Below, piece by piece: positions 1 to 64,000 of a stretch of DNA of 64,000 nt; within the stretch, counting starts at the first letter, position 1, and the number at the start of each line of letters is the position of its first letter. The notes below the pieces were generated by a model, which was given only the letters and a program-made list of their open reading frames with translations, did not search any database and was not told the DNA's origin. The stretch is from a virus. Position numbers and translations under genes: made by a program. Location of the stretch: positions 1,396-65,395 of IMG/VR virus record IMGVR_UViG_3300010401_000006, one strand, 5' to 3'.

Positions 1-51
1 TACGTCATGAACGACGCCGGTGCCACGGTCGGGAAATACCACTTCGACTAG
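1..51 (+). CDS. 3' end of upstream ORF (partial)
   Basis: Open frame from base 1 (YVMNDAGATVGKYHFD) to TAG 49-51. Confidence 0.4.
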   Translation, partial: YVMNDAGATVGKYHFD

Positions 52-100
52 CTCGCAACGCCGAGCGCGGGCGGCATATCCCGCGCACCTTGGACACACC

Positions 101-1225
101 ATGGACCCGCACAGCCACGCCCACGACCTCCGCCAGCCCTCCCGCAGGCTTGTCCGCTCATGGAAGACGCCTATCGAGAAGGCCGCGCTGCGTAAGATTG
201 CAGGCGAAGACCCTGAGACTGCGGCCCTCGACGCGAACACCTACGATTATCTCCTCACCTTGGCCGATAGTTGGGCGCCGGGACTGGCTGCGGCAATTGC
301 GGCCGCGCTCAAGCGCTGGCGCGACAAGGCGACCATCGGAAACCTGATCTCAGCCGTCGAGACGGGGGATGTGAACGAGGCCATCCGCTTGGTCACGGAA
401 CAACTGGGCGACCCGACCGCGCTGGCCCAAGCCGTCGAACCGCCGCTGCTCACCATCACAGGCGAAGCCGGTGCCGAGGCGATCCCCAACACTATCGTTC
501 CCGCTGTGACCGAAGCCGGAGGTCGCATAGCCGGCGGCCAGGTCAAGATGCGCTTCGACATGACAAACCCCTTTGCCATTCAGGCCGCGAAGGACAACAG
601 CTATTCGCTGATCCGGCAGATATCCGACGACACCGTGGCCGGTATCCGGCAAGTCGTGTCCGACGCGATGGCATTCGGCGGCCATCCGACCGAGCAGGCC
701 CGCAAGATCAGATCGCTGATCGGGCTCACCGAGACGCAGGCCGAAGCCGTTGGCAACTTCCGCGAGATGCTGGAGAACGGCGATGTCGAGGCGTTGAACC
801 GTGCGCGCCGCGACCGCCGCTTCGACCCGACACTCGAACGCGCGCTTGGCGACAACCCAACTGTCGAACTCACACCCGACCAGATCGACACCATGGTCCA
901 GCGATATGCGGATCGGACACTGGCTGCGCGTGCTGAGACCATCGCGCGGACGGAAACTATGCGCGCCTCGAACTTGGGTGTGCGCCTCGCTTGGCAGCAG
1001 GCTGTCGCCGACGGCTGGCTCGACGCGGGCACAAAGCGCCGCTGGCTCGCCACACCGGATGACCGGGTTTGCCCATTCTGTGTCGCTGCCGAAGTCATGA
1101 ACCAGAACGGCGTCGGCCTCGACGAACCTTTCGAGACGCCATTCGGGCCGATGATGGATGCGACACTGCACCCGAATTGCCGGTGCATTTCGGTTATAAT
1201 CCCAGCGTCCATGTCGGAGGGTTAG
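101..1225 (+). CDS. Head morphogenesis protein (Mu gpF/SPP1 gp7-like)
   Basis: RAETIARTET...W..T.DDRVCPFC...HPNCRC motif; ATG 101 preceded by GGA; track extends it to 20. Confidence 0.85.
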   Translation: MDPHSHAHDLRQPSRRLVRSWKTPIEKAALRKIAGEDPETAALDANTYDYLLTLADSWAPGLAAAIAAALKRWRDKATIGNLISAVETGDVNEAIRLVTEQLGDPTALAQAVEPPLLTITGEAGAEAIPNTIVPAVTEAGGRIAGGQVKMRFDMTNPFAIQAAKDNSYSLIRQISDDTVAGIRQVVSDAMAFGGHPTEQARKIRSLIGLTETQAEAVGNFREMLENGDVEALNRARRDRRFDPTLERALGDNPTVELTPDQIDTMVQRYADRTLAARAETIARTETMRASNLGVRLAWQQAVADGWLDAGTKRRWLATPDDRVCPFCVAAEVMNQNGVGLDEPFETPFGPMMDATLHPNCRCISVIIPASMSEG

Positions 1226-1227
1226 TG

Positions 1228-1917
1228 ATGTTCGGATCGTTTTCCGAAGCGCTCGGATCGGGTTGGCAGCGCGCGCTCAACTTCTTCAAAGCCGATGGCA
1301 GTCTATATGTCCGGCGCAATCTGAAGAACGCAGATCAACTGCACGCATGGGCGAAGGATGCGGGCATCCCGAACCTTGTCCCGCCAGAAGAGATGCACGT
1401 CACGCAGGTCTATTCGCGCGCGCCTGTCATCCTCGCACCGCTCACGAACGAAGTGACCGCGCACGGTGGAGATCGTCACATCGCGCCGCTTGGCGATCAG
1501 GGTGCCGTCGTCATGCACTTCAAGTCCGACGAGTTGCAGCGGCGATGGGACGAGAGCCGTGCCGCCGGCGCATCGTGGGATTACGCAGGTTACAAGCCGC
1601 ACGTCTCGCTGAGCTACGATGCAGGCGGCAAGGATGTGAGCACCATCAAAGCGCCAGACTTCCCGTTGCAATTCGGTCCTGAAATCCACGAACCGCTGAA
1701 CGAGAACTGGGCCGAGGACAAAGGCTTTCGGACAGCCAAGGGGTTCCGTGCGGCGCTCGACCGTTTCAATCCGGTGTCGTTCTTCAAAGACCAGCCCAGC
1801 GTCGGTGCTGTCCATGTCGCATCCGCATCAAGCGAGGCAGACGGCAAGAAGCCGAAGCGCAAGCCGAAGATGTTCACGGACGTGATGGCGAAGTTCGATC
1901 TGGCTGCGGAAGAATGA
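1228..1917 (+). CDS. Acb1-like 2H phosphoesterase (putative anti-CBASS nuclease)
   Basis: Two HxT/S motifs (EMHVTQVYSR, YKPHVSLSY) and LYVRR...WAK N-terminus as in T4 gp57B/Acb1-like proteins. Confidence 0.75.
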   Translation: MFGSFSEALGSGWQRALNFFKADGSLYVRRNLKNADQLHAWAKDAGIPNLVPPEEMHVTQVYSRAPVILAPLTNEVTAHGGDRHIAPLGDQGAVVMHFKSDELQRRWDESRAAGASWDYAGYKPHVSLSYDAGGKDVSTIKAPDFPLQFGPEIHEPLNENWAEDKGFRTAKGFRAALDRFNPVSFFKDQPSVGAVHVASASSEADGKKPKRKPKMFTDVMAKFDLAAEE

Positions 1918-2159
1918 CCGTCGTCCCGCTTCTCAAATGCACCTGTGGCCAAGCTGGAACGCGCCGCGTGCTGCGCGGAAGCACCATTGAGCGTGAGATC
2001 ATCGCTTGTGATGCCTGTTTCGATAAGACCGCTCAGCGCCTCGCGCACTTCCGGCCACTGTTCGACCAAATGATCGAACTCGGCATCAGCCGTGACATCG
2101 CAAACCGGACCATGACCTTCATGCTTCAACAGATCGACCATCCAGCAAAGGAAACCTGA
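1914..2159 (+). CDS. Small Zn-ribbon hypothetical protein
   Basis: CxC and CxxC; ATGA overlap with upstream gene. Confidence 0.6.
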   Translation: MTVVPLLKCTCGQAGTRRVLRGSTIEREIIACDACFDKTAQRLAHFRPLFDQMIELGISRDIANRTMTFMLQQIDHPAKET

Positions 2160-2404
2160 TGATGTGGATTTTGATTTTGTACGTCGGCGTAGCGCTTCAG
2201 ATGGATGCGCAGCCCGTAGGTGGCCCGACAACCGCGCAATTCCCGACGCAGAAGGCGTGCGAGGCGGCGCTGGCGCAGTTCACGGACAGCCTCGGAACGG
2301 CGAAGGGTTTTGATCAGCGCGTCGAGGAGAACCCGGCCATGATGTCGCTCGGTCCCAACTCCCGCATCTGGACCGTCAAAGGCGTGTGTGTGCAGGCGAA
2401 ATAG
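2159..2404 (+). CDS. Small putative exported protein
   Basis: Hydrophobic N-terminus, two Cys, coupled start. Confidence 0.6.
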   Translation: MMWILILYVGVALQMDAQPVGGPTTAQFPTQKACEAALAQFTDSLGTAKGFDQRVEENPAMMSLGPNSRIWTVKGVCVQAK

Positions 2405-2414
2405 CCCACCCCTG

Positions 2415-2461
2415 CTTTCCGAACCGGCGGCATCTGCCCCAGTTCGACTTTCCGAACCGGC
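2415..2461 (+). repeat. 14-bp direct repeat CTTTCCGAACCGGC (2415-2428, 2448-2461)
   Basis: Exact intergenic duplicate; 10-bp core recurs at 33543-33552. Confidence 0.8.
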
Positions 2462-2525
2462 TCCCTCCATTGCCGCGCGCGCCGTTTCGCGCTAATCGTT
2501 ACGCCGCTTTTGGTCAGGGGACCGC

Positions 2526-2924
2526 GTGGCGAACCAATTTGAAAAGCGCGTAGAGGTTCTGAAGGTCGATGACGGCCTTGGCGTCGTGCTCGGCTGGGCC
2601 ATCATCTGCAAGGAAGACGGCAAGCCCTACTACGACAGCCAGGACGATCACATCCCCGAAGAGGCGATGTTCAAGGCGGCCGTGGGCTTCATGGAAAACT
2701 CCCGCGCCACCCGTGAGATGCACGCCGGAGAACCGGACAGCACGTGCCTGTTCTGCTTCCCGCTGACCGAGGACGTGGCGAAAGCCTTCGGGCTGGAAAC
2801 CAAGCAGACCGGGCTGCTCGTGGGCTACAAGCCTCCGCCGTCCGTGCTGGCAAAGTTCAAGTCTGGCGAATTCACAGGCTTCAGCATCGGCGGTCTGCGC
2901 GGTGATGACGAGGAGGTCATCTGA
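2526..2924 (+). CDS. XkdF-like prohead protease
   Basis: V.GWA....DSQDD...REMH...GFSIGG pattern; head-module position. Confidence 0.75.
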   Translation: MANQFEKRVEVLKVDDGLGVVLGWAIICKEDGKPYYDSQDDHIPEEAMFKAAVGFMENSRATREMHAGEPDSTCLFCFPLTEDVAKAFGLETKQTGLLVGYKPPPSVLAKFKSGEFTGFSIGGLRGDDEEVI

Positions 2925-4432
2925 TGGCCAAGCGGATCATGCGCTCGTTCCAGATGGACGAATTCTCTGCGGTCGACCGGCCGGCGCAGAAGGGGGCAAA
3001 GGCCGTCATACTCAAGCGCGTCACCGAAGACGGTCCGGACGACGCCGAATACATGCGCCTGACGAAGCGCGATTTCTCCGCCGAACAGCGCCGCTCCGCC
3101 GCCGATTCTGGTGCCGCGATGCCTGGCGGACGCTATCCGATCGAGAACCGCTCCGACCTCGAGAACGCCATCCACGCGATCGGTCGCGGCAAGGGCAGCC
3201 ATGCCGCAATCCGCGCGCACATCATCCGCCGGGCCAAAGCACTTGGCGCCATCGACGCACTTCCGGACGGCTGGACGGCTGCGAAGGGCGAGTTCATGAG
3301 CCGGGACGTCGCCGCGCTGCGCGACACATTGCTCGGCACCGTCACGAAGATGGCGGACAAGCCGGAAGCACTCGGCACGATCATCGCCCTTGGCGATGCA
3401 GTCGAAAAAGCCTTTAAAACCGATGCCATTCGCGCGGACATGGAGAAAGCGCAGCCTGACATCGACGTCGCTCTGGGCGCGCTGTTCGTCTCCGCTCGCG
3501 ACATCCTGAAGGAAGCGGCACCTGCCGAACAAAACGCCCTCTTGCAAAAATCATATGAAGAGTTCAGTTTCCACATCCAAAGTCTTATGCCGGGGGCTAT
3601 TGCAAGTGCTTTGGACCCCACCGCACACAAAAACGGAGACGACGTGATGGCGCTCAAGGATTTTGCGAAGGCCCTGAACCTCGCGGAAACTGCGACCGAG
3701 GAAGACATCACGAAGGCGCTTGGCGCGGCGCTCGCGAAGGCAGCTTTCGCCGATGCCATCGAGAAGATGAGCGCGAAACACTCCGCATTCATGAACAAGG
3801 ACGGCGCCAAGATGCCGACGGGCGGCAAGGCCGCTTTCGCTGCGATGTCCGCCGACGAGCGCGACAAGCACATCGCCGCAAACTCCGCCTCCGACGACGA
3901 TGCCGACGACATGCAGAAGATGATCGCCAAGGGCGATGCCTTCCAGACCTCCGCTGGCGTGGTCATGACCAAGAAGGATTTTGGCACCGACGCGGGCTAC
4001 CAGTTCGCCAAGGCCCAGAACACCGAATCCGTCCGTCTCGCCAAGGCCTTGGGCGAACAGGAAGACGTCAACCAGCGCGCTGCGATCACCAAGCGCGCGG
4101 AAACCGAATTCCCGAACGCCGGCAAGCCCGCCGAAGTCGCCGCCATGCTGCAGAAGGTCCGCAAGGCCGATGCAACGCTGGGCGATCAGGTCGAGGCCGT
4201 GCTGAAATCCATGAACACCGCCATCGAGAAGGGCGAGCTGTTCGCGGAGAAGGGTAACGCGCTCCGCGGCGCCGGTTCCGGCTTTGAGGCGATCGACAAG
4301 CTGGCGCATGAGCTGATGGCAAAAGACTCGAAACTTACGGTCGAGAAGGCGCGCAGTATGGCACGCACGCAGAACCCAGAATTCGCCAAGCGTGAAGCCG
4401 ACGACCGCAAGGCAGCCCTGAAAGCGGCCTGA
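2924..4432 (+). CDS. Capsid scaffold/maturation protein
   Basis: N-terminal DEFSAVDRPAQ, then YPIENRSDLENAI domain, then Ala/Lys/Glu-rich helical region; upstream of capsid genes. Confidence 0.65.
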   Translation: MAKRIMRSFQMDEFSAVDRPAQKGAKAVILKRVTEDGPDDAEYMRLTKRDFSAEQRRSAADSGAAMPGGRYPIENRSDLENAIHAIGRGKGSHAAIRAHIIRRAKALGAIDALPDGWTAAKGEFMSRDVAALRDTLLGTVTKMADKPEALGTIIALGDAVEKAFKTDAIRADMEKAQPDIDVALGALFVSARDILKEAAPAEQNALLQKSYEEFSFHIQSLMPGAIASALDPTAHKNGDDVMALKDFAKALNLAETATEEDITKALGAALAKAAFADAIEKMSAKHSAFMNKDGAKMPTGGKAAFAAMSADERDKHIAANSASDDDADDMQKMIAKGDAFQTSAGVVMTKKDFGTDAGYQFAKAQNTESVRLAKALGEQEDVNQRAAITKRAETEFPNAGKPAEVAAMLQKVRKADATLGDQVEAVLKSMNTAIEKGELFAEKGNALRGAGSGFEAIDKLAHELMAKDSKLTVEKARSMARTQNPEFAKREADDRKAALKAA

Positions 4433-4494
4433 AGACTGTAAGATTACCCGCCCCCGACGCGATGTCGGCGGCAGACCCTTTGACGGAGTGAAAG

Positions 4495-4917
4495 ATGGCT
4501 TGGGAAGCACCAGTCCTCGACCTGCCGGGCCAAGTTGCCGGTTCCACGTTTGCGACGGGCAATGGCTACAACGGCACGGGCCAGTTCCTTTTCGTGAAGC
4601 TGAGCGCCTCGAATACGGTCGTGCCATGCTCGGCGGTGACCGATATCCCGCTCGGCGTCTCGCAGGGCAACCCGGCATCGGGCGATGCGATCCAGGTTCG
4701 CGTTCTCGGCGTGACCAAGGTTTATGTCGGAACCGGCGGACTCACCATCGACCCCGACACCTTCGTCGGCACCGATGCGCAGGGTAAGGCGGTCATGAAG
4801 CGGCCCACCTCGTCCGGCGCGAACTACGGAAACTATGCGCGCGGTATCGCGCTCGAGACTGCGAACGCCGGCGAGCTTGGCACGATCCTGCTTATCGGCC
4901 CTTGGACCGTTCACTAG
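4495..4917 (+). CDS. Capsid decoration/cement protein (DUF2190-like)
   Basis: LGVSQ...G....VRVLGVTKV...DAQGKAV...GIALETA..GE pattern. Confidence 0.7.
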   Translation: MAWEAPVLDLPGQVAGSTFATGNGYNGTGQFLFVKLSASNTVVPCSAVTDIPLGVSQGNPASGDAIQVRVLGVTKVYVGTGGLTIDPDTFVGTDAQGKAVMKRPTSSGANYGNYARGIALETANAGELGTILLIGPWTVH

Positions 4918-5020
4918 TTGCCTGACGCAGTGATGCGTCACGACCCTTGATGGTCTGGCCGAGCGGGTAAGGCAACAGCCCGCAGGCCAGAAATGGAGAA
5001 GGAAGGCCCGTCGAAAGACG
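4917..5020 (+). promoter_or_regulatory. Structured 5' leader of the major capsid gene
   Basis: Hairpins 4923-4940 (GUGA loop), 4955-4990, 5009-5020 (GAAA loop); GTTGCCT 4917-4923 complements AGGCAAC 4970-4976. Confidence 0.5.
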
Positions 5021-5050
5021 CCGCCAAACCCTGAGACGGAGCACTGAGAA

Positions 5051-6010
5051 ATGTCGCAGCCGACACCCCAAGACGTCCACGTAGACTTTGCGTTGACGGA
5101 CTTCTCCATCGCCTACATCCAGGACGACACGAACTTCGTCGCGCGCCGGGCCATCAAGTCCAAGCCCGTGCAGCACATGACGAACAAGTATTTCATCTTC
5201 AACAAGAACGACTGGAACCGCGACGACGCGATGAAGCCCCGTGCTCCGGGCGAGCCCGCGCCGCGCTCCGGCTTCACGCTGTCGACCGGCAGCTATGACT
5301 GCACGGCGTGGTGGACCGAAGTCCCGCTGTCCGACATGGTGGTCAAGAACGCCGATCCGAGCCTGCCGCTTGATCAGGCCGCGACCCGCCTCGTGACGCA
5401 GCGCTCGCTGATCCGTCAGGACTCGCTGTTCGCATCGAAGTTCTTCGCCACCGGCATCTGGGGCACGGATGTGGTTGGCGGGACGGACTTCACGAAGTGG
5501 TCCGACTATGCGTCGGATCCAGAGAAGAACATCGACGATGGCCAGGTCGCCGTCGCGCAGAACACCGGCCGCACGCCGAATACGCTGATCGTGTCGCTTG
5601 CCGTTCACAAGGCCCTGAAGCGCAATCCGGTCATCAAGGACAAGTACAAATACACGTCCTCGGAATCGATCACCGAGGAGATGATCGCGCGCGCGCTGGA
5701 GCTCGACAACTACATCGTCGGCAAGGCGTCCTATGCGACGAACAACGAAGGCGGTGCCGCGGCATATGCGTTCCTGCTCGGCAAGAATGCGCTGCTGGCT
5801 TATCTCGACCAGGCCCCGACGATCATGGAGCCGTGCGCGGCCGCGATCTTCGACTGGACGGAGCTGACGGCGGTGAATTCGGCCGGCGTCGCGATCGACC
5901 AGTACTACGACGTAAAGGTCAAGGATGACGTGATCCGCGGCCAGTTCGCCTTCGACATGAAGGTGACCGGTTCGGACCTCGGCTATTTCTACAGCGCAGC
6001 CGTCGCCTGA
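5051..6010 (+). CDS. Major capsid protein
   Basis: 319 aa; PQDVHVD..LT..SIAY.Q....F.A....PVQ N-terminus; W.DYASDP..NI..G......GR.PNT; position. Confidence 0.9.
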   Translation: MSQPTPQDVHVDFALTDFSIAYIQDDTNFVARRAIKSKPVQHMTNKYFIFNKNDWNRDDAMKPRAPGEPAPRSGFTLSTGSYDCTAWWTEVPLSDMVVKNADPSLPLDQAATRLVTQRSLIRQDSLFASKFFATGIWGTDVVGGTDFTKWSDYASDPEKNIDDGQVAVAQNTGRTPNTLIVSLAVHKALKRNPVIKDKYKYTSSESITEEMIARALELDNYIVGKASYATNNEGGAAAYAFLLGKNALLAYLDQAPTIMEPCAAAIFDWTELTAVNSAGVAIDQYYDVKVKDDVIRGQFAFDMKVTGSDLGYFYSAAVA

Positions 6011-6031
6011 TAGGCGGCTGAAGGAGTTCGC

Positions 6032-6367
6032 ATGGTTTCCGCAGGCCTCAGCGCCACCGTTAAGGGCCGTTTCGAGTTCAACGGCAAGCTCCGTCATTCT
6101 GGCGAGGTGATCTCTGCCGCGGAGCTGGGCGAGGTGCGCGAGAAGAATGGGCCCGGCTCGATCGAGGCGCTGAAGAGCCAGAACCTGATCGAGATGTCCG
6201 AGGGCGGCCAGGCGTTCGACACGCGGTCCCATGCCGCACACGCAGCGCGCATCGACGCACAACATGATCGCATCACCAAGCTTGAAGCGCTGGTCAAGGA
6301 TCAGGGCGAAATGCTCGAGCTTCTGAGCGCCGACATCGCCAAGCTGAAGAGCGGGAGCAAGAAATGA
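6032..6367 (+). CDS. Hypothetical head-associated protein
   Basis: RBS AAGGAG; C-terminal coiled coil. Confidence 0.65.
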   Translation: MVSAGLSATVKGRFEFNGKLRHSGEVISAAELGEVREKNGPGSIEALKSQNLIEMSEGGQAFDTRSHAAHAARIDAQHDRITKLEALVKDQGEMLELLSADIAKLKSGSKK

Positions 6368-6648
6368 CCGCCGAAACAAGGTTCTCACCCGGCGCCACCC
6401 GCCAGCCTCCGGTTCAGCCGTCGACGCGCGGCACGCCCGGCGCTTTCAACGGCGCGGTTTGTCTGCATGCGGCCTCGCAGGTTTGGAAGCTGATGGCACC
6501 GGGAACGCCCGTGAATGGCGCGTCCGGAACGGGAGCAACGTGGGCTGGCCCCGGCTCTGAATACACCGACCAGACCGCAGGCAAGCTTTACATCAACACC
6601 GGAACCGCCGCGTCTCCGACTTGGACCGTCGTCGGGTCACAGACTTAG
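6364..6648 (+). CDS. Hypothetical virion protein
   Basis: GPGSEYTD...GKLYINTGTAASPTW fibre-type motif. Confidence 0.6.
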   Translation: MTAETRFSPGATRQPPVQPSTRGTPGAFNGAVCLHAASQVWKLMAPGTPVNGASGTGATWAGPGSEYTDQTAGKLYINTGTAASPTWTVVGSQT

Positions 6649-6729
6649 CGCACGAGGCGCAACATATCGCGCAAGGCGGCGTCGAGCGCGGGAAGCGTAT
6701 CGGCGCCGTTGCTTTTTAGGAGGCTTGGC

Positions 6730-7332
6730 ATGAGCAGCTTGAAGGACTGGGTAAGAATTCTGGTCGGGGTGCTGATCCTGACCGTCCTGCCGGCCGAAAA
6801 GCTGCTCGCGCAGTCGGCGACGCTGCCGAAGATCATCCCGGTCACGAACTGCAATACCGTGACCTATACGACAGGCGTCCCATCGCCGATCTATTTCAAC
6901 TCGTCGACCGGCGCGCAGTGCAACGGCGGCGGATCTGGTGGTGGCGGGTCATCCAGCAACATCACACAGTGGAACAGCAACACCGTCGACACCGGGGCCG
7001 GGAACAGCAGCGCCGGCACGCTGCGCGTCGTTCCGGCCACGAACTCGCCGGCGCAGTCCACAAAGCTGGCATCGGCTGTGGCCCTTGGCTACCAGCAGAT
7101 CACATCGCTTTCGAGCGCGACTGCTCTGACGGTTCCTGGCGGCGCGACGACGGCGGTCATCACGTGCGAGACGCAAGCTGTAAGATTTCGCGATGACGGC
7201 ACCAACCCGACGGCATCGGTCGGCTATCCGCTCGCGGTCGGCCAAAGCATGACCTACGTCGGCACGCTTTCGGCCCTGAAGTTCATCGAGCAGACCGCTT
7301 CGGCCAAGCTCGACATCCTCTATTACCAGTAG
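6730..7332 (+). CDS. Signal-peptide-bearing virion-type protein
   Basis: AGGAGG RBS; MSSLKDWVRILVGVLILTVLPAEKLLA|QS; C-terminal GYQQITSLSSATALTVP...VRFRDDG domain. Confidence 0.7.
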   Translation: MSSLKDWVRILVGVLILTVLPAEKLLAQSATLPKIIPVTNCNTVTYTTGVPSPIYFNSSTGAQCNGGGSGGGGSSSNITQWNSNTVDTGAGNSSAGTLRVVPATNSPAQSTKLASAVALGYQQITSLSSATALTVPGGATTAVITCETQAVRFRDDGTNPTASVGYPLAVGQSMTYVGTLSALKFIEQTASAKLDILYYQ

Positions 7333-7341
7333 GAGTTCCGC

Positions 7342-8100
7342 ATGCTTCGCTGGCTCGCACTTTTTCTCCTGATCCCAACGCTGGCGCTTGCGCAGGCGAG
7401 CGTGAACATCAACCCGGCGCCTGTGAATATGCCGGCAGCAAATTCCCTGCTTCTCTCCAACGGCCCTGGCACGCAGCCATCAGGTCTTGCCCCTTCGGGC
7501 ACGAATTGCGCGGTCAGCAGCGGCGGCGCATGGACAACCGGGTCATGCGGCGGCGGCGGAAGCTCGGGGGCACTCCCAGCGGCTGGCTGTGGCTCTGGCC
7601 AGTGGTACACCGGCTTCGTAGCGGGAACTAAAACCACGATGCAGCTTGCTGCCAATCGTGCGTATTACATCCCGTTCGTGCCCATGTGCACCGGCACCCT
7701 TACGAGCCTCGGCGTCAACGTCCAAGGGGTCGATGGCAACGGATGCAGATTTGCAGCCTTCTCTTGGGACGCCACAAATTCTGTTCCCCTCACCAAAATC
7801 GCCGAAAGTCCTTCTTCGGTGTCGGTATCTGGAACGGGGTTCGTAAGTTCAACTGGGCTCTCAATTCCCGTTACCATCGGCACTATGTACGCGTTGATGG
7901 TTAACTGCGGTGGCACCCCAACATTGGTTGCCGTTCCCGTGTCCAATAGCTTGCTCGACGCTATTCTCGGAAACGTCGCACCCGGCTCCAACGGCGATCA
8001 GAACTATGGCGCCATCACCTATGGTGCTTACCCAACCACATTCCCGGCGATCACGCACAACAACGGCAATCTCAACCAGCCGCTCGTCTGGATTAAGTAG
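7342..8100 (+). CDS. Signal-peptide-bearing beta-rich virion-type protein
   Basis: MLRWLALFLLIPTLALA|QA (AxA site); 6 Cys; Gly linker. Confidence 0.75.
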   Translation: MLRWLALFLLIPTLALAQASVNINPAPVNMPAANSLLLSNGPGTQPSGLAPSGTNCAVSSGGAWTTGSCGGGGSSGALPAAGCGSGQWYTGFVAGTKTTMQLAANRAYYIPFVPMCTGTLTSLGVNVQGVDGNGCRFAAFSWDATNSVPLTKIAESPSSVSVSGTGFVSSTGLSIPVTIGTMYALMVNCGGTPTLVAVPVSNSLLDAILGNVAPGSNGDQNYGAITYGAYPTTFPAITHNNGNLNQPLVWIK

Positions 8101-8103
8101 CCC

Positions 8104-11100
8104 ATGATGCGCTTCCTCGCATCCCTGCTGCTCTCACTCCTCGTCGCGCAGGCCTCTTATGCAGGCCTCATCATCCGCGGCGGGTCCGTTCCCATCCCAA
8201 CGGCACCCACAGGCATCCTGCTTGGCGGCAACGCCCCTCCGGGCAGCGCCACGATTGTGGACAACGCTACGGCCGGCACCGGCGTAGGCACGCTGTCTGC
8301 GGTCGGGGGCACCGCGCCCTACACCTACGTCGACACCGACAATACGAAGTTCCAGATCAGCGGCGCGGCGCTTCAGCGATCGTCAACTGGCACGCTCACA
8401 TCCGGCGTTGGCGAGAACGTCGATATCCAGGTCACGGACGCCAACAATCTTACCTACACGACCTCGGCGCCATTCATCATCTCGGTAACGGCCCATACCG
8501 GCACGCTGCTTACGACTCTCACGCTCACCAACCCGACGGGCTCGACCCAGTCCACCAACTTCGTCACGCAGATCTTCGGCCACGCCTTCAAGAAGGGCGA
8601 CATCGCGAATGGCTGCACGACAGGAGCGCCGCAGTTCCAGTTGGCTGTGGGAGGGACAACGATCCCATTCTCAGAGAGTGTTCATCCGGCCTGCTGGTCC
8701 GATGGTTCTCTCAAGCATGCGGCTTTCATGTTCCGCGTGCCGACGGCGATTTCCGCGAACAGCTCCGTCACCGTCAACGTCTATAATGGCGGCACCGTCC
8801 CGAGCAATTCATCGCGCGCGCTGTCGGACTTCGCCGCTGGCGGTCTCGATCTCAACGAGCAAGTTGTTGGCCTCGACAATCTCTCCGGCACGTGGACGGC
8901 AGACCTGAACCAAGGCATTTCTGCGAATGGTGCCGACTACAAATACATGGATGGCGATGCCGGCGCAGTCTGGCGCGTGCGCGCGGCCTATCGCCAATCG
9001 AGTGCAGATCACGGGCAGCTTGAGGATTGGTGGTATGTCCAGGCCCTTCAGAACAACTCTGGCGGCCTCTATGGCATCCGCTATCTCGCGGGAACGACGC
9101 AGCCCTATTACAACGTCGCCTCGCCCTCGCCCGTCTATCGCGCCTTCACGAGCGTCGGCATCTATAACGGCGCATCGCTTGTCCGCGATCTCTGGGGCAC
9201 GCATGGCAATAGCCAGTCTTTCGTGTGGGACCCGACCATTCAGGCGTATTGCGGCAACAAAGCGTGCGGGTTCACGGCGACGGCTAATGGCTTGGAATCT
9301 GGATTCCTGCTCCGCCTTTTCACGACGGGAACGCTTCCGTCCAATCTCTCGACCGGCACAACTTACTTCGCGGGGCACAACGGACCTGACGCGAATCACT
9401 TCGCCATAGGGACTGATTCCAACAGCGTCTCTCAGGGCATTGGCTACATCGTCCCGACCAACAACGGGAGCGGGACACATACCGTTCAGGCCTATCCATA
9501 TGTGACGCAGTTCGGGACGATGTATTCGGCCGAGAGCAACGGCCAATATAGCTACATCCAGGGCGCAGGAACCGTAGCCGCCGACACTTCGGTCCGCGTC
9601 ATAGTTAGCAACACCTATCTGCGCTCCACGCACCTAATCCTGTCCTACGCGTTCGGCACCTACTCGCCGGCCAGCAATTCGTCCTGCTCTTATTTCATCA
9701 TGACCGCGTGCTTCATCACGCGCTATTTCGAGCAGACTGGCGAGCGTGACGATATCGGCCCCACGTCAGCCTATGCGACGCGATACCTGTTCACCGGCGC
9801 GGCGGTGGACGAGCAGGTGGTGCGCAATATCGCGCTCATTGGGGCGAACCTCCCTGTCAAGTTCCGCGATGCGACCACGAAGTCAGTTCCGAACCTGACG
9901 AATTCCTCTCGCTCCGGGATGCCGTCATCGACCGCGACCACAATGCGTTGGTACGGCAATCCAGTCGCTACCGCTGGGTTCACCGCGCCGAGCAATTCCG
10001 CTGTCTGGGTTGCAGGTTTCTCGACGCCTGATAGTTCGCACCTGCCCGACTTCACCGGCACCGCTTATCTGATGTTTGCCGAGCCGCAGATGATGGATCA
10101 GGTTGCGGATTTCGGAAGCCTCGCCGTCCTGTTCCGCTCTCAAGGCATCGGCGTCGCATCTGTTGGTGCCGTCACGACGATTGGCGGCGCGGGTGGTGCA
10201 AGCCGAAACTTCACTATCAGCGGCACGACCTACTATGGCGCGACCCTCAACTACGGGAACACGCTGCGCACCGATGCATGGAGCATTCGCGATGTCAGCG
10301 CCGCCGCAGGCCTTCTCCCAAACACCAACCCAGAGAACGCCGCATACTGGCAATACTTCAACGACCTTCTTCAGGCGACCTTCGACGCCGAAGCTGCTTA
10401 TTTTCCGCTATTGCCGACATACCCCGTCACCAACGGGCTCTGGAACGAGACGGACAGCGCGGCAGGCGGCACGAACGATGAATGGACCACGTCCTACATG
10501 CGCCACGCGCTCGGGCTGGCCTATGGCCGCACGGAGAAGGCTGGCGCGCTTGCGTTCCTGAACCTTGAGCTGGGCTGGCCGACGCACATCCACAACGTTT
10601 GGGGCACGGCTTACATCCCTCACTACGAGTCGATGATCCGGCAGGCCAATAACAGCCACAGCGCGCCGTTCATGACCAGCGATGCGCTTGGAGCGTTCTA
10701 CGACGACGCGACTTTGTCTTGGAACAGCGGGACAGGGCTTTTCACGATCAGCAACCTCCCGCCTGGGACGACGTGGTCGAACGGCGACCTGATCATCTTC
10801 AACGAGCAGGATCAGACCGTTCCGGGAAATTTCTCCGGCGAGACCCCGTATTATGTGAAGAACCTGTCCGGGCTCACGTTCAATCTTGCGACATCTCCGG
10901 GCGGCACGGTTGTCACTCCCAGCACGACCAGCTCAAACGGCCATACCTACCTCTACAGCTCAAGCCTCGTTGCGCCGAACAACATCACATCGAACACGAC
11001 CGGTTCCGGATATCTGGCGAGCATTACCTCGTCGTTTCTGTTCGCGAAGTCGCTGAATGCGACCGTCGATGCCACAACGCAAGCCGATCTCGTGGCCGAC

Positions 11101-11172
11101 CTGGCTGCCCAATCCGGCTATGTCGCCGCGTTCAACACCACCCCGACCTATGCTACACAGGCGACACCTTGA
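8104..11172 (+). CDS. Large exported protein: cadherin/Ig-like + PcRGLX/YetA-like (polysaccharide lyase-like) core + fibre-type repeats
   Basis: Signal MMRFLASLLLSLLVAQASYA|G; GTLSAVGG..PYTY...KFQISG; FGHAFKKGD...WSDGSLKHA; TGERDDIGP; DSSHLP; RTDAWSIR. Confidence 0.6.
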   Translation: MMRFLASLLLSLLVAQASYAGLIIRGGSVPIPTAPTGILLGGNAPPGSATIVDNATAGTGVGTLSAVGGTAPYTYVDTDNTKFQISGAALQRSSTGTLTSGVGENVDIQVTDANNLTYTTSAPFIISVTAHTGTLLTTLTLTNPTGSTQSTNFVTQIFGHAFKKGDIANGCTTGAPQFQLAVGGTTIPFSESVHPACWSDGSLKHAAFMFRVPTAISANSSVTVNVYNGGTVPSNSSRALSDFAAGGLDLNEQVVGLDNLSGTWTADLNQGISANGADYKYMDGDAGAVWRVRAAYRQSSADHGQLEDWWYVQALQNNSGGLYGIRYLAGTTQPYYNVASPSPVYRAFTSVGIYNGASLVRDLWGTHGNSQSFVWDPTIQAYCGNKACGFTATANGLESGFLLRLFTTGTLPSNLSTGTTYFAGHNGPDANHFAIGTDSNSVSQGIGYIVPTNNGSGTHTVQAYPYVTQFGTMYSAESNGQYSYIQGAGTVAADTSVRVIVSNTYLRSTHLILSYAFGTYSPASNSSCSYFIMTACFITRYFEQTGERDDIGPTSAYATRYLFTGAAVDEQVVRNIALIGANLPVKFRDATTKSVPNLTNSSRSGMPSSTATTMRWYGNPVATAGFTAPSNSAVWVAGFSTPDSSHLPDFTGTAYLMFAEPQMMDQVADFGSLAVLFRSQGIGVASVGAVTTIGGAGGASRNFTISGTTYYGATLNYGNTLRTDAWSIRDVSAAAGLLPNTNPENAAYWQYFNDLLQATFDAEAAYFPLLPTYPVTNGLWNETDSAAGGTNDEWTTSYMRHALGLAYGRTEKAGALAFLNLELGWPTHIHNVWGTAYIPHYESMIRQANNSHSAPFMTSDALGAFYDDATLSWNSGTGLFTISNLPPGTTWSNGDLIIFNEQDQTVPGNFSGETPYYVKNLSGLTFNLATSPGGTVVTPSTTSSNGHTYLYSSSLVAPNNITSNTTGSGYLASITSSFLFAKSLNATVDATTQADLVADLAAQSGYVAAFNTTPTYATQATP

Positions 11173-11184
11173 GAGGGTTCCGGG

Positions 11185-11583
11185 ATGTCCGTCTTCACCT
11201 ATGGCTCTGTCGAACTGGAATCGAGCGACGAGACGGAAGACGAGTTCTCGATCGTGACCGTCTTGCTCGCGCCGTCCTCCCGCACCATCCTGTCCAGCGA
11301 TAGCAACAAATCCGTCAGCGCCGGCGATAATCTCGGCACGATATATCTCGATGCCACCGCGGCCGATTGCCGGGTGACATTCCTGCCCACGCTCGCCCAG
11401 GCAGGGAAGAAATTCGAGGTCACATTCATCCGCAAGGACACCACCGCAAACAACGGCTCCGTGAGCATCGACGGCACATCCGGCGGGGATATCGTTCAGC
11501 TTTCCCAGCAGGGCGTCGCCTATTCGATCGAGGCGACTGGTGCTGCCCTCAGGGTCATCTCCTCATGGATCACGCCACAATGA
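11185..11583 (+). CDS. Small virion beta-sandwich protein, no signal peptide
   Basis: IYLDATAA..RVT.LP.....GK.F....RKDTTAN resembles the C-terminal domain of the next ORF. Confidence 0.6.
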   Translation: MSVFTYGSVELESSDETEDEFSIVTVLLAPSSRTILSSDSNKSVSAGDNLGTIYLDATAADCRVTFLPTLAQAGKKFEVTFIRKDTTANNGSVSIDGTSGGDIVQLSQQGVAYSIEATGAALRVISSWITPQ

Positions 11584-14500
11584 ACCTGCACCCACTCACG
11601 CGCTGCCTGGCACTGATCGCCTTGCTCACGCTCGGCCTGAGCGATGTGTCGTTTGCCGTCCCGACGCAGGGCCAACTCACGATGATCGGCCCGACCAGCA
11701 CGACGCTGGTGCCTCAGACCGCGAACTGGGGCAGCACGCCGATGCTGATCACCTGCGGATACAACAACTGCGGCGATCAGGGCGGCACCACGATCCAGAT
11801 GATTTCTGGCACCTGCGTGGTCGACAACATCACGTGCTTTAAGGACGGCTCATCGACGCCACACTATTTTTCCGCTGTCGGGCTATCGGACCAGTTCGGC
11901 CTGCTCAATGTTCTAAAGGCTGGCTGCAAGCCTGACGTGGTCAACGGGCTCGGAACGGCGGCGACGAACTGCTTCAATCAGGCTCAGACCGCGGCCGCCT
12001 TGGCTGGCCTCGCCGGTATCAATATCTGCGGCAATTCGACGGGCTCGAGCTTTCTCCTCGATCAGAACTTCACGTCCACCGGATACATCGGCTGCCCGAC
12101 GAACCACCAGAACCGCTCTGCCAACGGGACGGGCACGGTTGGCCTTCCGAACTCTGCGGACTGGACGCATTTCCCGAACACGCTTTGGCTGGCATCCGGG
12201 AAGACGTTCTTCTGCGGCGTCAGCGCGGGCTCAAATTGCAAGGGCGAAGGCTTCTCGCTGATCCGTGCCGGCATCAATGGCGCCGGAACCGGTGCAGCAC
12301 CAGCATCACTCCGCGACACCATCAACATGGTGGCCGCGGAATCCGGGACGTGCCTGCAGATCAATTCAGACAATCCGGACCTGCGCTCGCTGAACGTCTA
12401 TGGCTGCGCGACTGGTATCACGACGTCAACATCGAACCGCGCGCGCGACGGCCTGCTTCGCGACATCAACATCGATGCGACGCAGAACCATCTCTATTGG
12501 AAATCCCAGCGCGGCGGCGGCAATATCGTTTTGGACAACGTCAACGCTGGCTGCAATCTTACTTGCCTCTCCGCGTTCAGCCTGTTCAGCACGGGCCTGA
12601 GCAATGTGCAGGACGGTGCCAGCTTTGGTTTTGCCGGGCATCTCGTTCTTACGCTCACCGCGGCCTGCACGGATACGCCGAACAATTGCCCCATCACGGG
12701 CGACTTGCTCTATGTGACGGGGGCGCACAGCGCGGAATCGTCCGGTGGTCAGCCCTTCACCGCGCAGATCATCGACACCTCGCATATCCTGCTCCCACAC
12801 GCGAGTTCTGCGTTTCTGACGGGACAGAATTTCACTGCGGCCACGACGAACCTATCCGGCGGTGCAGCCGTCGGAAATGCAACGCTCGGATGGGATACGA
12901 TCCAGATCAGCGGCATCACGCCGACATGCCCGCTCATCGACAACGTGTGGTGCCAGGTCCAGCCGAACCAGCAGATCACGGACCTCACCAACGCTAACTG
13001 CATCAATAACGGTTCTGCCGCCTATGTAGGCTTCGTGGATTACTGGTCCGGCTGGGTCACGATGAAGACGAGCCCGACCGGCGCGATCATCCCGGCGCAG
13101 ATCACGTGCACGGGCGGCATTCAGGGTCACACAATCCAGTTCCTCGATAACGCCTTCGCGTTCAGCTTCACGTCTGCGACCATCGCAGCGGCGGGCCTGA
13201 ACTATCAATCCGGCGATCTCATCACTATCCCAGGCGGCACGTGCTCGGTGCAGCCTGTCGCATTGGTCTATCAGGTCAACAAGACGACCGGTGCAGCAAC
13301 GAAGGTTGTCCCCGATACCGCTGGCGTGTGCTCCGTCTTCCCGCCATCGCCAACCGGCGTGCTATCCGGTGGCTCCGGCACAGGCCTCAATCTCAACATC
13401 TTCTTCTCCGGTGCCGTGCAGATGGACACGGGCTCGCGCGGCAATTGTTTCCATGTCGGCAATACGATCACGCTTACGGCAACGCATCTTTTCGCCATCC
13501 AGTGCACGGGCATCAGCATGTGGTTCGATGATGGATCGGCCGGAAGCCTCGTTTCCAACATGCAGATTTACACGAACCAGGCGCTGCAGAATGCCTTTAC
13601 CGAGGGCGTCGAGTTCACGGGCACGGCGCACGAGAACGTCATCGACGGCTGCTCGATCCATGCCTTCGGCGGCAACATCGTCAATCGCACGACCGCGCCG
13701 TCCAACCTCGGCAGCAATACCGTCAAGAACTGCGCGGTCGGCGGCAACAACAAGAACTCAGGCGCCAACCAGATCCTCGCACGCATCGACTCGCCCACGC
13801 TCGGGCAGTCCGCGCAGGCAACGCTCAAGCTGGACATCGACACAAACATCCCCGGCGCCGTTCTTGTCAGCTCTGACGTAGAAACGCCGACCGGCGTGAA
13901 GATGGGGACAAGCAACCTCCCCAACAGCAACGTGTTCGTTCAGAACCCGGCCGATTCGCTCGCCGTCGATCTTGGGGAGGCGACACCCAGCCTCGCCCGC
14001 TACACGCACGGCACGCCAATCGCGACGAGTCCTCTCACAGGAGTCATCAACCCGACGTCGACGACCTACGCCGTCCCGGATTGCGCGCCGCCGAACCAGA
14101 ACCTGATCGGTACCGGTGCCGCCGGCTCCGTGATGCACGTCTACTTCCCGTCCTCGCCGTGCATGAACCAGACGATTCACACCCTCGTCGACAAGACGTT
14201 CGGCGTCGTGCTTGAGCTTGGCTCAAATAAGCTGAGTTCGATCAGCGGCGATCTCACCGGGACGGTCACGCTCAATGGTGTCGCGCAGGCGAGCAGCTAC
14301 ATCGATTTCGTTTACAACGGGGTCCGCTGGATTGGCCGCGGCGACTTCGCGTTCCTCGTCGCCAACGGCCTGATCCCGGTCCCAAGCGGCGCCCACTCCA
14401 CCTTCACGCACACCACGATCGGCTCCAGCACGACCTTGGACAGCACGGCGCGGATGTGGCTTTGCAACGCCACCGGCGGTCCTATCGTGTTCACGGTGCC

Positions 14501-14702
14501 GCTAGGGTCGACCGTTCCGGGTGCGCTCTGGACCATCAAGAAGATCGATGCGTCGGCTAACACCTGCAGCGTGACCATGTCCGGGTCTGACACCCTCGAC
14601 GGCGCGACAGGAAGCCCGTCCAGCGGTATTATCTCGACCCAGTGGGGCAAACTCACGATCTGGAACAACACCAACAATACGGCGAACTGGTACATCCAAT
14701 AA
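11580..14702 (+). CDS. 1040-aa exported, Cys-rich beta-helix/fibre-like protein
   Basis: MNLHPLTRCLALIALLTLGLSDVSFA|VP; 30 Cys in mature part; C-terminal LCNATGGPIVFTVP...IKKIDASANT...DTLDG domain. Confidence 0.7.
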   Translation: MNLHPLTRCLALIALLTLGLSDVSFAVPTQGQLTMIGPTSTTLVPQTANWGSTPMLITCGYNNCGDQGGTTIQMISGTCVVDNITCFKDGSSTPHYFSAVGLSDQFGLLNVLKAGCKPDVVNGLGTAATNCFNQAQTAAALAGLAGINICGNSTGSSFLLDQNFTSTGYIGCPTNHQNRSANGTGTVGLPNSADWTHFPNTLWLASGKTFFCGVSAGSNCKGEGFSLIRAGINGAGTGAAPASLRDTINMVAAESGTCLQINSDNPDLRSLNVYGCATGITTSTSNRARDGLLRDINIDATQNHLYWKSQRGGGNIVLDNVNAGCNLTCLSAFSLFSTGLSNVQDGASFGFAGHLVLTLTAACTDTPNNCPITGDLLYVTGAHSAESSGGQPFTAQIIDTSHILLPHASSAFLTGQNFTAATTNLSGGAAVGNATLGWDTIQISGITPTCPLIDNVWCQVQPNQQITDLTNANCINNGSAAYVGFVDYWSGWVTMKTSPTGAIIPAQITCTGGIQGHTIQFLDNAFAFSFTSATIAAAGLNYQSGDLITIPGGTCSVQPVALVYQVNKTTGAATKVVPDTAGVCSVFPPSPTGVLSGGSGTGLNLNIFFSGAVQMDTGSRGNCFHVGNTITLTATHLFAIQCTGISMWFDDGSAGSLVSNMQIYTNQALQNAFTEGVEFTGTAHENVIDGCSIHAFGGNIVNRTTAPSNLGSNTVKNCAVGGNNKNSGANQILARIDSPTLGQSAQATLKLDIDTNIPGAVLVSSDVETPTGVKMGTSNLPNSNVFVQNPADSLAVDLGEATPSLARYTHGTPIATSPLTGVINPTSTTYAVPDCAPPNQNLIGTGAAGSVMHVYFPSSPCMNQTIHTLVDKTFGVVLELGSNKLSSISGDLTGTVTLNGVAQASSYIDFVYNGVRWIGRGDFAFLVANGLIPVPSGAHSTFTHTTIGSSTTLDSTARMWLCNATGGPIVFTVPLGSTVPGALWTIKKIDASANTCSVTMSGSDTLDGATGSPSSGIISTQWGKLTIWNNTNNTANWYIQ

Positions 14703-15496
14703 TGGCGATCCAGGACCAAGACTTTAAGACCTATCAAGGCGACCGGTTCGACGTGAACTCGACGGTCATCGACGCCGAAGGTGTCCAGATGGACATCTCC
14801 GGCGTGCAGGAAATTCAATGGACGCTTGCGATATCCGCTGAGGATACGCCCGTCGTCACGAAACTTATGAGTACAGGTGGAATTACGCTTCCGAACGCCG
14901 GAACGGACGGCAAATACAGCATCCACCTTCTGACGGCCGACACGGCAGCGCTGACGGCAAACTATCTGCACATCGCGAAGATCAAGGACGCCAACGACTT
15001 CTGGTCGACCGTGATGCAGGGCCGCGCCACATTCGCGCCTTCACCGGTCTGGACCTACACCGGCGATCCGCGCTCCTCGAACAAGGATGCCGTCCGCTTC
15101 TGGATGGGCGACACCGACAGCACCGATAAGCAGGTCATGGATGGCGAGATCAATTACGGACTGACGATCTATCCGGATGTGAAACTGTGCGCCGCGAAAC
15201 TCCTGCGCGCGCTCGCCAGCCGGTACACGCGCCGGGCCGACAAGGCCGTCGGCGATCTGCGCATCAGCTACAGCCAAGTCTCCAAGCAATATCTCTTGCA
15301 GGCCGACGCGCTGGAATCGCAGGCCAATGTCTCAGGCGCGAATATCTACGCCGGCGGTGTCTCGCTGAGCGATATTCTCCGCGTCGAGCAGGACACCGAC
15401 CGCCCGACGCCTCCATTCTGGGCAGGCCAGTTCGACAATCCATCCGGCCCAAACAATACGACGCAAGACCCATGGACTTCGCGCGGTAACGATTGA
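14702..15496 (+). CDS. Head-tail adaptor with extra N-terminal BppU-like domain
   Basis: N-half YQGD.F.V.STVID....DISG; C-half WTYTGDP....DAVRF..GDTD...ADKAVGDL..SYSQ. Confidence 0.65.
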   Translation: MAIQDQDFKTYQGDRFDVNSTVIDAEGVQMDISGVQEIQWTLAISAEDTPVVTKLMSTGGITLPNAGTDGKYSIHLLTADTAALTANYLHIAKIKDANDFWSTVMQGRATFAPSPVWTYTGDPRSSNKDAVRFWMGDTDSTDKQVMDGEINYGLTIYPDVKLCAAKLLRALASRYTRRADKAVGDLRISYSQVSKQYLLQADALESQANVSGANIYAGGVSLSDILRVEQDTDRPTPPFWAGQFDNPSGPNNTTQDPWTSRGND

Positions 15497-15822
15497 TGGC
15501 GATTTTTGCAGACGACTTCCGGGACATGATGCGGCAGACCGTGAAGGTCGAGCCGTTCCTCGTTCGCGATCAGTACAATGCCCCGACTTACGGAGCCGCG
15601 AAGTTCTACATCGCGCGCGTGAACGACACGCGGAAGAACATCATTGGGCCGGACGGGCAACTGATCGCAATCTGCGGGATCGCATGGCTGGACACCGCTG
15701 ACCCGCTTTCGGTCGACGATCGCGTAACCCTTCCCGACGGCACTCGAGCCAAGCTTGTCGAAGTCAACGCAGCACCGGATGAAACCGGCGGGACTGCCAT
15801 AACGAGATTTATGTTCCAGTGA
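15496..15822 (+). CDS. Head closure/stopper protein
   Basis: RDQYNAPTYG...DDRVTLPDG; position. Confidence 0.65.
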   Translation: MAIFADDFRDMMRQTVKVEPFLVRDQYNAPTYGAAKFYIARVNDTRKNIIGPDGQLIAICGIAWLDTADPLSVDDRVTLPDGTRAKLVEVNAAPDETGGTAITRFMFQ

Positions 15823-16301
15823 GCAGCGGCGGCCGAACCTATCGCACGGATGACAATCTTACGGTCCTAGAAGGCTTGATGCGGCATGGGGACAGGGCGA
15901 CTCGCTCGCTTGGAAGGCAACTCTACCGCGAGGCGACAGATATAATTGCAAAGTCTCAGCCGCTTGTCCCCGTTGCGACTGGCGCTCTCCGATCTTCGCC
16001 ATACGTGAAACCGCCTGAAATCGATGGCGATTACGTCACCGTCGAGTTCGGCTACGGCGGCCCAGCCGCGAAGATCAATCCCAAGACCGGAGAATCGACC
16101 GACGCCTATGCGCTGTTCGTCCACGAGAACCTGCAGGCCCATCACAAGGTCGGGCAGGCGCTCTATCTGGGCCAGCCGTTCATAGAAGCCGAAGACGGCA
16201 TGGGCGCGCGCATCGCAGCGGGCATGGCCAGCGATTTGCAGGGCTCCAGCGCCAGCGTTAGCGTCGAGACCCAGACCGACGAAGGGCCGTCCCAGCAATG
16301 A
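15819..16301 (+). CDS. Neck protein (HK97 gp10-like)
   Basis: SQPLVPVATGALRSS...YALFVHE...GQALYL. Confidence 0.7.
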   Translation: MSSGGRTYRTDDNLTVLEGLMRHGDRATRSLGRQLYREATDIIAKSQPLVPVATGALRSSPYVKPPEIDGDYVTVEFGYGGPAAKINPKTGESTDAYALFVHENLQAHHKVGQALYLGQPFIEAEDGMGARIAAGMASDLQGSSASVSVETQTDEGPSQQ

Positions 16302-16714
16302 GCTTTCCCGTCCTGCTCGATGACGTGGCTGCGGCGATCGTGACCGCAGCAATCGGCACGGCCACGGCGGGAGATGATTGGTTCGTGATGAAGGCCTACA
16401 TGGCCGATCAGCCTGACCGCGCCATCTGCGTTTATCCGCGGCCAGGCGCGGCACCGGACCCGTCATGGTCTATCGACAGCCCACAGTTTCAGGTCGCGGT
16501 GCGAGGTGGCGAGGCAGACATCAATCTCGTCCTGTCGAAGCTCCAGAACTGCATCGATCTTCTGCACTCTGGCGAGGTCTATCTGAGCGCAACCCCAAAC
16601 ACCTATGTCTACTGCTACGCTCTACATTCGGGCTTTATCCCGCTGGGGCCAGATGAAAAGGCACGCTACAGGGCAGCGGTGAATTTCAGGACGGAGAGGA
16701 ATACGGGACTATGA
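16298..16714 (+). CDS. Tail terminator
   Basis: P.QPD.AI.VY...G..P......P.FQV.VRG pattern. Confidence 0.65.
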   Translation: MSFPVLLDDVAAAIVTAAIGTATAGDDWFVMKAYMADQPDRAICVYPRPGAAPDPSWSIDSPQFQVAVRGGEADINLVLSKLQNCIDLLHSGEVYLSATPNTYVYCYALHSGFIPLGPDEKARYRAAVNFRTERNTGL

Positions 16715-16932
16715 CGATGCACAAAACGACGTTTGAGTACCTGAAGCCGACTGACGAACAGATCGAGAAAATGGCCAGGCTGAGAGCGGCCGCAAAAGCC
16801 TACAACGACGCTCTCGACACCGAATTGCCGGATGGACCGGACAAAACTTTCGTGATCCGCGCGCACCGCTCCAACGCGATGTGGGCAAACGTCGCCGTCA
16901 CCCGGCACCCAGACGGCACGCCGCGCTGGTGA
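16711..16932 (+). CDS. Acb2/Tad1-like helical hairpin protein
   Basis: FEYLKPTDEQIEKM..LR.AAK......PDGPDKT......AMWANVAV. Confidence 0.5.
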   Translation: MTMHKTTFEYLKPTDEQIEKMARLRAAAKAYNDALDTELPDGPDKTFVIRAHRSNAMWANVAVTRHPDGTPRW

Positions 16933-17606
16933 AACACGGTATCCCGCCGATCTTCCGAGATCAGACCGTCGCCATAGTTGCAGGCGGGCCCAGCCTCAAA
17001 GGCTTCCAATTCGACCAACTTGCCGGTACCCCGTCCATCGCCATCAACCGCGCGCACGAGTTCATGCCGCGCGCGACGATGCTTTACTGGGGTGACGCGA
17101 TCTTCTGGCGCAAGAACCTGTTCAATCTGCTCGCACACCAGGCGACATGGAAAGTCACGCTCAACCTCAACTATGCGGGCGGAGAAATCATGCCTCCGGT
17201 CGTGCAATACACCGTGAGCGGGCGCGAGGGTTACGATCCCAAGCCCGGCCGCATCCGCCACGGCAATAACTCGGCCTATGCCGCGATGCACCTGGCCGTC
17301 CAATTGGGCGCGCGCCGCCTCGTCCTATTCGGTGTCGACATGCACTACGGGCCAAACGGTGAGTCGCACTTCCACAGCGGCTACGACAGTTCGACACAGA
17401 CCGAGGAAACGCTCCGCCGCATGATGCTCCCGCACTTCGCCTCGCTCGTAGAGCCGTTCGAGCAAATGGGGGTTGAGGTTTTCAACGCATCCCCCGATAG
17501 TGCGCTTCGTCTGTGGCCACGTGTCGCACTCTCCGAAGGGGTCGCCATCTGCACGAAGTTCTTACCGACCACGCCAAGCAAAGGGCATTCGAGCGCTACG
17601 GCGTAA
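16929..17606 (+). CDS. Maf/MptE-like (DUF115) sugar transferase
   Basis: VAIVAGGPSL...IAINRA...NSAYAAMHLAVQLGARRLVLFGVDM; GTGA overlap. Confidence 0.65.
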   Translation: MKHGIPPIFRDQTVAIVAGGPSLKGFQFDQLAGTPSIAINRAHEFMPRATMLYWGDAIFWRKNLFNLLAHQATWKVTLNLNYAGGEIMPPVVQYTVSGREGYDPKPGRIRHGNNSAYAAMHLAVQLGARRLVLFGVDMHYGPNGESHFHSGYDSSTQTEETLRRMMLPHFASLVEPFEQMGVEVFNASPDSALRLWPRVALSEGVAICTKFLPTTPSKGHSSATA

Positions 17607-17887
17607 GCCTTACCGACGCGGATGCCGGGCCAATCCTTTCCGCATGTCGCAAGGGCGGTGCGATGCCCATGGCAACGCAGGACTGGAAAGGCGTGAGCCG
17701 CAAGTTCTGGCTGATGTCGTATCGCGGCACGCGCTTCGCTTTCCTCACCAACGTGGACGTGACCGCCGTCATCACGTTCCTGCCGGCTGACCATTTCAAG
17801 TCCGGATCGCGCCGGAAGCGCACCCGCTGGCACGCGAAGACCCGCCGGGCGCCGCCGGAAGATCTCATCCAAAGGAAATTGCGATGA
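17549..17887 (+). CDS. RelE/DUF4258-like small protein, uncertain start
   Basis: LTDHAKQRAFERYG...VITFLP; CTG 17549 follows GAAGGGG; alternative GTG 17513. Confidence 0.45.
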   Translation: MHEVLTDHAKQRAFERYGVSLTDADAGPILSACRKGGAMPMATQDWKGVSRKFWLMSYRGTRFAFLTNVDVTAVITFLPADHFKSGSRRKRTRWHAKTRRAPPEDLIQRKLR

Positions 17888-18660
17888 AACGCGTCTATCT
17901 GGCCGTCCCGCCGGTCGAGACCGAATATCCCTATGCCGCGATCCGTGAGGGCGTGCGCCGTTTGGGCTGGCAGGTCATGCCGATGGTTGGCGATATCGAG
18001 GACGCCGATCTGCTCATCACGTGGTCGCCGTGGAACGGGTCGCGCCGCCAAGCCTTGCAGCGGTCATTTGTCGCAGCCGGAAAGCCTGTGATCGTCATGG
18101 AGAACGGCTGGCTGTCCCCGCTCGGGGGGCGAACCTTCTATCAAGTCGCGCTGGACGGCTGGAACGGCACAGGGACGTTCCCTGCGGGCGGCCCGGAGCG
18201 CTGGGAAGGCTGGCGCGTCATGCCGTGGGCTTGGAAGCAGGACGGCTCCTACGCCCTCGTGATCGCCCAGCGGGGCGGTCCCGACGACCCGCGCACGGCG
18301 GCGCGGGACTGGCACAAGACCCTGCACCTCCCGCTGCCGGTCCTCCGGCGCGACCGGGATTGCCCGGAGCCCTTGCACGTCCAGCTCAAGAACGCCGCCG
18401 AATGCCACGTCTGGACCTCCAACGCGGCGTCGTGGGCCATCCTGCTTGGCGTCCCGGTCATCCAGCACGGGCCAAATCTCATGGTCAGCGCGCTTGCCTC
18501 GCGGCCTGGGGAGCCTTTGGTGCGGCCAGAGCGCGGGCCTGAGATGGAGCGGCTGGCATGGTCGCAATTTACGGCGGCCGAGCTCCACAGCGGCGAGCCG
18601 TTCGCCCGGCTGGCTGCGCACTATACTGCCACTATGGTGGCCGGAGCGTCCGCCCCGTGA
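17884..18660 (+). CDS. KpsS/KpsC-like glycosyltransferase, paralog 1
   Basis: VMENGWL...W..W...PW...TSNAASWAILLGVPV. Confidence 0.6.
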   Translation: MKRVYLAVPPVETEYPYAAIREGVRRLGWQVMPMVGDIEDADLLITWSPWNGSRRQALQRSFVAAGKPVIVMENGWLSPLGGRTFYQVALDGWNGTGTFPAGGPERWEGWRVMPWAWKQDGSYALVIAQRGGPDDPRTAARDWHKTLHLPLPVLRRDRDCPEPLHVQLKNAAECHVWTSNAASWAILLGVPVIQHGPNLMVSALASRPGEPLVRPERGPEMERLAWSQFTAAELHSGEPFARLAAHYTATMVAGASAP

Positions 18661-19469
18661 AAGTCGCCTGCCACTTCGATCCCGATAACCGCCGCTCCAC
18701 CCGGATCGCCAAGGCCATGATGACGGGCATCAACGCCTGCGGTGACGAGGCGCACGCCGTGGCCGGCTGGATCAACCAGACATGGGCGGACGTCGGGCTG
18801 GCCTACGGCTGGGCGCATCCCGATGTCATGACGGCCTACCGGCGCTATGTGCACGTGGATCTCGGCTGGTGGGACCGCAAGCCAGAGGGTGCCGTTCTGG
18901 ACGGCTATCACAAGGTCTGCGTGAACCGGCGCATGCCGCCGCCCCTCGGGGGCATGGGATACCCATCCGACCGGTTCGACCGCTTCGGCCTCAAAATTGC
19001 CCCGTGGCGGCAGGGCGGCGGCCCGATCATCCTCGCTGGCATGTCCGCGAAGTCGGCCCACACGCGCGGGCTGGGGCCGCAGGAATGGGAAATGAGCGCT
19101 GTCCTCCGGCTGCGCGCCGTGACGAACCGGCCTGTGATTTATAGACCCAAGCCATCGTGGGTGGACGCCAAGCCGATCCCCGGCACGCTGTTCTCCAAAG
19201 GCGAGGCCATCGAAGCCGTCCTCGCCGGGGCATGGGCGCTCGTCACCCTGCACTCAAACGCCGCAATTGATGCGCTGCTGGCAGGCGTCCCCATCCACGT
19301 CGACGAAGGCCCGGCGGCGCTGTTCTCGACCAAGCTTGAGCAAATCGAATCTCCGCGCACGCCAGATGGCCGCGAGCAATTGATGGCCGATATCGCGTGG
19401 CACCAGTTCAGCGTGCCGGAGATGGAAACCGGCGTGTGCTGGAAGCATGTTAGGGAGCAAATCCAATGA
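18657..19469 (+). CDS. KpsS/KpsC-like glycosyltransferase, paralog 2
   Basis: VDLGWW...DRF....PWR...YRPKP...VTLHSNAAIDALLAGVP. Confidence 0.65.
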   Translation: MKVACHFDPDNRRSTRIAKAMMTGINACGDEAHAVAGWINQTWADVGLAYGWAHPDVMTAYRRYVHVDLGWWDRKPEGAVLDGYHKVCVNRRMPPPLGGMGYPSDRFDRFGLKIAPWRQGGGPIILAGMSAKSAHTRGLGPQEWEMSAVLRLRAVTNRPVIYRPKPSWVDAKPIPGTLFSKGEAIEAVLAGAWALVTLHSNAAIDALLAGVPIHVDEGPAALFSTKLEQIESPRTPDGREQLMADIAWHQFSVPEMETGVCWKHVREQIQ

Positions 19470-19999
19470 ACGAAATTTGGAAGCCTGTCGTCGGGTGGGA
19501 AGGCCTTTACGAAGTCAGCAATCAGGGGCGCGTGCGAAGTCTGGATCGAACCGCCACCTACAACGACGGCATCACCCGAAGCTTTAAGGGGAGAGTTCTT
19601 AGCCCCGGATGTGTCCAAGGATATCTGCAAGCCCACTTGGGTCTTGGGGATCGAAAAGAACAGCGCAAAGTCCATCAACTCGTCCTTGAGGCTTTCGTTG
19701 GCCCGTGCCCGGACGGATGTGAGACGCGCCACCTCGACGGAGAGCGAAGCAATAATCGCCTCACTAACCTCTGTTGGGGAACGAAGATTGAGAACATGGC
19801 GGACAAGCGAGCCCACGGCCGCCAAGGCATCGGCGAGACGCACGGGCGCGCGAAGATCACCGCTGATGACGTGAGAGAAATCCGCGCTACGTATGCGCGT
19901 GGCGGCATCATTCAAAAGCAACTCGCGAGAAAATACGGGATCGCCCAATCGAAGATAAGCGCCATTGTTCGGCGCGAACTGTGGAGGCATGTCGCATGA
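19466..19999 (+). CDS. NUMOD4-HNH homing endonuclease with C-terminal HTH
   Basis: EIWKPVVGWEGLYEVSNQGRVRSL; HQLVLEAFVGP...RHLDG..SNN.L.NL.WGT..EN..D. Confidence 0.9.
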   Translation: MNEIWKPVVGWEGLYEVSNQGRVRSLDRTATYNDGITRSFKGRVLSPGCVQGYLQAHLGLGDRKEQRKVHQLVLEAFVGPCPDGCETRHLDGERSNNRLTNLCWGTKIENMADKRAHGRQGIGETHGRAKITADDVREIRATYARGGIIQKQLARKYGIAQSKISAIVRRELWRHVA

Positions 20000-20874
20000 A
20001 GGGCGTCTTTCTGTTCGCTGAAAAAGGTTATGAGTTGGCCCTCGGTCCGTCACTCATGCGCGGGGCGGCAGCCTGTGGCGATGAGATCGTGATGAAGCCT
20101 CTCGGCGAGTATCAGGGGCCAGAGTTCGATTTCGGCATAATTTGTGGGGTTGTAAAACGCGAGGTGCTTTGGGACCACATCGCAAAGGGCCACCCGATTC
20201 TCTCACTTGACAAGGGCTACATCCGCACCCGCGAAATGTGGAACGACGCATCGATACCATCGTATTGGCGCCTGTGCTGGAACGCCGTGCATCCGACGCG
20301 ATATCTCATGGCGGTGAAGCGCGACCCAGAGCGTGCCGAGCGCATGGGCTGGAAGGTCGGCTGGACCGGCGTGGCTCGCGACCGCAATCAGGGAAAGACC
20401 ATCGTCATCCTCGGGTCATCGGAGAAATTCCACCACACCTGCCACTTGCCGCATCCGACCGAATGGGCCGCAACGCTGGTGCGCGAGATCAGGCAATACA
20501 GCGAGCGCGAGATCGTGCTGAGGCCGAAGCCATCATGGGCCAACGCTGTTCCGGTCGAAGGCACGACATTCGACCACGGCTCAAAGTCAGCGGTGGCAGA
20601 CACCCTCAAGAACGCGCACGTCGCCATCACCTACGGCTCAATCGCGTGCGTCGATTCCGTGCTCGCCGGCGTCCCCGTCATCTGCCTTGGCGATGCCGTG
20701 GCGCGACCGATATCATCCACGATGATCCACGATGTTGAGAACCCGCGTTGGGCCTCAGTCGATGATCGCAACCAGTGGCTTGCCAACCTCGCCTATTGCC
20801 ACTGGCGTCCATCCGAAATTCATGCTGGCCTCGCGTGGGCCACGACAAAGGAGATGCTTCGTTATGCTAAGTGA
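19996..20874 (+). CDS. KpsS/KpsC-like glycosyltransferase, paralog 3
   Basis: LDKGYIR...LRPKP...ITYGSIACVDSVLAGVPV. Confidence 0.65.
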   Translation: MKGVFLFAEKGYELALGPSLMRGAAACGDEIVMKPLGEYQGPEFDFGIICGVVKREVLWDHIAKGHPILSLDKGYIRTREMWNDASIPSYWRLCWNAVHPTRYLMAVKRDPERAERMGWKVGWTGVARDRNQGKTIVILGSSEKFHHTCHLPHPTEWAATLVREIRQYSEREIVLRPKPSWANAVPVEGTTFDHGSKSAVADTLKNAHVAITYGSIACVDSVLAGVPVICLGDAVARPISSTMIHDVENPRWASVDDRNQWLANLAYCHWRPSEIHAGLAWATTKEMLRYAK

Positions 20875-21433
20875 GCGCGGGAAGTACTACGTTAATCAGT
20901 GCGCCATCCATCATTCCCGAAAAAAGACGTTCAGCGGCTACGGGATTTTGAAGCATCTCAAGGCCGTCTACGCGCTTTCGCAGAAGGTTGGCGCAACAAG
21001 CCTGCTCGACTATGGCTGCGGAAAAGGGATGGCGTACAAGGCCGATGGCAAATTCCCCGGCTCAGCCGCGGCGATGGGGTTCGATGTCCCGCCGGGCAGC
21101 AATCTGGAAGACCTGCTGGGTTACAAGGTCTTCAAATATGACCCCGCTGTTCCTGAGTTCGCGACCGAACCAAACGGCTATTTCGACCTCGTAGTTTGTT
21201 CCGACGTCCTCGAACACATCCCCGAGGAAGACATCGACTGGGTGCTCGAACAACTGGTCTGGCGCGCACGCAAGGCGCTGTTCGTGACCGTCGGCATCTA
21301 TCCGGCAAAGAAGACGTTGCCAAACGGAGAGAACGCACACGTCACCGTGAAGCCGGAAGAATGGTGGCGGGAGAAGATCGAGAAGGCGAGCGCGGCGCGG
21401 CCGGAACTGATTGTGGAAGTGCTGGTCGGATGA
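20864..21433 (+). CDS. Class I SAM-dependent methyltransferase
   Basis: LLDYGCGKG; YDPAVPEF; FDLVVCSDVLEHIPEED. Confidence 0.85.
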   Translation: MLSERGKYYVNQCAIHHSRKKTFSGYGILKHLKAVYALSQKVGATSLLDYGCGKGMAYKADGKFPGSAAAMGFDVPPGSNLEDLLGYKVFKYDPAVPEFATEPNGYFDLVVCSDVLEHIPEEDIDWVLEQLVWRARKALFVTVGIYPAKKTLPNGENAHVTVKPEEWWREKIEKASAARPELIVEVLVG

Positions 21434-22209
21434 TCCGAGTCGTCACGACATTCTCTCAGACCGGATGGCTGGAATACGCGCAGCGGTTTGTCGAGACTTT
21501 CAACACGTTTTGGCCGCGCGAGATCGAACTGATCCTCTACGTGGATTGGGCGCTTCCTCTGGCTCAGCGGCCTGTCTTTGGCCGGTCAGTCACCATCCGA
21601 AATCTCAGCGACATCCCAGGCCACGACGATTTCATCCGCGAACTGAGCCCGCATCCGCTGCTTAACGGTCGCGTTCCTCGTGAGTGCTGGAAGTCGAAAG
21701 ACATCGCGGACGGCTACAGCTACCGCACCGACGTCATCAAGTTCTGCCACAAGGTGTTCTGCGTGTGGCACGCCGCGCATGTCGATCCGACCGGAACGCT
21801 TCTGTGGATCGACGCCGATGTGCATACGGTGCGGCCGGTTCCGGTGTCGCTGATAAACGACATCATGGCCAGTTGCGACGTTTCCTATCTTGGGCGTGAC
21901 CGCGCTACGAGTGAATGCGGTTTCCTCGGCTTCAATCTTCCGGCTGCGCGCCCGCTCATCGACACGTGGCACGAGTACTATGTCGAGAACAAATTCGCGG
22001 CCGAGCGCGAATGGCACGACAGCTATCTGTTCGACTGCGCGCGCGAGCGGGTGCAGGGCCTGTATAAGAATATCGCGCTGCCCGGAGCACGCGGGCATGT
22101 GTGGGTCAGTTCGCCACTCGGCCCCTTCACCGATCATCGCAAAGGCGAACGGAAGTCACTCCCCTCCTCCCCTGAATGGAAAGCTGCCTACGGAGACGTG
22201 TCTAAATGA
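21430..22209 (+). CDS. GT-A-type glycosyltransferase
   Basis: FCHKVF...LLWIDADV (DxD)...SECGFLGFNL...EWHDSYLFD. Confidence 0.65.
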   Translation: MIRVVTTFSQTGWLEYAQRFVETFNTFWPREIELILYVDWALPLAQRPVFGRSVTIRNLSDIPGHDDFIRELSPHPLLNGRVPRECWKSKDIADGYSYRTDVIKFCHKVFCVWHAAHVDPTGTLLWIDADVHTVRPVPVSLINDIMASCDVSYLGRDRATSECGFLGFNLPAARPLIDTWHEYYVENKFAAEREWHDSYLFDCARERVQGLYKNIALPGARGHVWVSSPLGPFTDHRKGERKSLPSSPEWKAAYGDVSK

Positions 22210-22865
22210 AGAAGGTCGGAAATTACTGGGTTCCTGATCGGGAGACAATCCAACTCGACGCACTGGCCCGTGGCGTTTGGCAGGGCGATCATCTTGACGC
22301 TGCACTGATGCACGTCCGGCAGTTTCGGACGGCAGTGGACGGCGGCGCCCACATCGGATCGTGGACAATCGAGATGCTCAAACGGTTCAAGCGTGTCTTC
22401 GCCTTTGAGCCGTCGCCAGAAACTTACTTGTGCCTGAACAAAAACTTGCCCGAGTCGGCACTGCATACGGCGATCCCGCTGCGCGTCGCTCTAGGTGAGC
22501 GGCCCGGATGGGCGACGATGGCAGAGGACGGCAAATACTCAAACGGCGGTAACACCGGCGGGCGCTATCTGAGCGGTCAGCCAGACGATATGCACGGCGA
22601 TGTGCAGGTCCAAGTGCTCGACGACTTCGCCATTGAAGACCTCGACTTTCTGAAGCTCGACGTCGAGGGCTACGAACTCTACGCCCTGCGCGGTGCCGAA
22701 CAGACCATCCGCCGATGCCACCCCGTCGTGATGATCGAGGTCAAGCACCGCATTGCCGCCCGGCAGGGGCTGCGCGCGGAGGAGGCAGGCGAATTCCTCG
22801 CCACCCTCGGCTATGTTCCGATCGACAAGATCGGCAGCGATGAGGTTTGGAGTTTCCCGACGTGA
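22206..22865 (+). CDS. FkbM-family methyltransferase
   Basis: AVDGGAHIG.W; FEPSPET; LKLDVEGYE..ALRGA..TI.RC.PV..IE. Confidence 0.9.
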   Translation: MKKVGNYWVPDRETIQLDALARGVWQGDHLDAALMHVRQFRTAVDGGAHIGSWTIEMLKRFKRVFAFEPSPETYLCLNKNLPESALHTAIPLRVALGERPGWATMAEDGKYSNGGNTGGRYLSGQPDDMHGDVQVQVLDDFAIEDLDFLKLDVEGYELYALRGAEQTIRRCHPVVMIEVKHRIAARQGLRAEEAGEFLATLGYVPIDKIGSDEVWSFPT

Positions 22866-23587
22866 GAAAGCAAGTCCGCTGGTACATCGGCCATGATTCG
22901 CGCGAGGGCATCGGCACACGCGTTACCGAGGCTTCCATGCGGTACTGGGGCTCAAAGACCGGCCCGCTGAACATCAAGCGCCTCACTGACCCGGAACTGC
23001 GCCATGCCGGGCTATACCAGCGCCGATACGAGATGAAGGGCGCGCAGAAGATCGACAAGGGCGACGGCCGACCGTTCTCAACCGCCTTTGCCTTCACGCG
23101 GTTTCTGGTCCCAGCGCTCGAGCAATATGAGGGCTGGGCCGGGTTCTCCGACTGCGACTTCCTGTTCCAGCACGACGTTCACGACCTTCTCGACCTTGCC
23201 GACGACCGCTATGCCGTCATGGTCGTGAAGCGGGATCCGATGCCAGCGGCCAGCGACACGAAGATGGACGGCCAGAGCCAGCTTGTTTACCCGCGCAAGA
23301 ACTGGTCGAGCCTTATCCTGTGGAATTGCGCGCACGCCGCGAACCGGTTCCTCACCCCGCATGTCGTCAACACGTCTCCAGGCCAGATGCTCCACCAGTT
23401 CTATTGGCTGGACGACGAAGCCATCGGCGCGCTGCCGGCGGAGTGGAACTGGCTGTCAGGAATTGACCCGCTTCCGGATGAGGGCTGCCCCAAGGCGGTT
23501 CATTTCACTTTAGGGCTTCCGTCGTTCGAGGGCTACGAAGACAGCCCCTACGCAGACCATTGGCGCGAGTTTGCGGATAAGTTATAA
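22862..23587 (+). CDS. GT8-like glycosyltransferase
   Basis: YIGHDSRE...FTRFLVP...FSDCDFL...YPRKNWSS..LWNC...LP.EWNWL...VHFTLG.P. Confidence 0.8.
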   Translation: MRKQVRWYIGHDSREGIGTRVTEASMRYWGSKTGPLNIKRLTDPELRHAGLYQRRYEMKGAQKIDKGDGRPFSTAFAFTRFLVPALEQYEGWAGFSDCDFLFQHDVHDLLDLADDRYAVMVVKRDPMPAASDTKMDGQSQLVYPRKNWSSLILWNCAHAANRFLTPHVVNTSPGQMLHQFYWLDDEAIGALPAEWNWLSGIDPLPDEGCPKAVHFTLGLPSFEGYEDSPYADHWREFADKL

Positions 23588-23643
23588 GCGGAACCTGATT
23601 TTCGCGCCGTGAGGCGCCTGAGCCCGTCGAAGGAGCGAATGCC

Positions 23644-24090
23644 ATGGCCGTTAACACGTCATCCGTTACCGCCCAAGCGGGCCGCAATCTCCTCCTCAAG
23701 ATCAGCGACGGCACGAGCCCGACGACCTATGTGACCGTTGCCGGTCTGCGCGCGACAGACATCACCATGAACGGCGCGACCGTCGACATCACGAACAAAT
23801 CGTCGAACGCGTGGCGCGAATTGCTGCCGAACGCTGGTGTCCGGTCGGTCGACATCACGGCATCCGGTGTCTGGGATTCCTCGGCGCAGAACAACAATCT
23901 GCGCACCCTGATGCTGACGGTCTTGGCCGGCGGCACATTCTTCGAGGGTGAGATCGTCTCCGGCAGCGGCGACAAGTTCACTGGCACGTGGTCGGCCATG
24001 TCGTTCAAACGTGGCGGCAACCACAACGCCGAAGAAACCTTCGACCTCACGCTGCAGTCTCACGGCCCTGTGGTCTACAGCAACCCGTGA
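23644..24090 (+). CDS. Major tail tube protein (TP901-1/GTA family)
   Basis: AQAGRNLLLKI...VAGLRAT.I..N...VDIT.K.S..WRELL..AGVRS..I..SG. Confidence 0.9.
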   Translation: MAVNTSSVTAQAGRNLLLKISDGTSPTTYVTVAGLRATDITMNGATVDITNKSSNAWRELLPNAGVRSVDITASGVWDSSAQNNNLRTLMLTVLAGGTFFEGEIVSGSGDKFTGTWSAMSFKRGGNHNAEETFDLTLQSHGPVVYSNP

Positions 24091-24524
24091 CAAAAGCGAC
24101 CGCAGTGCCGGAAACAGCCCGGCAGGAAATCGAAATTACGCTCGGGGGCAAGACGTTCCTATGCCGTCCGGATTTCGAGACCCTCGCCAATATCGAATTG
24201 CAGATGGGCGAGCCGTGCCGCGGGATGGGCATGAAGGCCCTAGCCGCGATGATGCCGGCCGGGCAGCGCGGCGGCTTCTCCGAAATCTCCATGACCGAGC
24301 TTGCTGCGGCGCTTTACTGGATGCTCAAGGGCAAGAAAGGATCTCCGGCCAGCGTGCAGGCCGTCGGCGAGATCCTGATGGACGAGGGCTGCGCGCCATT
24401 CCTGATGCCTGTGGGACAGTTCCTCACGCGCGCGCACCGCGGCAATGCCGAGCACATGAAGGAGGCCGCGCAGGAGAACGCCGAGACGGACCCTCCTCAG
24501 GAGACGGCCAAGCCAGCCGACTAA
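24087..24524 (+). CDS. Tail assembly chaperone (GTA gp10-like)
   Basis: EITLGGKTF..RP.F..LA.IE; GTGA overlap. Confidence 0.75.
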   Translation: MTKATAVPETARQEIEITLGGKTFLCRPDFETLANIELQMGEPCRGMGMKALAAMMPAGQRGGFSEISMTELAAALYWMLKGKKGSPASVQAVGEILMDEGCAPFLMPVGQFLTRAHRGNAEHMKEAAQENAETDPPQETAKPAD

Positions 24525-24541
24525 CAGACACCGAAGCCTGG

Positions 24542-24778
24542 ATGCAGATCGCGTTCGGCTATCTCGGCTGGACCCCGGAGACGTTCTGGTCCTCCACCAT
24601 TCTTGAGCTTTCCAACGCCTATGTTGGGCACTGCAAGCGCCATGGGCTAGGCCGGTGGGGCGAAAGTCATCTTGACGTTCCGGCCCTGCGGGCTGAAATG
24701 GAGCGCATCAAGGAACTGTATCCTGACGGAAAGATAAGCAAGCGCGACAAGAGGGAGCTTCGCCGTGGCGGCCGGTGA
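24542..24778 (+). CDS. Second tail assembly chaperone segment
   Basis: LGWTPETFW..T..EL motif; -1 frame relative to the previous gene. Confidence 0.6.
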   Translation: MQIAFGYLGWTPETFWSSTILELSNAYVGHCKRHGLGRWGESHLDVPALRAEMERIKELYPDGKISKRDKRELRRGGR

Positions 24779-27749
24779 TCAGGTCATTCAAAGGCTGATC
24801 TACGAAATCGACGCCGATCTGTCGCCCTACAAGGCGAAGATGGCGGAGGTCCAGAAGGTCGCGAACGATGCCGGCGCGGCCACGACCGCCAGCGCCAACC
24901 AGGCCGAGAAGGCGTTCAAGTCCGCAGCCTCAGGCGGCGCGACCGAACTCAGCAACAAGATCGCTGACATCCAGAAAGCGGCCGGTGCCACCGGAACGAC
25001 CGCTGCCGAAGGCGCCAATAAGGCTGGGCAAGCCTTCAGGTCCGCCGCTTCGGGTGCCACGGAGATGCACCGCGGCATCGAAGTCAGCCGGCGCGAGTTG
25101 ATCTATTTCGGCCGCGAACTTGCGACGGGCGATTTCCAGCGCCTCCCGGCCACCTTCACGCTCCTCGCCAGCCATATGCTCGAACTGAGCAGCGGGACAA
25201 TCCTATGGGGCGTCGGGCTCGCCGCTATCCCCTTCGCGCTGGCGGCATCCGCGATCGCTGCAGAGAATGCAATTTCCCGCGTGCGCCGCGCCCTTATGAC
25301 GAGCGGCTATGCCTCCGGGCTCACATCCGATCAGGTTTCCGCGATCGCTGCATCCGATATCCCCGGCGTCTCCACGCGCGGCGGCCTAGACATCGCCCAG
25401 ACGCTGATCGCGCGTGGCAACGTCTCGGGTGCTCAACTGCCCGGCGCTATTCAAGCCACCAGCGGGTATGCGCAGGCGACTGGGCTGTCGCAGGACAAGG
25501 CTGCGGAAGCATTCGAGAAGATACTCGCCGATCCCGCCAAGGGCGCGCAGGAACTGAACGACCAATTCAAGCTGCTCGATTACGCGACGCGCGACCAGAT
25601 CAGGCAGTTGCAGGAATCCGGCGACACTGCCAAAGCCCAGCAGATCATCATCGACAATGTGAACAAACGCTTCGGCAAGCTGGACGAGGCGAGCTGGTCG
25701 CTGGCGAAGGCGTTCGGCGGCATCGGGACTGCGCTCTCAAACTTCTGGTTCAAGACCGGTGCGGCGTTTGCAGCGCCCGATAAAGCCACGCAGATGGCGG
25801 CGCTTCAGAGCGAACTTTCCGAAGCGCGCAAGGGCATCGGCGCGTCCGTCAGCACGCCTTACGGCTCCGTTCTCGCTCCGGCGCGGTCAGTCACGCAAAT
25901 CCTGACCGACATCCAAAATCTCCGCACGGAGATGGCTAAGGACAAGGCGCAGTCCGATAAGGGTGGCGCCGCGGCTCAGACCGACAAACTGCTTTCCGGC
26001 GCCATGGCGGTTGCCAAGGGCTACGACGCGCAGGATGAAAAAGCGGAGAAGCTGAAGAACCAGTTGAAGGCGCTCGATGCGGCGCTTGGCGACACCACGA
26101 TCGCGCACGGCAAGTATGCGGGCAAGATCAAGGACGCCGAGGCGGCCGTAAAGCTTGCCATCGCCAACCAACTGACACCGGCGCAATTGGCCGCGCAGAA
26201 CGCCGAAGACCAGCGCAAGATCGCTGCGACACCGCCAGCCCAGCGCCCGCGCGTCGAGGCCGAGATCGCGGCGCAGCGCGAGCGCCAGCGCAACCTTGCC
26301 AATCCAGAAACCGCGCTTCAGGCGCAGTCCATCTACGATTCGCAGATGGCCGTCGCCGGCATAGCCAAGATGTCGGAAGCGCAGGACCGCTTGGCCGAGC
26401 GCCAAGCCAAGGCGCTAGAGGCGATGAAGGCCGAGTCCGATGCTGAGATCGCGCTTGCGAAGGCCTATGACCTCGGTTCCGCTGCTGTTGCCAAACAGAA
26501 GGCAGTCGGGGAGGCACATACCGCTTTCATCAAGAAGGAAATCAGCGACGAGAAATCTTACGCTGCCGCACTTCAGGAACGCGCCTTCGCCACCGAAGCC
26601 GTGGCCGTCGCACAGAAGATCGCGAACGATAATGAACAGATCGCAGGCCTGCGCGCTGTTGCGGCCGCGAATGGCGATCCTCTTGCCATCGCGCGCGCCG
26701 AAGTCGAGACCGCCGCACTCCTCGCCACGCAGAAGGAGCGCGACAACGCCATCACGGCGGATCAGATCGCACTGGCCGACAAGAGCCTCGCTCAAATCCG
26801 CGAAGAACTCACGCTGAAGCAGCGCCTGCAGGCTGAGAACAAGGCGGCGAGTGAGATCACGGCAGCCGGCCGCCAACTCGGCTACACCGGCGACCTGCTC
26901 GCGGGCATGCGCGGAGGCGCGACCGACGAAGAAATCCAGCACATCAAGAACCTGAACGAGGTCACGGAAGAACTCATAAAGGACGGTCTCGATCCGACTT
27001 CGATCAAGTTCATGGCGATGCGCGACATCATGGTCTCGCTCAAGGACTCCACCGATGAGGAAGTCCTTGCGATGGAGAAACTGAAGCAGGCCGCGCATGA
27101 CATGGCGGATGCGATCACTGGCCCTCTGGAACAGTTACTGACCAGCGGCGGCTCGATCCGCAAGATGCTCGAAAGCATGTTCAAGGATCTTGGCGCCGCC
27201 ACGATCAAGAATTTCATCATCGAGCCGTTGAACAAGAAGCTTGAGAGCATGATCGCGGGATGGCTCGGTGGGTCGGTTGGAAAGCCCGGAACGTCTCCGA
27301 TGAACCCGCTGTTCGTGACTATCGTCCCCGGCGTCGGCAACATCCTGAACGGACAAAATCCCGGAGGCGGTGGCAGCAGCATTTTCTCAGGCATCGGCTC
27401 GTTCTTCGCGAGTATCTTCGGCGGTGGTCGCGCTGGTGGCGGCGATATCGACGCGAGCAAGTTCTATCTTGTCGGGGAGCATGGGCCCGAGCTGTTCGCG
27501 CCTGGCGTGTCAGGCGCCGTCATGGCGAATCCCGGCACGGTCGCGTCGCTCAGCGGTGGCGGTGGAAACCTGAACATCACGCATCAGATGTCCATCGTGG
27601 TGAGCGGCGTCGGCGACAAAGACCTTCTTGAGAAAATCCAGACCGCGACAAGCGCGCAGATCGCAAATGCAAACGCCGAACAGGACAAGCACTGGAAGCG
27701 GATGCAACGCCCCGCTCTTATCGGCGCGCAGCGAAGGGCGCTTTCCTGA
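24765..27749 (+). CDS. Tail tape measure protein
   Basis: 994 aa helical; lambda-like segment (LADPAKGA.EL..Q); C-terminal GGRAGGG......YLVGE.GPELF.P. Confidence 0.92.
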   Translation: MAAGDQVIQRLIYEIDADLSPYKAKMAEVQKVANDAGAATTASANQAEKAFKSAASGGATELSNKIADIQKAAGATGTTAAEGANKAGQAFRSAASGATEMHRGIEVSRRELIYFGRELATGDFQRLPATFTLLASHMLELSSGTILWGVGLAAIPFALAASAIAAENAISRVRRALMTSGYASGLTSDQVSAIAASDIPGVSTRGGLDIAQTLIARGNVSGAQLPGAIQATSGYAQATGLSQDKAAEAFEKILADPAKGAQELNDQFKLLDYATRDQIRQLQESGDTAKAQQIIIDNVNKRFGKLDEASWSLAKAFGGIGTALSNFWFKTGAAFAAPDKATQMAALQSELSEARKGIGASVSTPYGSVLAPARSVTQILTDIQNLRTEMAKDKAQSDKGGAAAQTDKLLSGAMAVAKGYDAQDEKAEKLKNQLKALDAALGDTTIAHGKYAGKIKDAEAAVKLAIANQLTPAQLAAQNAEDQRKIAATPPAQRPRVEAEIAAQRERQRNLANPETALQAQSIYDSQMAVAGIAKMSEAQDRLAERQAKALEAMKAESDAEIALAKAYDLGSAAVAKQKAVGEAHTAFIKKEISDEKSYAAALQERAFATEAVAVAQKIANDNEQIAGLRAVAAANGDPLAIARAEVETAALLATQKERDNAITADQIALADKSLAQIREELTLKQRLQAENKAASEITAAGRQLGYTGDLLAGMRGGATDEEIQHIKNLNEVTEELIKDGLDPTSIKFMAMRDIMVSLKDSTDEEVLAMEKLKQAAHDMADAITGPLEQLLTSGGSIRKMLESMFKDLGAATIKNFIIEPLNKKLESMIAGWLGGSVGKPGTSPMNPLFVTIVPGVGNILNGQNPGGGGSSIFSGIGSFFASIFGGGRAGGGDIDASKFYLVGEHGPELFAPGVSGAVMANPGTVASLSGGGGNLNITHQMSIVVSGVGDKDLLEKIQTATSAQIANANAEQDKHWKRMQRPALIGAQRRALS

Positions 27750-28474
27750 TGGCAACCCCGGATATCTATTGGCCGCGTGATGTGCTGTCCCCGAGGCAGG
27801 TCACGCCGGAGCTTGTGCCCGCGACGATTTCCGGTGGCCGCACCATCACGTCGGTGGAGAAGATCATCAAGGTCGACGCGGGCTATTGGCAGATCACGCT
27901 GGATCAAATCCCCTACGCGAGCAAAGAGCACAAGCGGGCGTGGCGGGCTGTGGCGGGCATCCTGCAGGGGAGGTTCGGAACAATCGCGGTTCCGGTCTAC
28001 GATACCGATGGCGCACCCTGGCCGCTGGATGGCAACGGCAATCCGATCACGGACTATCCGGACGAGCCGCACAGCGACGGAACACTGTTCAGCGACGGCA
28101 CCGGATATGACCAGCCCGTCATTGTTGCGGAGATTTACGCCAATGCCGGACTTGGCGCGGTCTATGTCACGATCCTTTTCACGTTCGGGGATGCCGATGG
28201 TCCGCAGCCGGGCCAGTTCTTCAGCGTCGCAAACCGGCTCTATCGCATCATTGGCGTGACTGCGTCGGCAGCCTCACCGACGCAGGTCTTCACCTGCAAG
28301 ATCACGCCGCCGCTGCGCGAACCGATCTTCCTTGGCGACACCGCCGAGTTCGATGATCCGCGCTGCATCTGCTGCATGGCGACGGATACCGAAATGATGA
28401 GCGCGGCCGATGCCTACAACGGCACGTCGACAGGCAAGGTGACGTTCGTCGAGAAGATCAATGTGGATGAATGA
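27749..28474 (+). CDS. Distal tail protein
   Basis: Directly after TMP; W.I.L...P.....RAW.A....L.GR.G...VP.YD. Confidence 0.7.
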   Translation: MATPDIYWPRDVLSPRQVTPELVPATISGGRTITSVEKIIKVDAGYWQITLDQIPYASKEHKRAWRAVAGILQGRFGTIAVPVYDTDGAPWPLDGNGNPITDYPDEPHSDGTLFSDGTGYDQPVIVAEIYANAGLGAVYVTILFTFGDADGPQPGQFFSVANRLYRIIGVTASAASPTQVFTCKITPPLREPIFLGDTAEFDDPRCICCMATDTEMMSAADAYNGTSTGKVTFVEKINVDE

Positions 28475-28477
28475 GCT

Positions 28478-29035
28478 ATGAGCTATCAGGGTTCACGGCT
28501 AAACCACGCCTTCTTTGCGAAGCTCGATTTCCTGTCTGGTCCCGCCTATGTCTGGCAAGGCTTTCGCAAGATCGAAGTGGCAGGACAGGTCTGGCTGCCC
28601 GTTGGTCCGAAAGCGACGGTTGAGCAAATCGACGATCCGGTCGGGGACAACGTTCCGGGAATTTCCTTCAAGGTCTCCGGCGTCGACACGTCTACTCTAG
28701 CCGCAGCACTGGGCGAAGCCGACGAAATTCAGAACCGGCTTGCCACGGTCTATGACCAGTTCTTCGACAAGGACCTGCAACCGACCGGTTCTCTCAAGGT
28801 CTTCGCCGTCGCGCGCATGGATTCGATCAAGGTGTCGCGGCAGCAAAACTCAGACGGCTCTTATGATCAGGTCATCACTGTGAGCGCAGAGAACTTCCTG
28901 ACAAATGGGCCTTATCCGTCCTACGGCCGCTATTCGTCTGAAGATCAATGGGCGCGGCTCGGCAACAATGCTGATCTTTATTTCCAGTTCATGATGATCA
29001 ACCAGAACCGGAGGCAGCGGTGGCCGACGTACTGA
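28478..29035 (+). CDS. Tail tip/hub protein
   Basis: LDF.SG..YVW.G....A.MD....I.V..E..L. Confidence 0.65.
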   Translation: MSYQGSRLNHAFFAKLDFLSGPAYVWQGFRKIEVAGQVWLPVGPKATVEQIDDPVGDNVPGISFKVSGVDTSTLAAALGEADEIQNRLATVYDQFFDKDLQPTGSLKVFAVARMDSIKVSRQQNSDGSYDQVITVSAENFLTNGPYPSYGRYSSEDQWARLGNNADLYFQFMMINQNRRQRWPTY

Positions 29036-29448
29036 CGCCCGTGCAGCGCGCGCTGCTGCAAGAATTCCTGCTCTCCAAAGTGCGGCAGACTTTTCAATGG
29101 GGCACGTCGGATTGCGGCCTGCTCATCGCGGACTGGGCGATCATGCTCGGCTATCCCGATCCGGCCGCAGCCGTGCGCGGAACCTACAGCGATGCCGAAG
29201 GGGCTTACGCTGCGATCGCGCCACTCTCGTTCCAAGAGTTTGTGGCCCAGTGCTGCGCGGCATGTTCCTTCTCGCCCACTGATACGCCGCAGGATGGTGA
29301 CATCGGCATCATCGACCTTCCCATGGCGGGACCGACTGCCGGCATCATGACGAACGGCTCGTGGGCCTTCAAAACGGCAATAGGCGTGACGTGGCTGAAA
29401 ACCACCCAGGGCGCGCAAATTGCCGCATGGAGGGTCTTCGGTGCCTGA
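29020..29448 (+). CDS. NlpC/P60-like tail tip protein (DUF6950-like)
   Basis: FQWGTSDCGLLIADW...RGTY...PQDGDIG. Confidence 0.75.
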   Translation: MADVLTPVQRALLQEFLLSKVRQTFQWGTSDCGLLIADWAIMLGYPDPAAAVRGTYSDAEGAYAAIAPLSFQEFVAQCCAACSFSPTDTPQDGDIGIIDLPMAGPTAGIMTNGSWAFKTAIGVTWLKTTQGAQIAAWRVFGA

Positions 29449-31558
29449 AGCCCTCGCCGCGATCGTTGCCGCCGTTGAGGCGGTGGCCGAGTTTCTGGGG
29501 CCGGAACTGACGGCGCTTGCAGAGGCCGCGGTCGTCTCTGCGGTTGAGCTTGGCATCTCTGCGCTTCTGGCGCCAGGCGCGCCGAAAGGCATCGACGGCG
29601 CCCTCTCCCTTCTCCAGCCGTTGCCGTTCCGCCGCCGTGTCTACGGCCAGTGCAAGATGGGCGGCTATTTTGTGTTCTGGACATCCATAAATGGCAGCCT
29701 GTTTCAGCTTCTCGCCGTTGCCGCACACGAGATCGACAGCTTCATCGAATACTGGGTGACCGACAACGAGGTGGAGGTTAACCCCTCGACGCATTTCGTT
29801 ACGCGCATCATTGGTCCCGCCGGCGCCGCCGCATCGCGCCCGCTTCAGTATAGCCCTGATGGCAATCCGGTCGTGCAGATATATTCCAACACCGGCGCGG
29901 CTGGGAAAGTCGCCTATGACCGTCTCGTCACGCGATTCCCCGGCATATGGACCACGGACTGCATCGGCGTCGGAATTGCCGACATGCTGCTCGTTCAGGA
30001 AGGGGTGAAGCAGGGCAGCTTCGGCTATGTCTATCCGGGTGGCCAGCAGACCATGCGCGCGGTCATCCAGGGCGCAAAAATCTACGACTGCATCGCCTCG
30101 CCAGCGCAAGACCCGAACAATTACGCGACGTGGTCCTACAACTTCAACGCCGTGAACGTCATCCTGGACTACCTCACGCACCAAGACGGATGGCGCATGT
30201 CGAAGGATACATTCCTCACAGGCATGGGTGGCGTCGTCACGCTGGCAAATGCTGCGATATGCGAAGAAAGCGTTCCGCTGCGAAGCGGCGGGTCGGAGCA
30301 GCGCTATCGCTTATGGGGATGGTACAGCTTCGACGAGGAGCCGCGGCAGGTTCTGAACCGCATGTTCGCGTCGTGCGGCGGTTGGCTCCAGCTATTCCCC
30401 GACGGGACAATCGGCATTTATGTTGGCGCTTGGGTTGAGCCCACCTTCACCATCACCGACGACATGATTATTGGCTTCGATGCGCAGCACTTCGTCGGCG
30501 AGTTCGATGCGGTGAATGAGATCAGGGCATCGTTCAACGATCCGCAGAACGATTATCAGCAGACCGAATCGACGCCGTGGCAGAACACGGCGGATATCGA
30601 ACTGCGCGGCTACATCAAGTCGTCGACCTTGGATGCGCGGTTCTCGCCTTCGTACACGCAGTGCCGCCGCGTGCAGAAGATTTCTGCGCACGAAACAATG
30701 CCGGAATACAGCCTGACGCTGATCTGCGATCAGTCCGCGCTCGATGGCCGCTCCGAACGCTTTCTCAATCTCGACATGAGCAAGAGCCTTGGGATCGTGG
30801 GCACGTTTCGCGTGACGCAGTTCGTGACCAATCTCGTGACCGGAACCTGTACGGTCGGCCTCGCCTCCTTCGGCTCAGATGCCTACGCTTGGGATCCGTC
30901 CAGCGAAGAGGGCGATCCGCCACCAATCCCGCCTGACACGTCCTCAAGCGCGTCGCTTCAGCAGCCGCAAAATCTCGTGGTGAACGTCCAGACGATTACG
31001 ACCGGTGCCACTATGGCGCCCATCATGGACATCACCAATGATCCGCCGATCGAACGCACGGACCTGACCGAGACTTTCCAGTATCAGCTCCAAGGCGATA
31101 CAGGGTGGACGGTCTTGTCGAAGGACAATCAGGACTGGGAGGCGAAGACCGGGCCGCTACAGGAAGGCACCTACAACGTGCGCGTCGCCTTTGTGGACCC
31201 GAACGGCGTTTTCAGTTCATGGACGGAAGTCGATGGCGTTGTCGTGGCGGTGAGCGTCGCGGCGCCGAGCGCGCCGACCGGGATCACGGCATCCGTTCCG
31301 AGCCCGGCCGTAAGCGTTCTCGTCCAGTTCGATGCGCCGAACGATAAGAATTTCGATCATGCCGGTGTATGGCGCAATTCCGTGAACGTCTTCGGCACGG
31401 CCACGAACGTCTCCGGCCCGATCTATGGCTCGCCCAACCAGGCCCTGTCCTACACCGACACGCCACCATCCAGCGGGACATGGTACTACTGGGCGACAGC
31501 CTTTAGCGTTTCTGGTAATCAGTCGTCACCCGATGGCCCGGCCTCGGTGACACTCTAG
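29441..31558 (+). CDS. Central tail tip / host-specificity protein (gpJ-like)
   Basis: RRRVYG..KMGG; G.K.YD; N....LDYL; FN3-like C-terminus; GTG start. Confidence 0.8.
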   Translation: MPEALAAIVAAVEAVAEFLGPELTALAEAAVVSAVELGISALLAPGAPKGIDGALSLLQPLPFRRRVYGQCKMGGYFVFWTSINGSLFQLLAVAAHEIDSFIEYWVTDNEVEVNPSTHFVTRIIGPAGAAASRPLQYSPDGNPVVQIYSNTGAAGKVAYDRLVTRFPGIWTTDCIGVGIADMLLVQEGVKQGSFGYVYPGGQQTMRAVIQGAKIYDCIASPAQDPNNYATWSYNFNAVNVILDYLTHQDGWRMSKDTFLTGMGGVVTLANAAICEESVPLRSGGSEQRYRLWGWYSFDEEPRQVLNRMFASCGGWLQLFPDGTIGIYVGAWVEPTFTITDDMIIGFDAQHFVGEFDAVNEIRASFNDPQNDYQQTESTPWQNTADIELRGYIKSSTLDARFSPSYTQCRRVQKISAHETMPEYSLTLICDQSALDGRSERFLNLDMSKSLGIVGTFRVTQFVTNLVTGTCTVGLASFGSDAYAWDPSSEEGDPPPIPPDTSSSASLQQPQNLVVNVQTITTGATMAPIMDITNDPPIERTDLTETFQYQLQGDTGWTVLSKDNQDWEAKTGPLQEGTYNVRVAFVDPNGVFSSWTEVDGVVVAVSVAAPSAPTGITASVPSPAVSVLVQFDAPNDKNFDHAGVWRNSVNVFGTATNVSGPIYGSPNQALSYTDTPPSSGTWYYWATAFSVSGNQSSPDGPASVTL

Positions 31559-31570
31559 GAGGGGATCGAC

Positions 31571-33157
31571 GTGGGAGCCGTTGCAAACGCATTCAACATT
31601 GCTTGGCGCGATTATAACACGGACGGCGTTCCGGCATCGGGCCCCTTCAAGCCTATTAAGTCCGTGCTCCGCGGGCTCGGCCCTATAATCGAAGCCTATG
31701 GCTCTCGTTGGACCATCGCGAACACCGCTGCCGATGGCGTGACAGACGACACGCTCGTCATCCAGCAGACGATCGACGCGAACAAGGGCGGCATGATCCT
31801 TATCCCCGCGAACTCGACCTTCGCTGGCGTCCTGCTCAGCGGATCGAGTTACAACGACACGACCATCGTGTGCCAGGGCGAAGTCAATCTTCTGCCGAAC
31901 GGCTCCGTCACGAAATACGGCATCTTTCTTCAGGCCTGCGCGAATGTGACCGTTTATCTCGACATGAACGGAAACCGCACGTCGATGGTGCAGGACGAGC
32001 ATATCCAGTGCGTCGCGATCGCCGGCTGCACAAATTGCGCTGTCGTCGGCAAGGTTCGAGAAATCCGCGGCGACGGCGTCTATATCTCGCGGAATGGGGC
32101 GACGCAGAACCTCGATATTACGGTCGATATTCGCGGCTACAATTCGTCCTCAGACGGCCGCAACCTCGTCAGCGTTATTTCGTGCCAAGGCCTGAAAATC
32201 AGGGCTTGGTCATGGGACATCGGCGGCAACGTCAACTCTGTGAATGAGCCCGGCGGCGTCGATCTTGAGACAAATGCCACGGGCGATTCGATCCACGACT
32301 TCGATGTCGAGGTCTTCGCCTATAGCAGCGCGCACGCGACCAACCTGCTTGGTGTTCTTGGCCTTGAAGTGACCGGCGGCCAGCGCGATTACAACATCTA
32401 TAACGGCCGCGTGAAGGCGACGCTGCGCTCCTATGCGAGCGCGCCGAACATGGGCAATTTCGCGCGCTGCCGCGGCGTGACATGGGACCTCGACATCGCG
32501 GGTTATGGCTCTCCGGCCGACGGCATGGAGATGGATTCCTGCGACAATTGCTCCGGCCACCTCAAGGCGCGCAACACCATTCACGCCCTGATTGTCGGCT
32601 TCGCGGACATCATCAACACCTGCAACATCGATCTGGACGTCATCGGCTGCGGCGGTTCGAGCCAGCAATCGGTTTGGCTGAACAGCCATGCGGGCTGCCA
32701 CTTCACCGGGATCATTGGCGAGGCAATGGCGAGTTCCGGACCAGCCGTCTATTTCAGCAACAACGGCGCCGGCGGCGTGCAGGACAACACCTACGAGATT
32801 GTCATCACGTCCGCGAACAACAACCTGCCGTCCGCGTATCAGCAGCAGGGCGGCCACGCGATCACATTCACGCGATGCGCTGTGCGGGGCGGCTCGCTGA
32901 GCAGTTTCATTGCCTCCGCCGGGCTGGCGAACGCCTTCAACGGTACATTCACCGGGCTGAACAGGATAGGCGTCCACGGCCTGAACCAGCTTGCATCCAT
33001 CCCGACGCTGGGGTCATGGACCCAGGGCGATTACGTCGCCAACACGGCCCCGGTCCTTGCTACGGGCAAGGTGACGACGGGCTGGTCTCGCCTCACGACT
33101 GGCACCGGGAACGTCCTGAACACGGACTGGGCACCGCAGGTGGTTCCGAACTCATAA
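31571..33157 (+). CDS. Tailspike-like parallel beta-helix receptor-binding protein
   Basis: ADGVTDDT..IQ..ID; GDGVYI; RNLVSVIS; GVDLETN. Confidence 0.75.
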   Translation: MGAVANAFNIAWRDYNTDGVPASGPFKPIKSVLRGLGPIIEAYGSRWTIANTAADGVTDDTLVIQQTIDANKGGMILIPANSTFAGVLLSGSSYNDTTIVCQGEVNLLPNGSVTKYGIFLQACANVTVYLDMNGNRTSMVQDEHIQCVAIAGCTNCAVVGKVREIRGDGVYISRNGATQNLDITVDIRGYNSSSDGRNLVSVISCQGLKIRAWSWDIGGNVNSVNEPGGVDLETNATGDSIHDFDVEVFAYSSAHATNLLGVLGLEVTGGQRDYNIYNGRVKATLRSYASAPNMGNFARCRGVTWDLDIAGYGSPADGMEMDSCDNCSGHLKARNTIHALIVGFADIINTCNIDLDVIGCGGSSQQSVWLNSHAGCHFTGIIGEAMASSGPAVYFSNNGAGGVQDNTYEIVITSANNNLPSAYQQQGGHAITFTRCAVRGGSLSSFIASAGLANAFNGTFTGLNRIGVHGLNQLASIPTLGSWTQGDYVANTAPVLATGKVTTGWSRLTTGTGNVLNTDWAPQVVPNS

Positions 33158-33197
33158 CCGTGGTAAAGGGAACTCCGCTTTAGCAAAGGGGTTTGCC

Positions 33198-33533
33198 GTG
33201 GCGTCCAATCCGCAAGTCGTCGTGCCTGTTAAGTCCGCGTGGAGCAGCAGAATCAACTGGATCGCTGCCATTACCGGGGCAGGCTCTCTGATCACGGCGT
33301 TCCTGCCGTTCATCCCGCAGGAGTATCAAGGCAAAGCGGTCGCCGCAGTCGCGCTGCTCGGTGCCGTCGGAGTGTGGTATCAGCGCACGTTCCAGACCAC
33401 GAGCGTGACGCCGTCATCGGTTCCGACGCCGACGCCGAACTTCACCACCGTCGTGACCGCCGCGCGCAACGCCGGGCTCTCGGAAGAGAAAATAACCGAC
33501 CTCCTAAACTCTGCTTCGCGCGTTAACCCGTAA
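33198..33533 (+). CDS. Putative holin
   Basis: KSAWSSRINW followed by two TM segments. Confidence 0.55.
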   Translation: MASNPQVVVPVKSAWSSRINWIAAITGAGSLITAFLPFIPQEYQGKAVAAVALLGAVGVWYQRTFQTTSVTPSSVPTPTPNFTTVVTAARNAGLSEEKITDLLNSASRVNP

Positions 33534-33606
33534 GCCACGGAACTTTCCGAACGCTGGCGCACCTCTCGGCGTTTATCGTGTACGAAGGCAAACCAAGGAT
33601 GCGTGC

Positions 33607-33915
33607 ATGGCTTATCACTCAACCGTTGCTAGCGTCGGAAATTCTGGTAATTTCCTTGCGCGCTACCTCAGAGGCCTAGCGGGGGATTTTGTTCGGATGG
33701 CCCAGCACATCGAGAACAACGGTGTCAGCAGGGTTGTAACCGCTGTGGCAGTGGTCGTGATCGCAGCCATCATCCTTGGGGTTGGAAGTGCGAGCATCGT
33801 CGCAACCTATACGACCGGCCGCCTTGACGAACGCGTGACGGCCGGTTTCTGCCATGTCAATCAGCGGCTGGATGAGATACAACACCCGAACCTTCCAGCG
33901 AGGAACTGTGACTAG
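33607..33915 (+). CDS. Single-TM membrane protein
   Basis: VVTAVAVVVIAAIILGV; two C-terminal Cys. Confidence 0.55.
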   Translation: MAYHSTVASVGNSGNFLARYLRGLAGDFVRMAQHIENNGVSRVVTAVAVVVIAAIILGVGSASIVATYTTGRLDERVTAGFCHVNQRLDEIQHPNLPARNCD

Positions 33916-33917
33916 CA

Positions 33918-34271
33918 ATGGATGGCGGGGGCCAGACAAACTCGAATGACGAAAGCGTGACGGCTGAGGCTGGCTCGCATCTGGTCAACCTGCGCCTCGA
34001 ACTCCCAAAAGAATCTCCATGGAAGCAGCCTGCGGTTTATGTCGCGGCATTGGCATTGATCGTCTCGCTCGGCGGCGAGTGGCGGCGTTGGGTTGCGCTC
34101 GATGCTTCTAACCAGAAGCAGCACGACTATTACGAAGAGATCAACGTCTGGGAAACCGACGCCTTCAACCGCTCGAAAGATGTCGATGCCACGCTGAAAT
34201 CTCGCTTAGGCTGGGACACCGACAAGATGTTCGGAAAGCTTAAACCGCCGCCAGTCCCAAAGGAGAACTAG
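33918..34271 (+). CDS. Single-TM membrane protein
   Basis: PAVYVAALALIVSLGG. Confidence 0.55.
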   Translation: MDGGGQTNSNDESVTAEAGSHLVNLRLELPKESPWKQPAVYVAALALIVSLGGEWRRWVALDASNQKQHDYYEEINVWETDAFNRSKDVDATLKSRLGWDTDKMFGKLKPPPVPKEN

Positions 34272-34272
34272 C

Positions 34273-34467
34273 ATGTCAAATCTGAGCGATGATGATGTCG
34301 CCGCTACCCGCATCCACCACGCAGACGGAAGTTCTTCCGGTGCTACACCTGTGACTGCGCCGGCGACTACGTGGATGATCCTCATCAACTCGACCTCGAT
34401 CGTCATACCGGATTCCGGTGCCAGCGCCCTGCGCGACCAGCTCAGGACGCTCTGTTCGCCTCCTTGA
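34273..34467 (+). CDS. Hypothetical protein
   Basis: RBS AAGGAG; weak. Confidence 0.4.
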   Translation: MSNLSDDDVAATRIHHADGSSSGATPVTAPATTWMILINSTSIVIPDSGASALRDQLRTLCSPP

Positions 34468-34473
34468 TATGCC

Positions 34474-34908
34474 GTGGCCGAAGTTGCTCCAAACGGAAGC
34501 GCCGCGCTTCAGCGATGGCTCACGATAGGGGCCATCGCGCTTGGGCTTATTGCGCCGATTGTTGGTGGCGGGTGGTGGCTGAGCAATCTGAACGGTCGCG
34601 TCAGCACGCTTGAAAACCAGCAGCCAAGAGATTCCAGCCTGACGCAAACTAAGTTGGACGAGTTGATGCGCCGCATGGGCGCTGTGAACGCTGCTATCCA
34701 GACATTGGAGATCGCGCAAGCTGATGATTGCCAGCAGTTTGCCAAGATCGAAACTCAGTTCGGCATCACCGAGACCGTGATAAACAAGGACAACATCGAC
34801 AACCAGAGACACAAGGATGCCGTGAACGCAAAGATATTTGGCATTACTCCGTCCGGGATATATTACGAGATCAAGATCCCGCACGAAATTCAGAACTGTG
34901 GACACTGA
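34474..34908 (+). CDS. TM plus coiled-coil protein (i-spanin-like)
   Basis: WLTIGAIALGLIAPIVGGGWW then heptad repeats; two Cys. Confidence 0.55.
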   Translation: MAEVAPNGSAALQRWLTIGAIALGLIAPIVGGGWWLSNLNGRVSTLENQQPRDSSLTQTKLDELMRRMGAVNAAIQTLEIAQADDCQQFAKIETQFGITETVINKDNIDNQRHKDAVNAKIFGITPSGIYYEIKIPHEIQNCGH

Positions 34909-34911
34909 GTT

Positions 34912-35073
34912 ATGACCGACGATCCGAAAACCAAAGCCCTGATCCGCGCGCGTGACTGGTTCACACGGGCGCTTGTGAAAGGCCCTGACTTCCCGGAACC
35001 GGACTGGAACGAGGCGGGTGACCTGCTCGTGGACATTCTCGCGGCGCTCCCGGAATGCGAAGCCGGGACGTGA
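34912..35073 (+). CDS. Hypothetical 53-aa protein
   Basis: MTDDPKTKALIRARDWF...; fills gap, below track cutoff. Confidence 0.45.
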   Translation: MTDDPKTKALIRARDWFTRALVKGPDFPEPDWNEAGDLLVDILAALPECEAGT

Positions 35074-35205
35074 CGGCCTTAGTTCACGATCTGCGCGTTC
35101 TGGTGACGGTCGCGGCCATCGTGGCGCTCTGGCATCTGGATCGGTGGCTTGCCAAGGCCTGAAATCGGGCGCACCTTCCCGCTCGCCTCAAAAGGGAAAT
35201 CCTCC

Positions 35206-35577
35206 ATGAAACGCTTTGTTACCGCTCTGGCCGTGAGCCTCGCGCTCGCGCTGCCAATGGGCGGGTGCGGGACGTTGGGCTTAGGCTCGACCGCCCAGAC
35301 CTCCCAAGACCTCCTAAATGGTGCCAAGAAGGCGTCCACGGCGGCGCACCAGTTCCACGGCACGGTGGCTGACCTGCTGACCACGGCGGCCCAGACGGGC
35401 GTCCTGCATGGCTCAGCGGCCGCCACGGCGAAGGAATACCTCGACCAGTCCGAGGGCTACCTGACCAAGGCGGACGGCTACATCGCCCAGGCCGACGCCG
35501 CAAACGCGATGCTTCAGGTCATCGCCGGGAACAACACGACCGCACAGGCCGCCACGGCCATTGCGGCGAACAAGTAG
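35206..35577 (+). CDS. Lipoprotein (o-spanin-like)
   Basis: MKRFVTALAVSLALALPMGG|C lipobox; Ala-rich helix. Confidence 0.65.
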   Translation: MKRFVTALAVSLALALPMGGCGTLGLGSTAQTSQDLLNGAKKASTAAHQFHGTVADLLTTAAQTGVLHGSAAATAKEYLDQSEGYLTKADGYIAQADAANAMLQVIAGNNTTAQAATAIAANK

Positions 35578-35586
35578 GAGGGTTCT

Positions 35587-35793
35587 ATGGGAACAGTGCA
35601 GATCATACTCGCGGCCATTGCCGCCTTCCCGCAGGCCCTCGCTGAGGTCCAGAGCCTCTACGCAGCCGTGAAGGCCGATCTCAGCCCCGAGGACCAAGCC
35701 ACCATCGATCAGGCGTTCGCTGACGCCAAGACCTCGGACGCGGCCAAAACGGCCACGGCAGACGCCGCCCTCGACGCCGCATCCAAGGTTTAA
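35587..35793 (+). CDS. Small Ala-rich protein
   Basis: RBS AGGAGGG. Confidence 0.65.
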   Translation: MGTVQIILAAIAAFPQALAEVQSLYAAVKADLSPEDQATIDQAFADAKTSDAAKTATADAALDAASKV

Positions 35794-35800
35794 CCCCGGC

Positions 35801-35852
35801 ATTGCCTTTGCGAAGTTCGTCCGCGTCGCAGGGCAATTCCCATTCCGCGGAC
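35801..35852 (+). promoter_or_regulatory. Candidate H-type RNA pseudoknot upstream of a small ORF
   Basis: 35801-35812 pairs with 35827-35837; loop GTCCGCG 35819-35825 complements CGCGGAC 35846-35852. Confidence 0.4.
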
Positions 35853-35873
35853 TTTATTCGGAGCTAGAACCCG

Positions 35874-36032
35874 ATGACAAAGGAAGACGCCCAGAAGCAC
35901 GCTGCCACGCTGGCGCAGAGAGCGGCAGAATCTCATTCATGCGACGACGCCCTGAAATTCTCTCAGGCTGCGTGCAACGTTGCGAACGCCTATAGCGCGC
36001 TGGTGCACGCCGAACCGGCACCTATGCCTTAA
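35874..36032 (+). CDS. 52-aa hypothetical protein
   Basis: GGAG RBS; DALKFSQAACNVANA. Confidence 0.55.
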   Translation: MTKEDAQKHAATLAQRAAESHSCDDALKFSQAACNVANAYSALVHAEPAPMP

Positions 36033-36078
36033 CCGGGCACGCCGGGGCGGTTCACGTCCTGTCGGCTGTCCCAGCGTC

Positions 36079-36113
36079 TGAAAGGCCGTCGAGCGCCCAG
36101 ACTTGGCGGCCTT
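36079..36113 (+). terminator. Strong hairpin, possible terminator
   Basis: GAAAGGCCGTC / GGCGGCCTTTC stem; weak U-tract. Confidence 0.35.
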
Positions 36114-36137
36114 TCGCTTGTCAGGTAGCTTTCTCAA

Positions 36138-36668
36138 ATGGAAATGCGCTGGTGCCTATCGAACCGATTTGATCCTGCAGCGCGCGTTCTCGCTGACCGC
36201 CATTACAATCGCCAGAAAATCGGCACACCGCAGTTTGCCCCGACAGGATCATGCGTCGTCTTCCTCACGGAGTGCGCACGGGCGTTCTGGATTACGTCCG
36301 CGCCCTTCGCGGAGTGGACGAAGCACGCATGGGCGGGTGCGTGGATTTGCTCGGCCTTCCGCTCGGAAGGGGCTGGGAAGGCGTCCGAACTCATCACGCA
36401 GGCCGTAGCGGCGTCTCTGGCGCACTACGGTTCGCCGCCCGCGCTCGGCATGGTGACCTTCGTCAACCGCGCCATGGTCAAGCCGACCATCGTTCGCGGG
36501 GAGAAAGTCTGGGGCTGGACCTATCGCAAGGCGGGATTTGTGGACGCCGGAGAGACGAAGGGCGGCTTGCTGGCGCTCCAACTCTGGCCTTCCGACATGC
36601 CAGCGCCGATGGCCGCGCATCCGCGCACAATGCACGGCACGCCGCTGTTTGACGCCATCAGGAACTAA
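36138..36668 (+). CDS. GNAT-fold / Mom-like protein
   Basis: LADRHYNRQ...PQF.P.G...W.CS.FR.EG...SELI..A...TFV....YRKAGF...G.TKGGL. Confidence 0.45.
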   Translation: MEMRWCLSNRFDPAARVLADRHYNRQKIGTPQFAPTGSCVVFLTECARAFWITSAPFAEWTKHAWAGAWICSAFRSEGAGKASELITQAVAASLAHYGSPPALGMVTFVNRAMVKPTIVRGEKVWGWTYRKAGFVDAGETKGGLLALQLWPSDMPAPMAAHPRTMHGTPLFDAIRN

Positions 36669-36720
36669 GCCTCAGTCCCAGCGTTTATCTGACGGGCCGT
36701 CACGCCCAAGGATACCCGCC

Positions 36721-36864
36721 ATGGTCACGCTGATCTTACTCGTCGCAGCCTTCGTGCTGTTTGTTCTTTCGGCTATCGGCGTTCCGAACCCGCCGCGGTT
36801 CAATCTCATGTCAGCCGGCCTCGCGTGCTGGGTGCTGTCCGTGCTGCTGACCGGGCGCATATAG
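36721..36864 (+). CDS. 47-aa two-TM membrane peptide
   Basis: MVTLILLVAAFVLFVLSAIG...LMSAGLACWVLSVLL. Confidence 0.55.
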   Translation: MVTLILLVAAFVLFVLSAIGVPNPPRFNLMSAGLACWVLSVLLTGRI

Positions 36865-36934
36865 TCTCCGAACGTTCATTTGCCGCCCATGGAGCGCAGC
36901 GGTATAAGCCGATTTCAACGCCAAAGGATGAGCC

Positions 36935-37387
36935 ATGACCGCGCGTGAGATGCTCCGCGAAATCCTGCGCGCCATCCGGCGTATCGAAGAACTCTTGCGC
37001 CGCCGTCTGCCCGCACGGGGTGCGCATGTCTCAATCGCTGTCGGGCCGGAGACTATAGAAATGGCAAGCTTCAACATCCAACCCGGCCAGACCAAGACCC
37101 TGACCGCTGTTTTCTCGGACGCAAGTGGCGTTTCGCACCCGCTCGCCCAGCTTCCGACATGCGTCGATCCCGCTGGCACTATGACGAACATCACGCCGGT
37201 TGGATCCCCGACCGTCAACGATCCTCAGTTCCAATGGACGTTCACGTGCGATGCGAGCGTTGCGGCTGGAACGACTGGCCAGCTCAATCTCGAGGGCATC
37301 AATCCTGACGGCGTCAAGGACGACGGCGATATCACCTATACGGTGACCACTGCCGACGATACGCAGGTCACGATCTCGGTCGAATAA
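36935..37387 (+). CDS. Ig-like domain protein
   Basis: Beta-strand pattern NIQPGQTKTLTAVFSDASG...ITYTVT. Confidence 0.55.
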   Translation: MTAREMLREILRAIRRIEELLRRRLPARGAHVSIAVGPETIEMASFNIQPGQTKTLTAVFSDASGVSHPLAQLPTCVDPAGTMTNITPVGSPTVNDPQFQWTFTCDASVAAGTTGQLNLEGINPDGVKDDGDITYTVTTADDTQVTISVE

Positions 37388-37442
37388 CCATCATCGACAG
37401 GGGAATGAACTAGGGCCGTGGCTATGCTGCGGCCCTTCTGCT

Positions 37443-37607
37443 TTATGGAAGCCTGAACACTCTCCATATCACGATCATCGCGAGCATGAACGGCAAGAAC
37501 GCTGCCGCCGCGATGCGGACATCAGCCGGATCCTTCAGAAGGAGTTGAAACGCGCCGAGAAGTAAGATTTCGAATCCTGCGATCAGAGTAAAAACCTTGT
37601 CAGTCAT
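37443..37607 (-). CDS. Small membrane protein
   Basis: MTDKVFTLIAGFEILLLGAF...; two TM. Confidence 0.45.
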   Translation of the reverse strand: MTDKVFTLIAGFEILLLGAFQLLLKDPADVRIAAAAFLPFMLAMIVIWRVFRLP

Positions 37608-37609
37608 CC

Positions 37610-37789
37610 TCACCCCTGCTTCCGCAAAGCCACGACGTTCTCGGGGCGGGCCAACCTGTCCACCGCGATGCGAGCGAAACACTCGAAACAGTGTGATAGG
37701 TCGCAGCCACACGGTTTACGTGCTCTGGTGTGATGAAGAAACGCACTCATCTTCTCGATGCGGTCCTTGAGTTCTGGATCGTTGGTCAT
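37610..37789 (-). CDS. Small Cys-rich protein
   Basis: CGC...CFEC; coupled to neighbours. Confidence 0.45.
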   Translation of the reverse strand: MTNDPELKDRIEKMSAFLHHTRARKPCGCDLSHCFECFARIAVDRLARPENVVALRKQG

Positions 37790-38004
37790 GGCTCGTCCTT
37801 TGCCAGTTCCAGGGCCTCTTCCATCGCCGTGAAGTCCGGCGCATCGTCTTCGGCGTCGGAGATCATTTCCACGACGATGTCGCGATTGCTCTGTGTCGCC
37901 ATGCGCGCCTTCACGCCGCGAAGTTCAGCCATGTAAGTCTCGTGGACCTTGCGGAGGTCGGAGATTGCTGAGCGTTCGTCGCGGATTGCATCAGATGACA
38001 GCAT
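37786..38004 (-). CDS. Hypothetical protein
   Basis: Coiled-coil-like; operon position. Confidence 0.5.
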   Translation of the reverse strand: MLSSDAIRDERSAISDLRKVHETYMAELRGVKARMATQSNRDIVVEMISDAEDDAPDFTAMEEALELAKDEP

Positions 38005-38013
38005 AAATACCCC

Positions 38014-38259
38014 CTATTTTGGCTGCTTTTGATGAAGAAGTTCCTGAACGTCCACGTCATCAGGAACGCCGCATGTTTTGCGGAGTTCGTCGATCTCTTG
38101 GATTATCGCAGCAGGTAATTTGTCGGGCCGCTTCTTGTGCAGAACGTTCACCTCTTCCCAACGTGTGCGCTGGAGCGTGGCAACATCCTTCCCGAATGTG
38201 AAGCAATTCACCGATAGCGCGACACTGAAAACGACCTCAGAAATCATACTGCTCTCCAT
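38014..38259 (-). CDS. Hypothetical protein
   Basis: AT-richer ORF in leftward operon. Confidence 0.45.
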   Translation of the reverse strand: MESSMISEVVFSVALSVNCFTFGKDVATLQRTRWEEVNVLHKKRPDKLPAAIIQEIDELRKTCGVPDDVDVQELLHQKQPK

Positions 38260-38269
38260 CAGATAAATG

Positions 38270-38500
38270 TTAAGGGTTCACTCCATGATTGCCGCAGAAA
38301 TCTTCCTGCGTCTCGACCTTGCACCTCTCCACCGCAGCGGAAAGGCGGGCGGGTTCGGTAGCGGGACGGCGCTTGTCGGAGATGTAGCTGTCGATGACAG
38401 TCTGAATCTCCGCCGCGAGATCGCGCACGTTCGCCGTGGTAAGAAGGTCGTCCTCGTCGTGGAGTGCGGATGCGGCGAGGTCTGCTGCCGTGACGATCAT
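38270..38500 (-). CDS. Hypothetical protein
   Basis: ATG 38500 overlaps upstream stop. Confidence 0.45.
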   Translation of the reverse strand: MIVTAADLAASALHDEDDLLTTANVRDLAAEIQTVIDSYISDKRRPATEPARLSAAVERCKVETQEDFCGNHGVNP

Positions 38501-38775
38501 TTGGATAGCCTCCGTGCGTAAGCGGCGGTGACGTATTCGATGCGCTTCTCTGGTCCGCAATGTTTGGTGCGATCAAAGGCGGCACGGAAAGAATACCGAC
38601 CCGCCGCTGAAAGATGTTCCGTATATCCTGCGCCGTCTGGACGCCAGAACGCATGATGCTCGGCGGACCAGATAAAAACCATCTGCGCGTTCCACCAATT
38701 GCGCTGTTTCCAGTTCTCATAACCGCGCCGATTGATGCCGTTGAGCGTCACCCGATCACCACTCTCGATGCTCAT
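38497..38775 (-). CDS. Conserved phage protein
   Basis: IWSAEH.AFWRPDGAGYT....AGRYS...A. Confidence 0.65.
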   Translation of the reverse strand: MSIESGDRVTLNGINRRGYENWKQRNWWNAQMVFIWSAEHHAFWRPDGAGYTEHLSAAGRYSFRAAFDRTKHCGPEKRIEYVTAAYARRLSK

Positions 38776-39071
38776 TCGCCCGCCATCCCGCTCAGGGTGT
38801 TGATGCCTTTGCCTTCGTCGGAGAGAGTGACGGCAGCGATAGGCGCCGGCTGATAGATGCCAGCCTCGAAAGCGTCGAGTTCTGCCATCGCCTGCCGCAA
38901 GTCCTCGCGGGCGAAGTCGAGCACCTGCCGAAGGTTTGGCCGCGAGTGACGGAAGGTCGCCTTGTCGATGGCTTTATGCAGCCACTGCGTCGCGCCAAGC
39001 GCGTGCGTCATCGCCGGATGCAGATGATCGCTGACGAGATCGGAAAGGGCGGTGCGGTCTATCGTGGTCAT
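38772..39071 (-). CDS. Hypothetical protein
   Basis: Coupled ORF. Confidence 0.55.
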   Translation of the reverse strand: MTTIDRTALSDLVSDHLHPAMTHALGATQWLHKAIDKATFRHSRPNLRQVLDFAREDLRQAMAELDAFEAGIYQPAPIAAVTLSDEGKGINTLSGMAGE

Positions 39072-39376
39072 GGCTTGCCCGCCAATCCGCAGAATCCTAC
39101 TGCGTCGAGAATCAGCTTGCCGTAGCTTCCTGACGGTCCTTCGCGGCGAACAATGCGACCTGTCTTGACGGCGCGCTCCGCCATGAAAGCGGGCGCACCG
39201 CTATGGTCCTCGCGAGTTTCGCGCGGATGCAGTTCTCGCCACGCCATGCAACTAGAGCCGATGCAATCGAAGTTGCCCTCCGGTCTATTGACCGCCGGGT
39301 TTTGTGAGCCGTCCGGCTGAAAGTTCTGCGCGCGCACGAACGGGCACCACTTCTTCTTCGCTTCATCTTCAGTCAC
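39068..39376 (-). CDS. Cys-containing phage protein
   Basis: EAKKKWCPF...CIGSSCMAWR...GFCGLAGKP. Confidence 0.7.
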   Translation of the reverse strand: MTEDEAKKKWCPFVRAQNFQPDGSQNPAVNRPEGNFDCIGSSCMAWRELHPRETREDHSGAPAFMAERAVKTGRIVRREGPSGSYGKLILDAVGFCGLAGKP

Positions 39377-39504
39377 GGTGTTCCTCCAAGAAAATATCGA
39401 ACATGCTCACAGGTGAGATAGCCCGCACCCATCATCGAGAACGCGAAGGCAAGCGCCAGAGGAACGGCGATCAGCCAGAAGGCGGCGGAGCGGGGGCGGG
39501 TCAT
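39373..39504 (-). CDS. Small TM peptide
   Basis: MTRPRSAAFWLIAVPLALAF. Confidence 0.45.
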   Translation of the reverse strand: MTRPRSAAFWLIAVPLALAFAFSMMGAGYLTCEHVRYFLGGTP

Positions 39505-39719
39505 TTGCGCACCTTGCGCTTCTTTCGGACGACGGGAATTCGAGGCATCAGATCGTCCCAATTTGTTGAACCTTGCGCATAGTCATAATCATCAAGAGGA
39601 ACGTTTGCCTTCGTGGCGCAACCGTAGTCTTCGCAGAAGGCTCGCACGCACGGTTCCTGCGTAAGCGGGCAAATGAACGGCGGATCGTCATCGCCATAAT
39701 CGAGCCCGGCGCCGCTCAT
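39501..39719 (-). CDS. Small Zn-binding protein
   Basis: CP...PC...C...GC. Confidence 0.5.
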   Translation of the reverse strand: MSGAGLDYGDDDPPFICPLTQEPCVRAFCEDYGCATKANVPLDDYDYAQGSTNWDDLMPRIPVVRKKRKVRK

Positions 39720-39844
39720 TGGATCGGATGGCTCAGAAAGATGAACCCGAACAACACGACGCCGAACACGATCATCGCGCCTGCGAGCACCAGCGGTGCA
39801 ATCCATGCGGGCGCAGGGCGGGGGCTGCGGTGGTAGTTGGACAT
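39716..39844 (-). CDS. Small TM peptide
   Basis: MSNYHRSPRPAPAWIAPLVLAGAMIVFGVVVFGFIF; GGGAG RBS. Confidence 0.5.
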   Translation of the reverse strand: MSNYHRSPRPAPAWIAPLVLAGAMIVFGVVLFGFIFLSHPIQ

Positions 39845-40051
39845 TTATGCTCCCTGTTTTTGATCAAGCATTGGGCCGCCAATCCTCACGCAATAATCGC
39901 GCAAGGCTTTCGTCAAAGCCCTGAGATAGATTTCGGATGGCTCTTTGCCGCTGAGAAGCGGTGGCGTTGATCCGATGTAAAGCGCATGCTCCAAATCCGC
40001 AGCGATCATGTAAAACGGATTGCCAGAATTCGCGCGGTCTTCGGTTGCCAT
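39845..40051 (-). CDS. First gene of leftward operon, hypothetical
   Basis: GGAGAG RBS. Confidence 0.55.
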   Translation of the reverse strand: MATEDRANSGNPFYMIAADLEHALYIGSTPPLLSGKEPSEIYLRALTKALRDYCVRIGGPMLDQKQGA

Positions 40052-40143
40052 GTGCTCTCCAATTCAGCGTCCCGCCGGATCGCACCCTCGGGGGGCTGGG
40101 GATGTTGTGGGCGCGACCCAGCGGAACGAGAGGACGGTAAGGC

Positions 40144-40173
40144 TTGACAGAAGCGAATGTCAACGGGTATTCA
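40144..40173. promoter_or_regulatory. Divergent promoter/operator: TTGACA-N8-TGTCAA palindrome
   Basis: TTGACA 40144-40149, TGTCAA 40158-40163, TATTCA 40168-40173; lies at the strand switch. Confidence 0.65.
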
Positions 40174-40191
40174 TGTGCCTCACCGGAATAA

Positions 40192-40410
40192 ATGAGAAAA
40201 ATCTGCATGGCGTGGCAACCGAAGGCGACAAAATGGGACTGGCGCAAATTCCTCACGGATGAGGAGCTGGCCTTTATGGAAAAGGCCGACAAAGCGGAAA
40301 GCCGAATCGCTGATGCCCGCGCCGAATTCGAGCGAAAATATGGACGTGAGCGCAGCCTGATTGCCAACCGGGCGATCCAGCGCGCGCGGTATGCAGCGAG
40401 GACCACATGA
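40192..40410 (+). CDS. Hypothetical helical protein
   Basis: First rightward ORF; alternative ATG 40207. Confidence 0.6.
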   Translation: MRKICMAWQPKATKWDWRKFLTDEELAFMEKADKAESRIADARAEFERKYGRERSLIANRAIQRARYAARTT

Positions 40411-40634
40411 TCAACGGCTTCCACCTATTCCGCCCGTCCTATGCAGCGCGCGGGGCACTCGTGGCGATCATGGAACAGACCCGCAAGGGCGGCGAGGCTG
40501 CGTATCTTGATGCAGTATGGCTCATGCGGGAGCCCGTCACGCCGCGGTCGAACCCGAAACAGAAATGGCCAATCATTGTGGCTTCCGATCTCGTCGCGGA
40601 TGCCCCGCAGCGGCTGCGGAGTGCGGCACGATGA
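40407..40634 (+). CDS. Hypothetical protein
   Basis: ATGA-coupled. Confidence 0.5.
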   Translation: MINGFHLFRPSYAARGALVAIMEQTRKGGEAAYLDAVWLMREPVTPRSNPKQKWPIIVASDLVADAPQRLRSAAR

Positions 40635-41167
40635 ACTCACAAGACCTTAGGCAGTTTTGCAGCACGGACGAGAACCGCTTCAACATCCAAGCGCCGTTCA
40701 CGCGCGGGCCGTTCACCTACGCCACGAACGGCCATATTTTGGTCCGAGTGCCGCGCCTCGATGATGTTCCGCAGATTGAGGGAGCTCCTCACGCGGAAGT
40801 CATCTTCGACAAGGCGGCTCCGCAGGAAGTCGGGCCTACGCCCGTTCTGAGCCTGCCGCCATACGAAACCGAAGAGTGCGATTCCATCCACGATTGCCCG
40901 AACTGCAATTGCTCTTGCGAAGAGTGCGGCGACACACGCGAGATCGAAGTGAAGACGTCCTGCACGGTCAACGGCGCGCTTTTTGATGCGAAAAACATGC
41001 GCCAATTGGCTCAGTTGCCCGGCTTCAAGTTCGCGATAGAGCCGCCGCCGAAGCAGGGCACGCGTTTCGAGTTCGACGGCGGCGAAGGCTATCTGATGCC
41101 GCTGGTGCGCCAGTATGCGAAGCACGTCGCGGCTGACGGCACGGTCACGGTCAGAGACGAAGACTGA
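40631..41167 (+). CDS. Sliding-clamp-domain-like protein with Zn insert
   Basis: YATNGHILVRVP; C...C..C.C.C..C insert; F.FDGGEGYLMP. Confidence 0.45.
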   Translation: MNSQDLRQFCSTDENRFNIQAPFTRGPFTYATNGHILVRVPRLDDVPQIEGAPHAEVIFDKAAPQEVGPTPVLSLPPYETEECDSIHDCPNCNCSCEECGDTREIEVKTSCTVNGALFDAKNMRQLAQLPGFKFAIEPPPKQGTRFEFDGGEGYLMPLVRQYAKHVAADGTVTVRDED

Positions 41168-41262
41168 TGCCCCGCAACTATCCCCACCCGATCATTCTCG
41201 TCGTCGCCGTGTCCGCGCTGATCTATGCGGGCGTCTATTATCTGATCTTCCACATCGCGTAG
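41167..41262 (+). CDS. 31-aa TM peptide
   Basis: PIILVVAVSALIYAGVYYLIF; coupled start. Confidence 0.45.
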   Translation: MPRNYPHPIILVVAVSALIYAGVYYLIFHIA

Positions 41263-41272
41263 GAGCGCCACA

Positions 41273-41647
41273 ATGGCCCGAAACTTTCACATAGGCACTA
41301 TCCTGTCGATAACGCACGGCACGCTGATGGCGCCGTCCTCGCCGCCGATGGACGATATCTACAACATCCTGAACTACATGACCGGCGACAATCTCTACAC
41401 GCACCAACTTCCTCGGGTGTCCAGCGAATGCGAGCCCGCGCTGCTCAAACAGCACCCTAAGCTCGCGGAGTGGGTCAATGACGTGACCCCGGAGAACTTC
41501 CGCGCGCGCCTTGCCGATGCTGTCGCACAGTTTGGCGAAACGCTGCCCGTCGAACCGCTTGCGGCAGGCGAGCACGAAGTCATCGACCCGATGTCAGAGT
41601 TGGTCGAGAAAGTTCACCCAAGCCGGATTATCCCGGTAGTCATTTAA
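41273..41647 (+). CDS. Conserved phage protein
   Basis: FHIGTILSITHG.L...MDDIY.IL.YMTGD.L.THQLPR. Confidence 0.75.
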   Translation: MARNFHIGTILSITHGTLMAPSSPPMDDIYNILNYMTGDNLYTHQLPRVSSECEPALLKQHPKLAEWVNDVTPENFRARLADAVAQFGETLPVEPLAAGEHEVIDPMSELVEKVHPSRIIPVVI

Positions 41648-41656
41648 GGAGAACCC

Positions 41657-42247
41657 ATGGCACCGAAGAAGACAAAGAAATCCGCCGCACCCAAGAAGGC
41701 AAAGCGCTCACGCGGCAGGCGCAAGGCGAAAGAGACAAAGGCCGAGACGGTCGAGGTGTCCAACGGCGTTCAGCTTTTGCTCGGGATCGGCAACGGCCCA
41801 CAAGACGAAGAACTGGTGCGCGATTTCGAGTTGCTGATGAACCTCATGGCGAAGTCCGCCACTGCGGCCGGTCGCGTGTCCGAGCAGAAATCGAAGATGA
41901 AGGACAAGGGCATCGACGTGAAGGCCGTCATGAACACGATGCGGCTCGAACGGCTGGCGCCGGAAGACTTGGCTCGCGAACTCCAGCAGCAACAGCGCCT
42001 GATGAAGGCGCGCGGCCTGCCGATCCAAGTCGAATTGTTCGAGGCGAAGTACGACTCGCCGGAAGCGCAAGCAAAGGTGTTCGGCTTCAAGGACGGCAAG
42101 GACGGACGCTCGCAAGACGCCTCCCGCTGGCCCGAAGGAACGCCGGCGCATCAAGCCTACGTCGATGCGTGGGTCGAAGGGCAGAAGCAAATGCCGCTGC
42201 TCCAAGGCGCCGGCGAAGGCCACTACAAAGGCGCAGGCGACGAATAA
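41657..42247 (+). CDS. GapR/DUF2312-like protein with RMF-like C-terminal motif
   Basis: K.KGIDVKAV...MRL.R....E; G..DG..G...W..G...H.AY...W.EGQ. Confidence 0.5.
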   Translation: MAPKKTKKSAAPKKAKRSRGRRKAKETKAETVEVSNGVQLLLGIGNGPQDEELVRDFELLMNLMAKSATAAGRVSEQKSKMKDKGIDVKAVMNTMRLERLAPEDLARELQQQQRLMKARGLPIQVELFEAKYDSPEAQAKVFGFKDGKDGRSQDASRWPEGTPAHQAYVDAWVEGQKQMPLLQGAGEGHYKGAGDE

Positions 42248-42714
42248 TGCGCTGTCTCGGGCTCGACTTGAGCCTGCACGCCGGGTGGGCGTTTGGCGAT
42301 AAAGGCCAGACGCCCATGGCGGGCACATGGACGCTTCCTGGATTCGATGACGCCAACCTCGACCGCACCATGTCCAGCATCGAATCATCCGTCCGCGCGA
42401 TCGTGAGGGCGGAGGGTATCGAGCGGGTTGCGATCGAGGCCCCGCTGATGCTCAAAGGCAAGCTGGCCCACGGCACGCGAAGTCTGATGATGCTGTCTGG
42501 GGCGGCGGGTGCAGGGGCATGGTCGGGCGGCGCGCGGTGGATCAAGCGTCCGGCACCGAATACCTGGCGCAAGGCTGTCCTCGGGCAGGGATTTCCGGAC
42601 AAACCGAAAGAAGCCGCGCTTGCCTACTGCGCCATGATGGGATGGAAAATAACCGAGCACGATGCGGCTGAGGCAGCGCTCTTGTTCCACTGGGCTTCAA
42701 CACAACTGAGGTAG
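42247..42714 (+). CDS. RuvC-like Holliday junction resolvase
   Basis: CLGLDLS..AGWA; VAIEAP; P.TWRK.V.G.G...K; HDAAEA. Confidence 0.8.
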   Translation: MRCLGLDLSLHAGWAFGDKGQTPMAGTWTLPGFDDANLDRTMSSIESSVRAIVRAEGIERVAIEAPLMLKGKLAHGTRSLMMLSGAAGAGAWSGGARWIKRPAPNTWRKAVLGQGFPDKPKEAALAYCAMMGWKITEHDAAEAALLFHWASTQLR

Positions 42715-42719
42715 GGGAA

Positions 42720-43148
42720 ATGGCGGAGTGGACGGACGAGCGTGTCGAAGCTCTGAAAAGTCTTTGGACAGAGGGGCAATCCGCATCGCAGATCGCGCGC
42801 AGGCTCGGAGGTGTCACGAGAAGCGGCATATGCGGCAAGGTTCATCGCCTAGGTCTATCGACACCCAAGGAAAAGAACCATGGCGGCCCGCGATACAGAG
42901 CGCCGAAAGCACCACCGATTGCTATCCCGCCCGAACTTCTTGCTCCTATCGTGCCATCGGAACCGTTGCTCATAGACGGCGCGCATGTGACGATTCTGAC
43001 GGTCAACGACCGCATGTGCCGTTTTCCATACGGCGACCCGACGGCGCCGGATTTCTTCTTCTGCGGACAAAAGGTGAAGCCTGGGTCACCCTACTGCGAT
43101 TTTCATCACGCGAAGGCGAGGGTTCCGGTCAAGGTAAACGGCCACTGA
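42720..43148 (+). CDS. gcrA: GcrA cell-cycle regulator homolog
   Basis: MAEWTDERVEALKSLWTEGQSASQIARRLGGVTRSGICGKVHRLGL; CRFPYGDP...FFFCG......PYCDFH. Confidence 0.92.
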   Translation: MAEWTDERVEALKSLWTEGQSASQIARRLGGVTRSGICGKVHRLGLSTPKEKNHGGPRYRAPKAPPIAIPPELLAPIVPSEPLLIDGAHVTILTVNDRMCRFPYGDPTAPDFFFCGQKVKPGSPYCDFHHAKARVPVKVNGH

Positions 43149-43354
43149 TGCGCCCCAACCCCGACCAGCCCATGCTCTTCGCCCCGCCGCGCGGCAACGC
43201 GCCTAAGTCTGCGGAGGCTGATTCGATCTACGAGGCCGTGCTCAAACTCCGCCGCGCCGGACACACTGTCCTCCGCAAAGGCCGCTGGATGCACTCGGTC
43301 GATGGCGTAAGCTTGGATAGAGCGAGGCTGGTTGAGATGGCCGATTCTCTATGA
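43148..43354 (+). CDS. Hypothetical protein
   Basis: TGATG coupling; QPMLF motif. Confidence 0.55.
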   Translation: MRPNPDQPMLFAPPRGNAPKSAEADSIYEAVLKLRRAGHTVLRKGRWMHSVDGVSLDRARLVEMADSL

Positions 43355-44025
43355 CGGCTTCGGCGCGCGGTCTCTTTCGGGCGACGGGCAAGAAATCCAA
43401 GCCAGTGGCTACGCGGCTGCTGGACGGCTCCTACGCAAAGACCGATTCGCTCGAACGCGAGCGGGATGATTTCTACCCGACGCCGCCAGAGCCGACGCGG
43501 GCTTTCCTTCATGCTGAAATCGAGCGCCTGCGGGATTTCGTCACGATCTGGGAGCCTGCCTGCGGTGACGGTGCCATGGGGCGCGAGATCGAGGCAGTTG
43601 GGATCGATGTGTTCTATTCGGATCTCGTCGACCGCGGGTGCCGCGCACTGATCCAGGATTTCTACGAGTTCAAAAAGTTCTGCCGTCCCTCGCGAGCTAT
43701 TGTGACGAATCCGCCGTTCGATCAAGTCGGATGGGGCAACGGCAAAGCGAAGTGGCTCTATCACGCCTTGGACGAACTCGCCGTCGATTATATGGCGCTG
43801 CTGCTGAACTGGACGTTTCCCGGCGCTGGCGGGCTTGCGCCGTTCTGGGCAAAGTATCCGCCTGCCCGCGTCTATCTCATGCGCTGGAAAATCGATTTCA
43901 CGGGCCAGGGCGCACCGCCGATGCTCAACGGCTGGTTCGTCTGGGACAAGCAGCACACCGGAGAAACGGTCCTGCGGATGCTCGACAGGAAGGACGCGCG
44001 GCAAGCGGAGATGTTCGCACCATGA
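43351..44025 (+). CDS. Amino-(N6A/N4C) DNA methyltransferase-like
   Basis: DDFYPTP; WEPACGDGAM; IVTNPPF. Confidence 0.8.
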   Translation: MTASARGLFRATGKKSKPVATRLLDGSYAKTDSLERERDDFYPTPPEPTRAFLHAEIERLRDFVTIWEPACGDGAMGREIEAVGIDVFYSDLVDRGCRALIQDFYEFKKFCRPSRAIVTNPPFDQVGWGNGKAKWLYHALDELAVDYMALLLNWTFPGAGGLAPFWAKYPPARVYLMRWKIDFTGQGAPPMLNGWFVWDKQHTGETVLRMLDRKDARQAEMFAP

Positions 44026-45476
44026 CCTCCCAACTCCCATTCTCCATCGAATGCGAACAGGCGATTCTTGGGAGCCTCATCTTCGACAACCGCAAGATTG
44101 ACGCCGCAGCGGCTGATCTCGAGCGAGACGACTTCTACGACCCGATGCACCGGCGGATATTCGCCGCAATCATCGCCATGCACGGGGACGGCACGGTTAC
44201 GCCCCTGCGGCTCTGGGCGACGATGCAGGGCGATCCTGGGCTGTCCGAGGTCGGGGGCCATGCCTACATCGTCGGGCTTGCGCAGTCGGCGCCGGCGATT
44301 GTCGACATTGCCGGGCTGACCAAGACCCTGCGCGAATTCGCGCTCCGGCGGGCGCTTGTGGACATCGCGGACGAACTTTCCGAGCGGGCGTGTGCATCGC
44401 CTCCCGCGCCCGCACAGGGCCTTGCAGACGCCGCTACCGAGGCGCTGCTAAGCCTTGGCACCGCCGCGCGCGCCGCGCCCCTGAGCCCGTTTGAGGCCGC
44501 TATGGCGAGCCTGAGGGATTGCGAGGACATGGCGGCGGGGAAACCTGTGCCGCTGGTCCGGACGGGCCTGGCGCAGCTCGACGAGGAACTGGGGGGCCTT
44601 CGGGGCGGCGATCTCGTGGTCGTGGCCGCGCGCAGCGGCCAAGGAAAGAGCGCCTTCATGGGCTGCGTGTCCCTCAATACCGCCCGCGCTCACGTGCCCA
44701 CGATTGTTTTCTCGCTCGAGATGACGGCCCGGCAATGGGTCGAACGCATGGTCTGCGACATCGACTTCGGCGGGGTGTACGGCGGCCCCGAGAAGCCGCT
44801 TTGGTATTCCCGTGTGCGAAATGGTCGCATGAACGCGGACGAATTCTCCCGCTTCGGAACAGCGGCGCAGGAACTGCACGGCCTGCCGCTCGAGATACAC
44901 GACGACGATTACCTGACAATCCAGCAGATCACGGCCCGCGCCCGCGCCTTCAAGGCGAAGCACGGCGGCCAGATGGGGCTTGTGGTGCTGGATTACTTGC
45001 AAATAACGAACCCGGGGGAAGGCTCAGACCGCAACCGCGAGCAGGCCGTGGCCTCGATCGCGCGCGGGGCGAAGTCGCTGGCGAAGCGGCTCGGCTGGGC
45101 GGTCGTGGCCGGTTCCCAAATGAATGAGGGCAGCGAGCAGCGGACCAAGGAAGAGCGCAAGCCCCAGGCCGGTGACGTGCGCGAATCGAAGGCCATCATG
45201 AACGAGGCCGATTTGATCCTGTCGCCCTACCGGCTGGCCTATTACGTCGAGAATAGGAAGCCGCTGGGCGAAGCGGCCGGAGACGCGGCCTGGGCCTCGT
45301 GGAAGGCCGAAATGGACGCCTGCCGGCACCGGATGGACCTACTGTGCCTGAAGAACCGACACGGGCGGCGGTTTGAGATCGAGCTCTACTGCGACATGGG
45401 GGCAAGTGCGATCCGGGACAGCGCGCCAGTGCGGACGGCTGCGGATGCGGCCGCGCGCGAATTGGCGCTCTCTTGA
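44022..45476 (+). CDS. dnaB: Replicative DnaB-like helicase
   Basis: ECEQAILGSL; GDLVVVAARSGQGKSAF; FSLEM; VVLDYLQ; SQMN; DVRESKAI..EAD. Confidence 0.93.
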   Translation: MTSQLPFSIECEQAILGSLIFDNRKIDAAAADLERDDFYDPMHRRIFAAIIAMHGDGTVTPLRLWATMQGDPGLSEVGGHAYIVGLAQSAPAIVDIAGLTKTLREFALRRALVDIADELSERACASPPAPAQGLADAATEALLSLGTAARAAPLSPFEAAMASLRDCEDMAAGKPVPLVRTGLAQLDEELGGLRGGDLVVVAARSGQGKSAFMGCVSLNTARAHVPTIVFSLEMTARQWVERMVCDIDFGGVYGGPEKPLWYSRVRNGRMNADEFSRFGTAAQELHGLPLEIHDDDYLTIQQITARARAFKAKHGGQMGLVVLDYLQITNPGEGSDRNREQAVASIARGAKSLAKRLGWAVVAGSQMNEGSEQRTKEERKPQAGDVRESKAIMNEADLILSPYRLAYYVENRKPLGEAAGDAAWASWKAEMDACRHRMDLLCLKNRHGRRFEIELYCDMGASAIRDSAPVRTAADAAARELALS

Positions 45477-45600
45477 CACGCGGATCACTCTTCGGGAAAT
45501 GTGCGCGTGTCACGCGACGGTGTGACGGCGTAAGGGACTTGGCCGAGTTCGATGCAACTGCTCGTTCTCGGCTCGGCCGGTTCTTTAAGAACGAGCAGGG
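45476..45600 (+). promoter_or_regulatory. Structured leader: UUCG hairpin, second hairpin and H-type pseudoknot
   Basis: ACACGCG/CGCGTGT; GGCCGAG 45541-45547 with CTCGGCC 45572-45578; CTGCTCGTTCT 45558-45568 with AGAACGAGCAG 45588-45598. Confidence 0.5.
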
Positions 45601-45605
45601 GCACC

Positions 45606-45926
45606 ATGTCGCTTTCAGACGATGACGCCGATTTTTATCCCGACTATGACGGGTACAACGACGAGTGCGAGCACGTCGAATACGAGGTTGATTTTGATGG
45701 TCGCGCGCATTGTGATCGCTGCAGCCATTCTTGGTGGCTGAGCGCCCAAGAATTACAGCATCACCTTGAGCGTGAGGCAGAATTTTCCGGCCAATACGAT
45801 GCAATGCTCGCGCGAGAAGACAATTTCTGGCTGCAGCTATGGGACAGGATTAAGGGCCGTTGGTGGGCGTTCCGCCATCTGCGCCAGCGCCACATCATCA
45901 CCACTGACGACGGGATACCATTCTGA
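45606..45926 (+). CDS. Acidic Zn-finger protein ending in DDGIPF
   Basis: CEH...CDRC; SSB-like C-terminal tail. Confidence 0.6.
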   Translation: MSLSDDDADFYPDYDGYNDECEHVEYEVDFDGRAHCDRCSHSWWLSAQELQHHLEREAEFSGQYDAMLAREDNFWLQLWDRIKGRWWAFRHLRQRHIITTDDGIPF

Positions 45927-45929
45927 TGG

Positions 45930-46449
45930 TGTCCCAAGCTTTCACCGCCTGCCCATCCCGCCCGGCCTCGCGCCGATTGAGCGGAACGACAGGCCTGAAA
46001 GCACATCGGCCGCCCATCTTTGGAGAGACAAGCGGCCGAGTTGTGTGCGTTGCGAACGGTGTTCTTGGGAGCCCTGGAAGGCATCCCGCCTATACCGCAT
46101 CTTGCGGTGCCGTTCAACCGCGGACGCAATCCGATGTGTCCCCAACGGGCCGGCCCGTCCCTTCACAGGCCAAAAAACGCTGGCTCTGCCCACCACGGCA
46201 CCCAGCGGCCCATACGGAGCGCCCGCGAGGGTGTTTTGATGGTCTGGTGACGGCAGGAAATCCCGAAGTCCGTAGCCGCGTAGGGATTTCCGAGAGGGCA
46301 GCCATAACAATGCTTTCGGGCGGACACCCTTAAGGACAGGGGTGGGTTTTGTTGCCCGCTGGCCGGGTGACAGGACCAAGAACGAGTACGCGAGGGGTCA
46401 GACCCTTTGGGCATCGGCGCCCACCGCCATACTCCGGCGGGCGGAAAGT
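45930..46449 (+). ncRNA. Candidate large structured non-coding RNA
   Basis: No convincing ORF; at least ten stems including long-range 45938-45953/46436-46449, 45970-45977/46413-46420, 46061-46068/46376-46383. Confidence 0.5.
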
Positions 46450-46798
46450 GGTGAGCTATGGAGGAAGACTTGTGAGGGTCACGGCAGCAACAGCAAAGGG
46501 GTTAGGCCCCGGAAGCCATCCCCGCCAAAAACCAGAAACTGGTACGAAAAGCCGCGCTCTGTACGACGCTTTCGTGGAAGCTCCTGGCATCCCGATCTTG
46601 GTTAGGCCGATCCGTGATTCGCTCGGCGTTAATGCATCAAGCTTCGGACATATGATGCGGGCGCTCGTCGACTTCTACGAACTGGACCTTCGGCGCATCC
46701 GCAACGGATTGTGGGTTCTTGCGGGTCGTTGGGATGGTCCGAAATACACAGATTTCATTGCGCCAATCGTCAAGCATGGGAAGCGAGCGCGGACATGA
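46448..46798 (+). CDS. Putative DNA-binding protein
   Basis: GTG start; winged-HTH-like C-half; start uncertain. Confidence 0.5.
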   Translation: MVSYGGRLVRVTAATAKGLGPGSHPRQKPETGTKSRALYDAFVEAPGIPILVRPIRDSLGVNASSFGHMMRALVDFYELDLRRIRNGLWVLAGRWDGPKYTDFIAPIVKHGKRART

Positions 46799-47373
46799 CA
46801 GACGAAGAATTCCTACAAAACATCACTGGCCTCGAAGAGATGGGCGACATTCAAGCCCGCAACACAGTCATAAAAAATAACGGAGGCATGAAGCGGCTGA
46901 TCGCCTTGGCAGCGAAAGCCGTTCTGAAAGAGAAGCGGATTGCGAAAAAGCGCGAGCCCGCATTCATCCCCGATAACTTTCCAGATCCAGCCGCGAAAGA
47001 ACGCGCCGTCGCATGGTGGAGCGGACAACGGCGTCCCGATCTCGTCGCCGCGGTCGAACAGCAGGCCGAAGAATTCCGCCACCGCAATCTCGACGAACAA
47101 ACATCATCTTGGGGCGGAAAATGGAAGACGTGGTACATGAACGCCGTCCACTTCACGAAGCCGCCGCGATTTGCTGATGTCGTCGAGTTCGTCGCGCCAA
47201 GTACATGGCTTGCCCGCCTGAAGGTCTATCATGGCCTCACCGACGCGCCGGCGCGCACATGGAATCCACAATGGGGCCCGGAGCCAGGATCACCCGGATC
47301 GCGCGTCCCACCAGAAGTCACACGCCAACTCGCAAACCTGAAAGGAAACGGCCATGCCCAAACCTCTCCATGA
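46795..47373 (+). CDS. Replication-associated protein (DnaT-like C-terminal motif)
   Basis: AEEFR......W..KW.TW..NA. Confidence 0.5.
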   Translation: MTDEEFLQNITGLEEMGDIQARNTVIKNNGGMKRLIALAAKAVLKEKRIAKKREPAFIPDNFPDPAAKERAVAWWSGQRRPDLVAAVEQQAEEFRHRNLDEQTSSWGGKWKTWYMNAVHFTKPPRFADVVEFVAPSTWLARLKVYHGLTDAPARTWNPQWGPEPGSPGSRVPPEVTRQLANLKGNGHAQTSP

Positions 47374-47515
47374 CGCCCTGAACAAGCTTGCGGCGCGAAT
47401 CGGCCGGCGCAGCGTGGAGGAGGTGATGGCCGGAAATGGGCGCCAGCGGTTGCGCCAGGGCCAGGAAAGGCCAAATCAGGCCGGCGCCGGCCTGCCCTAC
47501 TGGCTGAAAAACTGA
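47354..47515 (+). CDS. Hypothetical 53-aa protein
   Basis: AAAGGA RBS. Confidence 0.4.
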   Translation: MPKPLHDALNKLAARIGRRSVEEVMAGNGRQRLRQGQERPNQAGAGLPYWLKN

Positions 47516-47527
47516 CTGTCGCACCCC

Positions 47528-47556
47528 TTGCAATCTTACACCCCGAAGCGCATATT
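47528..47556 (+). promoter_or_regulatory. Putative promoter containing TTGCAATCTTACAC motif
   Basis: TTGCAA 47528-47533, CATATT 47551-47556; 14-mer identical at 60316-60329. Confidence 0.55.
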
Positions 47557-47612
47557 CTGATCACACAGCGGCTTTGCCGCGCTCAAAACGCCCCGAGGGG
47601 CAGGAGAAAAAA

Positions 47613-47951
47613 ATGTCCAAGACCGCCACAAAAGAAGAGAGGGCCCACTTTGACGAGTTGGCCCAAGAAGAAGCCCGCTACGAATTGTGGCTGATGGGCG
47701 ACGGCCCGGATAAGGCAACGAAGGCAAACAAAGACCTCGCCTATGCCTATCTTGCCAAACACATGAACGGCTGGCGCACTCTGTCGCACGACATGGTTCG
47801 AGATGGTGACATTCACGTTCTCGAAGCGGTTGTTCGGCTCGGCGATCAGGTTCGTCTCATTCGCTGGACACACTTCAACAAGGGCTTCATGACCAACCAC
47901 AACTCGCTCGGGTGGGTTATCTTCGACCCGACGAAATTGGAGCGCATTTAA
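47613..47951 (+). CDS. Hypothetical protein
   Basis: CAGGAG RBS. Confidence 0.7.
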   Translation: MSKTATKEERAHFDELAQEEARYELWLMGDGPDKATKANKDLAYAYLAKHMNGWRTLSHDMVRDGDIHVLEAVVRLGDQVRLIRWTHFNKGFMTNHNSLGWVIFDPTKLERI

Positions 47952-48179
47952 ATGCTCAATCCATCCCAACTCCGCAGCCTCCGCACCGATCATCTCGATT
48001 GGTCAGCAGGCGTCATGTGCGACGAGTTGGGATGGACTGGCAAGAACGCCACGTCGCACCTCATCGACATGGAGACAGGGCGGAAAGAGATCAATATGGC
48101 GACGGCAAAACACGCGCTGCGCATAGCTCGCGAGCAAGGCTTCGAGTTGCGCGACGGAAACTGGCAGAGGACAGGATAA
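47952..48179 (+). CDS. XRE-family HTH regulator
   Basis: QLRSLR....W....CDELG......L..METGRKEI. Confidence 0.7.
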   Translation: MLNPSQLRSLRTDHLDWSAGVMCDELGWTGKNATSHLIDMETGRKEINMATAKHALRIAREQGFELRDGNWQRTG

Positions 48180-48361
48180 TGAACGACAGCAATCTTAATC
48201 TCAGGCAGGCCGCAGCGCAGAAGGTCGAAGAAATGATGCGCAATATGTTGATGAGCTACGCGCCGGCAGAGAATATGAGGGTCTGTGATGTTCTTTTCAT
48301 CGCGCGTCATGCGAGTGCCGTTTCTTTCGACGCCTTCGACCCGAAAAATGTGTCGCCATGA
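48179..48361 (+). CDS. Hypothetical protein
   Basis: TAATG coupling. Confidence 0.45.
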   Translation: MNDSNLNLRQAAAQKVEEMMRNMLMSYAPAENMRVCDVLFIARHASAVSFDAFDPKNVSP

Positions 48362-48576
48362 GCAGCGCGCCCTTCACGGATGGGGTGGGCGGGACAAAGC
48401 CCGGTGCGCGCGAGCGTTTTTCGAAGGTTGTCTGCCTGAACATAGACCAGCTTGGCGACGCGGCCCGGCGTTCGAACGGCGATCAGCAATGTGTCGATCA
48501 GTACCTCGATATGTTCTGGATGTTTTCCGAGCGCGGTGCTGGCCGTAGCGGTCTTGAGCCTCGGGTGCGGCCATGA
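48358..48576 (+). CDS. Hypothetical protein
   Basis: ATGA coupling. Confidence 0.5.
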   Translation: MSSAPFTDGVGGTKPGARERFSKVVCLNIDQLGDAARRSNGDQQCVDQYLDMFWMFSERGAGRSGLEPRVRP

Positions 48577-48772
48577 GCGAGCGGACCGTATCGAAGCCTA
48601 AGCTTACCGCCGCGATGCGAACGCAGCTTAGGCGCGCAAAGACTGCAGCACAGACAAAATATGGTTTTGGCGGATCGCTCAAGAAGAAGCAGCTGAAGCC
48701 GATCACGCTACGCAATTTCGAGAAGTCCGCCACATGACCAAGCAACTGAGCCGCACGGATGGGGTGGGCGGG
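48375..48772 (+). repeat. 19-bp direct repeat CACGGATGGGGTGGGCGGG (48375-48393, 48754-48772)
   Basis: Exact match near the 5' ends of two ORFs. Confidence 0.8.
48573..48737 (+). CDS. Small basic protein
   Basis: Coupled at both ends. Confidence 0.5.
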   Translation: MSERTVSKPKLTAAMRTQLRRAKTAAQTKYGFGGSLKKKQLKPITLRNFEKSAT

Positions 48773-49054
48773 GGCGTGGGGCATACGCCGGGGCCTTGGC
48801 GCGCAGTTGTGCGAAGCAACCAGAAAGGCATTCGAAATGTAGCCGTCGATCTTCCGCCGCGCGGTGCATGGTTCCCGAGCGCGACAGCAGCGTTCACCAA
48901 AGAGGATGTTGCCAACGCCCGCCTGATCGCCGCCGCTCCTGACCTTCTCGCTGCTTGCAAGACTGCGCTCCGCCACCTCTGCGATACGGACGCTTGCCAC
49001 GAAGGCAAGCTCGTCCGCGCCGCCATCGCCAAAGCGGAAGGCCGCACGCCATGA
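48734..49054 (+). CDS. Phage protein (HTPGPW...ANARLIAAAPDLL)
   Basis: Widespread phage motif. Confidence 0.75.
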   Translation: MTKQLSRTDGVGGGVGHTPGPWRAVVRSNQKGIRNVAVDLPPRGAWFPSATAAFTKEDVANARLIAAAPDLLAACKTALRHLCDTDACHEGKLVRAAIAKAEGRTP

Positions 49055-49260
49055 GTCGCAACGCTGCCTTGAAATTGCATTCTGCGCGCGGCTCGGAATT
49101 GCACGAGATTTTATCGGCCATCGAAGCGCTCGAACAGCGCTGCCATCGCGCCGGTATGATCGTGACGGCGCGCGGCCTGAACAACGCCAAGAATGCAGCG
49201 GGCTGGGAAGCGGCGGGCAACCTCGTCCGCGCAGGCAAAGCAACTCGCGGGGAGCGCTGA
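49051..49260 (+). CDS. Hypothetical protein
   Basis: Coupled. Confidence 0.55.
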   Translation: MSRNAALKLHSARGSELHEILSAIEALEQRCHRAGMIVTARGLNNAKNAAGWEAAGNLVRAGKATRGER

Positions 49261-49263
49261 GCC

Positions 49264-49683
49264 ATGACCCTTCCTTCCTTGATAGCGCGGCTGGAGGAGA
49301 TAGAGGGGCGGGCTAATGCGGCGACGCCGGGACCGTGGAAGTTCAATGACAACGGCGTGGTGACGGCCGATGCGGTCGGCAAGATCGTCTGCTGCTTCGT
49401 CATGGACTTTGCGCGCATTCCCGACGGCGAAGATTGGCAATTTCTCGAACACGCCCGCACCGACATTCCTTTCCTGACCACCGCCCTACGCGATGCACTG
49501 GGGCGGGAGAAGGCGTTGCGCGAGGTGTTGGAAGCGATAAAGCGGTTCGGCGAGCTCGCCAACGTTTCGACAGAGCAAGGACACGTAGCACCGAGCGGCA
49601 AGAAGCCGGGATCGAAAGATGTGTGGCAATTCCCGCGACACATGCTTGTCGAAATCGACGCCGCTCTGGAGTCCCGGCCATGA
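49264..49683 (+). CDS. Ead/Ea22-like protein
   Basis: RANAATPGPW...F..HARTDIP.L. Confidence 0.7.
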   Translation: MTLPSLIARLEEIEGRANAATPGPWKFNDNGVVTADAVGKIVCCFVMDFARIPDGEDWQFLEHARTDIPFLTTALRDALGREKALREVLEAIKRFGELANVSTEQGHVAPSGKKPGSKDVWQFPRHMLVEIDAALESRP

Positions 49684-49853
49684 GTGACACACCGAAGCCG
49701 AAATCACGCGAGCGGTTCTGCTGGGTTTGCGGTGACAGCATGGGCCCGATCGAAGATCGCTATTTCGACCGCCTCGATACCTGCGGCAAGCGCGACTGCG
49801 AACGTGAAGCGCGAGACGTAGCGCAGAATCAAAACCCGGAATGGAGCGTGTAG
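49680..49853 (+). CDS. Small Zn-finger protein
   Basis: CWVCG...CG..DC. Confidence 0.6.
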   Translation: MSDTPKPKSRERFCWVCGDSMGPIEDRYFDRLDTCGKRDCEREARDVAQNQNPEWSV

Positions 49854-49855
49854 CC

Positions 49856-50125
49856 ATGACAAACCATTCCGCATTGATAGCGCGGTCGGGTTGGCGTCAG
49901 ACGCAAAGCGGCGTTTGGCTTCGCTCTGACGGCGTTGAGGTCAACGCCTATGGCGGCGGCAGAAAGCGCCCGTGGCAGGCTATTCGTGGCACTACTGAGT
50001 TTCTCCGCAAGCCTCTCTACGCCGGTTCTGACGTGCTCGGCGGCGTTCGGACCTTTGCGACGGCAGATGCGGCCATAGCAGCAGTCGATGAAGCATGGCC
50101 GCTGAGAACGCTGGCGGTGACGTGA
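49856..50125 (+). CDS. Hypothetical protein
   Basis: GGAG RBS. Confidence 0.55.
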   Translation: MTNHSALIARSGWRQTQSGVWLRSDGVEVNAYGGGRKRPWQAIRGTTEFLRKPLYAGSDVLGGVRTFATADAAIAAVDEAWPLRTLAVT

Positions 50126-50126
50126 C

Positions 50127-50333
50127 ATGGCAGGTTTTGCAATCCGCGTTACACGCAAGGGCTGGCGCAAACCGCGCTACGTGACCAATGCGAATGCGAT
50201 TAGTACCGATCCCTGCCTCATGTGGCGCATTGCGGAGCGCTATGTCGCCGATGCGGTTGCCGCACGGAAGCGCGAAAAGTTCGCCGGTACAAAACAGGCT
50301 GACATGGTTTTCGACGTTGTAGAGGTGCGCTAA
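50127..50333 (+). CDS. Hypothetical protein
   Basis: Operon position. Confidence 0.55.
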   Translation: MAGFAIRVTRKGWRKPRYVTNANAISTDPCLMWRIAERYVADAVAARKREKFAGTKQADMVFDVVEVR

Positions 50334-50662
50334 TGCACGAGTATGACGCATTGATAGCGCGGCTGCGTGAGGCTCGGGATCGCGGCGTATTCGATAGCAA
50401 GACTGCGTTCGAGGATTTCGTTCGCGAGGAACGCCGCCTGTTCATTGGAGACGACGCGAATAGCATGACCGAACAAGATTACGTCTGCGAACTCGCGGAA
50501 GACGGATGGCCGGACTACGAAAAGTGGTTGGACATCTGGTGCCGTCTGAATGGCGGCGGCGAGTTGACACCGCGCGAACGCGAACAGGCCGTCGCTTATT
50601 ACGGCACCGAAGACGGCGACGACGTACCAGAACAATACCTTCTCGCCGAGGAATCCCCATGA
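50333..50662 (+). CDS. Acidic hypothetical protein
   Basis: TAATG coupling. Confidence 0.6.
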   Translation: MHEYDALIARLREARDRGVFDSKTAFEDFVREERRLFIGDDANSMTEQDYVCELAEDGWPDYEKWLDIWCRLNGGGELTPREREQAVAYYGTEDGDDVPEQYLLAEESP

Positions 50663-50856
50663 GACCGGATTATTGCCCAGACGATCTTGACGACAGCGTG
50701 GAAGCTCCTTGCCCAGCCTGCGGAGCAACTCCGAGCGGAAATGATCCGGTGCGTGGCGTCTGCCAAGCGCGATTCAACGGGCCAAAACCGAGGCCGCTTG
50801 TAGAGCTTGTTCTTTGCGACAAGGCAACCGGCGAAATCGTAGCGAGGACATCATGA
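50659..50856 (+). CDS. Small Zn-binding protein
   Basis: CPACG...C. Confidence 0.5.
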   Translation: MRPDYCPDDLDDSVEAPCPACGATPSGNDPVRGVCQARFNGPKPRPLVELVLCDKATGEIVARTS

Positions 50857-51329
50857 CCGACACTGCGGAATTAATTACGCGGCTGCGTGAGGCGACGGGG
50901 GCGGATGCACTCGCAGATGTTGCGGTCGAACGCCAGCGTCAGATTGAGCAAGAAGGCTGGAGTGCCGAGCATGACGACGAGCACGGCAACGATGAGTTGG
51001 CGTGTGCTGCTGCCTGTTACGCCATCGCCAGCAAGTTTCCCGGGTATGCCGAGAAGATGTGGCCTTGGGACGAAGAATGGTGGAAGCCAACAGATGACCG
51101 CCGCAACCTTGTAAAGGCCGCAGCCCTCCTCATCGCAGAAATCGAACGTCTCGACCGCATTGATGCCACTGAGGTGCGCATATCCAACGAGAAGAATGCC
51201 CCATTCGAGGGCGGCACCGAGAAATTCGACCAACAAATTCAGCCAATCGTTTCAATAGCAATCAGCCTAAAACGCGTAGCGGACGCCCTTGAAGCACGCG
51301 CAATTCTCGCGGAAGGGGATAAGCCGTGA
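50853..51329 (+). CDS. Conserved phage protein
   Basis: ERQRQIEQEGWS.EHDD.H..ELA.AAACY...WPW..WWKP...RNLVKAAAL. Confidence 0.8.
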   Translation: MTDTAELITRLREATGADALADVAVERQRQIEQEGWSAEHDDEHGNDELACAAACYAIASKFPGYAEKMWPWDEEWWKPTDDRRNLVKAAALLIAEIERLDRIDATEVRISNEKNAPFEGGTEKFDQQIQPIVSIAISLKRVADALEARAILAEGDKP

Positions 51330-51583
51330 CCGCGCGCCCGAACCGTTTCACCATCGACATTCACAGTCCGATAAGTGCTGAGGCTGACTCGACGGATCGC
51401 TCTAGCTGGGTGTCGCTGAAATCGGCCGGCGGCTGCGAGCTAACGATATTCACGAAATCTGCCGAACACGCCGCCCGCATTGCCAGCGCCATCAACGGAG
51501 AGCCTACGCCGCTACCCGCCGACCTTCTCACCCATACACCGAGTGACGCCGAGCGGCGCGCTGGGACGGAGGCGGTGTCGTGA
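51326..51583 (+). CDS. Hypothetical protein
   Basis: GTGA coupling. Confidence 0.55.
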   Translation: MTARPNRFTIDIHSPISAEADSTDRSSWVSLKSAGGCELTIFTKSAEHAARIASAINGEPTPLPADLLTHTPSDAERRAGTEAVS

Positions 51584-51801
51584 GCGAGAACACTTGGCGG
51601 CACAAGGCATTTGTTTTCGCTGTCGGGTTCGCCGTGACTGCGGTGGTGCTTGCCGTTTTGTTTAGCGTCATTGGCGCCCTGCTTTGGGCGGTATTCGAAT
51701 ACCTTCCGCTTCCCTGGGCCTGCGCTGCGATCTTCATCGGCCTTTGCCTGCTGATCACTGCGCGGTTCGTGCGCGAAACCGATTGGGCTCGCAAACCATG
51801 A
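51580..51801 (+). CDS. Two-TM membrane protein
   Basis: Two hydrophobic segments. Confidence 0.55.
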   Translation: MSENTWRHKAFVFAVGFAVTAVVLAVLFSVIGALLWAVFEYLPLPWACAAIFIGLCLLITARFVRETDWARKP

Positions 51802-52133
51802 CCGGCGCCCGCACATTTGAATCGGCACTATCAATTTCTCGCGCCGCTGCGAACGGCGATGCCGCTATAGGCAAGCGGTACATGAGCGAGCTTCTGCACG
51901 ATGTCCTCGCGCAAGACGGCGGATTCATGGGGCTGAGCGATGCCGGGTTCGATGCGCGGTGTGTCGAATATGCTCAGTTCGTAGACCGCGATATCGCGAT
52001 GAAAGCGCAATGGGCGCGAACGATTAAGTGGCCACGCTCCGAAGAGGATGAAGCCGATCTCGCTTCATGGCGCGCGGCCGGTGAGCGGAACAGGGCTTGG
52101 CGGGAACGGGAACAGTTGGAGGCAGCGGAATAA
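51798..52133 (+). CDS. Hypothetical protein
   Basis: Coupled. Confidence 0.55.
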   Translation: MTGARTFESALSISRAAANGDAAIGKRYMSELLHDVLAQDGGFMGLSDAGFDARCVEYAQFVDRDIAMKAQWARTIKWPRSEEDEADLASWRAAGERNRAWREREQLEAAE

Positions 52134-52135
52134 TC

Positions 52136-52444
52136 ATGGCAACGAACATCATAAAGCCAAAGGTCGGCGAGTTCATCGTCTTCGCTGAGACGTGGCGCGG
52201 GAAAGTGGCCGAAGTGACGAAAGTCACAGAGCATACGCTGACATACAAGGAAGAGGACTATGACCGCGAAACACGCATGAACCTGACCGGCGCGGTGTTC
52301 TCGGGTCCGAAGCACGTTGCTGAACTTCTCGCGCAGCAGCTCAAATCCTCGCGAGCGCAATACCAAGAAGAACACAATGCCTCGGCCCTCCGCCGAAATG
52401 AGCGCGATGCGAAATTTATCGCCGCCGCCGGAGCCCAGTCATGA
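52136..52444 (+). CDS. Hypothetical protein
   Basis: Operon position. Confidence 0.6.
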   Translation: MATNIIKPKVGEFIVFAETWRGKVAEVTKVTEHTLTYKEEDYDRETRMNLTGAVFSGPKHVAELLAQQLKSSRAQYQEEHNASALRRNERDAKFIAAAGAQS

Positions 52445-52644
52445 CGACCGTCTCGCCCCGCGACCTCGCAGCGTCTTGGCTTCATGAACGCGGATTCTCC
52501 GGCACCGCGAACATGATGCAACTTACCTGCGAATTGCAGGCGACGCTGGATGGATTCGTTCCGGCAATCGAACTCCCAGATACCGGCATCTCGCTCCTGA
52601 ACGGGATGGGGATGGGCGACGACAAATCGACGGAGGCTTCGTGA
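52441..52644 (+). CDS. Hypothetical protein
   Basis: Coupled. Confidence 0.5.
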   Translation: MTTVSPRDLAASWLHERGFSGTANMMQLTCELQATLDGFVPAIELPDTGISLLNGMGMGDDKSTEAS

Positions 52645-52910
52645 TGGGAACCGCTCTCTGGCGCGCAATTCCGCCACTCAATCGGCCAGCATCACACTTG
52701 GCATACACGGTCGCCGCGATCTGCGGCGCCGCCTTCGCAGCCTACGAGGACATGGCGTGGTGCGCGATGTTCTTCGGTTTGCTCGGCGGATGGTTCGCTT
52801 GTGACGGCGGCTTCCATTTTTTCCTGTCCGTTCCGATCAGAGAACGCGCGGTCGTGAGCGCCATCAACGACGCCGAACTCTGCGACGGCCTCAGCGAGGA
52901 GGATTGCTGA
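52644..52910 (+). CDS. Membrane protein
   Basis: Two hydrophobic segments. Confidence 0.5.
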   Translation: MGTALWRAIPPLNRPASHLAYTVAAICGAAFAAYEDMAWCAMFFGLLGGWFACDGGFHFFLSVPIRERAVVSAINDAELCDGLSEEDC

Positions 52911-53428
52911 TGCAGCGACTTATTTCGAGGCAAGAGGCTGACGATTGCCTGCGCCAGCACGTCAAAGAGCTATTCTGGTACGAGCCGGAAACAGGATTGC
53001 TCTATCGGATCATAAACGGCGAAGCGGGCAAGACGCCGGCTGGCAGTTTTTTCCGGAGCGGTCATCGCCGCATCGTTTATCGCCGCCACATCTTCTCAGC
53101 TCATCGCGTCGTATGGCTCTACCACACTGGGGATTGGCCCGCTGGAATGCTGGACCACATAAACTGCGATCCTGCGGACAATCGGATTGAAAACCTGCGC
53201 TTGGCCACGCGATCGCAGAACGGACTCAACACGCCGCTGAATAGGAATAGGAACACCAGTGGTTACAAAGGCGTCACCTGGAACAAGCGTCAGGGGAAAT
53301 GGCAGGCGACGATAAAGTTTGACCGCAAGAGCATGTATCTCGGCGTCTTCAACAGCCCTGAAGAGGCTCATGCCGCCTACGTGAAAGCGGCCACGGAGCA
53401 CTGCGGCGAATTCGCGAGGGCCGCATGA
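52910..53428 (+). CDS. HNH endonuclease with AP2 domain
   Basis: AHRVVW...LDHINCDPADNRIENLR; SGYKGV.W....KWQA.I...YLG.F...EEA..AY. Confidence 0.9.
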   Translation: MQRLISRQEADDCLRQHVKELFWYEPETGLLYRIINGEAGKTPAGSFFRSGHRRIVYRRHIFSAHRVVWLYHTGDWPAGMLDHINCDPADNRIENLRLATRSQNGLNTPLNRNRNTSGYKGVTWNKRQGKWQATIKFDRKSMYLGVFNSPEEAHAAYVKAATEHCGEFARAA

Positions 53429-53622
53429 CCACGCGCGCCCTCTACATCCCCCGATCCACAGCCGGACAGCGGATTCGTCGTGCGACCGTCGCAAGCTATC
53501 GCACCCTACGCGCTGTTGTCGCTCGCACGCTCCACGAAATGGACTTCGGAGATTGGGCCTTCACCCTTGCAGCGCTGTTCGCGTGTGGCGGGGCTTGCTG
53601 GCACTGGGCGGTGACGGCATGA
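53425..53622 (+). CDS. Small membrane protein
   Basis: C-terminal TM. Confidence 0.5.
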   Translation: MTTRALYIPRSTAGQRIRRATVASYRTLRAVVARTLHEMDFGDWAFTLAALFACGGACWHWAVTA

Positions 53623-54578
53623 GCAAGATCGACCGGCCAGGCATCTACGATATCAGCATGGCGTCTTATCACGGCGATTGCTGTGTCGGGCCGTCGATAT
53701 CGTCGAGCGGATTGCGCAAGATATTTCTCAAGAGCCCGAAGCACTATTGGAAGTCCAGCTACCTCAATCCGAACCGGAAGCCGGACAAAGAGACCGAGGC
53801 GTTCATCCTGGGCCGGGCCGCGCACCATTTGCTTTTGGGCGAGGAAGATTTCTCGACGCTTTTCATCATGCGCCCGGACGAAGCGCCGGACGGCACTGGC
53901 CGCGCATGGAATGGCAACAACATCAGTTGCAAGGCATGGCTCAAAGCTCAGGAAAAGGCTGGCCGCACGGTTCTGACGCCGACACAGGTCGAAGCAATCC
54001 GCGGCATGGCGCGCGCTTTGGCCGATGATCCGATGGTGCAGGCAGGAATCCTGAACGGCGATATCGAGAAGTCGATTATCTGGAAGGACAAGACGACGGG
54101 GATCTGGCTCAAGGCCCGGCCGGACGCGATCCCGAACGACAGCGGCGACTTCTGCGACCTCAAGACGACGGCCGCGATTGGTTACGACCTTGACCGAGAC
54201 GTGTCGAAATATCGCTACGACATGCAGGGCGCATTAACCGGCATGGGCGTCCGCGAAGTGCTCGGCCGCGACATGGAAAGTTTCTCGTTCTGCTTCGTGG
54301 AGAACGATGACCCGCACAGCGTCGATACGCTGACACTGATTAACGAGGACATCGGCCTTGCGGAGAAGGACATCCGCGTCGCGCTCGACACCTTCGCATG
54401 GTGCCTTGAAACCGGCATCTGGTTTGGCGCAGGCGGCACGCAGCGCGACGCGCGGCCAGTCCACATAACCGAATGGGCAAAGAAGGACGCCGAGTTCCGG
54501 CGCGACTTCCTCAAACGTGAAATCGAACGCCCGCTGATGGATGGGCCATCGGAAGCGGACTATCTGGCGACGGGATGA
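53619..54578 (+). CDS. RecE/exonuclease VIII-like PD-(D/E)XK nuclease
   Basis: YH.....SSSGL; G.AAH.L.L; LKARPD; DLKTT; Y..Q.A. Confidence 0.85.
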   Translation: MSKIDRPGIYDISMASYHGDCCVGPSISSSGLRKIFLKSPKHYWKSSYLNPNRKPDKETEAFILGRAAHHLLLGEEDFSTLFIMRPDEAPDGTGRAWNGNNISCKAWLKAQEKAGRTVLTPTQVEAIRGMARALADDPMVQAGILNGDIEKSIIWKDKTTGIWLKARPDAIPNDSGDFCDLKTTAAIGYDLDRDVSKYRYDMQGALTGMGVREVLGRDMESFSFCFVENDDPHSVDTLTLINEDIGLAEKDIRVALDTFAWCLETGIWFGAGGTQRDARPVHITEWAKKDAEFRRDFLKREIERPLMDGPSEADYLATG

Positions 54579-54581
54579 AAG

Positions 54582-54866
54582 ATGAAACCAATCTGCACAA
54601 CCTGCCAGCAGTTCTACAAGCCCGCACAGAATGGCTACATCTTCGTTGAAGGAATGCCGACCGAGAATGGCGCGGCCCGTGGAACGCTAGAGCCTGAAAA
54701 GTGGAAGCCGTACAAACTTTGGAGCGGCGACCTCTGGGAATGTCGCGGTTGTGGGCACACGATCATTGTTGGCGTCGGCCAGCAGCCAATAGCTGAGCAT
54801 TTTCAGGCTGATTTTGCTGAGCAACTCACAACCTACCGCGCAACCCTACAAATCAACGATTGCTGA
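54582..54866 (+). CDS. Zn-ribbon protein
   Basis: CTTC...DLWECRGCG. Confidence 0.65.
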   Translation: MKPICTTCQQFYKPAQNGYIFVEGMPTENGAARGTLEPEKWKPYKLWSGDLWECRGCGHTIIVGVGQQPIAEHFQADFAEQLTTYRATLQINDC

Positions 54867-54875
54867 GGATCAACA

Positions 54876-55919
54876 ATGGATATCGACAAGATCGAAGGAA
54901 AGATTGACCGCGTTGCGGCTGGTGCAACCGAAGTCTCGATGGGCTTCGGCGGCGTCCAGTTCAAGACGATGATGGAGCTGATGGAATTCGCAAAGCTCAT
55001 GGCAGTGAGCGGCGCGGCGGTGCCGGTTCATCTGCGCGGCAATCCTGGGGCGTGTCTCGCAATCTGCACGAAGGCGCTGCGGTTCGGCTTTGATCCGTTC
55101 GCGCTCGCAGAACATTCCTACTCGATGGTCAAGTCGACCAAGGTCGATGGCAAATGGGAAAACGTCGAGACAATTGCCTACGACTCGGCCGTCATCCACG
55201 CGATCATCGAAGCCCATGCTCCGATCAAGGGTCGGCTGCGTCCCGTCTATGTCGGAGAAGGCGACGCCCGCACCTGTACCGTCTCCGGCATCCCGGTCGG
55301 CGAGACCGAGCCGCTTATCCACGAGAGTCCGACCATCGGGAAGCTCAAGGAAGCACGCGGCAAGAACGATGATGGCAAGATCAAAGGCTCCCCGCTCTGG
55401 CTGACGAAGCCGGATCAACAGCTCTGGTACGACACCGTCCGCGACTGGTGCCGCAAGTACTATCCCGAAATCCTGATGGGCTGGTACGACAAGGACGAGT
55501 TCGAGGAGTACGCGAAGGCGGCGTCCGCGAAGGACATTACGCCAGCGACCAACCTCAAGGACCGGCTCACTGGAAATAAGGGCAAAGGCTTCCACGCTGA
55601 TAACGCCGCCCAGCTTCCGGCACCGTCAGAGACGCCCATGCAGCCGATCACCGTTTCAGAGGGCGAGCCAATCCCAGTCGGTGAACCGGTTTCTGCTGAA
55701 CCACAGAAGACCGGAAAGCGACGCAAGGCTACCGATGCGCCGGCGCCCATGTCCGAACCGCTGACGCGAGGCTTCGACGTTCTCAGGCGCACAGCGATCG
55801 CGGACGTTCCAGACCTGCGCGCAACGATCCTGGACGAGCTGACCGACGACGGCGAACGCAAGAGTTGGGAAGCCGCCTGCGAACTCGCCGTCCAGCCACA
55901 ACAGCACGCAGCGGAGTAG
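54876..55919 (+). CDS. RecT-like single-strand annealing protein
   Basis: VP.HLRGNPGACLA...G.DPF...SPLW...P.QQL.Y..R.W.R...PE.L.G.Y..DE. Confidence 0.85.
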   Translation: MDIDKIEGKIDRVAAGATEVSMGFGGVQFKTMMELMEFAKLMAVSGAAVPVHLRGNPGACLAICTKALRFGFDPFALAEHSYSMVKSTKVDGKWENVETIAYDSAVIHAIIEAHAPIKGRLRPVYVGEGDARTCTVSGIPVGETEPLIHESPTIGKLKEARGKNDDGKIKGSPLWLTKPDQQLWYDTVRDWCRKYYPEILMGWYDKDEFEEYAKAASAKDITPATNLKDRLTGNKGKGFHADNAAQLPAPSETPMQPITVSEGEPIPVGEPVSAEPQKTGKRRKATDAPAPMSEPLTRGFDVLRRTAIADVPDLRATILDELTDDGERKSWEAACELAVQPQQHAAE

Positions 55920-55965
55920 CCCATGCCCGCCGACAAGCCCATCCGAGACACAGCGGAAGAGATTT

Positions 55966-57036
55966 ATGGCGATGGGTAAAACATCGATTCAGTGGACCGA
56001 AATGACGTGGAATCCGGTTCGCGGGTGCACGCGTAAATCTCCCGGATGCGTGAACTGCTATGCCGAAGTGATGGCCGCGCGGTTCTCTCAGCCCGGGATG
56101 TGGGGCCATGGCTTTGCGACGATGAAGGGTGGCGATCATCGCTGGACCGGTAAGGTCGAACTGATCGAAGACATGCTGAAGGTGCCACTCGGCTGGAAGA
56201 AGCCTCGGCGGATTTTCGTCAACTCTACGAGTGATCTATTCCACGAGGATTTGCCAGACGAGGCGATAGACCGCGTATTCGCGGTAATGGCGCTCTGCCC
56301 GCAGCATACGTTTCAGATTTTGACCAAACGGCCGGAGAGGATGCGGGAGCATTTTGAGAATGAAGAGCGCGCGATGCTGATATCTGTTGCGCTTGGCAAA
56401 ATGCTCGACGGCGATTGGGTTTGGAACGACGGCAAACCTTGGCGTCACCAGATCGAGCAAGCAATCAGCTTTTTTATGGGCGAGGATGTTGACAGCGAAG
56501 GGTGCATTCGGCGCTTTCAAGACGAGCCATTACCACTCCCCAATGTTTGGCTCGGCACAAGCATCGAAGACCAAGAGCGCGCGGACGAGCGCAAGCCTCT
56601 CCTACAGAATACCCCTGCCGCTGTTCGCTTCCTGTCGGTCGAACCGCTTATCGAAGAGGTCGAGCTTGGCGATCTCTCCGGCATCCATCAGGTGATTGTC
56701 GGCGGCGAAAGCGGACCGGGCGCGCGTCCGTTCTATGCAGCCTGGGCAAGGAAGATCGTTCGACGGTGCCGCAAGCAAGGCGTCGCCTGTTTTGTGAAGC
56801 AGATGGGGTCAAACGTCCGCGACCGTAACGACGCGGGCTTTGAAGGCTGCGACGATACCGAGTGGCCGCTGACTGACGAGTTCGCGCAGCTTGAACACAA
56901 TCCAGACGGATGCCTAGACGAAGCGCAAGGCGCACCGGTCCGCATCCGCCTCAAAGACAAGAAGGGCGGCGACATGGACGAGTGGCCGGCCGATTTGCGC
57001 GTCCGGCAATTTCCCTTCCCGAAGGCCGCCGCATGA
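55966..57036 (+). CDS. DUF5131 (phage Gp37/Gp68) three-Cys protein
   Basis: TWNPVRGCTRKSPGCVNCYAE; FVNSTSDLFH; FQILTKRP.R; FLSVEPL; VIVGGESG. Confidence 0.92.
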   Translation: MAMGKTSIQWTEMTWNPVRGCTRKSPGCVNCYAEVMAARFSQPGMWGHGFATMKGGDHRWTGKVELIEDMLKVPLGWKKPRRIFVNSTSDLFHEDLPDEAIDRVFAVMALCPQHTFQILTKRPERMREHFENEERAMLISVALGKMLDGDWVWNDGKPWRHQIEQAISFFMGEDVDSEGCIRRFQDEPLPLPNVWLGTSIEDQERADERKPLLQNTPAAVRFLSVEPLIEEVELGDLSGIHQVIVGGESGPGARPFYAAWARKIVRRCRKQGVACFVKQMGSNVRDRNDAGFEGCDDTEWPLTDEFAQLEHNPDGCLDEAQGAPVRIRLKDKKGGDMDEWPADLRVRQFPFPKAAA

Positions 57037-57647
57037 CCCACGCCGTCGACATGATCGACAGCCCCTATGGGCGGACATGCTCAATTGCCGGGTGCGGCAA
57101 GAGACACGATTGCCATGGCCTCTGCTCGTCCCACGCCAAGCGCTTAGCCAGGTATGGCGACCCGCTCAAAAGCGGACCGCCTCCACGTTCAAAGTGCAGA
57201 GATTTCATAGAGAGCGTCGTTCTTCCGTATACCGGGCAGGAGTGCCTGCGCTGGCCCTTCGGAAATAACAGCAAGGGCTACGGCGTTTATCATGTCGATG
57301 GCCGGGCGATTGGCGTGCACGTTTATGTATGCGAAAGGGCGCACGGCCCAAAGCCATCCCCTCGGCATCATGCAGCACACACATGCGGCAAGGGCCATCT
57401 GCTGTGCTGCGCTCCAAACCATGTGCGCTGGGCGTCTCCAAAGGAAAACGCTGCAGACAAGCTCGTTCACGGCACCGTCACCATCGGTGTAAAGAACCCG
57501 AGTTCAAAACTTACCCCAAAACAGGTTCGGCAGATTCGGAAGCTACTTGGGGCCATTCCGCAGCATAAAATCGCAAAGCAATTTGATGTTTGCCAGATGG
57601 CAATAAGCCATATCGCAACTGGACGGTCGTGGGGATGGCTGTCATGA
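57033..57647 (+). CDS. HNH endonuclease with Zn ribbon and HTH
   Basis: CSIAGC....GLC..H; VHVYVCE..HG...H.C....CC.P.H.RW. Confidence 0.85.
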   Translation: MTHAVDMIDSPYGRTCSIAGCGKRHDCHGLCSSHAKRLARYGDPLKSGPPPRSKCRDFIESVVLPYTGQECLRWPFGNNSKGYGVYHVDGRAIGVHVYVCERAHGPKPSPRHHAAHTCGKGHLLCCAPNHVRWASPKENAADKLVHGTVTIGVKNPSSKLTPKQVRQIRKLLGAIPQHKIAKQFDVCQMAISHIATGRSWGWLS

Positions 57648-58030
57648 GCCGTAGCGTCCCTGAATGGGTTGGAAAGACTGACGATACAAAAGTGCCTCCT
57701 CGGGTCAGGCTGCGCGTCTTCGACCGAGAGGGAGGCCGTTGCCATCTTTGTACGCGCCTGATCCGGGCCGGAGAGAGATGGACGCTAGAACACCGAATTG
57801 CGCTGATTAACGGCGGCAGAAACGCCGAATCCAACCTCTGCTGCACCTGCTGCAACTGCCTCCCCGAAAAGAACGCAGCCGACATCGCAGAGAAAACCGA
57901 CGTCTCACACAAGCGCGCCAAGCACATCGGAACGCATAGGGCGAAGAGGCCACTACGCTCCCGCAACACATTCCGGCCAGCGCCGTCAAACGCGCGGGAT
58001 ATCAATGCAGATTTGGAGGAAGCGACATGA
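57644..58030 (+). CDS. HNH nuclease
   Basis: RVF.RE.GRC.LC...EHRIAL.NGG.N.ESNL..C..C. Confidence 0.85.
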   Translation: MSRSVPEWVGKTDDTKVPPRVRLRVFDREGGRCHLCTRLIRAGERWTLEHRIALINGGRNAESNLCCTCCNCLPEKNAADIAEKTDVSHKRAKHIGTHRAKRPLRSRNTFRPAPSNARDINADLEEAT

Positions 58031-58302
58031 AACTCGACGCAAAATTCTTCGGCGTGATCGTCAAGGCCAAGGACGGCAGCATCCTCCCAGAGGATGAATA
58101 CGTCGTGTTCCTCACGAAGGACACGGCATTCGCGGACACGCTTCCAGCCTATCGCAATCGGTGCATCGAACTCGGCTGCGATCAGGAGCAGATCGATGCC
58201 GTAAACCGCATGATTACACGCGTTTCCGAATGGCGCGCTGCAAATCCGCACCGGCTCAAGAATCCAGACGCCAAGGGCGAGAAATTGCTGGACACGCCAT
58301 GA
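58027..58302 (+). CDS. Conserved small phage protein
   Basis: VFL.KD.AF..TL.AY...C...G. Confidence 0.65.
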   Translation: MKLDAKFFGVIVKAKDGSILPEDEYVVFLTKDTAFADTLPAYRNRCIELGCDQEQIDAVNRMITRVSEWRAANPHRLKNPDAKGEKLLDTP

Positions 58303-59063
58303 CCCACGAACTCACCCAGCGCGCCATAGAGGCTTGTAATGCCAGGGGCGATGCGAGTGTGGAAGATAGAATGGAGGCGGTGCTGGGCCTTGCGTTCGAG
58401 ATGGCGGCATCGTGTGCGGAGGAATTTGGCTGGGTGCTTCCGATGTACGAGAATGCGGAGGTCAACGAAGCCACAGATGACGCTGCTGAATCCGTTCAGA
58501 AACAAATCGCACAAGCTATCCGCGCCCTGTCCGCCACACCCTCCCCCGCAACCGGCGAGCGGCCTGCGAAGTATCTGTGCGAACTGCATCAGGTCTATTT
58601 CGATAACTTCTGCGGCGCTTGTTACAACGAAGCTGCTGCTGACATAGCAACCGGCAAGCGGGCAGAAGAGAGCCCAGATGCGCCGAAGCACGCGACGAAC
58701 GTTGACGGCGTTATTGTTCATGGCGACAAGCCGCTGACGGAAGAAGGCCGGGAAGCGATCCGTGCGTTGATCGCAGCGGCCACAAAAAAGCTCGCGCCCG
58801 ATCAAGAGCAATACCTACACGATATCCGAACGTCGCTCGAAGGCTACGACCCGAATGCCATCATCGGAGGCCCGCGCACCCCAACCGGCGAGCGGGACGC
58901 GGTGCTGGAGGAGGCGGCGGACATCGCTGAGAGCAAGGCGGTCTACAAAGCGTGGGCGCGGGAGCATCCGAATGCGATCCACACCACACCTGAAGAGATG
59001 CAGCGGCGCATTGGCCAAGCTATCCGAGCCCTCAAGCAATCCCGCCCCGCAGAGAGGAAGTAG
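58299..59063 (+). CDS. Modular protein with internal repeats
   Basis: QAIRAL and TGER segments each occur twice. Confidence 0.6.
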   Translation: MTHELTQRAIEACNARGDASVEDRMEAVLGLAFEMAASCAEEFGWVLPMYENAEVNEATDDAAESVQKQIAQAIRALSATPSPATGERPAKYLCELHQVYFDNFCGACYNEAAADIATGKRAEESPDAPKHATNVDGVIVHGDKPLTEEGREAIRALIAAATKKLAPDQEQYLHDIRTSLEGYDPNAIIGGPRTPTGERDAVLEEAADIAESKAVYKAWAREHPNAIHTTPEEMQRRIGQAIRALKQSRPAERK

Positions 59064-59067
59064 AGAG

Positions 59068-59235
59068 ATGGAACACAAGGGCCACAATGAAGTCCGCGAA
59101 GATGGCGTCGTTCATGTCTGTTCGTGCGGCTGGGTTTCAAGGCCATGCTTCTCACCGATGACTGCGTCGTGTGAAGGCATGGACCATCGCGAAAGCGTCG
59201 GTGAACGCGAGCGCCACATCGGGAGGACGGGATGA
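59068..59235 (+). CDS. Small Cys/His protein
   Basis: H...CSCGW. Confidence 0.5.
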   Translation: MEHKGHNEVREDGVVHVCSCGWVSRPCFSPMTASCEGMDHRESVGERERHIGRTG

Positions 59236-59870
59236 GCGAGGAAGTATCCGACGCCGAGGTCGAACGCATCCGGGCTTGGCACAAAGACCGCGTGGCTTAC
59301 ATGGAAGAGAACGAGGGCCGGTTTCACACGCACGAAGCCGAAGCGCATTTCTCGAACGGCAAGCTGCTATCAGCCATTGACCGCCTACGCGCCCGCATCA
59401 AAGACCTTGAGTCCGCGCAGGAGGCGAGAGTGCCAGAAGGATGGGTGCTCGTTCCGAAAGAGACGACAGAGGCGATGCGGCAGGTTGCGATGTCTGCAGT
59501 ATTAGAGGCGCTCAAGCCTGCTTTCAGAGAATATCGATGGCTGGCTTTCAAGAATGAATGGATCGAGCATGAATTTTGGAGAGTGACCAGCCCAACAGCA
59601 GATCATCGCGAACGCTCGGAATTGCGAGTTAACATTCGAGTTGTTGTGCAGGCGGCGCTCGAAGCCATGCTCGCCGCAGCCCCACCCGCACCATCCGCCC
59701 CGACGGATCAGGGAGCGATCAAGCGAGCAATTGAAAGCGCCATCCATTTTGCCGAAGGTGTTAGTGGTGGCGAAGATCAGGATGGCAACACAATATTTCC
59801 TGACGATCTTCTGACCGAACTTTACGCCGCCCTCACCGAAGTCTGCCGTATCGGTGGAGAGCGCAAATGA
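59232..59870 (+). CDS. Modular phage protein
   Basis: VPEGWVLVP.E.T..M...MLAAAP motif. Confidence 0.65.
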   Translation: MSEEVSDAEVERIRAWHKDRVAYMEENEGRFHTHEAEAHFSNGKLLSAIDRLRARIKDLESAQEARVPEGWVLVPKETTEAMRQVAMSAVLEALKPAFREYRWLAFKNEWIEHEFWRVTSPTADHRERSELRVNIRVVVQAALEAMLAAAPPAPSAPTDQGAIKRAIESAIHFAEGVSGGEDQDGNTIFPDDLLTELYAALTEVCRIGGERK

Positions 59871-60274
59871 CCGGCCTTCTCCCACCCGAGCGACTGGCCG
59901 CGCTGCTTATCGAATTGCGCGAGCGTGCTGACGCTGCGAAGCATTCACCGTGGACGTTCTCGCCGCAGGAAGGCGAGGCTAAGCATTGCGATCAAGCCCA
60001 GATATGGGACGAAAACGGTCACTCGCTTGCTGTTCTAGAACCAACACTGATCCCGCAACTGGCAACCGATACCGCCGCGCATATCGCCGGACTGCATCCC
60101 GAAATCATCATCGCCCTCCTCGACCACATCAGCGCCCTTACACGGGAGATCGAGTCTGAGCGCGAGGCTCGGTTCAAGACCGATGCTGCGTTGCGCATGA
60201 AGGATGACGCGGTCGGAACGCTGATCGCACGGCTTCAGAGGCTTGGCGACAATTGCGAGGATTTGATCCCGTGA
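59867..60274 (+). CDS. Ead/Ea22-like protein
   Basis: A..SPW...AAHIA.L.P..I.ALLD. Confidence 0.65.
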   Translation: MTGLLPPERLAALLIELRERADAAKHSPWTFSPQEGEAKHCDQAQIWDENGHSLAVLEPTLIPQLATDTAAHIAGLHPEIIIALLDHISALTREIESEREARFKTDAALRMKDDAVGTLIARLQRLGDNCEDLIP

Positions 60275-60315
60275 CCGCCCCCAACACCTTCCCGGAGGTG
60301 CCGGCGGGATGATGG

Positions 60316-60347
60316 TTGCAATCTTACACTTGACGTGAAATCTTACA
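60316..60347 (+). promoter_or_regulatory. Tandem AATCTTACA motifs before late-arm ORF
   Basis: 60320-60328 and 60339-60347. Confidence 0.6.
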
Positions 60348-60351
60348 GCCC

Positions 60352-60696
60352 ATGCCAAAGCCTCCGACATGCTTCCGCTGTTCAACCTCGCACTGGTCGA
60401 CGCAGCCGTGTCCTGGGGCGAAGGCTGTGAAGAATTTGCCCGAACGGGCATCCCAGATGGGGGTAGAGCCGAAAGATGCAGCGAGGATCGGCCGTGAGCC
60501 CGCTGCGCCGAGTAGGAGTACCGGTTCAGTCCGCCCCCCGCGGTCTACCCAAGCGAACGGCACGAGCAAAACCAAATCCGACGAGACAGCCTCCCCCGTT
60601 TTCGATCCCAACTGCCCATGTTGCGTGCGCCGGCGGGATCAGAACCGTGCAGCAATCAAGAACTTCAGGAAGAAGAAAAGAGCGGGTGCGAAGTGA
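60352..60696 (+). CDS. Basic Cys-containing protein
   Basis: CFRC...H...C; CPCC. Confidence 0.6.
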   Translation: MPKPPTCFRCSTSHWSTQPCPGAKAVKNLPERASQMGVEPKDAARIGREPAAPSRSTGSVRPPRSTQANGTSKTKSDETASPVFDPNCPCCVRRRDQNRAAIKNFRKKKRAGAK

Positions 60697-60866
60697 CGAT
60701 ATTCTGCCCGAAATGCGGTAACTCTGATCCGCAAAAAATCCGGCCTGCGACAGAATTCATTGGGTTAGATTTCTTAGGCCGACCCGAGAAATGCGTCATC
60801 GAAAATAAGCACCATTGTGACCAATGCGGCAACGAATGGCATGCCGAACTTATGGTGAGAAAATGA
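60693..60866 (+). CDS. Zn-ribbon protein
   Basis: CPKCG...CDQCG. Confidence 0.6.
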   Translation: MTIFCPKCGNSDPQKIRPATEFIGLDFLGRPEKCVIENKHHCDQCGNEWHAELMVRK

Positions 60867-61189
60867 GCGTGAGGTGCCTGTATTGCGGTGAGAGGGCCGG
60901 GTATGGCCGCGAGATCGCGCACAAAAGCGATTGCGTTCGGCCGCCGCCTCTGACAAATGACGAGAGGCTGAATAATTTCTTTGACGCACTGTCTCGATGC
61001 GACCGCTGCGACAAGAAGGTGGAAAAATCTTGGAACTACTGCGCATCGTGCGGCCATCACCTTGTTGATGATGAGCCCCTATTTGGCGCTCCATTGGTAG
61101 CCATCGACCAGCAGCCGACGTGCCAATGTCGAAAGCCCCTTGGCAACGTGAAAAGCCACTGTGGATACTGCGGAGGCGTGATCACGTGA
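60863..61189 (+). CDS. Multi-zinc-ribbon protein
   Basis: CLYC, CDRC, CASC, CGYC. Confidence 0.6.
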   Translation: MSVRCLYCGERAGYGREIAHKSDCVRPPPLTNDERLNNFFDALSRCDRCDKKVEKSWNYCASCGHHLVDDEPLFGAPLVAIDQQPTCQCRKPLGNVKSHCGYCGGVIT

Positions 61190-61548
61190 CCACCCACACA
61201 GACTGCGAAATCCCTGGATGCGGCAAAGAGGCTGTAATCCTTCCCGTGCTGATCGTGCCGACGCATCCGATGTCGCGGAACCGCGGCTATGCCGGTGTCC
61301 GCTGTGCGCTTGGTGTCGTGGTCTGCCGCCACCACTACGAAAATCTCACGCTGCACGAGTTCCTGAGCAAGCCGGAAATCCGCGCATCTATCGAGAACGA
61401 CTTCCGCGAGAATGCCGCCATGCCCCACTTCGAGCGCGCCCGCTTCACATTCGTGTGGCACAAGCAGGCCGAGTTCCAAGACCTCATGCAGAGGCGTGAG
61501 CGTGCGAGACAGGGCGGACAGGCCGTGCCTGGAGTGGGGATAAACTGA
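61186..61548 (+). CDS. Hypothetical Cys protein
   Basis: CEIPGC...VCRHH. Confidence 0.6.
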   Translation: MTTHTDCEIPGCGKEAVILPVLIVPTHPMSRNRGYAGVRCALGVVVCRHHYENLTLHEFLSKPEIRASIENDFRENAAMPHFERARFTFVWHKQAEFQDLMQRRERARQGGQAVPGVGIN

Positions 61549-61564
61549 TGAAAGGACTTTACGA

Positions 61565-61819
61565 ATGAAGCCGGGCGATATTGTTTTTCAAGAAGACACC
61601 GTTTTTGGCCGCCACTCCTTCTACGAAATTGAAGGCGTATACTTGGGTGCGGAGGGTCAAGAAAGCGTGGTGACGCTAAAGTCTCTATCGCGTCGTGACC
61701 CAGATTACTGGAGCGGACCCAAGGTTATGGCAGTTCCCGAAGTGCTCATTCGCGGCAAGGTGTTCGCGAGAGAGATCGAGCCACCCCCGCCCTCACAGCC
61801 AGCCGAAGCGAAGCGCTAG
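61565..61819 (+). CDS. Hypothetical protein
   Basis: AAAGGA RBS. Confidence 0.6.
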   Translation: MKPGDIVFQEDTVFGRHSFYEIEGVYLGAEGQESVVTLKSLSRRDPDYWSGPKVMAVPEVLIRGKVFAREIEPPPPSQPAEAKR

Positions 61820-61827
61820 GTCAGAGA

Positions 61828-61974
61828 ATGACGCACGAACGCTGCAACAACTCCCCCTGCCGCAGCAAAGCCGAACTCAAGGCAACTGTCGCTGGAAACC
61901 CATTCGTCCTGTGCAAGGCGTGCTCTAAGCTGGCGAGGTTCGCGGCGGTGAAGTTTGAGGCGATAAAGCCATGA
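61828..61974 (+). CDS. Small Zn-finger protein
   Basis: C....C...CKAC. Confidence 0.5.
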
Positions 61975-62177
61975 AGCGCCGCGGCTTCAACGCAGCGCGC
62001 TGGTGCTCTTTCTGCGGGAAACCAAGGGAAGAGGTCTACATGCTGATCGCTGGCCCCGACATGGTCTTCATCTGTGACGAGTGCATTTCAGAAGCGCAGA
62101 ACCTCGTCACGCAGCGCAAAATACAAGATGCGACCACGGCGTCACTGCGGCTTGTGCAGACCGGACAGCCCCTGTAA
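61971..62177 (+). CDS. Stand-alone ClpX C4-type zinc-binding domain
   Basis: [28 protein letters not shown]. Confidence 0.9.
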
Positions 62178-62231
62178 TCTTACACCATGAACCCGCAGAA
62201 ATCTTACATCCGACTGTCGGAAATCTTTACA
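62174..62231 (+). promoter_or_regulatory. AATCTTACA motif cluster upstream of terminase
   Basis: 62176-62184, 62200-62208, variant 62221-62231. Confidence 0.6.
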
Positions 62232-62242
62232 AGCCTTGACGC

Positions 62243-62671
62243 ATGACACTCGCGACCGAACAGGAATTTGAGGCAGCGCTGCGCGCACACAAGGGCATCA
62301 AGTCCCAAGCAGCGGTGGTCCTCGGCATGACGCGGCAGGCCGTTCAGGACCGCGTCGACCGCAGCCCGTACCTCCAAGCCGTGATCCGCGATATCGAGGA
62401 AACCACCCTCGACGTGGCCGAGACCAACATCGGCAAGGCGATGGATGCGGGCGACATGACGACCTCCCGCTGGTACGCTGAACTCAAGGGCGGACAGCGT
62501 GGCTTCCGCCGCAAGATTGAAAACACGGTAGACGAGGATCAGCTTGCAGGAATCGTCGCAGCGTTCGGCGGCAACGTCGACAATCTCAAGGCCTTCCGCG
62601 CGGCCGTTACCGGAGATTCCAGCGTGGCTGAAGAAACCGAAGACGAAGCGAACACTCCTCGCGCTGATTGA
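62243..62671 (+). CDS. Terminase small subunit
   Basis: N-terminal HTH (KSQAAVVLGMTRQAV), LDVAE..I.KA; precedes TerL. Confidence 0.8.
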   Translation: MTLATEQEFEAALRAHKGIKSQAAVVLGMTRQAVQDRVDRSPYLQAVIRDIEETTLDVAETNIGKAMDAGDMTTSRWYAELKGGQRGFRRKIENTVDEDQLAGIVAAFGGNVDNLKAFRAAVTGDSSVAEETEDEANTPRAD

Positions 62672-64000
62672 CGAGGAGATACGGCAGGTCGAGGGGCGGA
62701 AAGCCGCCTATGCCGCCGAACAGCGCTTCCTATCCGAACAAGGCGAGCGCGCATCATTCGAGGATGAAAAGGCCCGCTGTGCCGGTGATATCTTACACTG
62801 GTTCGAGAACTGGGTTTGGACCTACGACCCGCGCCTGGCTGTCACCGTGGATCCTGAGACAGGCCAGCGCCGCGACGGCTATGTGCCGTTCCGCCTGTTC
62901 CCGCGACAGATCGAACTCGTCGAATGGGTCGAACGGCTCATCGAAAACCAGCAGGAAGGCGCCGTCGACAAGTCCCGAGACATCGGCTTCACCTATGTGG
63001 TGGCAGGGGTATGCCTCCACCGCTGGCTGTTCACGCCCGGCTTCAAGGCGACGTTCGGCTCCCGCGAGGCCGATCTTGTGGACGTCCTCGACGATCCTGA
63101 CAGCATATTCGAGAAGATCCGCATAATCTTACGCCGCCTGCCGCTGTGGATGCTGCCGAAGGGTTTCAACTGGTCGCGGCACTCCAACATGATGCGGCTT
63201 GCCAATCCCGAGACAGGGGCGACGATCGCTGGCCAGGCCGGTGATGACATGGGACGCGGCGGGCGATCGAGCCTGTTCGTTGTCGACGAGGCCGCATTCG
63301 TCCGCCACACCAACAAGGTCGCCCGCGCTGTCTCAGGCAACGCCGATTGCATCCTTTGGGCGTCATCCTCGAACGGCATGGGGACGTTCTTCTATCGCAA
63401 GAAGCGCAGCCTGCCGGCCGATCAGGTGTTCCGCTTCCACTACAGTTCCGACCCGCGCAAGACGCCGGAGTGGGTCGCGGCCAAGCGCTCCAACATGGAG
63501 CCAGCCGATTGGGCTGCGGAGTACGAAATCGACGATACGGCATCCCTCGACGGCGTGTGCATCCCCGCAGCATGGGTCCAATCTGCGCAAGCCCTTCTCA
63601 CCTTGGAGCCGGATATCGTCCGCGCGAATATGGGGATCACGGGCGGGGACGTCGGGGCAGGCAAGGCGCGGTCTGTCGTGGTGCACCGGTTCGGCGTCAT
63701 TGTCCTTCCACCCCGCAGCCGCACTGACCCCGACACGACGGACACCGCATACTGGATGCTGGAAGAGTGCGATGCGGCTGGCTCCAAGCTTCTCAATTTT
63801 GACGAACCGGGCGTCGGCAAGGGCGTTCTTTCGATCCTCACCAAGAGCGCTGAGCCCGACGCCGAGGGCACCGCGCGGCCCGGCAAGGGCGTCATCCGCG
63901 TCCCAGTAAACACCGGCGACGTTCCCACGACGCGCATGTGGCCGGACGGCAAGACCAGCCAGCAGAAGTTCGGAAACCTGAAGGCGGAGCTCTGGTGGCT
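62544..64000 (+). CDS. Terminase large subunit (3'-truncated)
   Basis: VWTYDPR...PF.LFPRQ...KSRDIGFTY...GRGGR....VDEAAF...GGDVGAGKA..FDEPGVGKG; open to window end; TTG 62544 with GAGGA RBS is the likely start. Confidence 0.9.
   Translation, partial: MQESSQRSAATSTISRPSARPLPEIPAWLKKPKTKRTLLALIDEEIRQVEGRKAAYAAEQRFLSEQGERASFEDEKARCAGDILHWFENWVWTYDPRLAVTVDPETGQRRDGYVPFRLFPRQIELVEWVERLIENQQEGAVDKSRDIGFTYVVAGVCLHRWLFTPGFKATFGSREADLVDVLDDPDSIFEKIRIILRRLPLWMLPKGFNWSRHSNMMRLANPETGATIAGQAGDDMGRGGRSSLFVVDEAAFVRHTNKVARAVSGNADCILWASSSNGMGTFFYRKKRSLPADQVFRFHYSSDPRKTPEWVAAKRSNMEPADWAAEYEIDDTASLDGVCIPAAWVQSAQALLTLEPDIVRANMGITGGDVGAGKARSVVVHRFGVIVLPPRSRTDPDTTDTAYWMLEECDAAGSKLLNFDEPGVGKGVLSILTKSAEPDAEGTARPGKGVIRVPVNTGDVPTTRMWPDGKTSQQKFGNLKAELWW

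What the first reader, a model, noticed from the sequence alone, without database searches (positions are those of the whole stretch)
45930..46449. ~510-nt multi-domain structured RNA candidate in the replication arm
Directly checked complements: closing stem 45938-45953/46436-46449; GCGCCGAT 45970-45977/46413-46420; GGCCTG 45992-45997/46166-46171; TCGGCCGC 46006-46013/46032-46039; GAACGG 46054-46059/46110-46115 enclosing two hairpins; GGAAATCCC 46256-46264/46283-46291; a three-way junction 46296-46357 with a UUCG loop; and crossing pairs GTTCTTGG 46061-46068/46376-46383 and CCCGGCC 45961-45967/46361-46367. ORFs across it look spurious. I could not match group I/II intron, RNase P, tmRNA or C4 consensus. 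The 3' closing strand covers the putative start of the next gene.
Basis: seen in the sequence. Interest (0 to 1): 0.72.

Follow-up and report, generated by a model that had tools for sequence, protein, structure and literature searches.

The report
New large structured phage RNA family
A 545-base gene-free stretch in a soil phage carries a previously undescribed, intricately folded RNA-type element that four other, mostly unrelated phage sequences share with compensating base-pair changes; its function is unknown.

Summary
The finding is real, but its architecture needs correcting. Window 45926-46471 is a non-coding gap between a 124-aa ORF and a 108-aa gene, downstream of DnaB, in a complete 67-kb phage with direct terminal repeats.

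I found four homologues: two Logan contigs and two complete IMG/VR phages. A covariance model of the 5' 265 nt hits exactly one site per genome. 90% of base-pair cells pair, against 36-47% in slid controls. 34 pairs carry compensatory double changes, against 5-11 in controls.

The closing stem, one further long-range helix and both crossing pairs are not conserved; the long-range GCGCCGAT pairing is untestable.

The element is modular: a conserved 5' core (P1-P4) joined to one of two unrelated 3' domains, in all four combinations. Nothing marks it as coding. It matches no Rfam family, no isolated phage and no bacterial genome searched.

The flanking genes differ at all five loci, and no window ORF has a match in both other complete phages. 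My best reading is a new large structured non-coding RNA, the same general kind as ROOL and GOLLD, co-transcribed with the early operon.

Transcription, the folded strand and function are untested. The scan had not noted this family on other DNA.

The parts
45926..45928 (+). Conserved ATG at the 5' edge of the element. It overlaps the TGA stop (45924-45926) of the upstream 124-aa ORF.
   Evidence: An ATG sits 12 nt before GCTYYYC in all five members. It overlaps the stop of five non-homologous upstream genes, as ATGA in four and TGATG here.
45938..46002 (+). P1 domain of nested helices: P1 45938-44/45996-46002, P1a 45947-53/45988-94, P1b 45958-62/45979-84 and P1c 45963-66/45972-75. The conserved unpaired motif CGAUUGAG lies inside it.
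   Evidence: Helices 1-4. 8 of 22 pairs carry double changes, for example CGGC/GCCG becoming CGUC/GACG in L019.
46006..46039 (+). P2 hairpin: 46006-13/46032-39 plus 46017-20/46025-28.
   Evidence: 9 of 12 pairs covary. The stem sequence is entirely replaced in L015 and G001 yet still pairs.
46040..46130 (+). P3 domain: P3 46040-49/46121-30, P3a 46054-59/46110-15, P3b 46064-72/46081-89 and P3c 46093-98/46104-09. The interior varies in length between members.
   Evidence: Helices 7-10. 12 pairs carry double changes. L015 and G001 have a shorter, different interior closed by the same P3.
46131..46176 (+). The most conserved strand, CCGAUGUGUCCCCAACGGG (46131-46149), followed by hairpin P4a 46152-58/46165-72. 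The first 7 nt (46131-46137) are unpaired in the model; 46138-46148 form the 5' strand of the weak P4 helix.
   Evidence: The block CGCAAKCCSATKTGTNNNCAACGGG is shared by all five members and retrieved both IMG/VR homologues. P4a has 5 of 7 pairs with double changes.
46178..46207 (+). Hairpin CGCUGG...CCAGCG at the junction between the 5' core and the type-A 3' domain.
   Evidence: It lies in a 47-nt block (46178-46224) that is identical in L015 and is predicted. There is no variation, so pairing is untested.
46208..46442 (+). Type-A 3' domain. It is closed by 46208-11/46439-42 and 46215-19/46432-36. The inner helix is 46236-44/46374-82. The hairpins are 46220-33, 46256-91, 46294-317, 46325-44, 46394-407 and 46408-23.
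   Evidence: Shared with L015 at 75% identity. 68 pairs are all kept and 9 carry double changes, against 0-1 in slid controls. It is unrelated to the type-B 3' domain of L002, G001 and G002.
46443..46475 (+). 3' junction: GGAAAGUGGUGAGCUAUGG, the ribosome-binding site GGAGGA (46460-65) and a 5-codon mini-ORF (46458-46475, MEEDL*). The mini-ORF's stop overlaps the GTG start (46472) of the 108-aa gene.
   Evidence: Read from the sequence. The same junction motif precedes the starts of unrelated genes in L015 and G001.

Best explanation
Window 45926-46471 is one member of a previously undescribed family of large (about 520-650 nt) structured non-coding RNAs. The family is carried by uncultured phage sequences; where the source is on record it is soil (this window). 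The GcrA genes in this window and in one relative point to alphaproteobacterial hosts.

The element most likely folds on the + strand and is co-transcribed with the early/replication operon, because I found no promoter or terminator of its own. It has a conserved 5' core of about 250 nt: the P1 multi-helix domain, the P2 hairpin, the P3 domain with a variable interior, a highly conserved strand beginning with 7 unpaired nt, and P4. To this core is joined one of two unrelated, exchangeable 3' domains. This window has type A.

Neither flanking gene is conserved with the element, and no window ORF has a match in both other complete phages. I therefore infer that the folded RNA itself is the functional unit. 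It would act on host machinery or as an RNA-only particle, in the manner of ROOL and GOLLD, rather than regulating a particular neighbouring gene.

Shown here: conservation, covariation, absence of coding signal, modularity and one copy per genome. Inferred: transcription, strand, release from the operon transcript, and action in trans. My odds are about 0.8 for a conserved structured RNA, about 0.7 for the + strand, and about 0.4 for action in trans as opposed to in cis.
For: Homologues:
- L002, L015, and the complete phages G001 and G002.
- Covariance model R1 gives exactly one strong + strand hit per genome: 268, 277 and 276 bits for the sequences it was built from, and 102 and 67 bits (E 4e-31 and 4e-20) for the other two.

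Covariation in the 5' core:
- 90.2% of cells pair, against 36-47% with slid partners.
- 34 pairs carry double changes, against 5-11 in slid controls.
- 0 of 500 shuffles reach the observed values.

Held-out test: the structure was derived from three sequences.
- L015 pairs in 87% of cells with 24 double changes.
- G001 pairs in 95% of cells with 17 double changes.
- Slid controls give 30-49% and 3-7.
- These two sequences are only 56% identical to the window.

3' domains: type A has 9 double changes against 0-1 in controls, and type B has 23 against 4-7.

Not coding:
- Substitutions fall 12/15/18 and 28/22/32 across codon positions.
- GC1, GC2 and GC3 are about equal, unlike the real genes in the window.
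- The conserved block GCCGATTGAG is read in different frames in different members.
- There are no Pfam or PHROG hits.

Independence from neighbours:
- The upstream genes are non-homologous at all five loci.
- The downstream genes differ.
- No window ORF of 70 aa or more has a match in both G001 and G002.

Strand:
- Recurrent G-U pairs sit at fixed covarying positions. There are 35 G-U cells against 13 A-C cells.
- The orientation relative to the flanking genes is the same at 5 of 5 loci.
Against: - There is no expression data. No run listed as holding this DNA is on record as RNA, so transcription, transcript ends and stability are untested.
- The strand is not settled. RNAalifold conservation indices are similar on both strands. 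Shuffle z-scores are as low or lower on the - strand for type-B members. The G-U excess comes from an alignment fitted on the + strand.
- There are only five members, so tertiary contacts and the exact 3' end are undefined.
- The conserved ATG overlapping the upstream stop, and a frame kept open for 83-139 codons in all members, suggest ribosomes may enter the element. That fits a free-standing RNA poorly.
- Nothing tested speaks to action in trans.
Confidence: 0.7

Rival explanations
1. It is the same + strand structured RNA, but it works in cis on the operon that carries it. Examples would be a processive anti-termination or anti-polarity element acting on the transcribing polymerase, or a decay and processing barrier. 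Translation from the conserved ATG would keep the long untranslated stretch safe from Rho.
For: - The element has the same orientation as the operon and abuts the upstream stop and the downstream ribosome-binding site at 5 of 5 loci.
- No promoter or terminator of its own rises above chance.
- The ATG overlaps the stop of unrelated upstream genes, and the frame stays open for 83-139 codons without amino-acid conservation.
- In the window and in L002 it lies about 400 nt downstream of a conserved palindromic, operator-like 21-mer preceded by TTGACA.
- A cis action on polymerase would not depend on which genes flank it.
Against: - To my knowledge, known cis anti-terminator RNAs such as HK022 put are around 70-120 nt, not 520-650 nt.
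- An exchangeable 3' domain of 280-400 nt with its own covariation is hard to justify for that role.
- The open frame is not statistically compelling, because the frames are few and the sequences are related.
Confidence: 0.25
2. The functional transcript is the - strand: an antisense RNA gene embedded in the operon.
For: - Shuffle z-scores for the - strand are -3.3 to -4.0 in type-B members, against -2.1 to -3.0 for +.
- The RNAalifold conservation index is similar on both strands.
- On the - strand, the P2 hairpin is followed by a U-rich tail.
Against: - The supposed U-tract is the 3' strand of P1 and covaries with its partner. UGAAAGC becomes UGGAAGC in L019 and is compensated by CUUUC becoming CUUCC.
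- G-U cells outnumber A-C cells 35 to 13.
- No - strand promoter-like site lies at the conserved 3' end.
- The window's own z-score favours the + strand.
Confidence: 0.1
3. It is a DNA-level element of the replication module. It could be single-stranded DNA structures used for priming or primosome assembly, an origin, or a recombination linker that mediates module exchange.
For: - It sits next to DnaB here and in G001, and near a gene with a DnaA_C-type domain in L015.
- It lies exactly where gene content differs between phages, with short conserved junction motifs at both ends.
- Covariation by itself cannot tell RNA from single-stranded DNA.
Against: - There are no iterons, DnaA boxes or AT-rich stretch, and GC is 63%, above the genome average.
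- Nested multi-helix junctions with long-range helices (P1, P3 and the type-A closing helix) and fixed G-U positions are typical of RNA.
- There is a single copy per genome, unlike dispersed recombination cassettes.
Confidence: 0.07
4. The 135-codon ORF 45926-46333 is a real gene for a fast-evolving, disordered basic protein, and the RNA structure is incidental.
For: - The ATG start overlaps the upstream stop in the way real genes of these phages are joined (one search shows many 4-nt overlaps).
- An ORF of 83-139 codons is present in all five members, and a gene caller called it in L015.
Against: - Substitutions show no third-position excess.
- GC1 and GC2 are about equal, whereas real genes here have GC2 well below GC1.
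- Conserved nucleotide blocks are read in different frames in different members.
- Conservation runs 136 nt (type A) and more than 300 nt (type B) past the stop.
- There are no family hits.
- Long spurious ORFs occur in most frames on both strands.
Confidence: 0.03

Closest known systems
[quoted passage not shown]
   Same: - Both are large, multi-domain structured RNAs encoded by phages and prophages, with no known function.
- GOLLD has one universally conserved half and one less conserved half (PMC12286853). Here the 5' core is conserved and the 3' domain is exchangeable.
- One member here (G001) has a tRNA-Met gene 290 nt downstream. GOLLD is often near tRNAs, and one GOLLD (env-38) was first found downstream of a tRNA-Met.
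   Different: - There is no match to the Rfam model even at E of 10 or less.
- In GOLLD it is the 3' region that is conserved.
- The window has no tRNA genes at all.
- The hosts here are probably Alphaproteobacteria.
- This element is shorter, at 520-650 nt against more than 800 nt.
- Multimer or nanocage formation is untested.
ROOL RNA (rumen-originating, ornate, large)
   Same: - The size is similar; the ROOL example solved by cryo-EM is 659 nt.
- Both are phage or prophage encoded.
- No protein partner is known, and here none is conserved alongside the element.
- The function of both is unknown.
   Different: - There is no Rfam match and the secondary structure is unrelated.
- This element is embedded in an operon without its own promoter or terminator signals.
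- It is rare: five members found, none in isolated phages.
HK022 put RNAs and other cis-acting processive anti-termination RNAs (comparison from my own knowledge)
   Same: Both are structured RNAs inside a phage early operon, co-directional with it. Their action would not depend on which genes follow.
   Different: - Put elements are two stem-loops of roughly 70 nt, whereas this is 520-650 nt with 20 or more helices.
- No sequence or structural similarity was tested or seen.
- No terminators that it would need to override were identified.
PeSL-type stem-loop cassettes at mosaic junctions of T4-type phages (a lead from earlier scan notes, not checked by me)
   Same: Both are non-coding, hairpin-forming sequences that sit where related phages differ in gene content, with short conserved junction motifs.
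   Different: - PeSL cassettes are short and are repeated many times per genome.
- This element is single-copy and more than 500 nt long, with nested long-range helices and conserved unpaired strands.

Membership tests
Generic conserved structured non-coding RNA | Secondary structure is maintained by compensatory changes across homologues, beyond the controls. | tested here: met
   34 pairs carry double changes against 5-11 in slid controls. Held-out sequences pair in 87% and 95% of cells against 30-49% in controls.
Generic conserved structured non-coding RNA | No protein-coding signature. | tested here: met
   Substitutions are flat across codon positions. GC1, GC2 and GC3 are about equal. 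Conserved blocks are read in different frames. There are no Pfam or PHROG hits.
Generic conserved structured non-coding RNA | It is transcribed as a defined RNA. | not testable with these tools
   No RNA run that could be laid on the stretch was available.
GOLLD / ROOL / OLE / HEARO / raiA (large Rfam families) | A match to the family covariance model. | tested here: not met
   No match at gathering score in the whole window. No match at E of 10 or less over 45400-47000, or at E of 5 or less in four homologous loci.
GOLLD / ROOL | Frequent adjacency to tRNA genes in phages or prophages. | tested here: inconclusive
   The window has no tRNA. One of the other loci has a tRNA-Met 290 nt downstream on the opposite strand.
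Group I / group II intron | It interrupts a gene whose exons are conserved, and it matches the intron core model. | tested here: not met
   The flanking ORFs are non-homologous at the five loci. There is no Rfam intron match.
RNase P RNA / tmRNA (including two-piece tmRNA) | A match to the Rfam models, or ARAGORN detection of a tmRNA. | tested here: not met
CRISPR-repeat mimic (RNA anti-CRISPR) | Resemblance to a CRISPR repeat at family score. | tested here: not met
   The only weak Rfam hit is CRISPR-DR23 at 46417-46447, with 19.9 bits against a gathering score of 45 and E = 1.1. L015 changes its 5' arm.
MITE or other non-autonomous transposable element | Conserved terminal inverted repeats and several copies per genome. 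| tested here: not met
   The terminal complementarity keeps only 7 of 11 pairs in L015 and is absent in type B. There is one copy per genome. Divergence between members is about the same as that of the one flanking gene they share.
Replication origin | Iterons or initiator boxes and an AT-rich unwinding region. | tested here: not met
   No iteron family was found. GC is 63%, above the neighbouring sequence.

The most novel reading that the evidence does not exclude
This may be the first large 'ornate' RNA class of alphaproteobacterial phages. It would be a modular RNA machine in which a conserved 250-nt core, fitted with either of two interchangeable 3' domains, self-assembles or captures a host complex during infection, as the ROOL and GOLLD nanocages may do. 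A start codon coupled to the upstream gene would carry ribosomes through it, so that the operon escapes polarity.
Probability: 0.15. Interest if true: 0.85.

Novelty: new variant of a known kind. Interest (0 to 1): 0.62.

Why it matters
To my knowledge, bacterial and phage RNAs longer than about 400 nt with conserved, complex folds and no known function are few; GOLLD, ROOL and OLE are the examples discussed in PMC12286853. Each of those three, when examined by cryo-EM, formed an RNA-only multimer, which was unexpected.

This element has two unusual features.
- It is the only sequence I found in common between this phage and both other complete phages that carry it, one of which (G002) otherwise shares only a handful of gene matches with it.
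- It is visibly modular, with two 5' subtypes and two unrelated 3' domains occurring in all four combinations.

That gives a natural domain-swap series for experiments. It also shows that such RNAs exist in soil phages of Gram-negative hosts, which current RNA libraries cover poorly. The caveat is that only five members are known and expression is unproven.

Tried and rejected
Searches that gave nothing:
- Rfam, whole window at gathering score, and both the region and the homologous loci by E-value.
- GenBank phages by blastn, with type A and type B queries.
- E. coli genomes.
- DnaB and the 108-aa protein in viral contigs. The alignment of the 108-aa family in viral and genome contigs.
- The 19-mer and a first gapped pattern in viral contigs.

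Searches that gave only chance or repeat hits:
- The same gapped pattern in metagenome contigs gave 11 hits. All were chance and none had any other motif of the element.
- The conserved 25-nt block in genome contigs of 185,579 species gave one chance hit in a cyanobacterium.
- Two further viral-contig patterns found only the same two phages.

Other attempts:
- A spurious-ORF alignment for type B found no protein hits.
- More distant homologues of the 108-aa protein sit in tightly packed contigs with no gap upstream. L003 has the protein without the element.
- No RNA holder was listed. The two DNA runs are the likely source sample and a 225-nt identical fragment.
- Promoter and terminator scans of four loci were at chance level, with no consistent site at the element's ends.

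Ideas considered and dropped:
- The 11-mer TTTTGATGGTC repeats are at chance level by simple counting.
- An RNase P-like ACAGAAAC...CUU motif in type B is only a recalled resemblance and has no model support.
- A UUGAG/CUCAA tertiary pair holds in 3 of 5 members only.

Full report
CONTEXT

The window lies in a 67,403-nt IMG/VR virus record with direct terminal repeats, rated complete. Around the finding all genes run on the + strand.
- A GcrA homologue lies at 42720-43148 (Pfam, E 4e-37).
- An adenine methyltransferase follows at 43351-44025.
- A DnaB helicase lies at 44037-45476.
- A 124-aa ORF ends at 45926.
- After the gap, a 108-aa gene most likely starts at GTG 46472, behind GGAGGA at 46460-65.

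The finding occupies the 545-nt gap 45927-46471. GcrA points to an alphaproteobacterial host. The only run that holds the whole stretch is a soil metagenome, which may be the source sample.

The + strand folds with z = -4.1 against dinucleotide shuffles, and the - strand with -2.0. My own run over the whole gap gave -2.6 and -2.0. The homologues give -2.1 to -3.0 on + and -1.3 to -4.0 on -. Thermodynamics is therefore suggestive but does not decide anything, including the strand.

HOMOLOGUES

Neighbour-protein and pattern searches were mostly empty. Three routes worked.
- The 108-aa protein led to Logan contig L002. Window 45938-46163 aligns to it at 71% identity.
- The spurious 135-aa ORF found a called "protein" on Logan contig L015. 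Window 46125-46469 aligns to it at 75%.
- The block CGCAAKCCSATKTGTNNNCAACGGG, conserved in all of these, retrieved two complete IMG/VR phages, G001 (71.7 kb) and G002 (74.8 kb).

No isolated phage, E. coli genome or representative bacterial genome has the element.

NOT CODING

- Substitutions between the window and L002 fall 28/22/32 on the three codon positions of the long ORF. Between the window and L015 they fall 12/15/18.
- GC content at codon positions 1, 2 and 3 is flat (0.66/0.66/0.59). In the real genes of the window, position 2 is far lower than position 1.
- The conserved block GCCGATTGAG is read as RRLSG in three members and as MPIEL or RPIEA in two.
- Conservation continues well past every stop codon.
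- Long open frames occur on both strands in most frames.
- There are no Pfam or PHROG hits.

STRUCTURE

A covariance model built from the window, L002 and G002 (5' 265 nt, 80 pairs) finds exactly one + strand site in each genome. It also finds the two sequences left out of the model, at 102 and 67 bits.

On the five-sequence alignment:
- 90.2% of cells form pairs, against 36-47% when partners are slid by 1-3 columns.
- 34 pairs carry changes on both sides, against 5-11 in slid controls.
- 0 of 500 column shuffles reach any observed measure.

Because that alignment is fitted to the model, I also treated L015 and G001 as a held-out test.
- L015 forms pairs at 87% of the predicted positions, and G001 at 95%.
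- 24 and 17 of those pairs differ from the window on both sides.
- Slid controls give 30-49% pairing and 3-7 such pairs.
- Both sequences are only 56% identical to the window.

The clearest case can be seen by eye. The P2 stem is UCGGCCGC/GCGGCCGA in the window, ACAGCCGC/GCGGCUGU in G002, and CCCCGCCG/CGGCGGGG in L015 and G001.

The 5' core helices in window coordinates:
- P1 45938-44/45996-46002, with nested P1a, P1b and P1c.
- P2 46006-39.
- P3 46040-49/46121-30, enclosing P3a, P3b and P3c. This interior is shorter and different in L015 and G001.
- A nearly invariant strand at 46131-49, whose first 7 nt are unpaired.
- P4a 46152-72.

THE 3' HALF

The window and L015 share a "type A" domain, 46178-46442, which includes a 47-nt identical block. 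All 68 predicted pairs are kept, and 9 carry double changes against 0-1 in slid controls.

L002, G001 and G002 have a different "type B" domain of 330 or more nt. It has its own covariation (23 double changes against 4-7) and an invariant 11-bp long-range helix, ACUUCCGCCCC with GGGG...CGGAAGU. nhmmer sees no similarity between the two types.

The 5' core also comes in two subtypes. All four combinations of 5' subtype and 3' type exist, so the parts have recombined at the CGCUGG junction.

- Three local helices are confirmed by covariation.
- The closing stem, the GGCCTG pair and both crossing pairs are not kept in L015, and they have no counterpart in type B.
- GCGCCGAT/ATCGGCGC is invariant in L015, so it is untestable. 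It conflicts with P1c, which covaries.
- The element is therefore a string of domains, not one closed 510-nt fold with pseudoknots.

CONTEXT ACROSS LOCI

- The gene upstream differs at all five loci, and the genes downstream differ too.
- G001 shares DnaB, a methyltransferase and a few other matches with the window. G002 shares only a GcrA-like protein and a few others.
- No window ORF of 70 aa or more has a match in both.
- G001 and G002 share their structural genes with each other but not with this phage.
- The RNA-type element is thus the one thing I found common to all three complete phages. It is always single-copy and always co-oriented with the operon.
- No promoter- or terminator-like sites mark its ends above chance.

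AN UNEXPLAINED FEATURE

In all five members an ATG lies 12 nt before the first conserved block. It overlaps the stop codon of whatever gene lies upstream, as ATGA four times and TGATG here. The frame from that ATG stays open for 83-139 codons, although indels shift it relative to the conserved blocks.

Four-base start/stop overlaps are the usual gene junction in these phages. One reading is that ribosomes really do re-initiate here. That would suit an anti-polarity role for translation across a long untranslated stretch. The other reading is that the ATG is a scar of module exchange at gene boundaries. The 3' end supports the scar idea. The junction GGUGAGCUAUGG plus the first codons recurs before unrelated genes in L015 and G001, and in the window it is reduced to a 5-codon mini-ORF fused to the GTG start.

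STRAND

In favour of +:
- The window's z-scores.
- 35 G-U cells against 13 A-C cells, with recurrent G-U at fixed covarying positions.
- The constant orientation relative to the operon.
- The U-rich run that would serve a - strand terminator after P2 is the 3' strand of P1 and covaries with its partner.

Against:
- RNAalifold indices are symmetrical between the strands.
- Type-B z-scores are lower on the - strand.

I put the + strand at about 0.7.

WHAT IT IS

It is a new family of large structured RNA-type elements. The closest known kind is the large "ornate" RNAs of phages, GOLLD and ROOL. These are likewise of unknown function, have no known protein partner, and in GOLLD's case have one conserved and one variable half (PMC12286853). 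It is not a member of either family, because it matches neither model at any threshold used.

A published IMG/VR survey of candidate structured RNAs (PMC10690425) required three or more IMG/VR regions per candidate, so it could contain this element. Its supplements were not available to check.

Function is inferred only. No neighbour is conserved, so I favour an RNA that acts by itself or on host machinery. A cis role on transcription, polarity or mRNA stability is the main rival.

The scan's earlier notes hold no look-alike on other DNA.

Noticed in passing
window 45473-45529; L002 1180-1236: A 21-mer, GTCACGCGACGGTGTGACGGC (45509-45529), with GTCAC/GTGAC symmetry is 100% identical in L002. 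In both sequences a TTGACA precedes it by about 30 nt. It lies in the gap after DnaB here and after an unrelated gene in L002. It looks like an operator or promoter for the unit made of the small ORF plus the RNA.
   Followed up: partly
window 46458-46475: A five-codon mini-ORF (ATG GAG GAA GAC TTG TGA) has a stop that overlaps the GTG start of the 108-aa gene. Its ribosome-binding site, ATG and first codons match the starts of unrelated genes in L015 and G001, so it looks like a truncated gene start left by module exchange.
   Followed up: partly
L020 2120-2233 (G001): A near-copy (23 of 25 aligned bases, one extra base) of the window's type-A 3' terminal motif, CGGAAAGYGGTG(G)AGCTATGGAG, lies about 260 nt beyond the end of G001's type-B RNA. 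It overlaps the 3' end of a tRNA-Met gene on the opposite strand (2157-2233).
   Followed up: no
window 46472-46798: The 108-aa protein downstream belongs to a family with 138 representative clusters in the 1.84-billion-protein library, and it has no Pfam or PHROG match. It has a very conserved C-terminal half (YELDLRRIRNG.WVLAGRWDG.KYTD.IAPIV). It occurs both with and without the RNA element upstream.
   Followed up: partly
G001 and G002 (L022-L029) compared with the window: The two IMG/VR phages that carry the element share their whole structural module with each other but not with this phage. G001 shares DnaB and the methyltransferase with the window, and G002 shares a GcrA-like gene. The early regions of these phages are strongly mosaic.
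   Followed up: partly
L015 3527-3997; L002 716-1201; G002 67339-67692: A homologous protein of 118-161 aa with no Pfam match lies 0.4-1.2 kb upstream of the element at three of the five loci. It is absent near the element in the window and in G001.
   Followed up: no
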